DNA from: Candidatus Thalassarchaeaceae archaeon
Lineage (GTDB): Archaea > Thermoplasmatota > Poseidoniia > Poseidoniales > Thalassarchaeaceae
NCBI GenBank assembly: GCA_045568075.1
Contig: JBJLBP010000001.1
Location: 1,260,001 to 1,292,000, forward strand
Direction of reading: 5' to 3'
Length of the DNA: 32,000 nucleotides
Shown: piece after piece, positions 1-32,000 of the stretch
Layout of the letters: every line of letters starts with the position of its first letter
Numbering within the stretch: position 1 is the stretch's first letter
The notes under the pieces: model-generated
Told to the model about the DNA's origin: nothing
Database searches by the model: none
What the model saw: only the letters and a program-made list of their open reading frames with translations
Program-made: the position numbers and the translations under genes

Positions 1-371
1 AGCTTGGTGATAATGAGATTCGATGGGTGGATTGGAAGTGCTTCCTCCTTTCCGTCGGCGGTCGACGTAGTGACGCCCTCGACTAGGACGAATCCACTCT
101 TTGTGTCGACACCAACTACGTTTGACTTGATGCCAGAGCGTCCACGTGACTGCCCCAAACGCTTGCCGCGCGAGTCAGCCTTGACGCTGTTAGGGAATCC
201 AAAGTCGCCACGAAGAACTTCGACCTCGTCTCCGACCCTGACGGTAACCGAGCGAATCGCTGAGAGTTCAGGGTCATCTGTGATCAGGCGTGCGCGAATG
301 CGCTTCCTACGTACGTGAATCGGTGCGTCGGTCTGAGCCTGACGCTGCTTTCCTGCTTTCTTGCTAACCAT
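1..371 (-). CDS. rpl24: 50S ribosomal protein uL24 (partial; C-terminus lies beyond the left window edge)
   Basis: Not in the ORF track because it runs off the edge. Manual reverse-strand translation from ATG at 371-369 gives MVSKKAGKQRQAQTDAPIHVRRKRIRARL...VTVRVGDEVEVLRGDFGF...VVGVDTKSGFVLVEGV...IHPSNLIITK, a KOW-type L24 pattern. It occupies the expected position after uL14. Confidence 0.85.
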   Translation of the reverse strand, partial: MVSKKAGKQRQAQTDAPIHVRRKRIRARLITDDPELSAIRSVTVRVGDEVEVLRGDFGFPNSVKADSRGKRLGQSRGRSGIKSNVVGVDTKSGFVLVEGVTTSTADGKEEALPIHPSNLIITK

Positions 372-381
372 CTTTCACACC

Positions 382-780
382 TCACACAATCTGCTTCGCC
401 GTTGCGGCGATACGAGGCCAGCGCTCAGCCGCTTCACGGCTAACCGGCCCCTTGATGTCGGACCCCTTCACGTCACCACGCTCGTTGGTAATGACGCAGG
501 CGTTGTCCTCGAATTGAACCCAGGTTCCATCAACGCGACGGAACGGGCGCCTCTGGCGCACGATTACCGCATTGAAGATCTGGCGGCGGGTCTCTGGAGT
601 CCCGCGGCGAACTGTAACGCGAATCATATCGCCAACGCCACCGGCAGGGTATCGGCGAGCTACACCGCCCTTCTTGAGGACGGTAATCAGCTGGACGACC
701 TTAGCGCCAGTATTGTCGACGCAGTCCATCTTCGCCATGCTGGGTAGGCCAGCAGTCGAACGACCAGCGACTCCCCTCAT
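382..780 (-). CDS. rpl14: 50S ribosomal protein uL14
   Basis: The 132-aa ORF contains MDCVDNTGAKVVQLITV...DNACVITNERGDVKGSDIKGPV, typical of L14. Its ATG overlaps the uS17 stop (ATGA). Confidence 0.95.
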   Translation of the reverse strand: MRGVAGRSTAGLPSMAKMDCVDNTGAKVVQLITVLKKGGVARRYPAGGVGDMIRVTVRRGTPETRRQIFNAVIVRQRRPFRRVDGTWVQFEDNACVITNERGDVKGSDIKGPVSREAAERWPRIAATAKQIV

Positions 781-1109
781 TCCTCATCCCCCTTCTCGAT
801 GACGCAGAACTTGACCGTCTTGGAGAGCGGTCTGCATTCCATGATGCGAACATTGTCTCCGCTGGCAACTTCACCAATGCACGAAGGCAGGTGTGCTGCA
901 TAGCGGCGAGTGCGCTTCTCATAGCGCTCGTATTTCTTCATGTAGCGAGTTACCTCGCGCTGTACGATGATTGAATTACTCATTCCAACCGAGGATACAG
1001 TGCCCTCGATAATCTGACCTCTTAGCCGCAGGCTACCATAGAATGGGCAGTTTTCGTCTCCATCCCACTCCGCCTCAGGCGAGCGGACGTCTACTCCGAT
1101 ATCTTTCAT
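777..1109 (-). CDS. rps17: 30S ribosomal protein uS17
   Basis: The C-terminal part VQREVTRYMKKYERYEKRTRRYAAHLP...GDNVRIMECRPLSKTVKF is S17-like. I moved the start to the internal ATG at 1109 (MKDIGVDV...) because it is preceded by GGAGGAACTGAA and lies just after the Rpp29 stop. The track start at 1175 would overlap Rpp29 by 65 nt. Confidence 0.88.
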   Translation of the reverse strand: MKDIGVDVRSPEAEWDGDENCPFYGSLRLRGQIIEGTVSSVGMSNSIIVQREVTRYMKKYERYEKRTRRYAAHLPSCIGEVASGDNVRIMECRPLSKTVKFCVIEKGDEE

Positions 1110-1110
1110 T

Positions 1111-1368
1111 TCAGTTCCTCCTGTATCTTCGGTTGATGCGATCCTCGGGTCGTTGGGTGACGACTGAGCCGTCAATGACTACCTCTCCCGAATCGATGGT
1201 GAATGTGATGACGTTCTTGGGCAGCGTAACCTCTCCCGAACTCGTGCGGACGCGAAGCGTCCTGCGAGTTTCCTCGACGACCATTCCAGTGACTCCGACC
1301 AAAGTCGGATCGTGACTCTCTACGACACTGATGTCGCGAGCGAGCCAAGGTGCGTGATAGATGCTCAT
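1111..1368 (-). CDS. rnp1: RNase P protein component 1 (Rpp29/Pop4)
   Basis: The 85-aa ORF reads VVESHDPTLVGVTGMVVEETRRTLRVRT...LPKNVITFTI...IDGSVVTQRPEDRI. This matches the archaeal Rpp29 pattern (S.dpsLvG..G.VvdET.nTl.....PK....F....dG....RPedR). The position between L29 and S17 is conserved in archaea. Confidence 0.85.
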   Translation of the reverse strand: MSIYHAPWLARDISVVESHDPTLVGVTGMVVEETRRTLRVRTSSGEVTLPKNVITFTIDSGEVVIDGSVVTQRPEDRINRRYRRN

Positions 1369-1668
1369 TCAGCGCACCTCCACTTGGTATCCGTTCTGTT
1401 GTAGGACCTTGGCGACACGCTTCTTGTGGTCGCCTTGTAGTTCGATGGTGCGTCCCTTGACGGTTCCGCCACTAGCGCAAGCGCCCTTGAGCAGCTTCGC
1501 AAGCTTGCCGATATCGATTGCGGTATCGTCGATTCCTTCTACCATCGTTACCATTTTTCCATACCTCCTTCTAACAGTTGAAATGATTGCTTTTTGTTGT
1601 TCCTTAGCTATTTCTTGGCAAATGCACAATTCGTCCGGTAGACCACACAGATTACAGATGCCAGCCAT
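1369..1668 (-). CDS. sui1: Translation initiation factor aIF1 (SUI1 family)
   Basis: The 99-aa ORF has an N-terminal zinc knuckle CNLCGLPDELCIC and a SUI1 core RRRYGKMVTMVEGID...GGTVKGRTIELQGDHKKRVAKVL. AAGGAG lies upstream of the ATG. Confidence 0.9.
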   Translation of the reverse strand: MAGICNLCGLPDELCICQEIAKEQQKAIISTVRRRYGKMVTMVEGIDDTAIDIGKLAKLLKGACASGGTVKGRTIELQGDHKKRVAKVLQQNGYQVEVR

Positions 1669-1674
1669 TCAAGT

Positions 1675-1878
1675 CTACTCCTTATTCTCCTCGCCCATCT
1701 TGGTTAGAAGACGAGCGATACTCCTTCGCGTTTGCTTGTAGGCGCCTGCATTGGAAGAGGATCCTCCGAGCGCCTGTTGAGCGCGTAGTTGGAGGAGTTC
1801 CTCCTTGAGTTCTAAGAGACGACGCTCGCGCTGCTCAGGGGTCATCTGGTCTAGATCTCTTGACTTGATGTGAGCCAT
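1675..1878 (-). CDS. rpl29: 50S ribosomal protein uL29
   Basis: The sequence LELKEELLQLRAQQALGG...YKQTRRSIARLLT is L29-like. I prefer the ATG at 1878 (MAHIKSRDL), preceded by GGGGGGTGAGTGATT, over the GTG at 1884 used by the track. Confidence 0.9.
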   Translation of the reverse strand: MAHIKSRDLDQMTPEQRERRLLELKEELLQLRAQQALGGSSSNAGAYKQTRRSIARLLTKMGEENKE

Positions 1879-1880
1879 AA

Positions 1881-2738
1881 TCACTCACCCCCCTCAGATT
1901 CTTCGCTTGATTCGTCAGCGGCTTCGTCTACAGAATCCGATGGAGCCTCAACAACTTCTTCGGATACTTCCTCCACGGCTTCTGCTTCCATCTCAGCAAT
2001 CTTCTCGACTACACTGTCGACGACCTCTTCGGTGTCAGCTGCTGCGGTCTCGTCGACTACTGGAGTCTCTTCGACCTCATCTGGGATCTCGAGCATCGAG
2101 ACTTCCTCGATTGGTCCGAGTCCGGACTCTTCACGAGGGATGATGTCGATTTCGTGTGGTAGACGTACGCCAGGTCGCATGATTCGGACTGTGCAACCGA
2201 TTGTACCGAGCTTCTTGACTGCAGTCGCGAAGCCTCCGTCCATGAATTCGAGTGCAGTTTCGCCACAGAACTTGATGTGACCCTTCTGGAACTTCTGGAC
2301 TCGGTGACGAGCGCCGGAAATTTTCCCTGAGAGAATGATTAGACAGCCGCGAGCACCAGCGTCCATGATGTTCTGCGAGGTGCTGTGACCAGCACGGCGG
2401 AAGAACCAGCCACGCTCTAGCGATGATGCCAGACGGCTGGCCATGACCTGAGCGTTCAGGCGAGGCTCTTCGATTTCGTTGACTTCGAGCCGAGGCTTCT
2501 CGAGATTGAAGTCATTCTGCAGACGGCGCTGCAATTCGTGGATGATTTTCCCGCGGCGACCGATGACACGGCCGACTTGCTCAGCCGACAATGTGACCTT
2601 GGTTCCATCTGGTGTTCGGTTGAACTCAAGGCCGCCAAATCCAGCGCGCTCAGTCTCCTTCAGTAGGTACTCGCGCACGAGCTGACGCTCGATATTACGA
2701 TTGATGATGTTACGAATGGTGTTTGTCTTGTTCATCAT
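1881..2738 (-). CDS. rps3: 30S ribosomal protein uS3 with a long acidic C-terminal extension
   Basis: A KH-domain region (VIGRRGKIIHELQRRL) and the S3 C-domain (RRAGHS...GARGCLIILSGKISGARHRVQKFQKGHI) are present. The start was moved to ATG 2738 (MMNKTN), preceded by GAGGTGATT and lying downstream of the uL22 stop. The last ~83 aa are Glu/Asp/Val/Ser-rich. Confidence 0.9.
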   Translation of the reverse strand: MMNKTNTIRNIINRNIERQLVREYLLKETERAGFGGLEFNRTPDGTKVTLSAEQVGRVIGRRGKIIHELQRRLQNDFNLEKPRLEVNEIEEPRLNAQVMASRLASSLERGWFFRRAGHSTSQNIMDAGARGCLIILSGKISGARHRVQKFQKGHIKFCGETALEFMDGGFATAVKKLGTIGCTVRIMRPGVRLPHEIDIIPREESGLGPIEEVSMLEIPDEVEETPVVDETAAADTEEVVDSVVEKIAEMEAEAVEEVSEEVVEAPSDSVDEAADESSEESEGGE

Positions 2739-2745
2739 AATCACC

Positions 2746-3273
2746 TCAGAATTCGTCCTCTTCCTCTTCATCGCCAAAGTGCTCGAGGAAGATCTCGAGA
2801 TTCACTTGGTAGTGGTTCTTCGGCGTTGCGCGACCCTGCGCACGTGGCCTCCAACCTGTGTGAACTTGACCGCGGTGAGCGGCGCAGTGAGTGATTACCA
2901 TGTCCTCAGCGTCGATAGTATCGTAGCGCTGGCGAGCATTCTCCATCGCGCTGTTGATCAGCTTGATGAACTCGAGAGAGGCCTTGTATGGATAGCGACC
3001 AGGGCCCATCTTGCCCTTTCGGTGGCCAGCCATGGTGTTTCCACCCCTGCCCTTTCGGGAGCGGCGAGTGTAAGGAATTGCTGCCTTCTTTTCCGTGACC
3101 TTCTCGAGGTACTCGATTGCGTCCATTACATTCATTCCGCGAATGAACTTGGCAATTTGGTAGCAGTGCTTGTGGTGCATATCCACATTTACTGCGCGAG
3201 CCGTAGAGAGGTTCGAACCCTCAAGTAACTGGGTGTATCCGGATTGTGGTTTTCCTGAATTTCTACTCATCAT
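2746..3273 (-). CDS. rpl22: 50S ribosomal protein uL22
   Basis: The ORF contains AVNVDMHHKHCYQIAKFIRGMNVMDAIEYLEKV...RRSRKGRGGNTMAGHRKG...ITHCAAHRGQ, an L22 pattern. GAGGTGAG lies upstream. Confidence 0.9.
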   Translation of the reverse strand: MMSRNSGKPQSGYTQLLEGSNLSTARAVNVDMHHKHCYQIAKFIRGMNVMDAIEYLEKVTEKKAAIPYTRRSRKGRGGNTMAGHRKGKMGPGRYPYKASLEFIKLINSAMENARQRYDTIDAEDMVITHCAAHRGQVHTGWRPRAQGRATPKNHYQVNLEIFLEHFGDEEEEDEF

Positions 3274-3279
3274 CTCACC

Positions 3280-3780
3280 TCACTTCAATGCCACGTGCTT
3301 ACTCGATCGGGTAGCACCCACACCAGGTCCGGTGTGCGTAACTGATCGGCGGGTTGGAGCAAATTCTCCTAGTGCGTGTCCAATCATCTCTGGAATCACT
3401 TCAACCTTGACGAAGTCACGGCCGTTGTGGACTCCAATTGTAGTGCCAACCATTTCAGGTAGAATGTACATACTGCGGCAATGGGTTTTGACCATCTTTG
3501 AGCCACCATACGCGCGAACCTTCTCAAGGAACTTCTCAGATTCTTCAGACAATCCGCGAGATAGAGATCTCTTCGCGCGCGAAGGCATGAGAGTAGCGAT
3601 GCATGGAGCATCGGGTTCGTCCTCTGGAGGATAGAGTGGAAGAGCAATTAGCTCCTCCATCGTCATACCACGCCACAGGAACTGCTTCTTGCGGCGCTCA
3701 GCGATTGTCGAGCGACGCTTACGAGCCTGACGGCGAGCGAGCTTTGGTGAGCGGAACATCTTCTTTGATTTACGTGCCAT
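3280..3780 (-). CDS. rps19: 30S ribosomal protein uS19
   Basis: The ORF contains [14 protein letters not shown]...[49 protein letters not shown], the S19 signature. GAGGTG lies upstream. Confidence 0.92.
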
Positions 3781-3790
3781 AACTCACACC

Positions 3791-4507
3791 TCACTGCTCC
3801 CTCGTCCTTCCACGCCCAGTTCGGCGCGGAGCGATGTGTCCAACCTTCTGACCCGGAGGCGCATTGCGACTCACAGAGTTCGGTCCGTGGACCGCCTGGT
3901 GGTTTCCACCACCGTGAGGGTGATCGACAGGGTTCATCGCGACACCGCTGACGGTTGGGTAGAGCTTTCCTCGCGCCTTAGCGCGGTAGTGTGCTGCACC
4001 GGCCTTCATCAGAGGCTTCTCGGTGCGGCCGTGGCCGCCGAGCACACCGATAGTGGCTCGGCAAGTTGCTGGTAGATCCTTCAATGACCCACTTGGTAGG
4101 CGGACGCGCACCTTCTCACCCATGCGGGTCTCGAGAGTAGCGGAGTTGCCTCCGGAGCGGGCAAACTTTCCACCATCGCCTGGGCGTGACTCTACATTAC
4201 AGATTGGAGTTCCTTCAGGAATCTCCGAGAGTTTCGTAACATTGCCCGGTCGCAGGCTGACGTTGTCACCAAAGGCCAATTCTTGGCCGATGGAGATTCC
4301 CTCAGGTGCTGCGATGTGAGCGGTTGTGCCGTCTTCGAATTTCACGCGCGCGAGAGGAGCGGTGTGAGCCGCACTGTGCACGAGGTCGGTGACCTCGCCC
4401 ATCTTCTCGCTAACACGCGGAAGGCGGTTAGCTGCAGGGAATCGGTGGCTCGAGACCTTGTTCTTTGGACTCGATCCGCGGCGTTGTGAACGTGTTCGCT
4501 TACCCAT
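3791..4507 (-). CDS. rpl2: 50S ribosomal protein uL2
   Basis: The ORF contains NVESRPGDGGKFARSGG...GVAMNPVDHPHGGG, the L2 signature. GAGGTGAT lies upstream. Confidence 0.95.
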   Translation of the reverse strand: MGKRTRSQRRGSSPKNKVSSHRFPAANRLPRVSEKMGEVTDLVHSAAHTAPLARVKFEDGTTAHIAAPEGISIGQELAFGDNVSLRPGNVTKLSEIPEGTPICNVESRPGDGGKFARSGGNSATLETRMGEKVRVRLPSGSLKDLPATCRATIGVLGGHGRTEKPLMKAGAAHYRAKARGKLYPTVSGVAMNPVDHPHGGGNHQAVHGPNSVSRNAPPGQKVGHIAPRRTGRGRTREQ

Positions 4508-4519
4508 GATATCACCTCA

Positions 4520-4810
4520 TCAGAACGCTCCGAGCTTGAGCGCTGCATCCTCCGCATCGTAGCCTTCGGCAAGCCGCACAGAGGCGTGCTTCCCGGTGAT
4601 TGTGATCTTCGTGTTGACTTTGGCGACTTGAACGTCGAGGAGTTCCTCGACAGCCGCCTTGATCTGAGCCTTTGTCGCCTCGCGGCGAACGATGAACTCG
4701 ATCCTGTTGTTATTCTCGCGGTAACTACCGTCTTCGTTTGAGACACGACGAGCCTCGAGAGTCTTCTCAGTGATCCAAGGCATCTGAATGATACTGTATG
4801 GGTCAATCAT
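4520..4810 (-). CDS. rpl23: 50S ribosomal protein uL23
   Basis: The ORF contains WITEKTLEA...NRIEFIVRREATKAQIKAAVEELLDVQVAKVNT, an L23 pattern. I prefer the ATG at 4810, preceded by GGAGTGAT, over the GTG at 4819. Confidence 0.9.
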   Translation of the reverse strand: MIDPYSIIQMPWITEKTLEARRVSNEDGSYRENNNRIEFIVRREATKAQIKAAVEELLDVQVAKVNTKITITGKHASVRLAEGYDAEDAALKLGAF

Positions 4811-4815
4811 GGGAA

Positions 4816-5694
4816 TCACTCCAGTGCTCCTATCGCCGCCTTAGTCCAGACGGTGAGTCTTCCAGCGTCGCCGCCGGGTGCGAGATCTTCTGCAGAGAGG
4901 TTCTTGGCAGCGACAACGTCGACGCCAGGTATGTTGCGAGCAGCCTTGGCCAGACCATCGGTCTGAGCAACCACTAGAAGGACACTCTTCGGAGTGCGAT
5001 ATTTGCGACCGCGCATCGTTCCCTTGCCGGCACGGATACCTCGACCACTACGAGCGCGCTCGAGGTCGTCACCGAGTCCGAGTCCGTCCATCATAGCAAC
5101 GAACTTGCGGGTCGAATACTGTAGAGGTAGATTCTCGACATCATACTTCTCATCGCCACCATCTCGGCTCTCGACATATCCATCGATGACGATTGGGAAG
5201 CGTACACCATCTCCGAATCGATGACCACGTGCCGCAACCATGTCGGCGTTGGCAGTTGCAGCGATAGCGGAATCACGAGCGACGCCGTTCTCCTTACTGT
5301 TGATCTTCTGGGTCCAGTCCTTGGCGACCATTGGTCCATGAGCACGGCGTCCACCGCGTGTGTGCGGGTTCTGAGCACCTGTTCGCTGTCCAGCCTTACG
5401 CATGATACGCGAGACACCACGACCCTTGCCCCACCATTCGACGGAGTGCTTCATTCCAGGTTGTGGCTTGCGCTTTCCATCGTGCTCACGGTGACCGTAG
5501 GGCTGTCGGCGGTTAGCTCGACTCGCGAGCACAGCTCGGCGAATCAGGTCCTCACGGACCTCGGATTCGAAAACATCTGGAAGAGTGACTGATTTGCCGT
5601 CCTTCGCCTCGACCTCGTAGATCTCGGCGAGTAGACCTGCGTCCATCTCTTCTTGCTCGACAATGTTAACCAGATTATACGACTTTGTCTTCAT
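4816..5694 (-). CDS. rpl4: 50S ribosomal protein uL4
   Basis: The ORF contains VFESEVREDLIRRAVLASRANRRQPYG...WGKGRGVSRIMR...GGRRAHGP, an archaeal L4 pattern. GGGAGTGTGAT lies upstream. Confidence 0.9.
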   Translation of the reverse strand: MKTKSYNLVNIVEQEEMDAGLLAEIYEVEAKDGKSVTLPDVFESEVREDLIRRAVLASRANRRQPYGHREHDGKRKPQPGMKHSVEWWGKGRGVSRIMRKAGQRTGAQNPHTRGGRRAHGPMVAKDWTQKINSKENGVARDSAIAATANADMVAARGHRFGDGVRFPIVIDGYVESRDGGDEKYDVENLPLQYSTRKFVAMMDGLGLGDDLERARSGRGIRAGKGTMRGRKYRTPKSVLLVVAQTDGLAKAARNIPGVDVVAAKNLSAEDLAPGGDAGRLTVWTKAAIGALE

Positions 5695-5698
5695 CTAA

Positions 5699-6775
5699 TC
5701 ACACTCCCTGCTTGCTCGAGGTACTGACGTAGGTCAAATCGACCTCGTGCAGTCTCGTATTCGGGCGAACCGCGTCACGGAAGCGCAGGAGGCGCTTCGC
5801 AGGACCTGGCAGGCTGCCTTGGATAATCATGTATGGATTGGTGACCTCTCCGTAGTGGAGGAAGCCACCTGCTGGAGTCACATCGGAATCATCGGGGTTG
5901 GAGATGCGGAGAACTCGCTTGTTGAGCTCGGTTCGCTGATGGTATCCCATCTGACCGGCTTGGCGGATTGTCTTACGGACGTAACCTGTTCCGAAGTCAC
6001 CCATGTTACCGATCTGTCGGCGCCTCTTCGAGTTCTTGTGGCTCAGAAGCTTGACACCGAATCGCTTGATTACACCTTGGAATCCCTTGCCCTTGGTGAT
6101 ACCGACTACGTCAATTTCCTGACCGGATTCGTATACATCTGCAACGGTAACCTCGCCGCCGAGGCGCTCCTTTGCCCACTCGAGCTTGGCATCGTTACCT
6201 CCACCAACAAGACCGACCTCCATGATTTCGGGCGTCTTGGATGGCACGCTCTTTACCATCGAAGGTTGAGTAGCGACAATTAGGCGAACCTCACAGAGGT
6301 TCGAGTTAGCGAGGGCGTCAAAGGATTCTCCATTGGTCTCGCCATCACGGGTTGGAAGACGTCCAGCACGCTTCGCTGGCTTGCGTCCTTCCTCTGCATC
6401 TCGCTCGCCACGAGTCTGGTTAGCGAAGCGTGGGTGAAGACCGTCTGGGCCAGCAGTAGAATCAGCCCAGACTTCACCAGCAGTCTGCATTCCGTATGGA
6501 GTCATGTGGTAGCCGCGGACAGCTAGGACCTTCATCGGAGGAACCTCGACGACGGTGACTGCCTTGCGAACCTCTTGACCGGCGGAGGTGGAGGTAGGGT
6601 TTGTGTCCCGCATTAGAACGTGAGTCATACCAGCCTTCCAACCAGCGAATCCCTGAATGCGAATCTCGCTTGATTCAGTCTCGGGCCAAGAAGTAATCCT
6701 TCCATAAGGTCGGATCGCCCTCTTTCGAGGGCTAAAGCCCATGCTGCCCCTCTTGGGGTTATGTCGGTCTGCCAT
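5699..6775 (-). CDS. rpl3: 50S ribosomal protein uL3
   Basis: The ORF contains PKRGSMGFSPRKRA...FAGWKAGMTHV...ITKGKGFQGVIKRFGVK, the L3 signature. The start was moved to ATG 6775 (MADRHNPKRG), preceded by TGGAGGACATACA. The upstream 28 codons of the track ORF look like open leader sequence. Confidence 0.93.
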   Translation of the reverse strand: MADRHNPKRGSMGFSPRKRAIRPYGRITSWPETESSEIRIQGFAGWKAGMTHVLMRDTNPTSTSAGQEVRKAVTVVEVPPMKVLAVRGYHMTPYGMQTAGEVWADSTAGPDGLHPRFANQTRGERDAEEGRKPAKRAGRLPTRDGETNGESFDALANSNLCEVRLIVATQPSMVKSVPSKTPEIMEVGLVGGGNDAKLEWAKERLGGEVTVADVYESGQEIDVVGITKGKGFQGVIKRFGVKLLSHKNSKRRRQIGNMGDFGTGYVRKTIRQAGQMGYHQRTELNKRVLRISNPDDSDVTPAGGFLHYGEVTNPYMIIQGSLPGPAKRLLRFRDAVRPNTRLHEVDLTYVSTSSKQGV

Positions 6776-7066
6776 TGTATGTCCTCCAGTATTTACCGGA
6801 AAGTTTGCCGCCGAAGCGGATTCGAACCGGGCCACCACGTTAGGGAGGAACCGTGACACCGAAAGCCGATTTCCGAGTGGATATCAGCAGTCCGGGATAC
6901 TTGAGCAGAGCCCTATGGTGTCTGGTGCCTCACGTAGTGAGCGGCCTTGCGACTTCCATACCCTATATGAACGAATCGGGAAAGGCCCGTTTGCACCCCT
7001 ATGGGTGTAAGTGAACCATGGGGTCAGTGCAACGATTTAGAACCCTGACTTCGAATCGATTGGCCC
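6776..7066. promoter_or_regulatory. Divergent intergenic region: leader/promoter of the r-protein operon (minus) and promoter of hef (plus)
   Basis: This 291-bp non-coding gap is unusually long for this window. ATTTAGAA at 7035-7042 is centred about 27-28 nt before the hef ATG, consistent with an archaeal TATA box and a leaderless mRNA. TATATG/CATATAGGG at 6964-6969 is the only other TATA-like element. Used on the minus strand, it would imply a leader of roughly 160 nt for uL3. Confidence 0.35.
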
Positions 7067-9727
7067 ATGAGCGCGAGGCTGCAGCATGATGGGCTTCGTG
7101 ACGAGGTCATCGAAGCCCGGGCATATCAGCTAGAGGCAGTCGATGTGGCGCTGTCGGGTTCGACCCTTCTTGTGCTTCCGACAGCGGCTGGAAAGACCGC
7201 TGTCGCTTGGATGGTTATGGCCGAGATGCTGCGGCGCTCTGATGGCTGGGCGCTGATGATTGCGCCGACGGTAGCTCTGGTGAAGCAGCATCTCGATGAT
7301 TTACAATCTGTCTTCAAAGATGAATCGATTGAGCCTATCGCGATGAGCGGAGCGATACCTGCATCAAAGCGAGAAGGGATGTGGCAGAAGAGCCGTCTCA
7401 TCGTCTCAACACCTCAAGTGGTTCGCAACGATGTGATGAAGGGGGAGCTGGATCTGAACGGCTGCTGCGTATTGGTGGTCGACGAGGCGCACCATGCTAC
7501 TGGAGAACGTGGTGAAGCACAAGTTGCTGACCTCTATCTCAGACTCGCTGCTGATCCACTGATTCTTGGCATGACTGCCAGCCCCGGATCGAAGACTGAG
7601 AAAGTCGAAGAAATTTGCCAACGGCTCGCAGTCGAGCGAATCCACATGCGCAGTTCGAGTGATGATATGCTCACAGAACACCTCGCAAATCTCGATATTG
7701 AGGAATTACGAGTCAAAGTTCCGAACGAAATTAGAGAACTTGCAGAACCTTTCGTTCGTTGGCAAGAGAGTATCGTCGACCGCGAGCGGCGGCTCGGCAG
7801 ATATGTCCTGCCAGGGCCCGCCTCTCATTCAGGACTTGCCAATGCCATGGAGAGATCAAATGCCGCTATTCGTAGAGGAGAGTCAGACGCCTACGGATCG
7901 ATGAGCAGAATCGGTTTGGCAATGTCCCTTCACCACTTGATCAACCACCTTCTCTGCCAAGGCACTGCTGCCGCTCGAGAATTCCTCGACCGAAAGGAGA
8001 GCGGCGCGGACTCAGAGAAGAAGAACACGCGTAATCTTCTCCGTGACCCGCGAGTCAGAGACCTAAGAGCGAGTCTTGCTGAAATTGGTGAAATCCACAG
8101 CAAGGTTGGTGCAGTGCGACGACTAGTGCGAGAGAGACTACGCCGTGATTCCGAATCTCGAATCATAGTCTTCGCGACCTTCAGAGATTCAGTGACTGCC
8201 CTAGATACAGCATTGGAGAATCTCGAAGGTGCCAAGCCAATCCAATTCATCGGCCAGAGTAAGCGAGGAAGCGGCAAAGGTCTGACGCCAAAGCAGCAGG
8301 TCGAGCGTATCGAATCATTCCGCTCGGGTGAAGGAAACATACTGATTGCCACGAGCGTCGGTGAGGAGGGACTTGACATTCCTAGCGCCGACCTTGTAAT
8401 ATTCTATGAGCCGGTCCCTAGCGAAATTCGGAATATCCAGCGCCGCGGTCGAACCGGCCGTCATCGCGATGGAGATGTTGTCGTCCTGATCGCCGAAGAT
8501 ACTCGTGACGAAGGAGCGCGTGCGGCTGCCCTTCGACGTGAAGAAAACATGTACAGAGCAGTCGGCAGAGTTCGAAGGAAACTGGCTCGTAGTGGCCATC
8601 TTGATCTCTCAAATTTGTCTCAGTTCCGTGTAGAAATCGAAGGAGAACTAACTCCTGCTGCCGAGTTTGTCAGAAGCATACGAGAAACACATCGCCCGGA
8701 ACTCAGTGAACAGCAGCAACCTGAGAACACAGAAGCAGTAGCTGAGCCTCGAATAATTCCGCCATCCACATTCAGACCGAGAGGGCAAACCGGCCTCGAA
8801 AATTTTCCAGCACAGCACGAGAGTTTGGAGCCGAAAAAGCAGAAAACAGCGGAAGTAAAAACACCTCATGTACGCGAAACAGAATCAAGTTCTCCTAATC
8901 CACCAAACAAGAGCGATCCAAAGCCGTCTGAGGAACCTGCGCGACCGGTCTCAGCCGCACAGGATTTGATCGACCTCGAAGAAAGTCTGCCCGACGTCCC
9001 CGGAGCGACGGTTACAGCCGATGATAGAGAACTTAACAGCGCCGTAGTGGCACGATTGAAGGCCTTAGGTGCTGAAGTCCGAATCGACCGCCTGGAGACT
9101 GGAGACTTCCGTATCGGCGAGCGGATTCTAGTAGAGCGTAAAACTGTCAGAGACTTCGTCGACTCACTCATCGACGGTAGGCTCCTTGAACAAGCGAGCA
9201 GACTAGTCGGAGCAGCGCCTAGAAGTCTGCTACTAATCGAGGGAGAAGGACTGTTTCAATCTCCCAGAGTCCACCCCCACGCACTGATGGGAGCACTCAC
9301 CACCCTCGCCCTCGACTTCGGCATCCCTGTGGTCACTACCAAAGATGGGGCAGAAACAGCCCGATTTCTCACCGTTGCATCGCGCCGTGAAGAATCAATG
9401 CTCGACGGGCTCACTCCCCGCGCGCGAGATAGATTAGAGGCAGTCAGACCAGAATTGTGGACAGACCCGGTGACTCAAGCCGCTGCCGCTGCACGCCAAC
9501 TCCGCGGTAGTGAAGACGATGAGAGAACAGGCGCAATCACTCTACTCGTCGCCATCCCAAGCGTCGATGAAGATCTCGCGACACGTCTGCTCAACCGATT
9601 CGGGACCATCGCAGGTCTAGTCTGGGCAGACGAAGACGACCTGCGTCAAGTCGAAGGCATAACGGAGACCCAAGTCCGTGAAATCTGGCGAACATTTCGC
9701 TCCGGCGAACGTCTTCGTAATCGCTGA
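7067..9727 (+). CDS. hef: Hef: helicase-associated endonuclease for fork-structured DNA (SF2 DEAH helicase + ERCC4/XPF nuclease + HhH2)
   Basis: Helicase motifs are Walker A LPTAAGKT, VVDEAHHA, GMTASPG and QRRGRTGR. The C-terminal ERCC4 motif is GDFRIGERILVERKTVRDFVDSLIDGRLLEQ. A terminal helix-hairpin-helix pair follows (ATRLLNRFGTIAGL...LRQVEGITETQ). A low-complexity linker separates the helicase and nuclease parts. Confidence 0.88.
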   Translation: MSARLQHDGLRDEVIEARAYQLEAVDVALSGSTLLVLPTAAGKTAVAWMVMAEMLRRSDGWALMIAPTVALVKQHLDDLQSVFKDESIEPIAMSGAIPASKREGMWQKSRLIVSTPQVVRNDVMKGELDLNGCCVLVVDEAHHATGERGEAQVADLYLRLAADPLILGMTASPGSKTEKVEEICQRLAVERIHMRSSSDDMLTEHLANLDIEELRVKVPNEIRELAEPFVRWQESIVDRERRLGRYVLPGPASHSGLANAMERSNAAIRRGESDAYGSMSRIGLAMSLHHLINHLLCQGTAAAREFLDRKESGADSEKKNTRNLLRDPRVRDLRASLAEIGEIHSKVGAVRRLVRERLRRDSESRIIVFATFRDSVTALDTALENLEGAKPIQFIGQSKRGSGKGLTPKQQVERIESFRSGEGNILIATSVGEEGLDIPSADLVIFYEPVPSEIRNIQRRGRTGRHRDGDVVVLIAEDTRDEGARAAALRREENMYRAVGRVRRKLARSGHLDLSNLSQFRVEIEGELTPAAEFVRSIRETHRPELSEQQQPENTEAVAEPRIIPPSTFRPRGQTGLENFPAQHESLEPKKQKTAEVKTPHVRETESSSPNPPNKSDPKPSEEPARPVSAAQDLIDLEESLPDVPGATVTADDRELNSAVVARLKALGAEVRIDRLETGDFRIGERILVERKTVRDFVDSLIDGRLLEQASRLVGAAPRSLLLIEGEGLFQSPRVHPHALMGALTTLALDFGIPVVTTKDGAETARFLTVASRREESMLDGLTPRARDRLEAVRPELWTDPVTQAAAAARQLRGSEDDERTGAITLLVAIPSVDEDLATRLLNRFGTIAGLVWADEDDLRQVEGITETQVREIWRTFRSGERLRNR

Positions 9728-9732
9728 GAGAG

Positions 9733-10593
9733 TCAGTCACCGATAACAGCGATACGAGTTCGGAGTAGAGCCAATCGGTTATTGTGTGTACCAAGAGCGA
9801 AAGCAAGCATCTCGCACAGATGAATCACCGGGATATTAGTAGCAAGTCCGGCATTACGGCCAGCCTTGCCTTGATACACATCAAGAACATAATGAGAAAG
9901 ATTGCAAGCGCTGACAATCAACTCAGCGCCCTCTGACTTAGCCTCGGACAGAGCCTCAGCAGCCTGCTTCATCACAGTCGAATCCTCACTGAATAGTCCA
10001 GGAACACCGACACTCTGAGTTCGAGCTTCCCAGTTAACTGGGGTTCCACCAAGAGCCGAAATCAACTGCTCCAGATAATTTGGATCATACACATCATCTC
10101 CGCCGCAAGCACCTTCTTGCTGGATGTTTGGTCCGTAATACCCAGCAACCACGAAATCAATCGGGTTGCGGACCTTATCCGCCAACTTGTCCAGACCAAT
10201 CTCATCGACAACCGCGTGTAGTAAGTGGTGAACTGCAACATCCCCTGTCATCGTCAGACCACAGGTGCGCTGCAGAGTCTCGTTGACTTCTTGCAGCAGA
10301 ATTTGGTCTGACTTCAAAGTCATCAGATCTTCATGCAAATTGCCGGCCGTCGCCGCGCATGGAGTCATGATGTCCAGACCCTTTGCCTCAGCCATAGCAA
10401 AAGTGCGTGCATTGAGAGTCAACTGTAGGCGACGGTTAGCCTGTCTTACAATCCCAGCGCCGCAGCTGGTGGCTCCAGGTAAAGGAACCAAAGTGATACC
10501 CAAGGCGCGAGCCAAGGAGTCCATCGTATCAGCAACCTCGGGGGCGCTGCTGTGGGCGACGTTTCCAGGGTGGTAAGCGTATTTTACAGGCAT
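9733..10593 (-). CDS. HdrB / SdhE(type-E SdhC) / CCG-domain family protein with degenerate cysteine motifs
   Basis: The 286-aa ORF is collinear with heterodisulfide reductase subunit B as I remember it (YAYHPG..., ATSCGAG, DIMTPCA, IGLDKLADKVRNPI, YYGPN, VSACNLSHYVLD, IPVIHLCEMLA). GAGGTGAG lies upstream, 9 nt after the stop of the preceding gene. Confidence 0.75.
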   Translation of the reverse strand: MPVKYAYHPGNVAHSSAPEVADTMDSLARALGITLVPLPGATSCGAGIVRQANRRLQLTLNARTFAMAEAKGLDIMTPCAATAGNLHEDLMTLKSDQILLQEVNETLQRTCGLTMTGDVAVHHLLHAVVDEIGLDKLADKVRNPIDFVVAGYYGPNIQQEGACGGDDVYDPNYLEQLISALGGTPVNWEARTQSVGVPGLFSEDSTVMKQAAEALSEAKSEGAELIVSACNLSHYVLDVYQGKAGRNAGLATNIPVIHLCEMLAFALGTHNNRLALLRTRIAVIGD

Positions 10594-10602
10594 TTACTCA
10601 CC

Positions 10603-12576
10603 TCAGAATCTCCCGTCGAGCTCATTGAAAATCGCCACGACCTCATGATGATTCTCGACTGATGAATTGAATTGCCGCGGCATCTTTCCAAATCCTGCGG
10701 GCGGGGCGACCATCGCCAACATATCGTAGAACATATCTCCACCTGTGCGTGTGAATCCTGTCATCATCCGCGCAGTGACTCCAGAAGTCAGGTTTCCAAT
10801 AAGTCCGATAGGGCCGAGAACTTGTCGATAGAGGACTGTATCGTTGACTTTTCCACTCGATTTCAGCGTCCAAGCGTACCACCAAACATGCTTGCCGTGA
10901 CGCCCTGTGAACGCGTCCTGTTCGAGAACGTGCGTCCTTGCGTCGAGCAAAGCCTCTGAGATGACTACACCGGATCCATTCTGCCGGCGAATACTGGCTA
11001 GATCGGTCTCAGCCTTGATTCCGTTCGGACTTCCAAGAATCGAATCAAGGCTGGCAACCGATGAATGAGATGAACGTGGATCGTTGCGACGGGCCCAAGC
11101 AGAAGCGAGGACAGAGGGGCCGAGGTAGCCGTTCGCGTGCGGAACGGCGTCGGATGATGCTTGGAGAAGAGCGGCGCTGCTGAAATCGGTAATCGAGTGC
11201 AACGCCGAGGCAACATTAGGATCCATGACTCCGATGGGGCCTTGCATGGTCGTGGCTCCTTCTCTGGTTGCGGCGACCATCCATGGTTCGGTCGATTCGC
11301 GTCGGCGCTCCATCGGCCAATGATCGACGACTAGGTCACGGATGACTTCGAAGCCAGGTAGTGGATCCACTCGAAGGCTGAGAACTCCATCGCGATTCGG
11401 AGCCACAGCATCGAGGCGAATCATTCCTGGGAGAACTAATCGGCCGTTGACACAGATTGCTGTCGATGGGTCATCGGCAGCCCCGTCACGGAAGGACAGG
11501 CTGCCATCGTGTGTGCTCTTGATGGTTCGAAGAGCCTCAAGCAGACTCAGGTTGCCCGGCATCGCACAGACCCAAGTGTCGGAGCCAGTCGATGCCTGCT
11601 CTGGGTCATAGCGGAAGATACTGAGTTCTGCCTGAACGGCAGCGGCTGTGAGGACAGGTACTGAGAATCCGTCCTCTCCATCGGCTCCGCCAACATCGCC
11701 AGCGGCGTGAGCCTTGATCGCCTCGACCATGTCTTCGTGATAGACACCGGCGCCATCGACGGCGGCTAAAGCAGCCAGTGCTTCGAGAGCCCACGCGGCA
11801 GCTGGCGCATCGTAATCGACATCACAATCCACACGGTCTACGAGTCTTGTAGCACCGAGCTTCTCGAATTGCTCATCCCATTCCTTTCCAGACTCACAGA
11901 ATAATTCGTAGCTCGTATCACCGAGAGCGCAGACCGAGTAGTGGACTCCGGACAGACTGCCGGCTGGAGACTTGGTTGAAATCTGCCAGAGATCCTCGGC
12001 ATTGTCGGGCATTTCGCCCTCTCCCCAAGTTGAACAGACGATGAGGACTCGCTTCATGCCCGAAAGTGAACTGAAATCGAAGCCGTCCATGTCATAGACG
12101 GTTCCTTCGAGGCCGTAATCTGCAGCCTGCTTAGCTAACTTCGCAGCGAGTTCTTCGGAGTTTCCGGATTGTGAGCCAAAGAGAATTGCTAGGCTGCGGT
12201 CGCCAACACTAAGCAACTCGTCGATATCATCGCCAGCCACTTCGATAGGCTCGGAGACCATCGGTTCTGCAGCGGCCTCAACGGCTGGTGCAGCAGCCTC
12301 CTCAGGCTCAGCAGCGGCTGCTTCGCCACTTTCGACGATGATGATCACATCGACTGGACAGCCATCAGCAGCGTCGAGAAGATCATCTTCGAATGAAGCT
12401 AGAGTCTCAGGCTTCAACCCAGCCTTTCCTTCGTTCCTATCGTATCCACCATCAAGCCTCACTTCGGCATGGATGAAGCAGGTATCATCGGTAACGTGGA
12501 AGACTTCTGGAAGAATCTCTTCACAAGCATCGCAGGTGATACAACCTTCCTCGATATAGACACTGACGATGGCCAT
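10603..12576 (-). CDS. Multidomain fusion: [4Fe-4S] ferredoxin - flavodoxin (FMN) - SdhB/FrdB-like domain lacking cluster cysteines
   Basis: Ferredoxin module: GCITCDACEE...DGCPVDVI. Flavodoxin module: LAILFGSQSGNSEELA, LIVCSTWGEGEMPDNAEDLW, YSVCALGDTSYELFCESGKEWDEQFEKLGATRL. SdhB-like module: LSIFRYDPE, GSLSFRDG, PLPGFEVIRDLVVD, GYLGPSVLASAWARRNDPRS. Confidence 0.75.
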   Translation of the reverse strand: MAIVSVYIEEGCITCDACEEILPEVFHVTDDTCFIHAEVRLDGGYDRNEGKAGLKPETLASFEDDLLDAADGCPVDVIIIVESGEAAAAEPEEAAAPAVEAAAEPMVSEPIEVAGDDIDELLSVGDRSLAILFGSQSGNSEELAAKLAKQAADYGLEGTVYDMDGFDFSSLSGMKRVLIVCSTWGEGEMPDNAEDLWQISTKSPAGSLSGVHYSVCALGDTSYELFCESGKEWDEQFEKLGATRLVDRVDCDVDYDAPAAAWALEALAALAAVDGAGVYHEDMVEAIKAHAAGDVGGADGEDGFSVPVLTAAAVQAELSIFRYDPEQASTGSDTWVCAMPGNLSLLEALRTIKSTHDGSLSFRDGAADDPSTAICVNGRLVLPGMIRLDAVAPNRDGVLSLRVDPLPGFEVIRDLVVDHWPMERRRESTEPWMVAATREGATTMQGPIGVMDPNVASALHSITDFSSAALLQASSDAVPHANGYLGPSVLASAWARRNDPRSSHSSVASLDSILGSPNGIKAETDLASIRRQNGSGVVISEALLDARTHVLEQDAFTGRHGKHVWWYAWTLKSSGKVNDTVLYRQVLGPIGLIGNLTSGVTARMMTGFTRTGGDMFYDMLAMVAPPAGFGKMPRQFNSSVENHHEVVAIFNELDGRF

Positions 12577-12648
12577 TTTTCCAACTCAGCCCCGACGGGT
12601 AGTTGCCCCACTGGAAATCGATTCTTGAACTTGATGTAAACCAGTGAT

Positions 12649-12663
12649 ACGACCTACGGTCGT
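12649..12663 (-). other. Short hairpin just downstream of the thermosome stop codon
   Basis: ACGACC-TAC-GGTCGT forms a 6-bp stem with a 3-nt loop, 9 nt after the thermosome stop. There is no strong oligo-T tract, so a terminator role is uncertain. Confidence 0.25.
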
Positions 12664-12671
12664 AATCGACC

Positions 12672-14282
12672 TCACATATCGAAGCCATCGAAGTCGGCGC
12701 CATCCATGCCGCCGCCGCCCTTGCTGGAGATAACATCGTCAATCCTGAGGATCATCACTGCAGTCTCCGAAGCGCTCTGCACGGCCTGTTCAACAACACG
12801 GCTGGGCTCGTACACTTTGCTCTCTACCATGTCTACAACTCCGCCATCATAGACGTTCACTCCGTGGGTAGAGAGACCTTCCGAATGTGCCTTTCTGAGA
12901 TCGATTATTGTGTTGACCGGATCGAGGCCAGCGTTCTCAGCGAGGGTTCGAGGAATGACTTCAAGAGCGCCTGCGAAGGCTTCAATCGCCATCTGTTCTC
13001 TTCCACCGATTCCTTCGGCATATGATCGCAAGTCACGGCTGATAGCTGCTAGAACTGAGCCGCCGCCGGTGAGAACTGCTCCATCTTCGTGGGCGACTGC
13101 GACGACGCCAACAGCGTCGTCGAAGGCGCGGCGGATCTCATCAACCACATGCTCGGTTCCGCCGCGCAGCAAGACGCTGACGCTCTTGGCTTGCGGGCAG
13201 CCGGTGATGAAGACCATGTCAGCATCTCCGATCTTACGCTCATCGACCTTTGCGGCTTGACCGAGGTCGTCTCCGCTGAGGTCATCGATATTGGTGACGA
13301 TGCTGCCGCCAGTCGCCTTTGAGAGCGCTTCCATGTCACTCTTCTTAGCGCGGCGGATAGCGAATAACCCGGCCTTAGCCATGTAGTGCTGAGCCAGGTC
13401 GTCTATGCCCTTTTGGCAGATGACAACATTGGCTCCGCTGGCGATTATAGTGTCGACGAGTCCTTTGAGGAATGATTCCTCCTCGTCGAGGAACTGTGCT
13501 AGCATATTTGGATCTGTAATCTGAATCTTAGCGTCGACTTCGGTCTTCTTGACCTCGATAGCCGAGTTGATGAGAGCAATCTTTGCGTCAGCTATCGAGC
13601 GAGGCATTCCAGAGTGGACTCGCTCTTTGTCGAGGATTATTCCGTCGACGAGGGAACTGTCCTTGATTGACCCACCCTGCTTCTTCTCAATTTTGATATC
13701 ATCGAGGTCGACGACAACGCCGTCATCGGTTTCTTGGCCGACTGCAAGGACTGCACGGACTGAAATGTCTGCGAGGAATTCCTTGACTGCCCCCGCACTC
13801 TTGCCAGTAAGGGCCGTCACAGCGACCTCGTGAAGTCGCTCCTCATTGACGTCGAGAGCATGAGAATCGATGAGTTCGGCTGCCTTATCTGAAGCGAGCC
13901 TGAAGCCCTCGCAGATTACAGTTGGATGGACGTTCTGCTCAACGAGGTCCTCACTGCGCTTGAGTAATTCTCCTGCGATGACGACTGCACTGGTGGTGCC
14001 GTCGAAGCAGTGCTGCTCCTGAGTTTTGGCAATCTCGATAATCATCTTTGCAGCAGGGTGCTCGATGTCCATCTCCTTGAGGATTGTAGCACCATCGTTA
14101 GTGATGACTACATCGCCCATTGCATCGACTAGCATCTTGTCCATTCCTTTCGGTCCAAGGGTACTGCGAACCGCGTCAGAAACTGCCTTGGCAGCAGCGA
14201 TATTATTGCTCTGAGCAGTCTTACCGCTGGTTCGAGTAGTTCCTTCCTTGAGGATAAATATTGGCTGTTGACCGTTGTACAT
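12672..14282 (-). CDS. ths: Thermosome subunit (group II chaperonin)
   Basis: The 536-aa ORF contains [48 protein letters not shown]...[21 protein letters not shown]...GGGS, the canonical thermosome/CCT signature. Confidence 0.96.
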
Positions 14283-14382
14283 CGGAAATCACACTCCGGA
14301 ATCCGGCGACCGGAGAGGGGGTCATAAGGCCTCGCACACGTAGGCGCGAGCGCACTCGTGCCACCAAAACTGCGAATCCAGC

Positions 14383-17300
14383 TCAATCGCCCTTCTGTTG
14401 ATCTAGCCATTTTTGGCCATAGAAGGCCCACTGCTCCATTGTCCAACCATCAGGGAGGCCTTCTTCTGGAATCGGTGGAACACCAGGAGGTAGGACAGAC
14501 TGAGGCTCAACAGCCGGCTCCTCCACCGGCTCTGGCTCAGGAATCACTTCCTCCACGGGCTCTGGCTCAGGAATCACTTCCTCCACGGGCTCAGGCTCAG
14601 GGATAGGCTCAGGTTCGGGCATTGGAGGAGGGGGCATTTCTGGGGCGGGAGCTTCTGCTGGCTCATCCTCTGGTAGAGGTGGTGGTGGCATCTCTGCGGC
14701 AGGGTTCTCAAAGATGTCAGCTGAGCCTCCGTACATCGAATTAGCAACCTCGTCGGCTGCTGGCAACTCAGGTGCGGCCGGGACTTCGCCATCCCCACCA
14801 AGGTTGACGAAACTCGACGTGTAATCCTCGATACTCGAGTATTCCTCGAGTGGTGCTTGTGCTTCCTTGACGATTCGTAATGTGATTATGCCGACGACAA
14901 CCATCGCAACCAATCCGGCGATGACGAAGACGATGTTGGCTGCCAACTTGGCGATAAATCCGACATCGGGTCCATCAGTGACTTGGATAGTCTTCACCAT
15001 TTGAATTGGAGTTCCGACAGATACCTTGTCTATGTCGGAATCTACCGCAAGAATCACATTGAACGTGAGTGTGTTCTCGCCAAGATTGTCGAGATGTTCC
15101 TGCTTGACATCGATACGAATTGTAACAACCTTGGTCGATTGTGGAGTCAGGACGAAATCTCGGTCCTCACTGTCAACACGGACATCGAAGACATTGAAGA
15201 AGAGTTCAGGCTCTGTGGTACGATCGATATCCGCTCTCATCAACTGTTCAGATGTAGTATGCAGATTCTGAACAGTAAATTCGAGGACATATTCTCCCTT
15301 CTCATCAATTACAACGGTTTGTCCTCCGGCTGGAGGCAAAACTAGCATCCATCCGACCTTTCCAACCTTGAATTCAGCCTCACCTTGAGATGATACACTC
15401 TGGCCTATTGTCTCGGACTCCTGACTGGTAGCAATCAAGGTGACTGTGCGGTCGCCATCCGCACCATGTGCGAAGGCGTAACTTACTGTCAGATTGAGAG
15501 ATGATCCAGCCTCGACCCAAGGGGTCTTACCATTGGTTAATCCCTGCGCGTTGACAGAGATGTCAGAATGGCTCGTCTCGAAGTCAATATGGAACCGATC
15601 GGGCATGTTTCCATGATTCCAGACTTCCCAACGCAAAGTCCGAGAGTCATCACCTGCGCGATAAACCTCCTCGGTAAGATCCATGTCTGGAACCTCGATG
15701 AGATAGGTTTCGGGAACAGTTAGCAACAATTGGACACTGCGCTGGTATTGAGGGTCGATTTGACTGGTCGCTCTGACCCATATTTGGTAGGTCTCATTCT
15801 CAATCCCGTAAGGCATAGGGAACATCAGCAGAATACTCGAGTCTCCACCGAACGGATCGATGCCGAGAGTCTGTTCAGCGTTCAATTCGAGACCCAGTTT
15901 CCAATCAGCAGAAATCGACAGATCAAAGGCCTCCTCAGAGTTACCATCGTTGACCATCTGAATTTCGATCCATCTCAGAGCGCCATCAGCTGGTGCCAAC
16001 ATCTCTCGAATCTCAGGCACCAACTTCAGGTCGTGATCTATCGGCACCTCGACATGGACGGTCCATTCCGTCTGGAAATTAGCCGGAGCGCGCCCATTAG
16101 CGAGCAGGGTAATCGCGTAAGAACCTGGAGTGATTTGATCAGGAGTTGTGAGTTGGGCATTGAGTTCGAATTCATCACCAATCTGCATCTCGACACTAGT
16201 CATTTCGACTCCGGTCTCGTTAGTCCAAACAAGGTTTGATGCTCCCCAACGATTGTCTGCGAAAGTTGCACCAAGATTCCACGTAGCAACTTGATTTCCG
16301 GTATTCTTCAGAGACATCAAAACATCGCCGGTTTCACCAGGTAACAGAGTCAGAGCAGGATTCTGCAATGTTTTCTGCGTCAGATAGGACGAATATGATG
16401 CAGTTACATCGACGGGTAAGTCGATGGCCCACTTTGAGAAATTTGTCAAACCATCACCGATGTGAACATACCAATCGACTTCCTGAACAGTCGCACCATC
16501 GGGAATAGTCAGATTGATCCAGAGATCCATCGTCTCTAGGGCTTTGATCGTCTTCGTCACAACGCTATTGTCGTGATCTGAGGGGTGGTTGGAATCAATT
16601 CGTAGTGGTTGCTCCCACATCCATGACTTGTTCGATACCTCGGTGTAAACTCTGAGAGTGATGTCAACATATCCGTTATTTATCACTGCACACGAGAGAG
16701 AGGGTGGTCGTGGATCAGCTGGAACGACGATGTATGCATTAGGAAGAGGATCGTCGCATTCAAGATCAAGGGTATATTCAGGAATACGCTCTATGCCGAA
16801 CATGATGAATCCATCAAGGTGGATTCCTTGTGTTGCAAAGGAAGAATCGGAATCGAATCTGAATGCCAGTGTGTAGTCACCAGTTGGATGGACGTCGGAC
16901 ATATCCCAGACCAGTTGAGTCCAGTCACCATAAGTTTCGGATAACTCTTGAGCAGTGTAATTGTAGAATTCTTCGTTACCGGCATCGGCTTCCATTCGGA
17001 CCATATCACCAGTTCCCATACTGCCCCAAGCGTGCGTTACCATCTGCAAAGAGATGAACTCAAATCCACGGATGCGAGCACGACAGAAGTTGTTGGCGTA
17101 TACAGCAGACACACTCTGGTCGAGTGTCCCATAACCCAGACCGTGTCCGGGGTCCTCACAGGAATCGAAAGGTGACAACCAACCCCACCATAGACGGTCA
17201 ATTCGGTTGCTTGCGTAATCAGCGCCCGGTCGGGAGACTCGCCAGTGACGCTCGCCGATGGCACTCGATGTATTGTCCATCCTCCAATGTCCGGAGTCGT

Positions 17301-17988
17301 CAGGGTAGTCAGAAAGAGAGCCGTCTGAGTCATATCCAGCTCCAACCCAGGTTGGGTTGTTGTAGCTTAGTTGGTTCGGGCAATCTGCAGTATTGTCTTG
17401 ATCGACATCTCCGCAAATTCCGTTCTCCATCGGGTCGTCCCATACAGCGACTGGCATCTCGCGGTCTAGCTGATTATTCTCTTCATTATCGTCTGCGAGG
17501 CCACCATCGATGATACCTCGGAGGATGATTCCGCCGACGAGGTAACCATTCTCATCGAGTTGGCTGTGAGCGGAATTAGGAGTCCAGTAAAATTCTGCTC
17601 GGTAGGATTGGAATCCAGAGAGTGTCATATTCACTTGCCACTGTGTAATCATGAATCCCACAGGGTGCCATATCTGCATGATTCCATTAGCACTCGCCGG
17701 CTGACCTGAAGTTCCAGCCTGGGTGAATGTGACATTAATTTGAATCAATTCATCTCGGAGAACGTATTCAACAATACTGTCATCTGGATTGGTCCACTCC
17801 CTCGCGTCGAGAGAACCGTTTCCAATCTCGATAGCTGTCACTTCGAAATCGATGAGGGCGCGAGGTGCGACCTCACGCGCAGGGTTGTGGTCTAGTGCCG
17901 GGCCAAACGCAAGGGGCGAGAGGCTCGTCACCATCAGAATGGCGAATAACGTGAGAGGAGTCAGGCTACGCATGGACAACGAGTTCAT
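14383..17988 (-). CDS. Large type-I surface protein (signal peptide, ~1000-aa ectodomain, one C-terminal TM helix, Pro/Glu-rich cytoplasmic tail)
   Basis: The start was moved to ATG 17988 (MNSLSMRSLTPLTLFAILMVTSLSPLAFG, a signal-peptide-like sequence). The longer track ORF would overlap the divergent gene. The TM helix is FIAKLAANIVFVIAGLVAMVVVGIITL. The ectodomain is beta-rich, with repeated CARDB/COG1470-like segments such as GETGDVLMSLKNTGNQVATWNL. No enzymatic motif was recognised. Confidence 0.7.
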   Translation of the reverse strand: MNSLSMRSLTPLTLFAILMVTSLSPLAFGPALDHNPAREVAPRALIDFEVTAIEIGNGSLDAREWTNPDDSIVEYVLRDELIQINVTFTQAGTSGQPASANGIMQIWHPVGFMITQWQVNMTLSGFQSYRAEFYWTPNSAHSQLDENGYLVGGIILRGIIDGGLADDNEENNQLDREMPVAVWDDPMENGICGDVDQDNTADCPNQLSYNNPTWVGAGYDSDGSLSDYPDDSGHWRMDNTSSAIGERHWRVSRPGADYASNRIDRLWWGWLSPFDSCEDPGHGLGYGTLDQSVSAVYANNFCRARIRGFEFISLQMVTHAWGSMGTGDMVRMEADAGNEEFYNYTAQELSETYGDWTQLVWDMSDVHPTGDYTLAFRFDSDSSFATQGIHLDGFIMFGIERIPEYTLDLECDDPLPNAYIVVPADPRPPSLSCAVINNGYVDITLRVYTEVSNKSWMWEQPLRIDSNHPSDHDNSVVTKTIKALETMDLWINLTIPDGATVQEVDWYVHIGDGLTNFSKWAIDLPVDVTASYSSYLTQKTLQNPALTLLPGETGDVLMSLKNTGNQVATWNLGATFADNRWGASNLVWTNETGVEMTSVEMQIGDEFELNAQLTTPDQITPGSYAITLLANGRAPANFQTEWTVHVEVPIDHDLKLVPEIREMLAPADGALRWIEIQMVNDGNSEEAFDLSISADWKLGLELNAEQTLGIDPFGGDSSILLMFPMPYGIENETYQIWVRATSQIDPQYQRSVQLLLTVPETYLIEVPDMDLTEEVYRAGDDSRTLRWEVWNHGNMPDRFHIDFETSHSDISVNAQGLTNGKTPWVEAGSSLNLTVSYAFAHGADGDRTVTLIATSQESETIGQSVSSQGEAEFKVGKVGWMLVLPPAGGQTVVIDEKGEYVLEFTVQNLHTTSEQLMRADIDRTTEPELFFNVFDVRVDSEDRDFVLTPQSTKVVTIRIDVKQEHLDNLGENTLTFNVILAVDSDIDKVSVGTPIQMVKTIQVTDGPDVGFIAKLAANIVFVIAGLVAMVVVGIITLRIVKEAQAPLEEYSSIEDYTSSFVNLGGDGEVPAAPELPAADEVANSMYGGSADIFENPAAEMPPPPLPEDEPAEAPAPEMPPPPMPEPEPIPEPEPVEEVIPEPEPVEEVIPEPEPVEEPAVEPQSVLPPGVPPIPEEGLPDGWTMEQWAFYGQKWLDQQKGD
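14521..14610 (-). repeat. In-frame 30-bp tandem repeat (about 3 copies, the third diverged) encoding (P)EPEPVEEVI units
   Basis: Copies at 14521-14550 and 14551-14580 (CTCCACSGGCTCTGGCTCAGGAATCACTTC) differ at one base. 14581-14610 is a diverged third copy. The repeat lies in the cytoplasmic tail of the surface protein. Confidence 0.85.
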
Positions 17989-18147
17989 GCGATATCGATT
18001 CGGGTATGAAGGTTCGGTCACTGCGTGCGCCGCCCTACGGGCGGCCACATGAATGGCTCCGGCAGGCACAATCACCGCCCGAGAACCGACACTGTGCAGT
18101 TCACCTCCAATGAAGGGCTTATGTTCGCTTGTAGTCGCCACGAGGCA

Positions 18148-19278
18148 ATGTCGCGGCAGAGAACCCCTCTCTTGCCGCGCTTCGTACTGGCTACAATCGT
18201 TCTCGGACAAGTCACCGTCGCCCCTATCGTGGGTTTCTCTCTGACCTATCTGCTATCGATTAACAACGATGGAAACCAACTCTCCTTCGATATAGATCTG
18301 GGTGCCTTAGATTGGATTATTATCGCTGGACTGTCATACGGTATGCTGTCCTTGGTCCTCGCTCTGATCGCCGGAGCTTACTCACCAGCCAGTGTTGCGG
18401 ACAGAGGAGGATGGCTGACAGTTCTTGGACTGCGAAGAAGAGTGAATCAACCAGAATTGATCGATCGAGCAAGGCTCAATTTGCAACGCAGTCCTTACGG
18501 CCAAATGGCGCGATTAGTCAGTAGCCAGACGGGGCGATATGACCTTCTTTCAATTCATGGAGGGCTACAGATTCTAGCAGTGCCAATCCAAGTTGCTCTG
18601 ATCGCTATTCCACTCATGATAATGGAAGGGATTCCCGAGCGATTCGTCGAGCCCGAGCAAGCCTTTGAATTGGGGATGGTTGGATATTTCATCGCTCTCT
18701 GGTTCTGCCTTAGAATACAGCCAGTTTACTCAAGGCACCTGATAGGAATCGCGGCTTGGTTCCGCAAAATTCTATCTAGAATCTCAAAATTCTCCTGGAT
18801 TCTCCCCATTATCATATTCTGGTTCGTAGCCCGTATAATGCTCAAACTCGCCCTCGATTGGCTTGACGTGGACTATTCGGTATGGCATAATGTCCAATTG
18901 GAGGCGGTGCTGTTGAAATCGATAATGCCCGCCGACCAAATTCCGGATGTCGCGATAATTGATTTCCTCGTCGCAATATCCGTACTTCCTGTCGCGGTCT
19001 TCACTACAATCTCTGTCCTTGGAGGGGCGCACGATATGCCAGATTGGATGCACGACCCTGAGGAAAAGATAGAGAATTTGAATCAAAATTTATTGGAAGA
19101 AGATGCAACTCCTGAGGTTGATGATGATGATGGAAAAGATTCGGACCCTCTCGCAGAATTCGGCACCTGGAGGCGCACCACTGGTGCCGAAGCAGAGGAA
19201 GAGATCGACTCTTCTTCGGAAGATGAAGAGGAATCCTCCCGAATGATCGATTTACCATTCGGTCTCTTTGATGACTGA
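18148..19278 (+). CDS. Polytopic membrane protein of unknown function with a long acidic C-terminal tail
   Basis: I prefer the ATG at 18148 (MSRQRTPLLPRFVLATIVLGQVTV...). There are several hydrophobic helices. The last ~73 aa are strongly acidic and end in ...SSSEDEEESSRMIDLPFGLFDD. The N-terminal 41 codons of the track ORF overlap the divergent promoter region and are basic and low-complexity. Confidence 0.6.
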   Translation: MSRQRTPLLPRFVLATIVLGQVTVAPIVGFSLTYLLSINNDGNQLSFDIDLGALDWIIIAGLSYGMLSLVLALIAGAYSPASVADRGGWLTVLGLRRRVNQPELIDRARLNLQRSPYGQMARLVSSQTGRYDLLSIHGGLQILAVPIQVALIAIPLMIMEGIPERFVEPEQAFELGMVGYFIALWFCLRIQPVYSRHLIGIAAWFRKILSRISKFSWILPIIIFWFVARIMLKLALDWLDVDYSVWHNVQLEAVLLKSIMPADQIPDVAIIDFLVAISVLPVAVFTTISVLGGAHDMPDWMHDPEEKIENLNQNLLEEDATPEVDDDDGKDSDPLAEFGTWRRTTGAEAEEEIDSSSEDEEESSRMIDLPFGLFDD

Positions 19279-19299
19279 GAAATGGGAAATCGAGAAGTA

Positions 19300-19518
19300 T
19301 CACCTTACAGGAAATATCTGCTCGACACCGTGATTCAATACAGCCCAACCGGTCGCAAGAAACATTCCGAAGAGGAATGGGTTTGGTCCGACCATGAAAA
19401 GTCCGACCGCGGCGAGGATGAGGAATACTCCAGAGATTCTAGCTTCAATTCGCCGAGCACCGACGGTGAACAGTGCTAATCCGAGTACGAAAGCACCCAA
19501 TGTGGCTGCACCTGACAC
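19300..19518 (-). CDS. Small hydrophobic protein (2-3 TM helices), possibly co-translated with the upstream aminotransferase
   Basis: The 72-aa ORF has a GTG start 12 nt after the aminotransferase stop, preceded by GGGGGTGG. The sequence LGAFVLGLALFTVGA...VFLILAAVGLFMVG...FGMFLATGWAVL is helix-like. No family was recognised. Confidence 0.4.
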   Translation of the reverse strand: MSGAATLGAFVLGLALFTVGARRIEARISGVFLILAAVGLFMVGPNPFLFGMFLATGWAVLNHGVEQIFPVR

Positions 19519-19530
19519 ACCGCCACCCCC

Positions 19531-20679
19531 TCAATCGCCACGCAATTCAGCGAGAACTTGCTCGACGCGGTCCATGCCGCGCGAGATATCTTCGCGACCG
19601 ATGGTGTAAGCGAATCTGAGGTGACCCTCCCCGGCCCCGCCAAAGGCGGAACCCGGACTACAAAGGACTCCTCCCTCAAGCAAAGCCATTGCAATCTCTT
19701 CACTATTCATGCCTGGCACATCGATCTTCGGAAAGACGTAGAACGCTCCTGTTGGAACGTGACAAGATACTCCTGGCATAGCGTTCAATCGAGCACAAAT
19801 CAAATCCCGTCGCTGCTTGAATTCATCACGCATCTGCTCCGGATAGTCCGAGGCTTTTTCCAAGGCCTCGAGCACAGCGTATTGCATCGCATCATTGCTA
19901 CACGCTGTAACATAATACTGCATCTTAGTGATATGACCCATCGCTTCGAGGTCTGGTGAGAGAATGTAACCAATCCTCCAGCCGGTCATGGCGAAAGTCT
20001 TGGAAAATGAATTGATCATGATGACCTTGTCATAGCCCGCACCCAAGAATGAGACATGTTCGGAATCGTATACGATGCGATCGTAGACTTCGTCGGTGAT
20101 AACCCACAAATCATTCGCGCGTGCGAACTCAATCAATTCATCGCGCTGTTCAGGAGTCACATTTCCTCCAGTTGGATTACTTGGGAAATTGTACAGAACT
20201 GCAACCGTTTTCTCAGTTAGACTAGATTCAAGGTCTGCAATGGTCGGAACAAATCCATTGTCGAAGAGACAGGGATAGAGAACAGGATTCCCTCCACATA
20301 TCACCACATCAGTCGGATAGAGAGGGAAATACGGCTCTGGCAGTAGAACCTCGTCACCGGGGTCGACGAGCGCGAGGAAAATATCGAGCAACGCATTCGT
20401 GCCGCTCATGGTCATACAGACATTGTTTTCATCGAGAGTCGGGATTCTGTTATGCCATGTCTCTGCAATCTTTTGACGCAGCGGAGGAAGGCCGGCTGTG
20501 GTAGTGTACTTGTTGCGGCCATCCTTCATCGCTTGAGAGAAAGCTTCGATGGCGAGGGCCGGTGGTTGGAAATCCGGCTCGCCTAAACCGAACTGCACAG
20601 CGTCATCGCCAGCCATGTCGAACATCCGCCTAACTCCCGTAGGACGGATGCTGTTCGCTCGTTCCGAAAACCGCACCAC
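19531..20679 (-). CDS. Class I/II pyridoxal-phosphate aminotransferase (aspartate aminotransferase family)
   Basis: The ORF contains GLGEPDFQPP, YTTTAGLPPLRQKIA, FPSNPTGG, and the PLP-lysine motif NSFSKTFAMTGWRIGY. It has a GTG start, and the N-terminal conserved region requires that start. Confidence 0.87.
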   Translation of the reverse strand: MVRFSERANSIRPTGVRRMFDMAGDDAVQFGLGEPDFQPPALAIEAFSQAMKDGRNKYTTTAGLPPLRQKIAETWHNRIPTLDENNVCMTMSGTNALLDIFLALVDPGDEVLLPEPYFPLYPTDVVICGGNPVLYPCLFDNGFVPTIADLESSLTEKTVAVLYNFPSNPTGGNVTPEQRDELIEFARANDLWVITDEVYDRIVYDSEHVSFLGAGYDKVIMINSFSKTFAMTGWRIGYILSPDLEAMGHITKMQYYVTACSNDAMQYAVLEALEKASDYPEQMRDEFKQRRDLICARLNAMPGVSCHVPTGAFYVFPKIDVPGMNSEEIAMALLEGGVLCSPGSAFGGAGEGHLRFAYTIGREDISRGMDRVEQVLAELRGD

Positions 20680-20719
20680 GACCTACGGACGACCGAATGA
20701 GCATTTGAAGGCACACCCT

Positions 20720-20736
20720 CGAATCCTTCGGATTCG
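20720..20736. other. Perfect 7-bp hairpin between the S8 protease stop and the aminotransferase start
   Basis: The sequence is CGAATCC-TTC-GGATTCG. It lies in a T-rich tract on the minus strand (GATTTTCC, GATTTTTGCC) that could terminate the protease transcript. Confidence 0.3.
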
Positions 20737-20802
20737 CTACCTAGAGGTCTTTTCTTAGGCAAAAATCACTGAAGTTGTGATTATGGAAAATCGCCGGATT
20801 TT

Positions 20803-22923
20803 CTAATCGAGAAGTTCTGCCTCGACCACTTCATCGATTTCATCGCGGGTACGAACATTATCGATCATCGCCTCTATCTCATCGTCTGAACGGTAGCGGA
20901 TGAGGACGAGAGAAGAGAGCCAGAAGAGACCAACGAGAGCCACCGCGCCAATTGCTATCGGCGTGATACCCATTGCTGAGTCCTCAGAGCCACTTCCTGT
21001 TACCTCGAAGAAGACTGGAAGTGAGTGCATCGCTCCTGCGACCGCATGAACCTCTACCGTGTGTTCGCCTGATGCAAGTTTTGCAGGATTCAGAAGAACG
21101 TGCCAAAGGAATGGAGTTAGGGCGCCAATCTCACTGGGAGTAGCAGAATAGGTCGCTTCCATCCACTCACCTCCATCGATGCGGTACTCGACCCGATCTA
21201 TGCTTCCTGCTTGGCCCCATGCGTGGCCGGTGATATTGATCGCTTCACCAATGGTCAGGTTGAGACTGTGACTCTGTAGGCTTGGGTCGATGAGTGGAGA
21301 CTGGTCCGAATCGCGCAGGAATATCGCGAGGTCAACTGCTGCGCGCGCATCGACCATTCCATAACCGAACTCGCGATTCCAATAGGGATCGACTTCCGGG
21401 GCACTCGGCTCACCACGAAGTTCGGAAGTATGCTTGAGAATCTCTTTGATTTGGAGAGGAGTGAGGTTCTCATTGGCTTCGATGACCAATGCAATCACTC
21501 CGCTCACCGCGGGTGTGGCGTAGGAAGTACCACTACCACGCCCCGTGTAGGTATTGTCGGAGGCATCGGCTCCGAGGAAATTATTGCAACCACCACTACT
21601 CACACATCCTTCGGCTTGAATGATATTTGAGCCGGGCGCGCTAATCTCAGGAACCAGTTCGTTGACTGGATTACCATCGCCGTTATCTTTGCGTGGCCCA
21701 CGTGAGGAGTATCCTGCGATTGTATCGTCTGAGCGGTTTACCGTGTTCTGGTCATCTGTGGCTGCAACAGTAATCGAAAGCGAAGATGCGCTCATCCCCG
21801 AAAGCCCATCGTTATCTTCACCATCATTACCAGCAGCATTCGATACCACCACACCCAATTCCATTGCCTCATCGAGAACCCTACTGTGCATGTCGTTGCC
21901 ATCAGAACCTCCGTTCTCGTGGCTGGTTATTCCCCATGAAAGAGAGATGATATCGATGCCGTAGCTAGCTTCGTCTACACCCGCCCAGGCATCGTCACGA
22001 TGGTCGATAATCCACTGGAGACCGTTCATGGCGGATTCGTAGAATTCCTGTTCGAGGAGGTAATTCTCGAATGGTCCGGCTCCGACATCTGTGCCGATTC
22101 GGACGTCTACAAGTCCAGCATCGGGTGCGGAGCCGTAGAAATCGGACTGCGAACCATCCGCTTCAATTCCAGTAGCACTAGCCATCCCCATGCAGGCAGT
22201 GCCATGTTGGTTGCCGTCGTCTGGATCGAATGATCCGTCGTCTTGACGACCCCCTGCGAGGACGCATTGTGGGTCCGAGTGCATGAAACAGACAGCATCG
22301 TAGCCAGCGACGAATTTTCCGTCTAAACCAGGGTGTTCATTGTCAACGCCGGTATCGACCATGGCGATGTTGACGCCTTTGCCTGTGACTCCGAAGTCCC
22401 AGGCACCAAGCGGATATTCTGTCGAGTTTTTCGCCTTAACCGCTGGAGTCTGAACATCGCCAAAAAAGACCAATGAGCCATATCGCTCAACCATGACAAC
22501 TCCTTCGATTTGGGCAAGTTGCCAGACTTGTGAAGCATCGACATCTCCCAGAAGAACTGCGTCGACGAGAGTTAGTTCGAGATTGATTTCGTAGCCGAGT
22601 TGCTCAAGGGTGTCGCGATCGGCTTGAGTCACCTCACGCGCGTAAGAGATTCCTACATTGACCGGACCAGTCTCACTCTGAAGGGAATCATGGATGCCGT
22701 TTCGATCGGAATCGAGTGTGGTGTATTCCCACCACTGGAGGCTGGTGTCCCACCAGATTGGAGCTTGGTTAGGAACCTCGATAGTCTGACCCACCTCGAT
22801 CATCTGCAAGCCCTTAGCATCGAGTGGTTCCAACCTCTCTTCAGCGCTTGTCGCTGCGATGCTGCCCGCCAATGGCGACATCAACAGAAGCACGAGCGCG
22901 ACTGCCACCGACCTGCTATTCAT
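20803..22923 (-). CDS. Membrane-anchored subtilisin-like serine protease (peptidase S8)
   Basis: The catalytic triad contexts are AMVDTGVDNEHPGL (Asp), GNQHGTACMGMA (His) and GRGSGTSYATPAVSGV (Ser). The signal peptide runs from ATG 22923 (MNSRSVAVALVLLLMSPLAG). The C-terminal TM helix is ITPIAIGAVALVGLFWLSSLVLI, followed by a short acidic tail. Confidence 0.88.
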   Translation of the reverse strand: MNSRSVAVALVLLLMSPLAGSIAATSAEERLEPLDAKGLQMIEVGQTIEVPNQAPIWWDTSLQWWEYTTLDSDRNGIHDSLQSETGPVNVGISYAREVTQADRDTLEQLGYEINLELTLVDAVLLGDVDASQVWQLAQIEGVVMVERYGSLVFFGDVQTPAVKAKNSTEYPLGAWDFGVTGKGVNIAMVDTGVDNEHPGLDGKFVAGYDAVCFMHSDPQCVLAGGRQDDGSFDPDDGNQHGTACMGMASATGIEADGSQSDFYGSAPDAGLVDVRIGTDVGAGPFENYLLEQEFYESAMNGLQWIIDHRDDAWAGVDEASYGIDIISLSWGITSHENGGSDGNDMHSRVLDEAMELGVVVSNAAGNDGEDNDGLSGMSASSLSITVAATDDQNTVNRSDDTIAGYSSRGPRKDNGDGNPVNELVPEISAPGSNIIQAEGCVSSGGCNNFLGADASDNTYTGRGSGTSYATPAVSGVIALVIEANENLTPLQIKEILKHTSELRGEPSAPEVDPYWNREFGYGMVDARAAVDLAIFLRDSDQSPLIDPSLQSHSLNLTIGEAINITGHAWGQAGSIDRVEYRIDGGEWMEATYSATPSEIGALTPFLWHVLLNPAKLASGEHTVEVHAVAGAMHSLPVFFEVTGSGSEDSAMGITPIAIGAVALVGLFWLSSLVLIRYRSDDEIEAMIDNVRTRDEIDEVVEAELLD

Positions 22924-22974
22924 CAGTCCACGCCCACAACGGTACTCCTTCAATCCCACCTATACGCGAGATTG

Positions 22975-22996
22975 AAACAAAATCACAAAATCAAAG
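22975..22996 (-). terminator. Oligo-T tract downstream of tRNA-Trp (archaeal-type terminator candidate)
   Basis: The minus strand reads CTTTGATTTTGTGATTTTGTTT, starting about 25 nt after the tRNA 3' end. Confidence 0.35.
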
Positions 22997-23068
22997 ATTA
23001 CTCTCGTTTGGACTAGATTTGGTGGGGGCACTGGGATTTGAACCCAGATCAGCGGGTATCTTCCGCCT

Positions 23069-23093
23069 AGCGTGCACCTGGCAGGTGCACGCT
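23069..23093 (-). repeat. 25-nt near-perfect palindrome (12-nt arms) in the 3' part of the tRNA-Trp intron
   Basis: The sequence is AGCGTGCACCTG-G-CAGGTGCACGCT, read directly from the window. Each arm contains the hexamer palindrome GTGCAC. Confidence 0.9.
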
Positions 23094-23100
23094 CTCGGTT

Positions 23101-23170
23101 TGCGACGGGTCGGTGCTCCAGTTGGTCATCAAAACCATCAGATTACCCACTCGTCGTCATTCCCGTGCAA
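23101..23170 (-). ncRNA. Box C/D guide sRNA embedded in the tRNA-Trp intron
   Basis: On the minus strand: C box ATGACGA (23160-23154), D' box CTGA (23141-23138), C' box TGATGA (23131-23126), D box CCGA (23113-23110). Both guide spacers are exactly 12 nt. A 9-bp terminal stem (TTGCACGGG / CCCGTCGCAA, one bulge) closes the module. Confidence 0.8.
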
Positions 23171-23330
23171 CTGGAGCCCGCGGTACTACCAGGTTATACT
23201 ATACCCCCAAGGGAGTAAATCGACGAGTGGCCCCACTCTTATGATGCTCACGGTTGAGTAGTGTCGAAACCCTATGTGACCTTGTCAGTAATCTATCAAA
23301 TTGAACTTAGCGACTTGCCGATGATTAGAC

Positions 23331-25655
23331 TCAGAGAGAACCTATCAAAGGTCCAACGACCAAGCTCACGAGTAACCAACCCCCGAGCATGGCACTGGCC
23401 AAACCCCAAGCCCTCGGACGGATGCCCACGCTGAGACTACCCAGCGTACGAGGGATTGGGCCTGTAATACCGATTATGCCACGCGCGAGCACAATAGATA
23501 GGCCCGCGGCGAGGATTAGTCCAACCAACATCGCCAAAGCCAAAATCACCCCAAATCCACCAGTGCTGGCGACCGAACCAACCCCCTGAGCGACCATGTC
23601 AGGTGTGCGTAACCAGATCAACCAAGCAAGCCATATTCCTAGATGGACATCATCACTGAATGAAGATAGTTTTCGCCATTCACGGTAAGCCTGTGGAAGT
23701 AGGGAATGCAGCTTTCCAGCAATCCAATCGATCTCTGGTATTCTTCCTTTGGTCAGTGTTCTGACGCCGTGATAGGTAAGCAGTGATGCAAGACCAACTT
23801 CAATCCAAATCCAAATTGAACCAAGTCCAGCAACCGCCATGAGAGAAATCGGTACTGCCCAAATCGCAAATCCAAATCCGGCTCCGAGCAGAGTTAGCAG
23901 AACTCCTGAGCCGGGCAGCAGAACTTCGTCGGGCTCCTCATAGCGACTTTCACGGGGCATCGCTAGGATGAATATTGGGAGGAGTGCGGTGCCCCAAAGC
24001 AAAGTCAACGGGTCGAGGAAACTGTGTCCAGAACCCTTGCTGGCATCCTCGACCGCGTCAGCAATCTCGGAACTGGAATAGGTTCCTGGAGCCCAATCTG
24101 TAACGAAGCCAGCGGCGTCGATTATGATTACAGCGTCGCTGGCGCCGCTGGGAAAGGCCTGACCTATGCTTGAATCCGACTTGTCCATCAGTAGTGGCCA
24201 GGAACCATTGATAATCGCCGCATGAGAATCTAAATCGACAGCTCTGACTCCTTTTCCAGTCGCTATTTGAACAAAAGCGATATCGCTGTCGATCAATGCT
24301 GCGGCCATCTGGAAGTCATTGGCTTGACGGATCGCATTGGCCGACCCCGGCACATACATGCCGATGATCACAGCGTCGGACTCTGAGAGTAATTCAGAGA
24401 GTGAAACCGAGCCATCGCCGCCGTGTTCAAGCAAAGCGAAGGAAGGAGCAGCGCCGTCGGCACGCGAGGCATTCGCATCGATATCTGGCAAATGAACCGC
24501 TGGCCCGATGCTGGCGATAGCGAGAACGAGAATTACTGCATAGGCCGGCATCGGTAGCATCGCCTCACGCATAGAGGCACCCAACCAAGCAATGACCCCT
24601 AGTGGTATCATTACCGCAACCCAAGTGCCACTTAGCAGAGCCTCGGGGTCTTTCTCAACCTCGAATTTCAGAACCGCCACAACATCGCATGGTTCTGCAG
24701 GGTCCTGGTCTTGGAGAGTGAAACAAGCATCAATCATGTACAATCCTGGCTCTAGTGGATTCGAAGTTGACCAAGTTAGAACCGTCCGATTAGCCTCCCC
24801 CACTCTGAATGAATGCGGCGCCTCGAAGTGTTCGAGGCGTTCATCCTCCTGACCAAATCCATGTACCATCGATTCGTAATCATCCATTGGACCGACAACC
24901 TCGATGACTTGATCTGAGAAGTCGTCTGGACCCCATGGTGAAATTGGAGTGAATTCGATTCTTGTGATTCTATTGGAATCGGTGACCTGTTGCATTTGTG
25001 GATCAATCAGGTCACCGGTGAAGGTGATTCCACTCCTAGCATCATACGTCCCCCACCAAAGCGAACCAGGTTGTACGCAGTCGTGTTGAACCGAAACTTG
25101 CAGAGATAGCACATCTCCTGGACCAAGATTGACGCCTTCGATAGGAACCTCGACTTGGAAAAGATGAGACTGAGTGTAGGATTCCTCCATCGTCACCTGA
25201 TTCGTCGCAACCCCATTCAAAAGAGTGAACGAACCCCACTGCAAGGTAACGAAGAAACTCGTTGTCGCACCGGCTGGAGAACCAGGAATCACATTTGTCT
25301 GCCTACAAACCGGTGATTTCGCTTCGAGGGAGGCAAAGAGATCGACCGTGACTGTTCCGTTGAGTGAAAACGCCTCCTCAATCGGCGCTCCTTCAACATC
25401 GAGCAGTATCTGAGGTGCGCCGACCGTTTTCGAGAAACTCGCTGAACCACTAGGAATTCCAGTGACTATTGGCCAATCACGCCGCAGCTCTGGAATCTCT
25501 TCAGTTCCGTGAAGGAAGATATTGTGAGATTGTGGTAGTTCAAGGTCAAGACCGGGGCCGTATTCTTCTCCACTTTGAGCAGAAGTACTACTCGACGCCA
25601 GAGTCCCGATGAGTAGCAAAATCACTACTACTGTCAGAATCCGCGGCCTCGGCAT
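23331..25655 (-). CDS. Polytopic membrane protein with an N-terminal secreted beta-rich domain and an internal TlpA/ResA-like thioredoxin-fold domain lacking CXXC
   Basis: I prefer the ATG at 25655 (MPRPRILTVVVILLLIGTLASS), preceded by GAGAGGGA. The order is a ~320-aa ectodomain, 2 TM helices, a thioredoxin-like segment (APSFALLEHGGDGSVSLSELL...AVIIGMYVPGSANA...WPLLMDKSDSSIGQAF...AVIIIDAAGFV), then about 6 TM helices. Confidence 0.65.
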   Translation of the reverse strand: MPRPRILTVVVILLLIGTLASSSTSAQSGEEYGPGLDLELPQSHNIFLHGTEEIPELRRDWPIVTGIPSGSASFSKTVGAPQILLDVEGAPIEEAFSLNGTVTVDLFASLEAKSPVCRQTNVIPGSPAGATTSFFVTLQWGSFTLLNGVATNQVTMEESYTQSHLFQVEVPIEGVNLGPGDVLSLQVSVQHDCVQPGSLWWGTYDARSGITFTGDLIDPQMQQVTDSNRITRIEFTPISPWGPDDFSDQVIEVVGPMDDYESMVHGFGQEDERLEHFEAPHSFRVGEANRTVLTWSTSNPLEPGLYMIDACFTLQDQDPAEPCDVVAVLKFEVEKDPEALLSGTWVAVMIPLGVIAWLGASMREAMLPMPAYAVILVLAIASIGPAVHLPDIDANASRADGAAPSFALLEHGGDGSVSLSELLSESDAVIIGMYVPGSANAIRQANDFQMAAALIDSDIAFVQIATGKGVRAVDLDSHAAIINGSWPLLMDKSDSSIGQAFPSGASDAVIIIDAAGFVTDWAPGTYSSSEIADAVEDASKGSGHSFLDPLTLLWGTALLPIFILAMPRESRYEEPDEVLLPGSGVLLTLLGAGFGFAIWAVPISLMAVAGLGSIWIWIEVGLASLLTYHGVRTLTKGRIPEIDWIAGKLHSLLPQAYREWRKLSSFSDDVHLGIWLAWLIWLRTPDMVAQGVGSVASTGGFGVILALAMLVGLILAAGLSIVLARGIIGITGPIPRTLGSLSVGIRPRAWGLASAMLGGWLLVSLVVGPLIGSL

Positions 25656-25748
25656 GGCTATCCCTCTCAACTCAACGCCCTACAGACCGGCATTCAAACC
25701 CCGCGCTTACTCGTGTTCGATGAAAACGATTCCATGAGGGCTCAGAAT

Positions 25749-25769
25749 TCGCTTCCTCTTAGAGGAAGC
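25749..25769 (-). other. 9-bp hairpin centred on the stop codon of the DUF92 gene
   Basis: The sequence is CGCTTCCTC-TTA-GAGGAAGCG. The 3-nt loop is the TAA stop codon on the minus strand. Confidence 0.3.
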
Positions 25770-26496
25770 GTGAATGGACGAAGATTGCCATCAAGGCTCC
25801 AGAGAGTGTGGCCAGGAAGTTCACAGTGTGCTTACCGATGATTCCCCTATTCTCGAAAACAGCACCCAGAATCGAATCGACTTGACATCCTAACCAACCG
25901 ATTATCGTCACAACTGTGAAGAGGGTCACCAGAGGAATCGTCGATTCTGCTACAGAAGATAATGAGACTGCCATGAATGCCATTAGCAGCCCTCCTGCAA
26001 GGGCTGCAAACGAACCCGTCACGGACATTCCTCCGTTAGTTCCGGCCGGGACGGCTTCGAGATTGATTATGCTGCGAGTCCTTGGATCGAGGCTCCCAAT
26101 CTCAGAAGCAAGCGTATCTGCGGCAGCCACGGAGATTGAAGCCGCCGCCGCCATGTAAGCCCAATCAGGCTGGTCAAGAGCATAATTAGCGACGGCGACA
26201 ATCGACGCAACTCCGCCATTGGCCATCACATTCCTCCAACCTCTAACCCCCTTGTTATCCTCGGCTAAGCGCAAGGCTGCCTTCTCATCGTAGCGCCACA
26301 ACGTCGCCAAAGAACCAACGACGAGGAAGAGAATTAGTATGGTCAGCCAGGTCCAATGGCCGAGCAAAGAAACCGAAAATCCGACCGTCGCCGCAGCGAC
26401 CAAACCACTCCGATTAAGCATCCCTCGAAGACCAGAAATGAGCATCATCCCGGTGACCAAACCGATAGAGACCATCTGGTCGGAGCTGAGTTCCAT
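25759..26496 (-). CDS. DUF92 / COG1836 (TMEM19/VTE6-like) integral membrane protein
   Basis: The pattern is multi-TM, with GLRGMLNRSGLVAAATVG..., LFLVVGSLATLWRYDEK and RGWRNVMANGGVASIVA (compare the family pattern FF..gs..Tk....K...R...QVlaNG). I prefer the ATG at 26496, preceded by GGAGAGGGTTGAGGA, which lies across the end of the prsW-like gene. Confidence 0.6.
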   Translation of the reverse strand: MELSSDQMVSIGLVTGMMLISGLRGMLNRSGLVAAATVGFSVSLLGHWTWLTILILFLVVGSLATLWRYDEKAALRLAEDNKGVRGWRNVMANGGVASIVAVANYALDQPDWAYMAAAASISVAAADTLASEIGSLDPRTRSIINLEAVPAGTNGGMSVTGSFAALAGGLLMAFMAVSLSSVAESTIPLVTLFTVVTIIGWLGCQVDSILGAVFENRGIIGKHTVNFLATLSGALMAIFVHSRFL

Positions 26497-26504
26497 GATA
26501 ATCC

Positions 26505-28172
26505 TCAACCCTCTCCGTCGCCTTCGGATGATGAAGGATTCCCTGTGACTATCAAACCAACATGGGCATACGACGCACTGTACTCAGTACTCGGTGGGTT
26601 AACCAAAGGACGGATGGCGATTAGGATCGTAGTCCAGCCAAGCATACAGATGAGGACACCGATTTCACCCAATCCAATCCATTCAGGAATCAAAAATGAC
26701 AGGTATGAGGTTCCATTCCATATCGCATGACCAAACACTGCGAGCCCGTAAGCCTGCAATACATGGCGAGGAGGAAGAATCTGAATCCCATCCTCGGAGC
26801 GATAGCGAGCAGCCTCTGACGAGGTCACGAGGTCTGTGAGAATATCTTGAGGCGTGGCGACACCATCCGCGTCACGCGCTACGCCTGTCTTTGAATCGAT
26901 TAGCATCCATGATGAGGTAGAGGAATCAACCTCAGACAATAACTCCTCAAAACTCCCTCGAGGTTGATCGTATCCAGAATGATCTCCATCGCCATCAACA
27001 TCGATACCTAGATTCTCAGCGGCGTCAACAACATCGACCGTTAATCGCCGCATTAGCCAGCGGATTCTTTTGTCTATATCGTGGTCCTCGACCAAACAAC
27101 CGACTGCGAATCCACTAATCCCAGTCCACAGTGCATGCCCGGGAATCGAACCAATTCCGCGGACTAGAGTCGTGAAACCGAGACCTATAGGGCCTCCAAA
27201 GGTGCTCATTAGAACATACGACATATTCTCGATGAGGGCGAAGCCCAAACCCACGGTGAAACCGATTTGTAATCCGTGGCGCGGGCTCTTAATCGAAGGC
27301 AGGAATAAGAGCACTGCAAGCAATTTCCACAATTCTTCACCAAGCGGGGCGCTCAATACCAACAAGAGGAACTCAGTCGAGGCACTGGACAAAGAAGAAG
27401 GAAGAATTCCAGGGAAAATCCAGGTATTAATCACCAGAGCCGGGAATGCCGAAGCCATACCTGCAATCAACCAAGCTTCGGCATCTCGACGCCTTGTTGG
27501 TAATCCAATCCATTTCGACGAGGTCGCCCACCAAGCGAAAACTGGAATTGAGAATCCCATTATCCATAGAGGGATTACGAGTAAAATGAACAACAACATG
27601 AACAGCCATTCAGTCGACTCGCTGAGAGCGAATAGAGTCACAAATGCACTCGTCGCAACAGTGAGTGAGAATACCAACCAAACTTGCCTATGAGGAGGCA
27701 AGTCCAACACGGAATCATCCGGAGTCAAGAATCTCTTGAAGCGAGTAGGGGCGACAGTACGCAGCGAACCGCCCTCGGGTAATGGGTGGTGTTGCTTACC
27801 CTTCGCATCGGGAACCGCCAACCTGACATGAACCAATTTGGGTTTGTGAAGTATCAATAGTAGTGGAATTGGGGCGAGGGAGCAGATTGCACCTATTACT
27901 GAGATTATGGCATCTCCCGCGAGTGCCCCCTCAATCAAGGAAGCCAAGCCAAATTGCACAATAAGAAAAGCCAACATCACTGTTCCGAGCATTCTCCAAT
28001 AATTTTTCCAAGGCTTGCTCTCGGTAGCCAATCGAATGTTCTCAGGAGCAGGGCTCAAGGGGACCGGTTCATCGAGTTGGTATCGTTGACCGGAAGCGTC
28101 TGTGATAATCCGCGCCATCAGAATCACCGTAGTGCCGCTCAGATCGCCCATCACTCGCGACGCCCAAGGCAT
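26505..28172 (-). CDS. PrsW-family intramembrane metalloprotease homolog with an N-terminal extension and a large acidic insertion
   Basis: PrsW motifs occur in order: APLGEELWKLL (EExxK), GFALIENMSY (FxxxE), IPGHALWTG and VFGHAIWNG (HxxxN-type). There are multiple TM helices. A ~110-aa insertion sits between the two His motifs. Confidence 0.7.
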   Translation of the reverse strand: MPWASRVMGDLSGTTVILMARIITDASGQRYQLDEPVPLSPAPENIRLATESKPWKNYWRMLGTVMLAFLIVQFGLASLIEGALAGDAIISVIGAICSLAPIPLLLILHKPKLVHVRLAVPDAKGKQHHPLPEGGSLRTVAPTRFKRFLTPDDSVLDLPPHRQVWLVFSLTVATSAFVTLFALSESTEWLFMLLFILLVIPLWIMGFSIPVFAWWATSSKWIGLPTRRRDAEAWLIAGMASAFPALVINTWIFPGILPSSLSSASTEFLLLVLSAPLGEELWKLLAVLLFLPSIKSPRHGLQIGFTVGLGFALIENMSYVLMSTFGGPIGLGFTTLVRGIGSIPGHALWTGISGFAVGCLVEDHDIDKRIRWLMRRLTVDVVDAAENLGIDVDGDGDHSGYDQPRGSFEELLSEVDSSTSSWMLIDSKTGVARDADGVATPQDILTDLVTSSEAARYRSEDGIQILPPRHVLQAYGLAVFGHAIWNGTSYLSFLIPEWIGLGEIGVLICMLGWTTILIAIRPLVNPPSTEYSASYAHVGLIVTGNPSSSEGDGEG

Positions 28173-28239
28173 CCGGTGCGGTTCCTCATCACAGCGACGA
28201 TACTCCGTGAAAGCCGACCCATATAGGGTTCAGCACGTC

Positions 28240-28458
28240 TTAACTGGTATTTCCTAAGATAGCACCACAGGCCCCACAGAAGAGTTCGACGCGATTTTTG
28301 TCCTTCTGCATACTCCATTCTCCGCAAGCTGGGCAGGGAGGCAGGCCCTTCTCACTAGGTGCGACTCGAGGGCCAGCACGACGCTTTTTCTTGCGTGGAA
28401 CATACCAACCACTCTTCGGCTTCCTGACCTTCGGCATGTGCGTGACCCGATTCGACAT
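28240..28458 (-). CDS. Small basic zinc-ribbon protein (TFIIB/TFB N-terminal ribbon-like)
   Basis: The 72-aa ORF from ATG 28458 is preceded by GGGAGTCGGTG. The N-terminus is very basic (PKVRKPKSGWYVPRKKKRRAGPR). It is followed by CPACGEWSMQKDKNRVELFCGACGAIL, i.e. CPxCG...CxxCG. Confidence 0.5.
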   Translation of the reverse strand: MSNRVTHMPKVRKPKSGWYVPRKKKRRAGPRVAPSEKGLPPCPACGEWSMQKDKNRVELFCGACGAILGNTS

Positions 28459-28574
28459 CACCGACTCCCTCAAGACACTTCTGCACGCTTAGACAAAGAC
28501 CACATCTCTGAAGTGATCTGTTCGAAGGGAGACTCTAGGGTAGCGGAGTGAAGCCAGAGCACCGTTGAGGTGAA

Positions 28575-29537
28575 GTGGTTGTTCGACTACGCTCGCGCGT
28601 GGATTGTGTTGTTGTCGGCGCGGGCGTGTCGGGACTTTCTTGCGCAATTCGTTTGCTTGAGGCAGGTCATTCAGTCCGCATAATCGCACGCGAGTTCTCT
28701 CCTGATTTAGTCTCAGATCGTGCTGCCGCGCTTTGGTACCCTTTCCTTGCTCATCCGGTGGAAAAAACAGATCGGTGGGGGGCCGAGACCTATGCAGAAT
28801 TGTTGCGTTTGGGCAAGGGAGAATTATCTGCAGGGATTACCATGAGAAAAGGGCGTGAATATCTGCGCGAGCGGGTAGATTTGCCTGGTTGGAGAAAGGA
28901 TATCACGCATTTCCGTGTGCTTGACTCTGACGAGATTCCGGAGCCTTGGGTCTTCGGTTGGGAATTTGAATCGCCGATTATTGAAATGCCGTTTTACATG
29001 CCATGGCTGATTGCACGTACACGCGAACTTGGTGGAATTGTTGAGAAGGGGGAGGTCGGTGACCTTAGTGAGATTAAGGCCGCCCTCGTAGTAAATTGCA
29101 GCGGAATTGGGGCTCGTGAATTGTGCGACGACTCCGAAGTGCACCCTGTTCGCGGACAGGTGATTTACATCGAGCAAGATCCTGGTTACGGACGCTTCGA
29201 CCAACAGCCGGAGACGCTGACTTACACCATAGCGCGACGCGACTGCACGGTGCTTGGAGGCACCGCGCAAGTCGATGATTGGAATTTGGAAATTCGTGAG
29301 GCCGACCGCGAAGAGATTCTCTCCAAATGCGAAGCGGTCTGGCCTGAACTCGACCGAAGCAAAATCATCGCAGAAGCCGTCGGTCTGCGCCCCTCGCGTA
29401 GCGAGGTGCGCCTAGAATCAGAAATAATCGCCAACGGCACCCCAGTAATCCACAATTACGGACATGGTGGAGCGGGAGTAACCCTGTCTTGGGGTTGTGC
29501 TGACGAGGTTGTTCGCCTCGCCAAGAAATTCGCTTGA
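28575..29537 (+). CDS. D-amino-acid oxidase (DAO family FAD flavoenzyme)
   Basis: The N-terminal FAD fold is CVVVGAGVSGLSCAIRLLEAGHSV. The ORF also contains DRAAALWYP and VVNCSGIGA, and the near-C-terminal signature VIHNYGHGGAGVTLSWGCA (mammalian DAAO, from memory: HNYGHGGYGLTIHWGCA). There is no in-frame ATG. The start is GTG at 28575 (GAGGTGAA upstream) or GTG at 28599. Confidence 0.85.
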   Translation: MVVRLRSRVDCVVVGAGVSGLSCAIRLLEAGHSVRIIAREFSPDLVSDRAAALWYPFLAHPVEKTDRWGAETYAELLRLGKGELSAGITMRKGREYLRERVDLPGWRKDITHFRVLDSDEIPEPWVFGWEFESPIIEMPFYMPWLIARTRELGGIVEKGEVGDLSEIKAALVVNCSGIGARELCDDSEVHPVRGQVIYIEQDPGYGRFDQQPETLTYTIARRDCTVLGGTAQVDDWNLEIREADREEILSKCEAVWPELDRSKIIAEAVGLRPSRSEVRLESEIIANGTPVIHNYGHGGAGVTLSWGCADEVVRLAKKFA

Positions 29538-29548
29538 ATCTGCACCAA

Positions 29549-32000
29549 TCAATCGTCATGATGCCCGGCCCAGGCCGCCTCAGCGTGCAAGGTCTTCGAC
29601 TTCACAGGGGAAATCTTGCGATAGACATTGTATGGGCTTTGGCGCTCTCCACCAACCGTCAACAACCGCTCGAGTGGAATGTCGAAGTGCTCCTCATTGC
29701 GCAGTAAGAGTGGCTCAATAACCTCCCAATCGGCCTCGGTCAGCTCGGTGAACTCACCACCGTTCAATTGCGAAGAAGACAGCCTATCGTGCGGGTCGCG
29801 AACATAGATTGCTCCGCCACTCGACAATGAAAACAGATTGCTACCCGGATACGGAGTCTCGAGAGCACTCATGCTTCCATCGAGTCCAAACTTCAGGCCG
29901 TTGATGATGACGAAGCCACCTCCATCAAGCGGATCTCCGGCCATGAATGATTCAGCCAAGTAATCCAGCGCAGTGCCGTTGATGACCAAACGTGGTCCAC
30001 CCACGGAATTGATCATTGGACGCCCCGCAGCATTACCGAGAACAAACATCTCTCCACCCTTCGATCCGTAGCCGTAGCACTGACCAACATCACCGTGAAT
30101 AACCAACTCGCCAGACTTGTGAATCTGAGCAATTTGGTCTTGACCATTACCATGCATGTGAATTGTCATGCCATCATTACCACTTCCGAGATAATCTCCG
30201 GCCGCGCCCAAAACGTCGATTCTCACATCGCTCGTAGACGGACCGAAACCGTTTCCAATGAATCGGTGACCTTGGCAGTTGATGACGACGAATCGCTTCC
30301 AGCCCATTCGGTGGAGAGCCACGAGTTCTAGGGCTAGCGATTCAACTCCTTCGATTGGATATGGGCGAGCGTCGACGACAATCGCTTGTGATGCGCTCGC
30401 TGGTTCCGGCCTGTGGCCGAGCGTTTTCTGTCCATTATATGCATCGCACGGATTGACTGAGGAAGATGCCACCGTGCGAATCAAGGCTGCCTCAACGAGG
30501 TCCTTCCAGACCGATTCGCGTAAGCTGCCGCAATCGTAGCGGCGATCGAGTAGTAAAGTCAGAGTATCCCAAACCCAAGTTCGACCCTTGTCGCCAGATG
30601 CGTTCTCGATCGATTCTAGACAGGCTCGAGCCTCAGACCAATCCATCGATGACAGCCCTGCAACCAGCCCATCGAAAGTGGACCGAGGCGTATCGAGAGT
30701 GAATGCATACTCGCCAGTTGGCATGAGTTTGTAATCGCCCTCTGGAGTAGTGTTGACAATTGCACCGAACTTGTCACGCATCTCCAAAGTCTTGCTTCCG
30801 TCAGCGTTCGGTGTAACATCGAACATGAATGCGCCACCATCAGTATATGACCCACCGCGCGCATTCCAATATTCATCAGCGCGACGCCAAAATCGAGTGT
30901 CTTCGGAGGCAAGCGACTCGAGAACTGCATCGATAACCTGCTTCTCGGAACCGCAGAATGCAATTCCAACATCGCCGCGCTGGTAAGCGAAAACCTGCGG
31001 GCGCAGCATCGATGTGTCAGTAATTCCAAGCAATCGATGAGTAGGGCCATCGGATTGTGCGATGATGAAGAACCATGGACCATCGGGAGATCCGTGAATA
31101 TGCGTCTTCTGAATCGCCTCGTAAACCACTTGCTTCTCCTTTGGAAGCATGATGAAGTCGAGTTCGCTGGTCGGTGCTAAGCTCTCAATCACATGTTCAA
31201 GCGTATACCCGTAGACTCGGCGATGTAGATCGAAAGCCAGCGCAGCGACCTCGGTATCGGTGAAGAAAAGTGGTTCCATCCCTCGCTGACCGAGGTAATC
31301 TTTCACCGATACATAATTCGAGAAATCTCCGTTGTGAACAAGCGCGCAATCGATTCCCTGACCGAAGGGGTGTGCCCCACCAGGGTGCGTGACTCTGCCG
31401 CGCGTAGGGTAGCGATGGTGACCTATCCAAACATGTGCAGTCATATCGTCGAGCTGATAGTAGCGGATGACATCCTCTGCATATCCAACGATTTTCAAAA
31501 TTAAAATATCCCGACCATGGCTCAAAACAAACGCGTCCGTTCGCCCGTCCTTAGCGTAAAATTCGACATTCAGTGAATGAGTGGTGTGGAAGGTGTATTC
31601 CTCTTCGACCGCGGCTCGGTCAGCCGCGTCGACAACTACTGATAGTTGGTTTTCGATGAATTCGTCCACTTTGTCTGCCCTCGGTGTGACGAAGTAGCAG
31701 ACTACAGAGGGAGGTTGAACTTCGAGTGCTGGCAGGTCTTGTTGCCAAGTTGGGAGAGTGGCCATCTCGTGCGTATGATGGAGATCATAGGCTTCTTCGA
31801 TGAGTGCTTCAACTCCCGACCGCACCTCGTTGTTGAGGTAAGCGACCGCGTAGAGGTAAGTCGAATCGAGGGTTGTGCGGTCGGTACCGAATTGATCTGG
31901 ATCGAGGCCGACCATCGCGACTCCGCCGCCCTTGCCGTTACCTCGGTTACGCATCTGTTCGAGTGAGTCGAATAGGTGGCGTCCAGCGACTGGTATTTCG
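29549..32000 (-). CDS. Class-II (Ntn) glutamine amidotransferase - GXGXG domain fusion, glutamate-synthase-related (partial; N-terminus beyond the right window edge)
   Basis: The amidotransferase part contains GHHRYPTRGRVTHPGGAHPF and ALVHNGDFSNYVSVKDYLGQRG...FTDTEVAALAFD. The C-terminal GXGXG beta-helix repeats are GNGFGPS...LGAAGDYLGSGNDGMTIHMHGNGQDQIAQ...IHGDVGQCYGYGSKGGEMFVLGNAAG. The frame stays open from the track ATG (31954) up to position 32000 (..EIPVAGRHLFDSLEQMRNRGNGKGGGVAM), so the catalytic Cys1 region is outside the window. Confidence 0.8.
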   Translation of the reverse strand, partial: EIPVAGRHLFDSLEQMRNRGNGKGGGVAMVGLDPDQFGTDRTTLDSTYLYAVAYLNNEVRSGVEALIEEAYDLHHTHEMATLPTWQQDLPALEVQPPSVVCYFVTPRADKVDEFIENQLSVVVDAADRAAVEEEYTFHTTHSLNVEFYAKDGRTDAFVLSHGRDILILKIVGYAEDVIRYYQLDDMTAHVWIGHHRYPTRGRVTHPGGAHPFGQGIDCALVHNGDFSNYVSVKDYLGQRGMEPLFFTDTEVAALAFDLHRRVYGYTLEHVIESLAPTSELDFIMLPKEKQVVYEAIQKTHIHGSPDGPWFFIIAQSDGPTHRLLGITDTSMLRPQVFAYQRGDVGIAFCGSEKQVIDAVLESLASEDTRFWRRADEYWNARGGSYTDGGAFMFDVTPNADGSKTLEMRDKFGAIVNTTPEGDYKLMPTGEYAFTLDTPRSTFDGLVAGLSSMDWSEARACLESIENASGDKGRTWVWDTLTLLLDRRYDCGSLRESVWKDLVEAALIRTVASSSVNPCDAYNGQKTLGHRPEPASASQAIVVDARPYPIEGVESLALELVALHRMGWKRFVVINCQGHRFIGNGFGPSTSDVRIDVLGAAGDYLGSGNDGMTIHMHGNGQDQIAQIHKSGELVIHGDVGQCYGYGSKGGEMFVLGNAAGRPMINSVGGPRLVINGTALDYLAESFMAGDPLDGGGFVIINGLKFGLDGSMSALETPYPGSNLFSLSSGGAIYVRDPHDRLSSSQLNGGEFTELTEADWEVIEPLLLRNEEHFDIPLERLLTVGGERQSPYNVYRKISPVKSKTLHAEAAWAGHHDD

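What the first reader, a model, noticed from the sequence alone, without database searches (positions are those of the whole stretch)
9733..12576. Operon pairing a ferredoxin-flavodoxin-SdhB-like fusion with an HdrB/SdhE-like protein, both stripped of their Fe-S cysteine ligands
The 657-aa ORF joins four modules.
- A single-cluster ferredoxin (C12-x2-C15-x2-C18 ... C73-P).
- An Ala/Glu/Pro linker.
- A CysJ/CPR-type FMN flavodoxin.
- A domain clearly related to the succinate dehydrogenase/fumarate reductase Fe-S subunit. PLPGFEVIRDLVVD matches E. coli SdhB PLPGLPVIRDLVVD, GSLSFRDG matches PSLSFRRS, and YLGPSVLASAWARRNDPRS matches FIGPAGLLAAYRFLIDSRD (comparison sequences from memory).

The positions that ligate the 2Fe-2S, 4Fe-4S and 3Fe-4S clusters in SdhB are not cysteines here. 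There is no Cys at all after residue 375. A roughly 90-aa insertion splits the C-terminal half.

Nine nt downstream lies a 286-aa HdrB / type-E SdhC(SdhE) CCG-domain homolog, with its GAGGTGAG ribosome-binding site overlapping the stop codon of the fusion gene. By manual alignment it keeps only about 3 of the 10 CCG-motif cysteines: ATSCGAG for ASCCPAPG, HPGN for LGC, YYGPN for HYGCH, SVGVPG for CCGAGG, SACNLSH for VCPFCH.

No SdhA-like flavoprotein gene is adjacent. An SdhB+SdhE pair is the hallmark of type-E succinate:quinone oxidoreductases. Here that pair seems to survive as a cluster-free scaffold, while the redox cofactors sit in the fused ferredoxin and flavodoxin. I do not know of a described complex like this.
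Basis: partly seen in the sequence, partly recalled or inferred. Interest (0 to 1): 0.72.

Follow-up and report, generated by a model that had tools for sequence, protein, structure and literature searches.

The report
Iron-stripped SdhB/SdhE pair with tethered carriers
A core two-gene operon of the abundant marine archaea Poseidoniales descends from the iron-sulfur and anchor subunits of an archaeal-type succinate dehydrogenase, has lost nearly all its iron-sulfur sites yet stays strongly conserved, and carries a fused ferredoxin and flavodoxin that appear to replace the lost electron wire.

Summary
ORF A (10603-12576, minus strand, 657 aa) is ferredoxin + CysJ-type flavodoxin + an SdhB-like domain ("X") with none of the Fe-S cysteines. 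ORF B (9733-10593, minus strand, 286 aa) is a full-length HdrB/SdhE homologue with 3 of 10 CCG cysteines.

- **Correction:** the "90-aa insertion" is not real. X is collinear end to end with ~320-aa type-E SdhBs, whose genes sit in sdhA-sdhB-sdhE operons.
- **Distribution:** the pair is confined to Poseidoniales (108 species genomes), always adjacent.
- **Selection:** it is under purifying selection as strong as housekeeping genes (dN/dS 0.03-0.04).
- **Graded series:** X lacks all clusters everywhere. ORF B keeps an intact N-terminal CCG motif in basal lineages and loses it in derived ones, including this window's. The carriers run Fd-Fd, Fd, Fd-Fld, Fld-Fld, Fld, and extra flavodoxins arose by repeated duplication.

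The best reading is an iron-minimised electron-transfer module in which tethered carriers replace the Fe-S wire and feed a residual site in ORF B. Donor and acceptor are unknown. No paper analyses it, and it is auto-annotated as "CysJ" and "SdhC". I rate it a new variant of a known kind, with high interest.

The parts
10603..12576 (-). ORF A, 657 aa: Fd - linker - Fld - linker - cluster-free SdhB-like domain X (stop codon at 10603-10605)
   Evidence: ORF list; Pfam/NCBIfam domains; 100 %-identical proteins in Poseidoniales MAGs named 'flavodoxin domain-containing protein' or hypothetical
12337..12576 (-). Residues 1-80: single-cluster ferredoxin, C12-x2-C15-x2-C18 ... C73-P74. This is the only Fe-S site left in this lineage's pair
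   Evidence: Fer4_13 E 6e-8. C12, C15, C18, C73 and P74 are invariant among Fd-bearing orthologues. dN/dS 0.05
12205..12336 (-). Residues 81-124: Ala/Glu/Pro-rich flexible linker 1
   Evidence: dN/dS 0.51, nearly unconstrained; pLDDT below 50
11761..12204 (-). Residues 125-272: CysJ/CPR-type FMN flavodoxin (GSQSGNSE phosphate loop, STWGEGEMPDNA and LGDTSYELFC ring loops)
   Evidence: Flavodoxin_1 1.6e-31; cysJ TIGR01931 7.6e-41 over this segment only; 1ykg 7.4e-25; the only confidently modelled part of ORF A; dN/dS 0.04
11632..11760 (-). Residues 273-315: linker 2
   Evidence: dN/dS 0.61
11302..11631 (-). Residues 316-425: X, N-terminal 2Fe-2S-fold domain. The four ligand columns are now A366, D369, T372 and G384
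   Evidence: Fer2_3 2e-9; alignments to SdhB; ligand columns in 81 orthologues; dN/dS 0.045
10942..11301 (-). Residues 426-545: X, former 2x[4Fe-4S] (HdrC-like) ferredoxin part. Former ligands are now F465, A468, L471, S475 / E523, I529, N533 (an eighth column was not scored)
   Evidence: Collinear alignment with long SdhBs. Ligand columns hold 1 % Cys; S475 and E523 are invariant. dN/dS 0.088
10606..10941 (-). Residues 546-657: X, C-terminal extension shared with type-E long SdhBs (G-x-RH ... SG-x-LNE), plus clade-specific GFTRTGG, GKMP and a C-terminal HHEVVAIFNELDxRF tail. Presumed arm that holds ORF B
   Evidence: Alignment; most constrained part of ORF A, dN/dS 0.021; long-SdhB profile reaches HdrC beyond the second cluster motif
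10597..10604 (-). GAGGTGAG Shine-Dalgarno-like motif overlapping the ORF A stop codon; 9-nt spacer (10594-10602) before the ORF B ATG
   Evidence: Sequence read. A and B are 0-25 nt apart in all loci
9733..10593 (-). ORF B, 286 aa: HdrB/SdhE-fold protein with two degenerate CCG motifs (N11 S43 C44 C79 T82 | P155 V195 G196 C230 S233)
   Evidence: CCG Pfam 3.3e-10; HdrB TIGR03288 1.5e-38; SdhE 6.5e-32; PDB HdrB 5.7e-30; AF2 pLDDT 84.7, TM 0.85 to HdrB; dN/dS 0.028
9892..9906 (-). C230-N-L-S233-H234: remnant of the C-terminal CxxCH motif. C230 is invariant in 76/76 orthologues and H234 in >=97 %. Together with C79 (10357-10359) and C44 (10462-10464; Asp in the Poseidoniaceae-labelled NSDC group) it is a candidate residual site
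   Evidence: Conservation tables. Hdr bridging cysteines C81/C234 correspond to the lost T82/S233 (PMC13083937)

Best explanation
**What it is (shown).** ORF A and ORF B are the Poseidoniales-specific descendant of a type-E succinate dehydrogenase sdhB-sdhE gene pair.
- The SdhB-like part (X) has lost all three cluster sites in every member.
- The HdrB/SdhE-like subunit has lost its C-terminal CCG site in every member. It has also lost its N-terminal one in derived lineages, including this window's.
- One or two small electron carriers are fused to the N-terminus of X on unconstrained linkers. These are a [4Fe-4S]-type ferredoxin and/or a CysJ-type FMN flavodoxin.
- All folded parts are under strong purifying selection.

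**How it most likely works (inferred).**
- X and ORF B still form the SdhB-SdhE/HdrC-HdrB-type heterodimer, held by X's C-terminal arm. The dimer now serves as a docking and substrate-binding platform.
- The tethered carriers have functionally replaced the lost internal Fe-S wire.
- An external ferredoxin/flavodoxin-reducing enzyme loads the outer carrier. Candidates that are core in this order are 2-oxoacid:ferredoxin oxidoreductase and ETF.
- Electrons pass to the inner FMN and then to an acceptor in the inter-domain cleft of ORF B.
- Ancestrally this last step went through the surviving N-terminal noncubane CCG cluster. In this window's lineage it would go directly from FMN to a residual site built from C44, C79, C230 and H234.
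- The acceptor is probably a quinone (as proposed for SdhE) or a disulfide (as in HdrB).

**Driver (inferred).** Iron economy and/or oxygen tolerance. The cluster count falls from 5 (type-E SdhB+SdhE) to 2, then 1 (this window), then 0 (Fld-Fld-X and Fld-X lineages).
For: **Descent**
- X is collinear with long SdhBs of the PRK12576/12577 type.
- 5 of 5 of those SdhBs lie in sdhA-sdhB-sdhE operons with the same B-to-E gene order.
- ORF B is 33-38 % identical to those SdhE proteins and has the HdrB fold (TM 0.85).

**Maintained function**
- dN/dS: X 0.041, X arm 0.021, ORF B 0.028. Reference genes: thermosome 0.017, L3 0.045. Linkers: 0.5-0.6.
- The pair is present and adjacent in all Poseidoniales loci recovered from 108 species genomes.

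**Wire cut**
- 11 ligand columns across 81 orthologues hold 1 % Cys and no conserved His/Asp set.

**Carriers as interchangeable relay modules**
- Architectures seen: Fd-Fd-X, Fd-X, Fd-Fld-X, Fld-Fld-X and Fld-X.
- Every lineage with an intact N-CCG motif and a fully recovered ORF A keeps a ferredoxin.
- Fld-only architectures occur only where the N-CCG ligands are gone.
- The extra flavodoxins are duplicates of the resident one and arose at least 3-4 times. For example, in L025 Fld1 and Fld2 are 78 % identical.

**Precedents**
- EtfD homologues that lack one CCG cluster are proposed to take electrons from a flavin directly into the remaining noncubane cluster (PMC13083937).
- Fd-to-Fld replacement is the classic marine iron-sparing move (PMC10287166 and PMC5322553, listed).

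**Candidate donors**
- korAB, fdxA and etfAB are core genes in MGII (supplement of PMC6336850).
Against: - No biochemical data exist.
- The X-B interaction is inferred from homology only. The X model failed (pLDDT 44) and no multimer model could be run.
- Donor and acceptor are guesses, and gene neighbours are uninformative because the whole region is syntenic order-wide.
- No membrane-binding segment is predicted, which weakens a quinone role.
- Flavodoxin FMN normally performs one-electron transfers. Direct reduction of a substrate at a cluster-free cleft has no demonstrated precedent in this fold.
- Conserved residues are only mildly enriched around the former cluster pockets. My count is 15 of 50 pocket positions versus 46 of 236 elsewhere.
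Confidence: 0.4

Rival explanations
1. Iron-sparing alternative "iron-sulfur subunit" for succinate dehydrogenase. X still docks the SdhA flavoprotein through its conserved SdhB-type N-terminal domain. The CysJ-type FMN domain, a module specialised for flavin-to-flavin transfer, takes electrons from SdhA's FAD. ORF B provides the SdhE-type quinone or anchor site. The result would be a "diflavin" complex II needing one or no Fe-S clusters.
For: - X keeps the SdhB signature motifs FRYDP, DGSLSFR and PLPGFxVIRDLVVD, with dN/dS 0.045.
- The carriers are fused exactly where sdhA lies in ancestral operons.
- In the MGII core-gene table, sdhA and one sdhB cluster are present. [quoted passage not shown] No sdhD is listed.
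Against: - A separate sdhB gene cluster exists in about 90 % of MGII genomes, so a canonical Fe-S subunit is retained.
- The pair is never adjacent to sdhA in about 80 loci.
- In SdhB complexes the N-terminal domain sits between FAD and the outside, so a tethered FMN would have difficulty approaching FAD (structural knowledge, not tested here).
- I could not retrieve the Poseidoniales sdhAB locus to check for other anchors.
Confidence: 0.15
2. Non-catalytic pseudoenzyme. The X-B dimer is a pure docking, regulatory or assembly scaffold. It could localise or present a tethered ferredoxin/flavodoxin to another enzyme, or sense redox or iron status. ORF B's cleft would have no substrate chemistry. 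The residual Cys/His site would bind a structural metal such as zinc.
For: - All catalytic features of the ancestors are gone in this lineage, including the Hdr bridging cysteines (T82, S233).
- Sulfolobus SdhE has an isolated Zn site with S3(O/N)1 coordination (PMC2754724). C44/C79/C230/H234 would fit this, and the C44-to-Asp change in the Poseidoniaceae-labelled NSDC group is a typical metal-ligand swap.
- Single-Fld variants have only one FMN, which behaves like a free carrier.
Against: - Basal lineages keep a complete Hdr-like five-cysteine motif including the bridging cysteine. This argues the cleft was redox-active after the fusion arose.
- Constraint on the whole of X and ORF B is very strong, at housekeeping level.
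Confidence: 0.2
3. The proteins still bind Fe-S clusters through non-cysteine ligands or through cysteines supplied in trans. The "loss" would then be only apparent.
For: - Asp, His or Ser can ligate clusters in some proteins.
- S475 and E523 are invariant at two former ligand columns.
Against: - Most former ligand columns are hydrophobic or variable (V/F/I, L/A, I/M, G), and one has gaps. No site has four plausible ligands.
- ORF B's ex-cluster loops are the low-confidence parts of an otherwise good model.
Confidence: 0.04
4. The pair is a decaying relic or pseudogene, or an assembly or gene-calling artefact.
For: Loss of nearly all cofactor ligands could look like decay.
Against: - Reading frames are intact in about 80 independent genomes.
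- dN/dS is 0.03-0.04.
- Conserved translational-coupling spacing is seen.
- The identical protein is seen on 78 contigs.
Confidence: 0.01

Closest known systems
Type-E (non-classical) succinate:quinone oxidoreductase subunits SdhB + SdhE (Sulfolobus/Acidianus SdhABEF; Wolinella/Campylobacter MFR SdhABE)
   Same: - Same two protein folds in the same gene order.
- X shares the long SdhB's C-terminal extension.
- ORF B is 33-38 % identical to SdhE proteins from sdhABE operons.
   Different: - No sdhA is adjacent.
- All 11-12 SdhB cluster cysteines are gone.
- 7 of 10 CCG cysteines are gone in this window.
- Fd and Fld modules are fused to the N-terminus.
- Scores are far below the equivalog cut-offs: 50 vs 344 bits for SdhB PRK12576, and 111 vs 500 bits for SdhE.
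Heterodisulfide reductase HdrB/HdrC of methanogens (PDB 5ODC, 8RVU)
   Same: - ORF B superposes on HdrB over its full length (TM 0.85, rmsd 2.7 Å, 28 % identity).
- The long-SdhB/X profile matches HdrC.
   Different: - HdrB carries two noncubane [4Fe-4S] clusters with bridging C81/C234. In ORF B these are T82/S233, and only C44, C79 and C230 remain.
- Poseidoniales are aerobic heterotrophs with no CoM/CoB system (general knowledge).
Mycobacterial EtfD and its homologues FadF/DgcB (HdrBC-like soluble module, PDB 9OJN)
   Same: - It is a CCG/HdrBC-derived module re-used in aerobic electron transfer.
- Its homologues have lost one CCG cluster and are proposed to receive electrons directly from a flavin (PMC13083937).
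- It is a fold hit of ORF B.
   Different: - EtfD keeps four clusters and a haem-b membrane domain.
- The flavin donor (ETF) is a separate protein, not a fused flavodoxin.
Thiol:fumarate reductase TfrB (SdhB fused to a CCG domain)
   Same: It combines SdhB-like and CCG modules, and occurs in the same phylum: a Methanomassiliicoccales TfrB is among X's hits.
   Different: - It is fused in one chain and keeps all clusters.
- It pairs with TfrA.
- Split SdhB/SdhE proteins are closer to X and ORF B.
FMN domain of diflavin reductases (CysJ, cytochrome P450 reductase, NOS)
   Same: It is the best sequence match of the flavodoxin module. It is a tethered shuttle on a flexible hinge.
   Different: - No FNR-like FAD/NADPH domain follows (140 vs 668 bits for cysJ).
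- The automatic name "sulfite reductase flavoprotein" is therefore wrong.
Ferredoxin-to-flavodoxin substitution under iron limitation in marine microbes
   Same: Iron-containing carrier modules are repeatedly replaced by FMN modules.
   Different: - Here the swap happens inside one polypeptide, by duplication of the resident flavodoxin.
- It is accompanied by permanent loss of cluster sites in the partner domains. It is not a regulated isoprotein switch.

Membership tests
SdhB/FrdB iron-sulfur subunit (TIGR00384 / PRK05950) | Significant sequence similarity over both domains, reaching the curated cut-off | tested here: inconclusive
   Homology is significant (E 1.7e-14 and 9.6e-15). Scores of 53.8 and 54.4 bits fall below the cut-offs of 88 and 228.
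SdhB/FrdB iron-sulfur subunit | Four ligands for the [2Fe-2S] cluster | tested here: not met
   The columns are A366, D369, T372 and G384, and they vary across 81 orthologues.
SdhB/FrdB iron-sulfur subunit | CxxCxxCxxxC(P) motifs for the [4Fe-4S] and [3Fe-4S]/second [4Fe-4S] clusters | tested here: not met
   Residues are F465, A468, L471, S475 and E523, I529, N533. Cys makes up 1 % of the pooled ligand columns.
SdhB/FrdB iron-sulfur subunit | Encoded next to, and working with, an SdhA/FrdA flavoprotein | tested here: not met
   No FAD_binding_2/Succ_DH_flav_C gene is adjacent in the window or in about 80 related loci. Physical association with SdhA is not testable here.
Type-E long SdhB (PRK12576/12577) | C-terminal extension after the second cluster motif (G-x-RH ... 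SG-x-LNE ... GK-P) | tested here: met
   Collinear alignment to the end of ORF A.
CCG-domain proteins HdrB/SdhE (PF02754) | Profile match above the gathering score, and the HdrB fold | tested here: met
   40.4 bits versus 20.6. The AF2 model has TM 0.85 to HdrB.
CCG-domain proteins HdrB/SdhE | Two CX(n)CCGX(m)CXXC motifs with five cysteines each | tested here: not met
   The window has 2 of 5 plus 1 of 5. Basal relatives have 5 of 5 plus 1 of 5.
HdrB (TIGR03288) / MFR SdhE (NF042965) equivalogs | Score reaches the equivalog cut-off | tested here: not met
   132.7 versus 345 bits, and 111.2 versus 500 bits.
Flavodoxin (PF00258) | Profile match above the cut-off, with intact FMN phosphate and ring loops | tested here: met
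   109.9 versus 25 bits. GSQSGN, WGEGExPDNA and LGDTSY are conserved. FMN binding itself is not testable here.
CysJ, sulfite reductase flavoprotein (TIGR01931) | FMN domain followed by an FAD/NADPH (FNR-like) domain | tested here: not met
   The match covers profile positions 59-204 of 597 only, at 140 versus 668 bits.
Single-cluster ferredoxin (Fer4_13) | CxxCxxC ... CP ligand set | tested here: met
   C12, C15, C18, C73 and P74 are invariant among Fd-bearing orthologues.
Asp/Glu racemase (PF01177) | Profile score above the cut-off, and racemase-like fold superposition | tested here: not met
   25.4 versus 31 bits. Foldseek TM is about 0.33 only.

The most novel reading that the evidence does not exclude
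The pair is the working core of a respiratory-type oxidoreductase that runs on flavins instead of iron-sulfur clusters. Tethered flavodoxin(s) would have replaced a five-cluster wire. The enzyme would be either a "diflavin" complex II that docks SdhA or a ferredoxin/flavodoxin:quinone (or disulfide) reductase. It would have evolved stepwise under ocean iron scarcity in one of the most abundant archaeal groups, and the intermediate stages are still alive in sister lineages.
Probability: 0.25. Interest if true: 0.9.

Novelty: new variant of a known kind. Interest (0 to 1): 0.7.

Why it matters
- **Abundance.** Poseidoniales are among the most abundant planktonic archaea. This pair is a core gene set: it is found in 108 species genomes, and "cysJ" is scored in 99-100 % of MGII genomes.
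- **Annotation errors.** Pipelines name it sulfite reductase flavoprotein (CysJ) and succinate dehydrogenase cytochrome b subunit (SdhC). That can distort reconstructions of sulfur assimilation and of complex II in these organisms.
- **A natural experiment.** The order holds a living series of step-by-step Fe-S cluster removal from an electron-transfer module (5 to 2 to 1 to 0 clusters). The carriers were replaced recurrently by flavodoxin. The series shows how redox enzymes can be rebuilt for iron scarcity or oxygen. It offers ready-made constructs for asking which clusters in SdhB/HdrBC-type modules are dispensable.
- **A possible answer to an open question.** If the acceptor is the quinone pool, the pair could explain how aerobic archaea that use 2-oxoacid:ferredoxin oxidoreductases return ferredoxin electrons to respiration.

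Tried and rejected
1. **Racemase idea.** ORF B's SACNLSH resembles the racemase PCNTAH motif, and Pfam Asp_Glu_race hit at 1.5e-5. Rejected: the score is below the cut-off, and Foldseek TM is about 0.33 versus 0.85 for HdrB. The His is the ancestral CxxCH histidine.
2. **Looking for sdhA/sdhB in the window.** The 555-aa and 249-aa overlapping ORFs looked like candidates. They are a PrsW protease and a DUF92 protein.
3. **A possible third operon gene.** Basal lineages have an extra 0.8-1.7 kb between ORF B and Hef. It is the Hef nuclease domain split off as its own gene.
4. **Hunt for Poseidoniales' canonical SdhB.**
   - Three cluster look-ups on 30 candidates gave no Poseidoniales names.
   - Acidic candidates were haloarchaeal-type SdhBs or a truncated ORF A.
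   - P0200/L091 looked promising: a Tara contig with GC 53.7 %, tetranucleotide r 0.78 to the window, and sdhA next to a tail-anchored sdhB.
   - My last homology search showed P0200 is a singleton whose nearest relatives are Nitrospinae at no more than 57 % identity. It is not a core Poseidoniales gene, and the compositional match was misleading.
5. **Structure prediction.**
   - The full-length ORF A model from a shallow alignment is unusable outside the flavodoxin.
6. **Membrane association.** No transmembrane or strongly amphipathic segment was found.
7. **Single versus parallel loss of the N-CCG ligands.**
   - My first bootstrap test used faulty regex states, and a second run timed out.
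   - The corrected test favours a single loss (79 % versus 21 %).
   - Single-gene trees and the family labels on the records point to parallel loss. I leave this unresolved.
8. **Literature.** No paper analyses the pair. One mentions it in passing under its automatic names (PMC6741140).

Full report
**1. What is in the sequence.**

Two co-oriented ORFs lie on the minus strand, at 10603-12576 (657 aa, ORF A) and 9733-10593 (286 aa, ORF B). They are 9 nt apart, and GAGGTGAG overlaps the ORF A stop codon.

ORF A carries three domains that score above Pfam's gathering cut-offs:
- Fer4_13 at residues 9-78.
- Flavodoxin_1 at 131-254.
- Fer2_3, the SdhB N-terminal domain, at 318-421.

The flavodoxin is of the CysJ/CPR kind. 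TIGR01931 matches at 7.6e-41, but only to the FMN part, scoring 140 against a 668-bit cut-off. The CysJ FMN domain 1ykg matches at 7.4e-25.

Residues 314-503 match SdhB models at about 1e-14 and solved SdhBs at 3e-7 to 3e-6. Cysteines stop at residue 375.

ORF B matches HdrB over its full length (TIGR03288 1.5e-38; PDB 8rvv_B 5.7e-30) and SdhE of the MFR complex (6.5e-32). The alignment shows that 3 of the 10 CCG-motif cysteines survive: C44, C79 and C230.

An AlphaFold model of ORF B is confident (pLDDT 84.7, pTM 0.86). Its weakest segments are the former cluster loops. It superposes on HdrB with TM 0.85.

The neighbours are a thermosome, Hef, a ribosomal-protein operon and a large surface protein. 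No SdhA-like gene is in the window.

**2. One correction to the observation.**

The "90-aa insertion" does not exist. An exhaustive search with residues 301-657 found a small family: 16 clusters at E<1e-30. Next came cysteine-bearing SdhBs of about 311-381 aa.

Aligned with these, the whole of X (residues 316-657) is collinear, including a C-terminal extension that short E. coli-type SdhBs lack. These relatives belong to the long PRK12576/12577 group.

All five that I looked up lie in sdhA-sdhB-sdhE(CCG) operons. So X plus ORF B descend from a type-E sdhB-sdhE pair and keep its gene order. The Fd-Fld modules are fused where sdhA would lie.

**3. Distribution and selection.**

The source is a Poseidoniales (Marine Group II) archaeon. 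A scan of one genome per species found relatives in 108 genomes. Essentially all are Poseidoniales of both families. Two are oddly labelled bins that show the same synteny.

In the 80 loci fetched:
- ORF A and ORF B are adjacent wherever the contig allows.
- The entire region is syntenic: aminotransferase, surface protein, thermosome, A, B, Hef, ribosomal operon.
- The other neighbours therefore carry no functional signal.

Pairwise dN/dS values are:

| Segment | dN/dS |
|---|---|
| Fd | 0.05 |
| Fld | 0.04 |
| X (whole) | 0.041 |
| X C-terminal arm | 0.021 |
| ORF B | 0.028 |
| Linker 1 / linker 2 | 0.51 / 0.61 |
| Thermosome (reference) | 0.017 |
| Ribosomal protein L3 (reference) | 0.045 |
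| Aminotransferase (reference) | 0.035 |

The cluster-free parts are therefore functional proteins, not relics.

**4. Ligand columns.**

I examined 81 X orthologues at the 11 columns where at least 5 of 6 true SdhBs have cysteine.
- They hold 1.0 % Cys and 3.4 % His.
- The rest are mostly hydrophobic or small residues.
- Two columns are fixed as S475 and E523.

There is no alternative ligand set.

**5. A graded series inside the order.**

ORF B orthologues fall into three states at the N-terminal CCG motif:

| State | Where |
|---|---|
| CCCCC (intact, including the cysteine equivalent to Hdr's bridging C81) | 21 loci plus two further relatives |
| NSCCT | 25 loci, including this window |
| NSDC(S/A) | 29 loci; every record labelled Poseidoniaceae falls in this group |

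The C-terminal motif is degenerate everywhere ([P/S/A]-V/A-G-C-S/A). C79 and C230 are invariant in 76 of 76 sequences, and H234 is conserved in at least 97 %.

The carrier modules vary:
- Fd-Fd-X (P0134), Fd-X (P0131) and Fd-Fld-X occur with an intact N-CCG motif.
- Fd-Fld-X, Fld-Fld-X (about 730 aa) and Fld-X (about 550 aa) occur where the N-CCG ligands are gone.
- No Fld-only architecture is seen with an intact motif.

The additional N-terminal flavodoxins are duplicates of the resident CysJ-type module. They arose at least 3-4 times. For example, in L025 Fld1 and Fld2 are 78 % identical.

CCCCC is the ancestral state. It is shared with SdhE outgroups and with the deepest lineages.

Whether the N-CCG ligands were lost once or twice is unresolved:
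- A concatenated NJ bootstrap favours one loss (79 % versus 21 %). The shared C-to-N and C-to-S replacements fit this.
- Single-gene trees and the family labels of the records suggest parallel loss.

The predicted Fe-S cluster count thus runs from 5 (type-E SdhB+SdhE) to 2 (Fd + N-CCG), then 1 (this window), then 0.

**6. How it most likely works.**

Shown:
- Descent from a type-E pair.
- Retention of folds and of strong constraint.
- Loss of the internal wire.
- Interchangeable tethered carriers on unconstrained linkers.

Inferred:
- X and ORF B still pair as SdhB-SdhE or HdrC-HdrB do. The shared C-terminal arm is X's most constrained part. The long-SdhB profile reaches HdrC past the second cluster motif.
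- The tethered carriers replace the wire. They take electrons from an external Fd/Fld-reducing enzyme and deliver them to ORF B's inter-domain cleft.
- In basal lineages delivery would go through the surviving noncubane cluster. A precedent is known: EtfD homologues lacking one CCG cluster are proposed to accept electrons directly from a flavin (PMC13083937).
- In this window's lineage the cleft keeps only C44, C79, C230 and H234. The Hdr bridging cysteines are T82 and S233.
- That residual site could be a dithiol. It could also be a mononuclear metal site like the S3(O/N)1 zinc site reported in Sulfolobus SdhE (PMC2754724). The C44-to-Asp change in the NSDC group fits a metal ligand.

Candidate donors that are core genes in MGII are KorAB, a ferredoxin and EtfAB. 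The acceptor, quinone or disulfide, is a guess. No membrane-binding segment is predicted.

The repeated Fd-to-Fld replacement points to iron economy as the driver. Oxygen tolerance may also contribute. This is the well-known marine iron-sparing substitution, here occurring inside a single polypeptide.

**7. Rivals.**

(a) An iron-sparing alternative Fe-S subunit for SdhA, giving a "diflavin" complex II.
- For: X retains the SdhB signature motifs. In the MGII core-gene table ORF A is scored as cysJ, and the only sdhC cluster is probably ORF B, with no sdhD listed.
- Against: a separate sdhB cluster exists in about 90 % of genomes. The pair is never next to sdhA. I could not retrieve the Poseidoniales sdhAB locus.

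(b) A non-catalytic scaffold or sensor with a structural metal.

(c) Clusters bound by non-cysteine ligands. This is unlikely.

(d) A relic or artefact. This is refuted.

**8. Comparison with the known, and novelty.**

The pair works most like, and descends from, type-E SdhB/SdhE. It fails the defining cofactor features of SdhB, HdrB/SdhE and CysJ, and scores below all equivalog cut-offs.

I found no paper that analyses it. One genomic survey lists the two genes next to the thermosome under their automatic names (PMC6741140). The MGII pangenome paper counts them as cysJ and, probably, sdhC.

I class it as a new variant of a known kind: a cluster-free, carrier-tethered derivative of the SdhB/SdhE (HdrC/HdrB-like) module. 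The function is unknown and the evolutionary series is unusually informative. Interest 0.7.

Noticed in passing
L060:11873-12577, L063:11935-12681, L068:11901-12548, L075:11877-12665, L078:4916-5626 (all minus strand): In several basal Poseidoniales lineages the Hef helicase/nuclease is split. The ERCC4/XPF nuclease plus HhH part is a separate 215-262-aa gene next to ORF B. In the window (7067-9727) it is fused to the helicase.
   Followed up: partly
proteins P0197 and P0238: Two unrelated SdhB-like proteins from the exhaustive search have also lost most Fe-S cysteines. P0238 has only 2 Cys in 241 aa. Cysteine-depleted SdhB homologues may exist outside Poseidoniales.
   Followed up: no
PDB 3kwl: An uncharacterised Helicobacter pylori protein with a crystal structure matches ORF B's fold (TM 0.74). 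Its N-terminal part matches the SdhB 2Fe-2S-domain profile. It seems to be a fused SdhB-N/CCG (TfrB-like) protein of unknown function. I could not read its sequence to check its cysteines.
   Followed up: no
L088 (3.0-Mb ENA contig, locus GC 68.5 %): A Poseidoniales-like genome has an unusually high GC and a large contig size. It keeps the same synteny, but a PLD-domain gene is inserted between the thermosome and ORF A, and its ORF A is an Fd-X form without flavodoxin.
   Followed up: partly
L052 (labelled Rhodobiaceae bacterium) and L076 (labelled Deltaproteobacteria SAG): Both loci have the full Poseidoniales synteny (thermosome-A-B-Hef), with 80-82 % thermosome identity to the window. They are probably mis-binned or contaminating archaeal contigs in bacterial assemblies.
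   Followed up: partly
L091:4055-7301 (Tara contig): An unidentified marine organism encodes sdhA followed by an SdhB with an acidic linker and its own C-terminal transmembrane helix. No sdhC/D/E is nearby. A 67-aa Fer4_13 ferredoxin and a P450 lie next to it. The SdhB is a singleton whose nearest relatives are Nitrospinae (no more than 57 % identity).
   Followed up: partly
window 14383-18210 (minus strand): A 1275-aa ORF has no Pfam match and a C-terminal Pro/Glu-rich repeat (EPEPVEEVIPEPEPVEE...). It is probably a surface protein. It is conserved in position across the order but diverges fast (27-57 % identity).
   Followed up: no
window 23331-25670 (minus strand) and 18025-19278 (plus strand): Two sizeable ORFs (779 aa and 417 aa) have no Pfam family. 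The second is conserved in synteny across the order at 32-50 % identity.
   Followed up: no
window 12643-12665: An inverted repeat (ACGACC-gta-GGTCGT) lies just after the thermosome stop codon, in the 96-nt spacer before ORF A. It may separate the two transcription units.
   Followed up: no
supplement of PMC6336850: The MGII core-gene table counts this family as cysJ (sulfite reductase flavoprotein). It probably also counts ORF B as sdhC. Published MGII reconstructions of sulfur assimilation and complex II may rest partly on these mis-annotations.
   Followed up: partly
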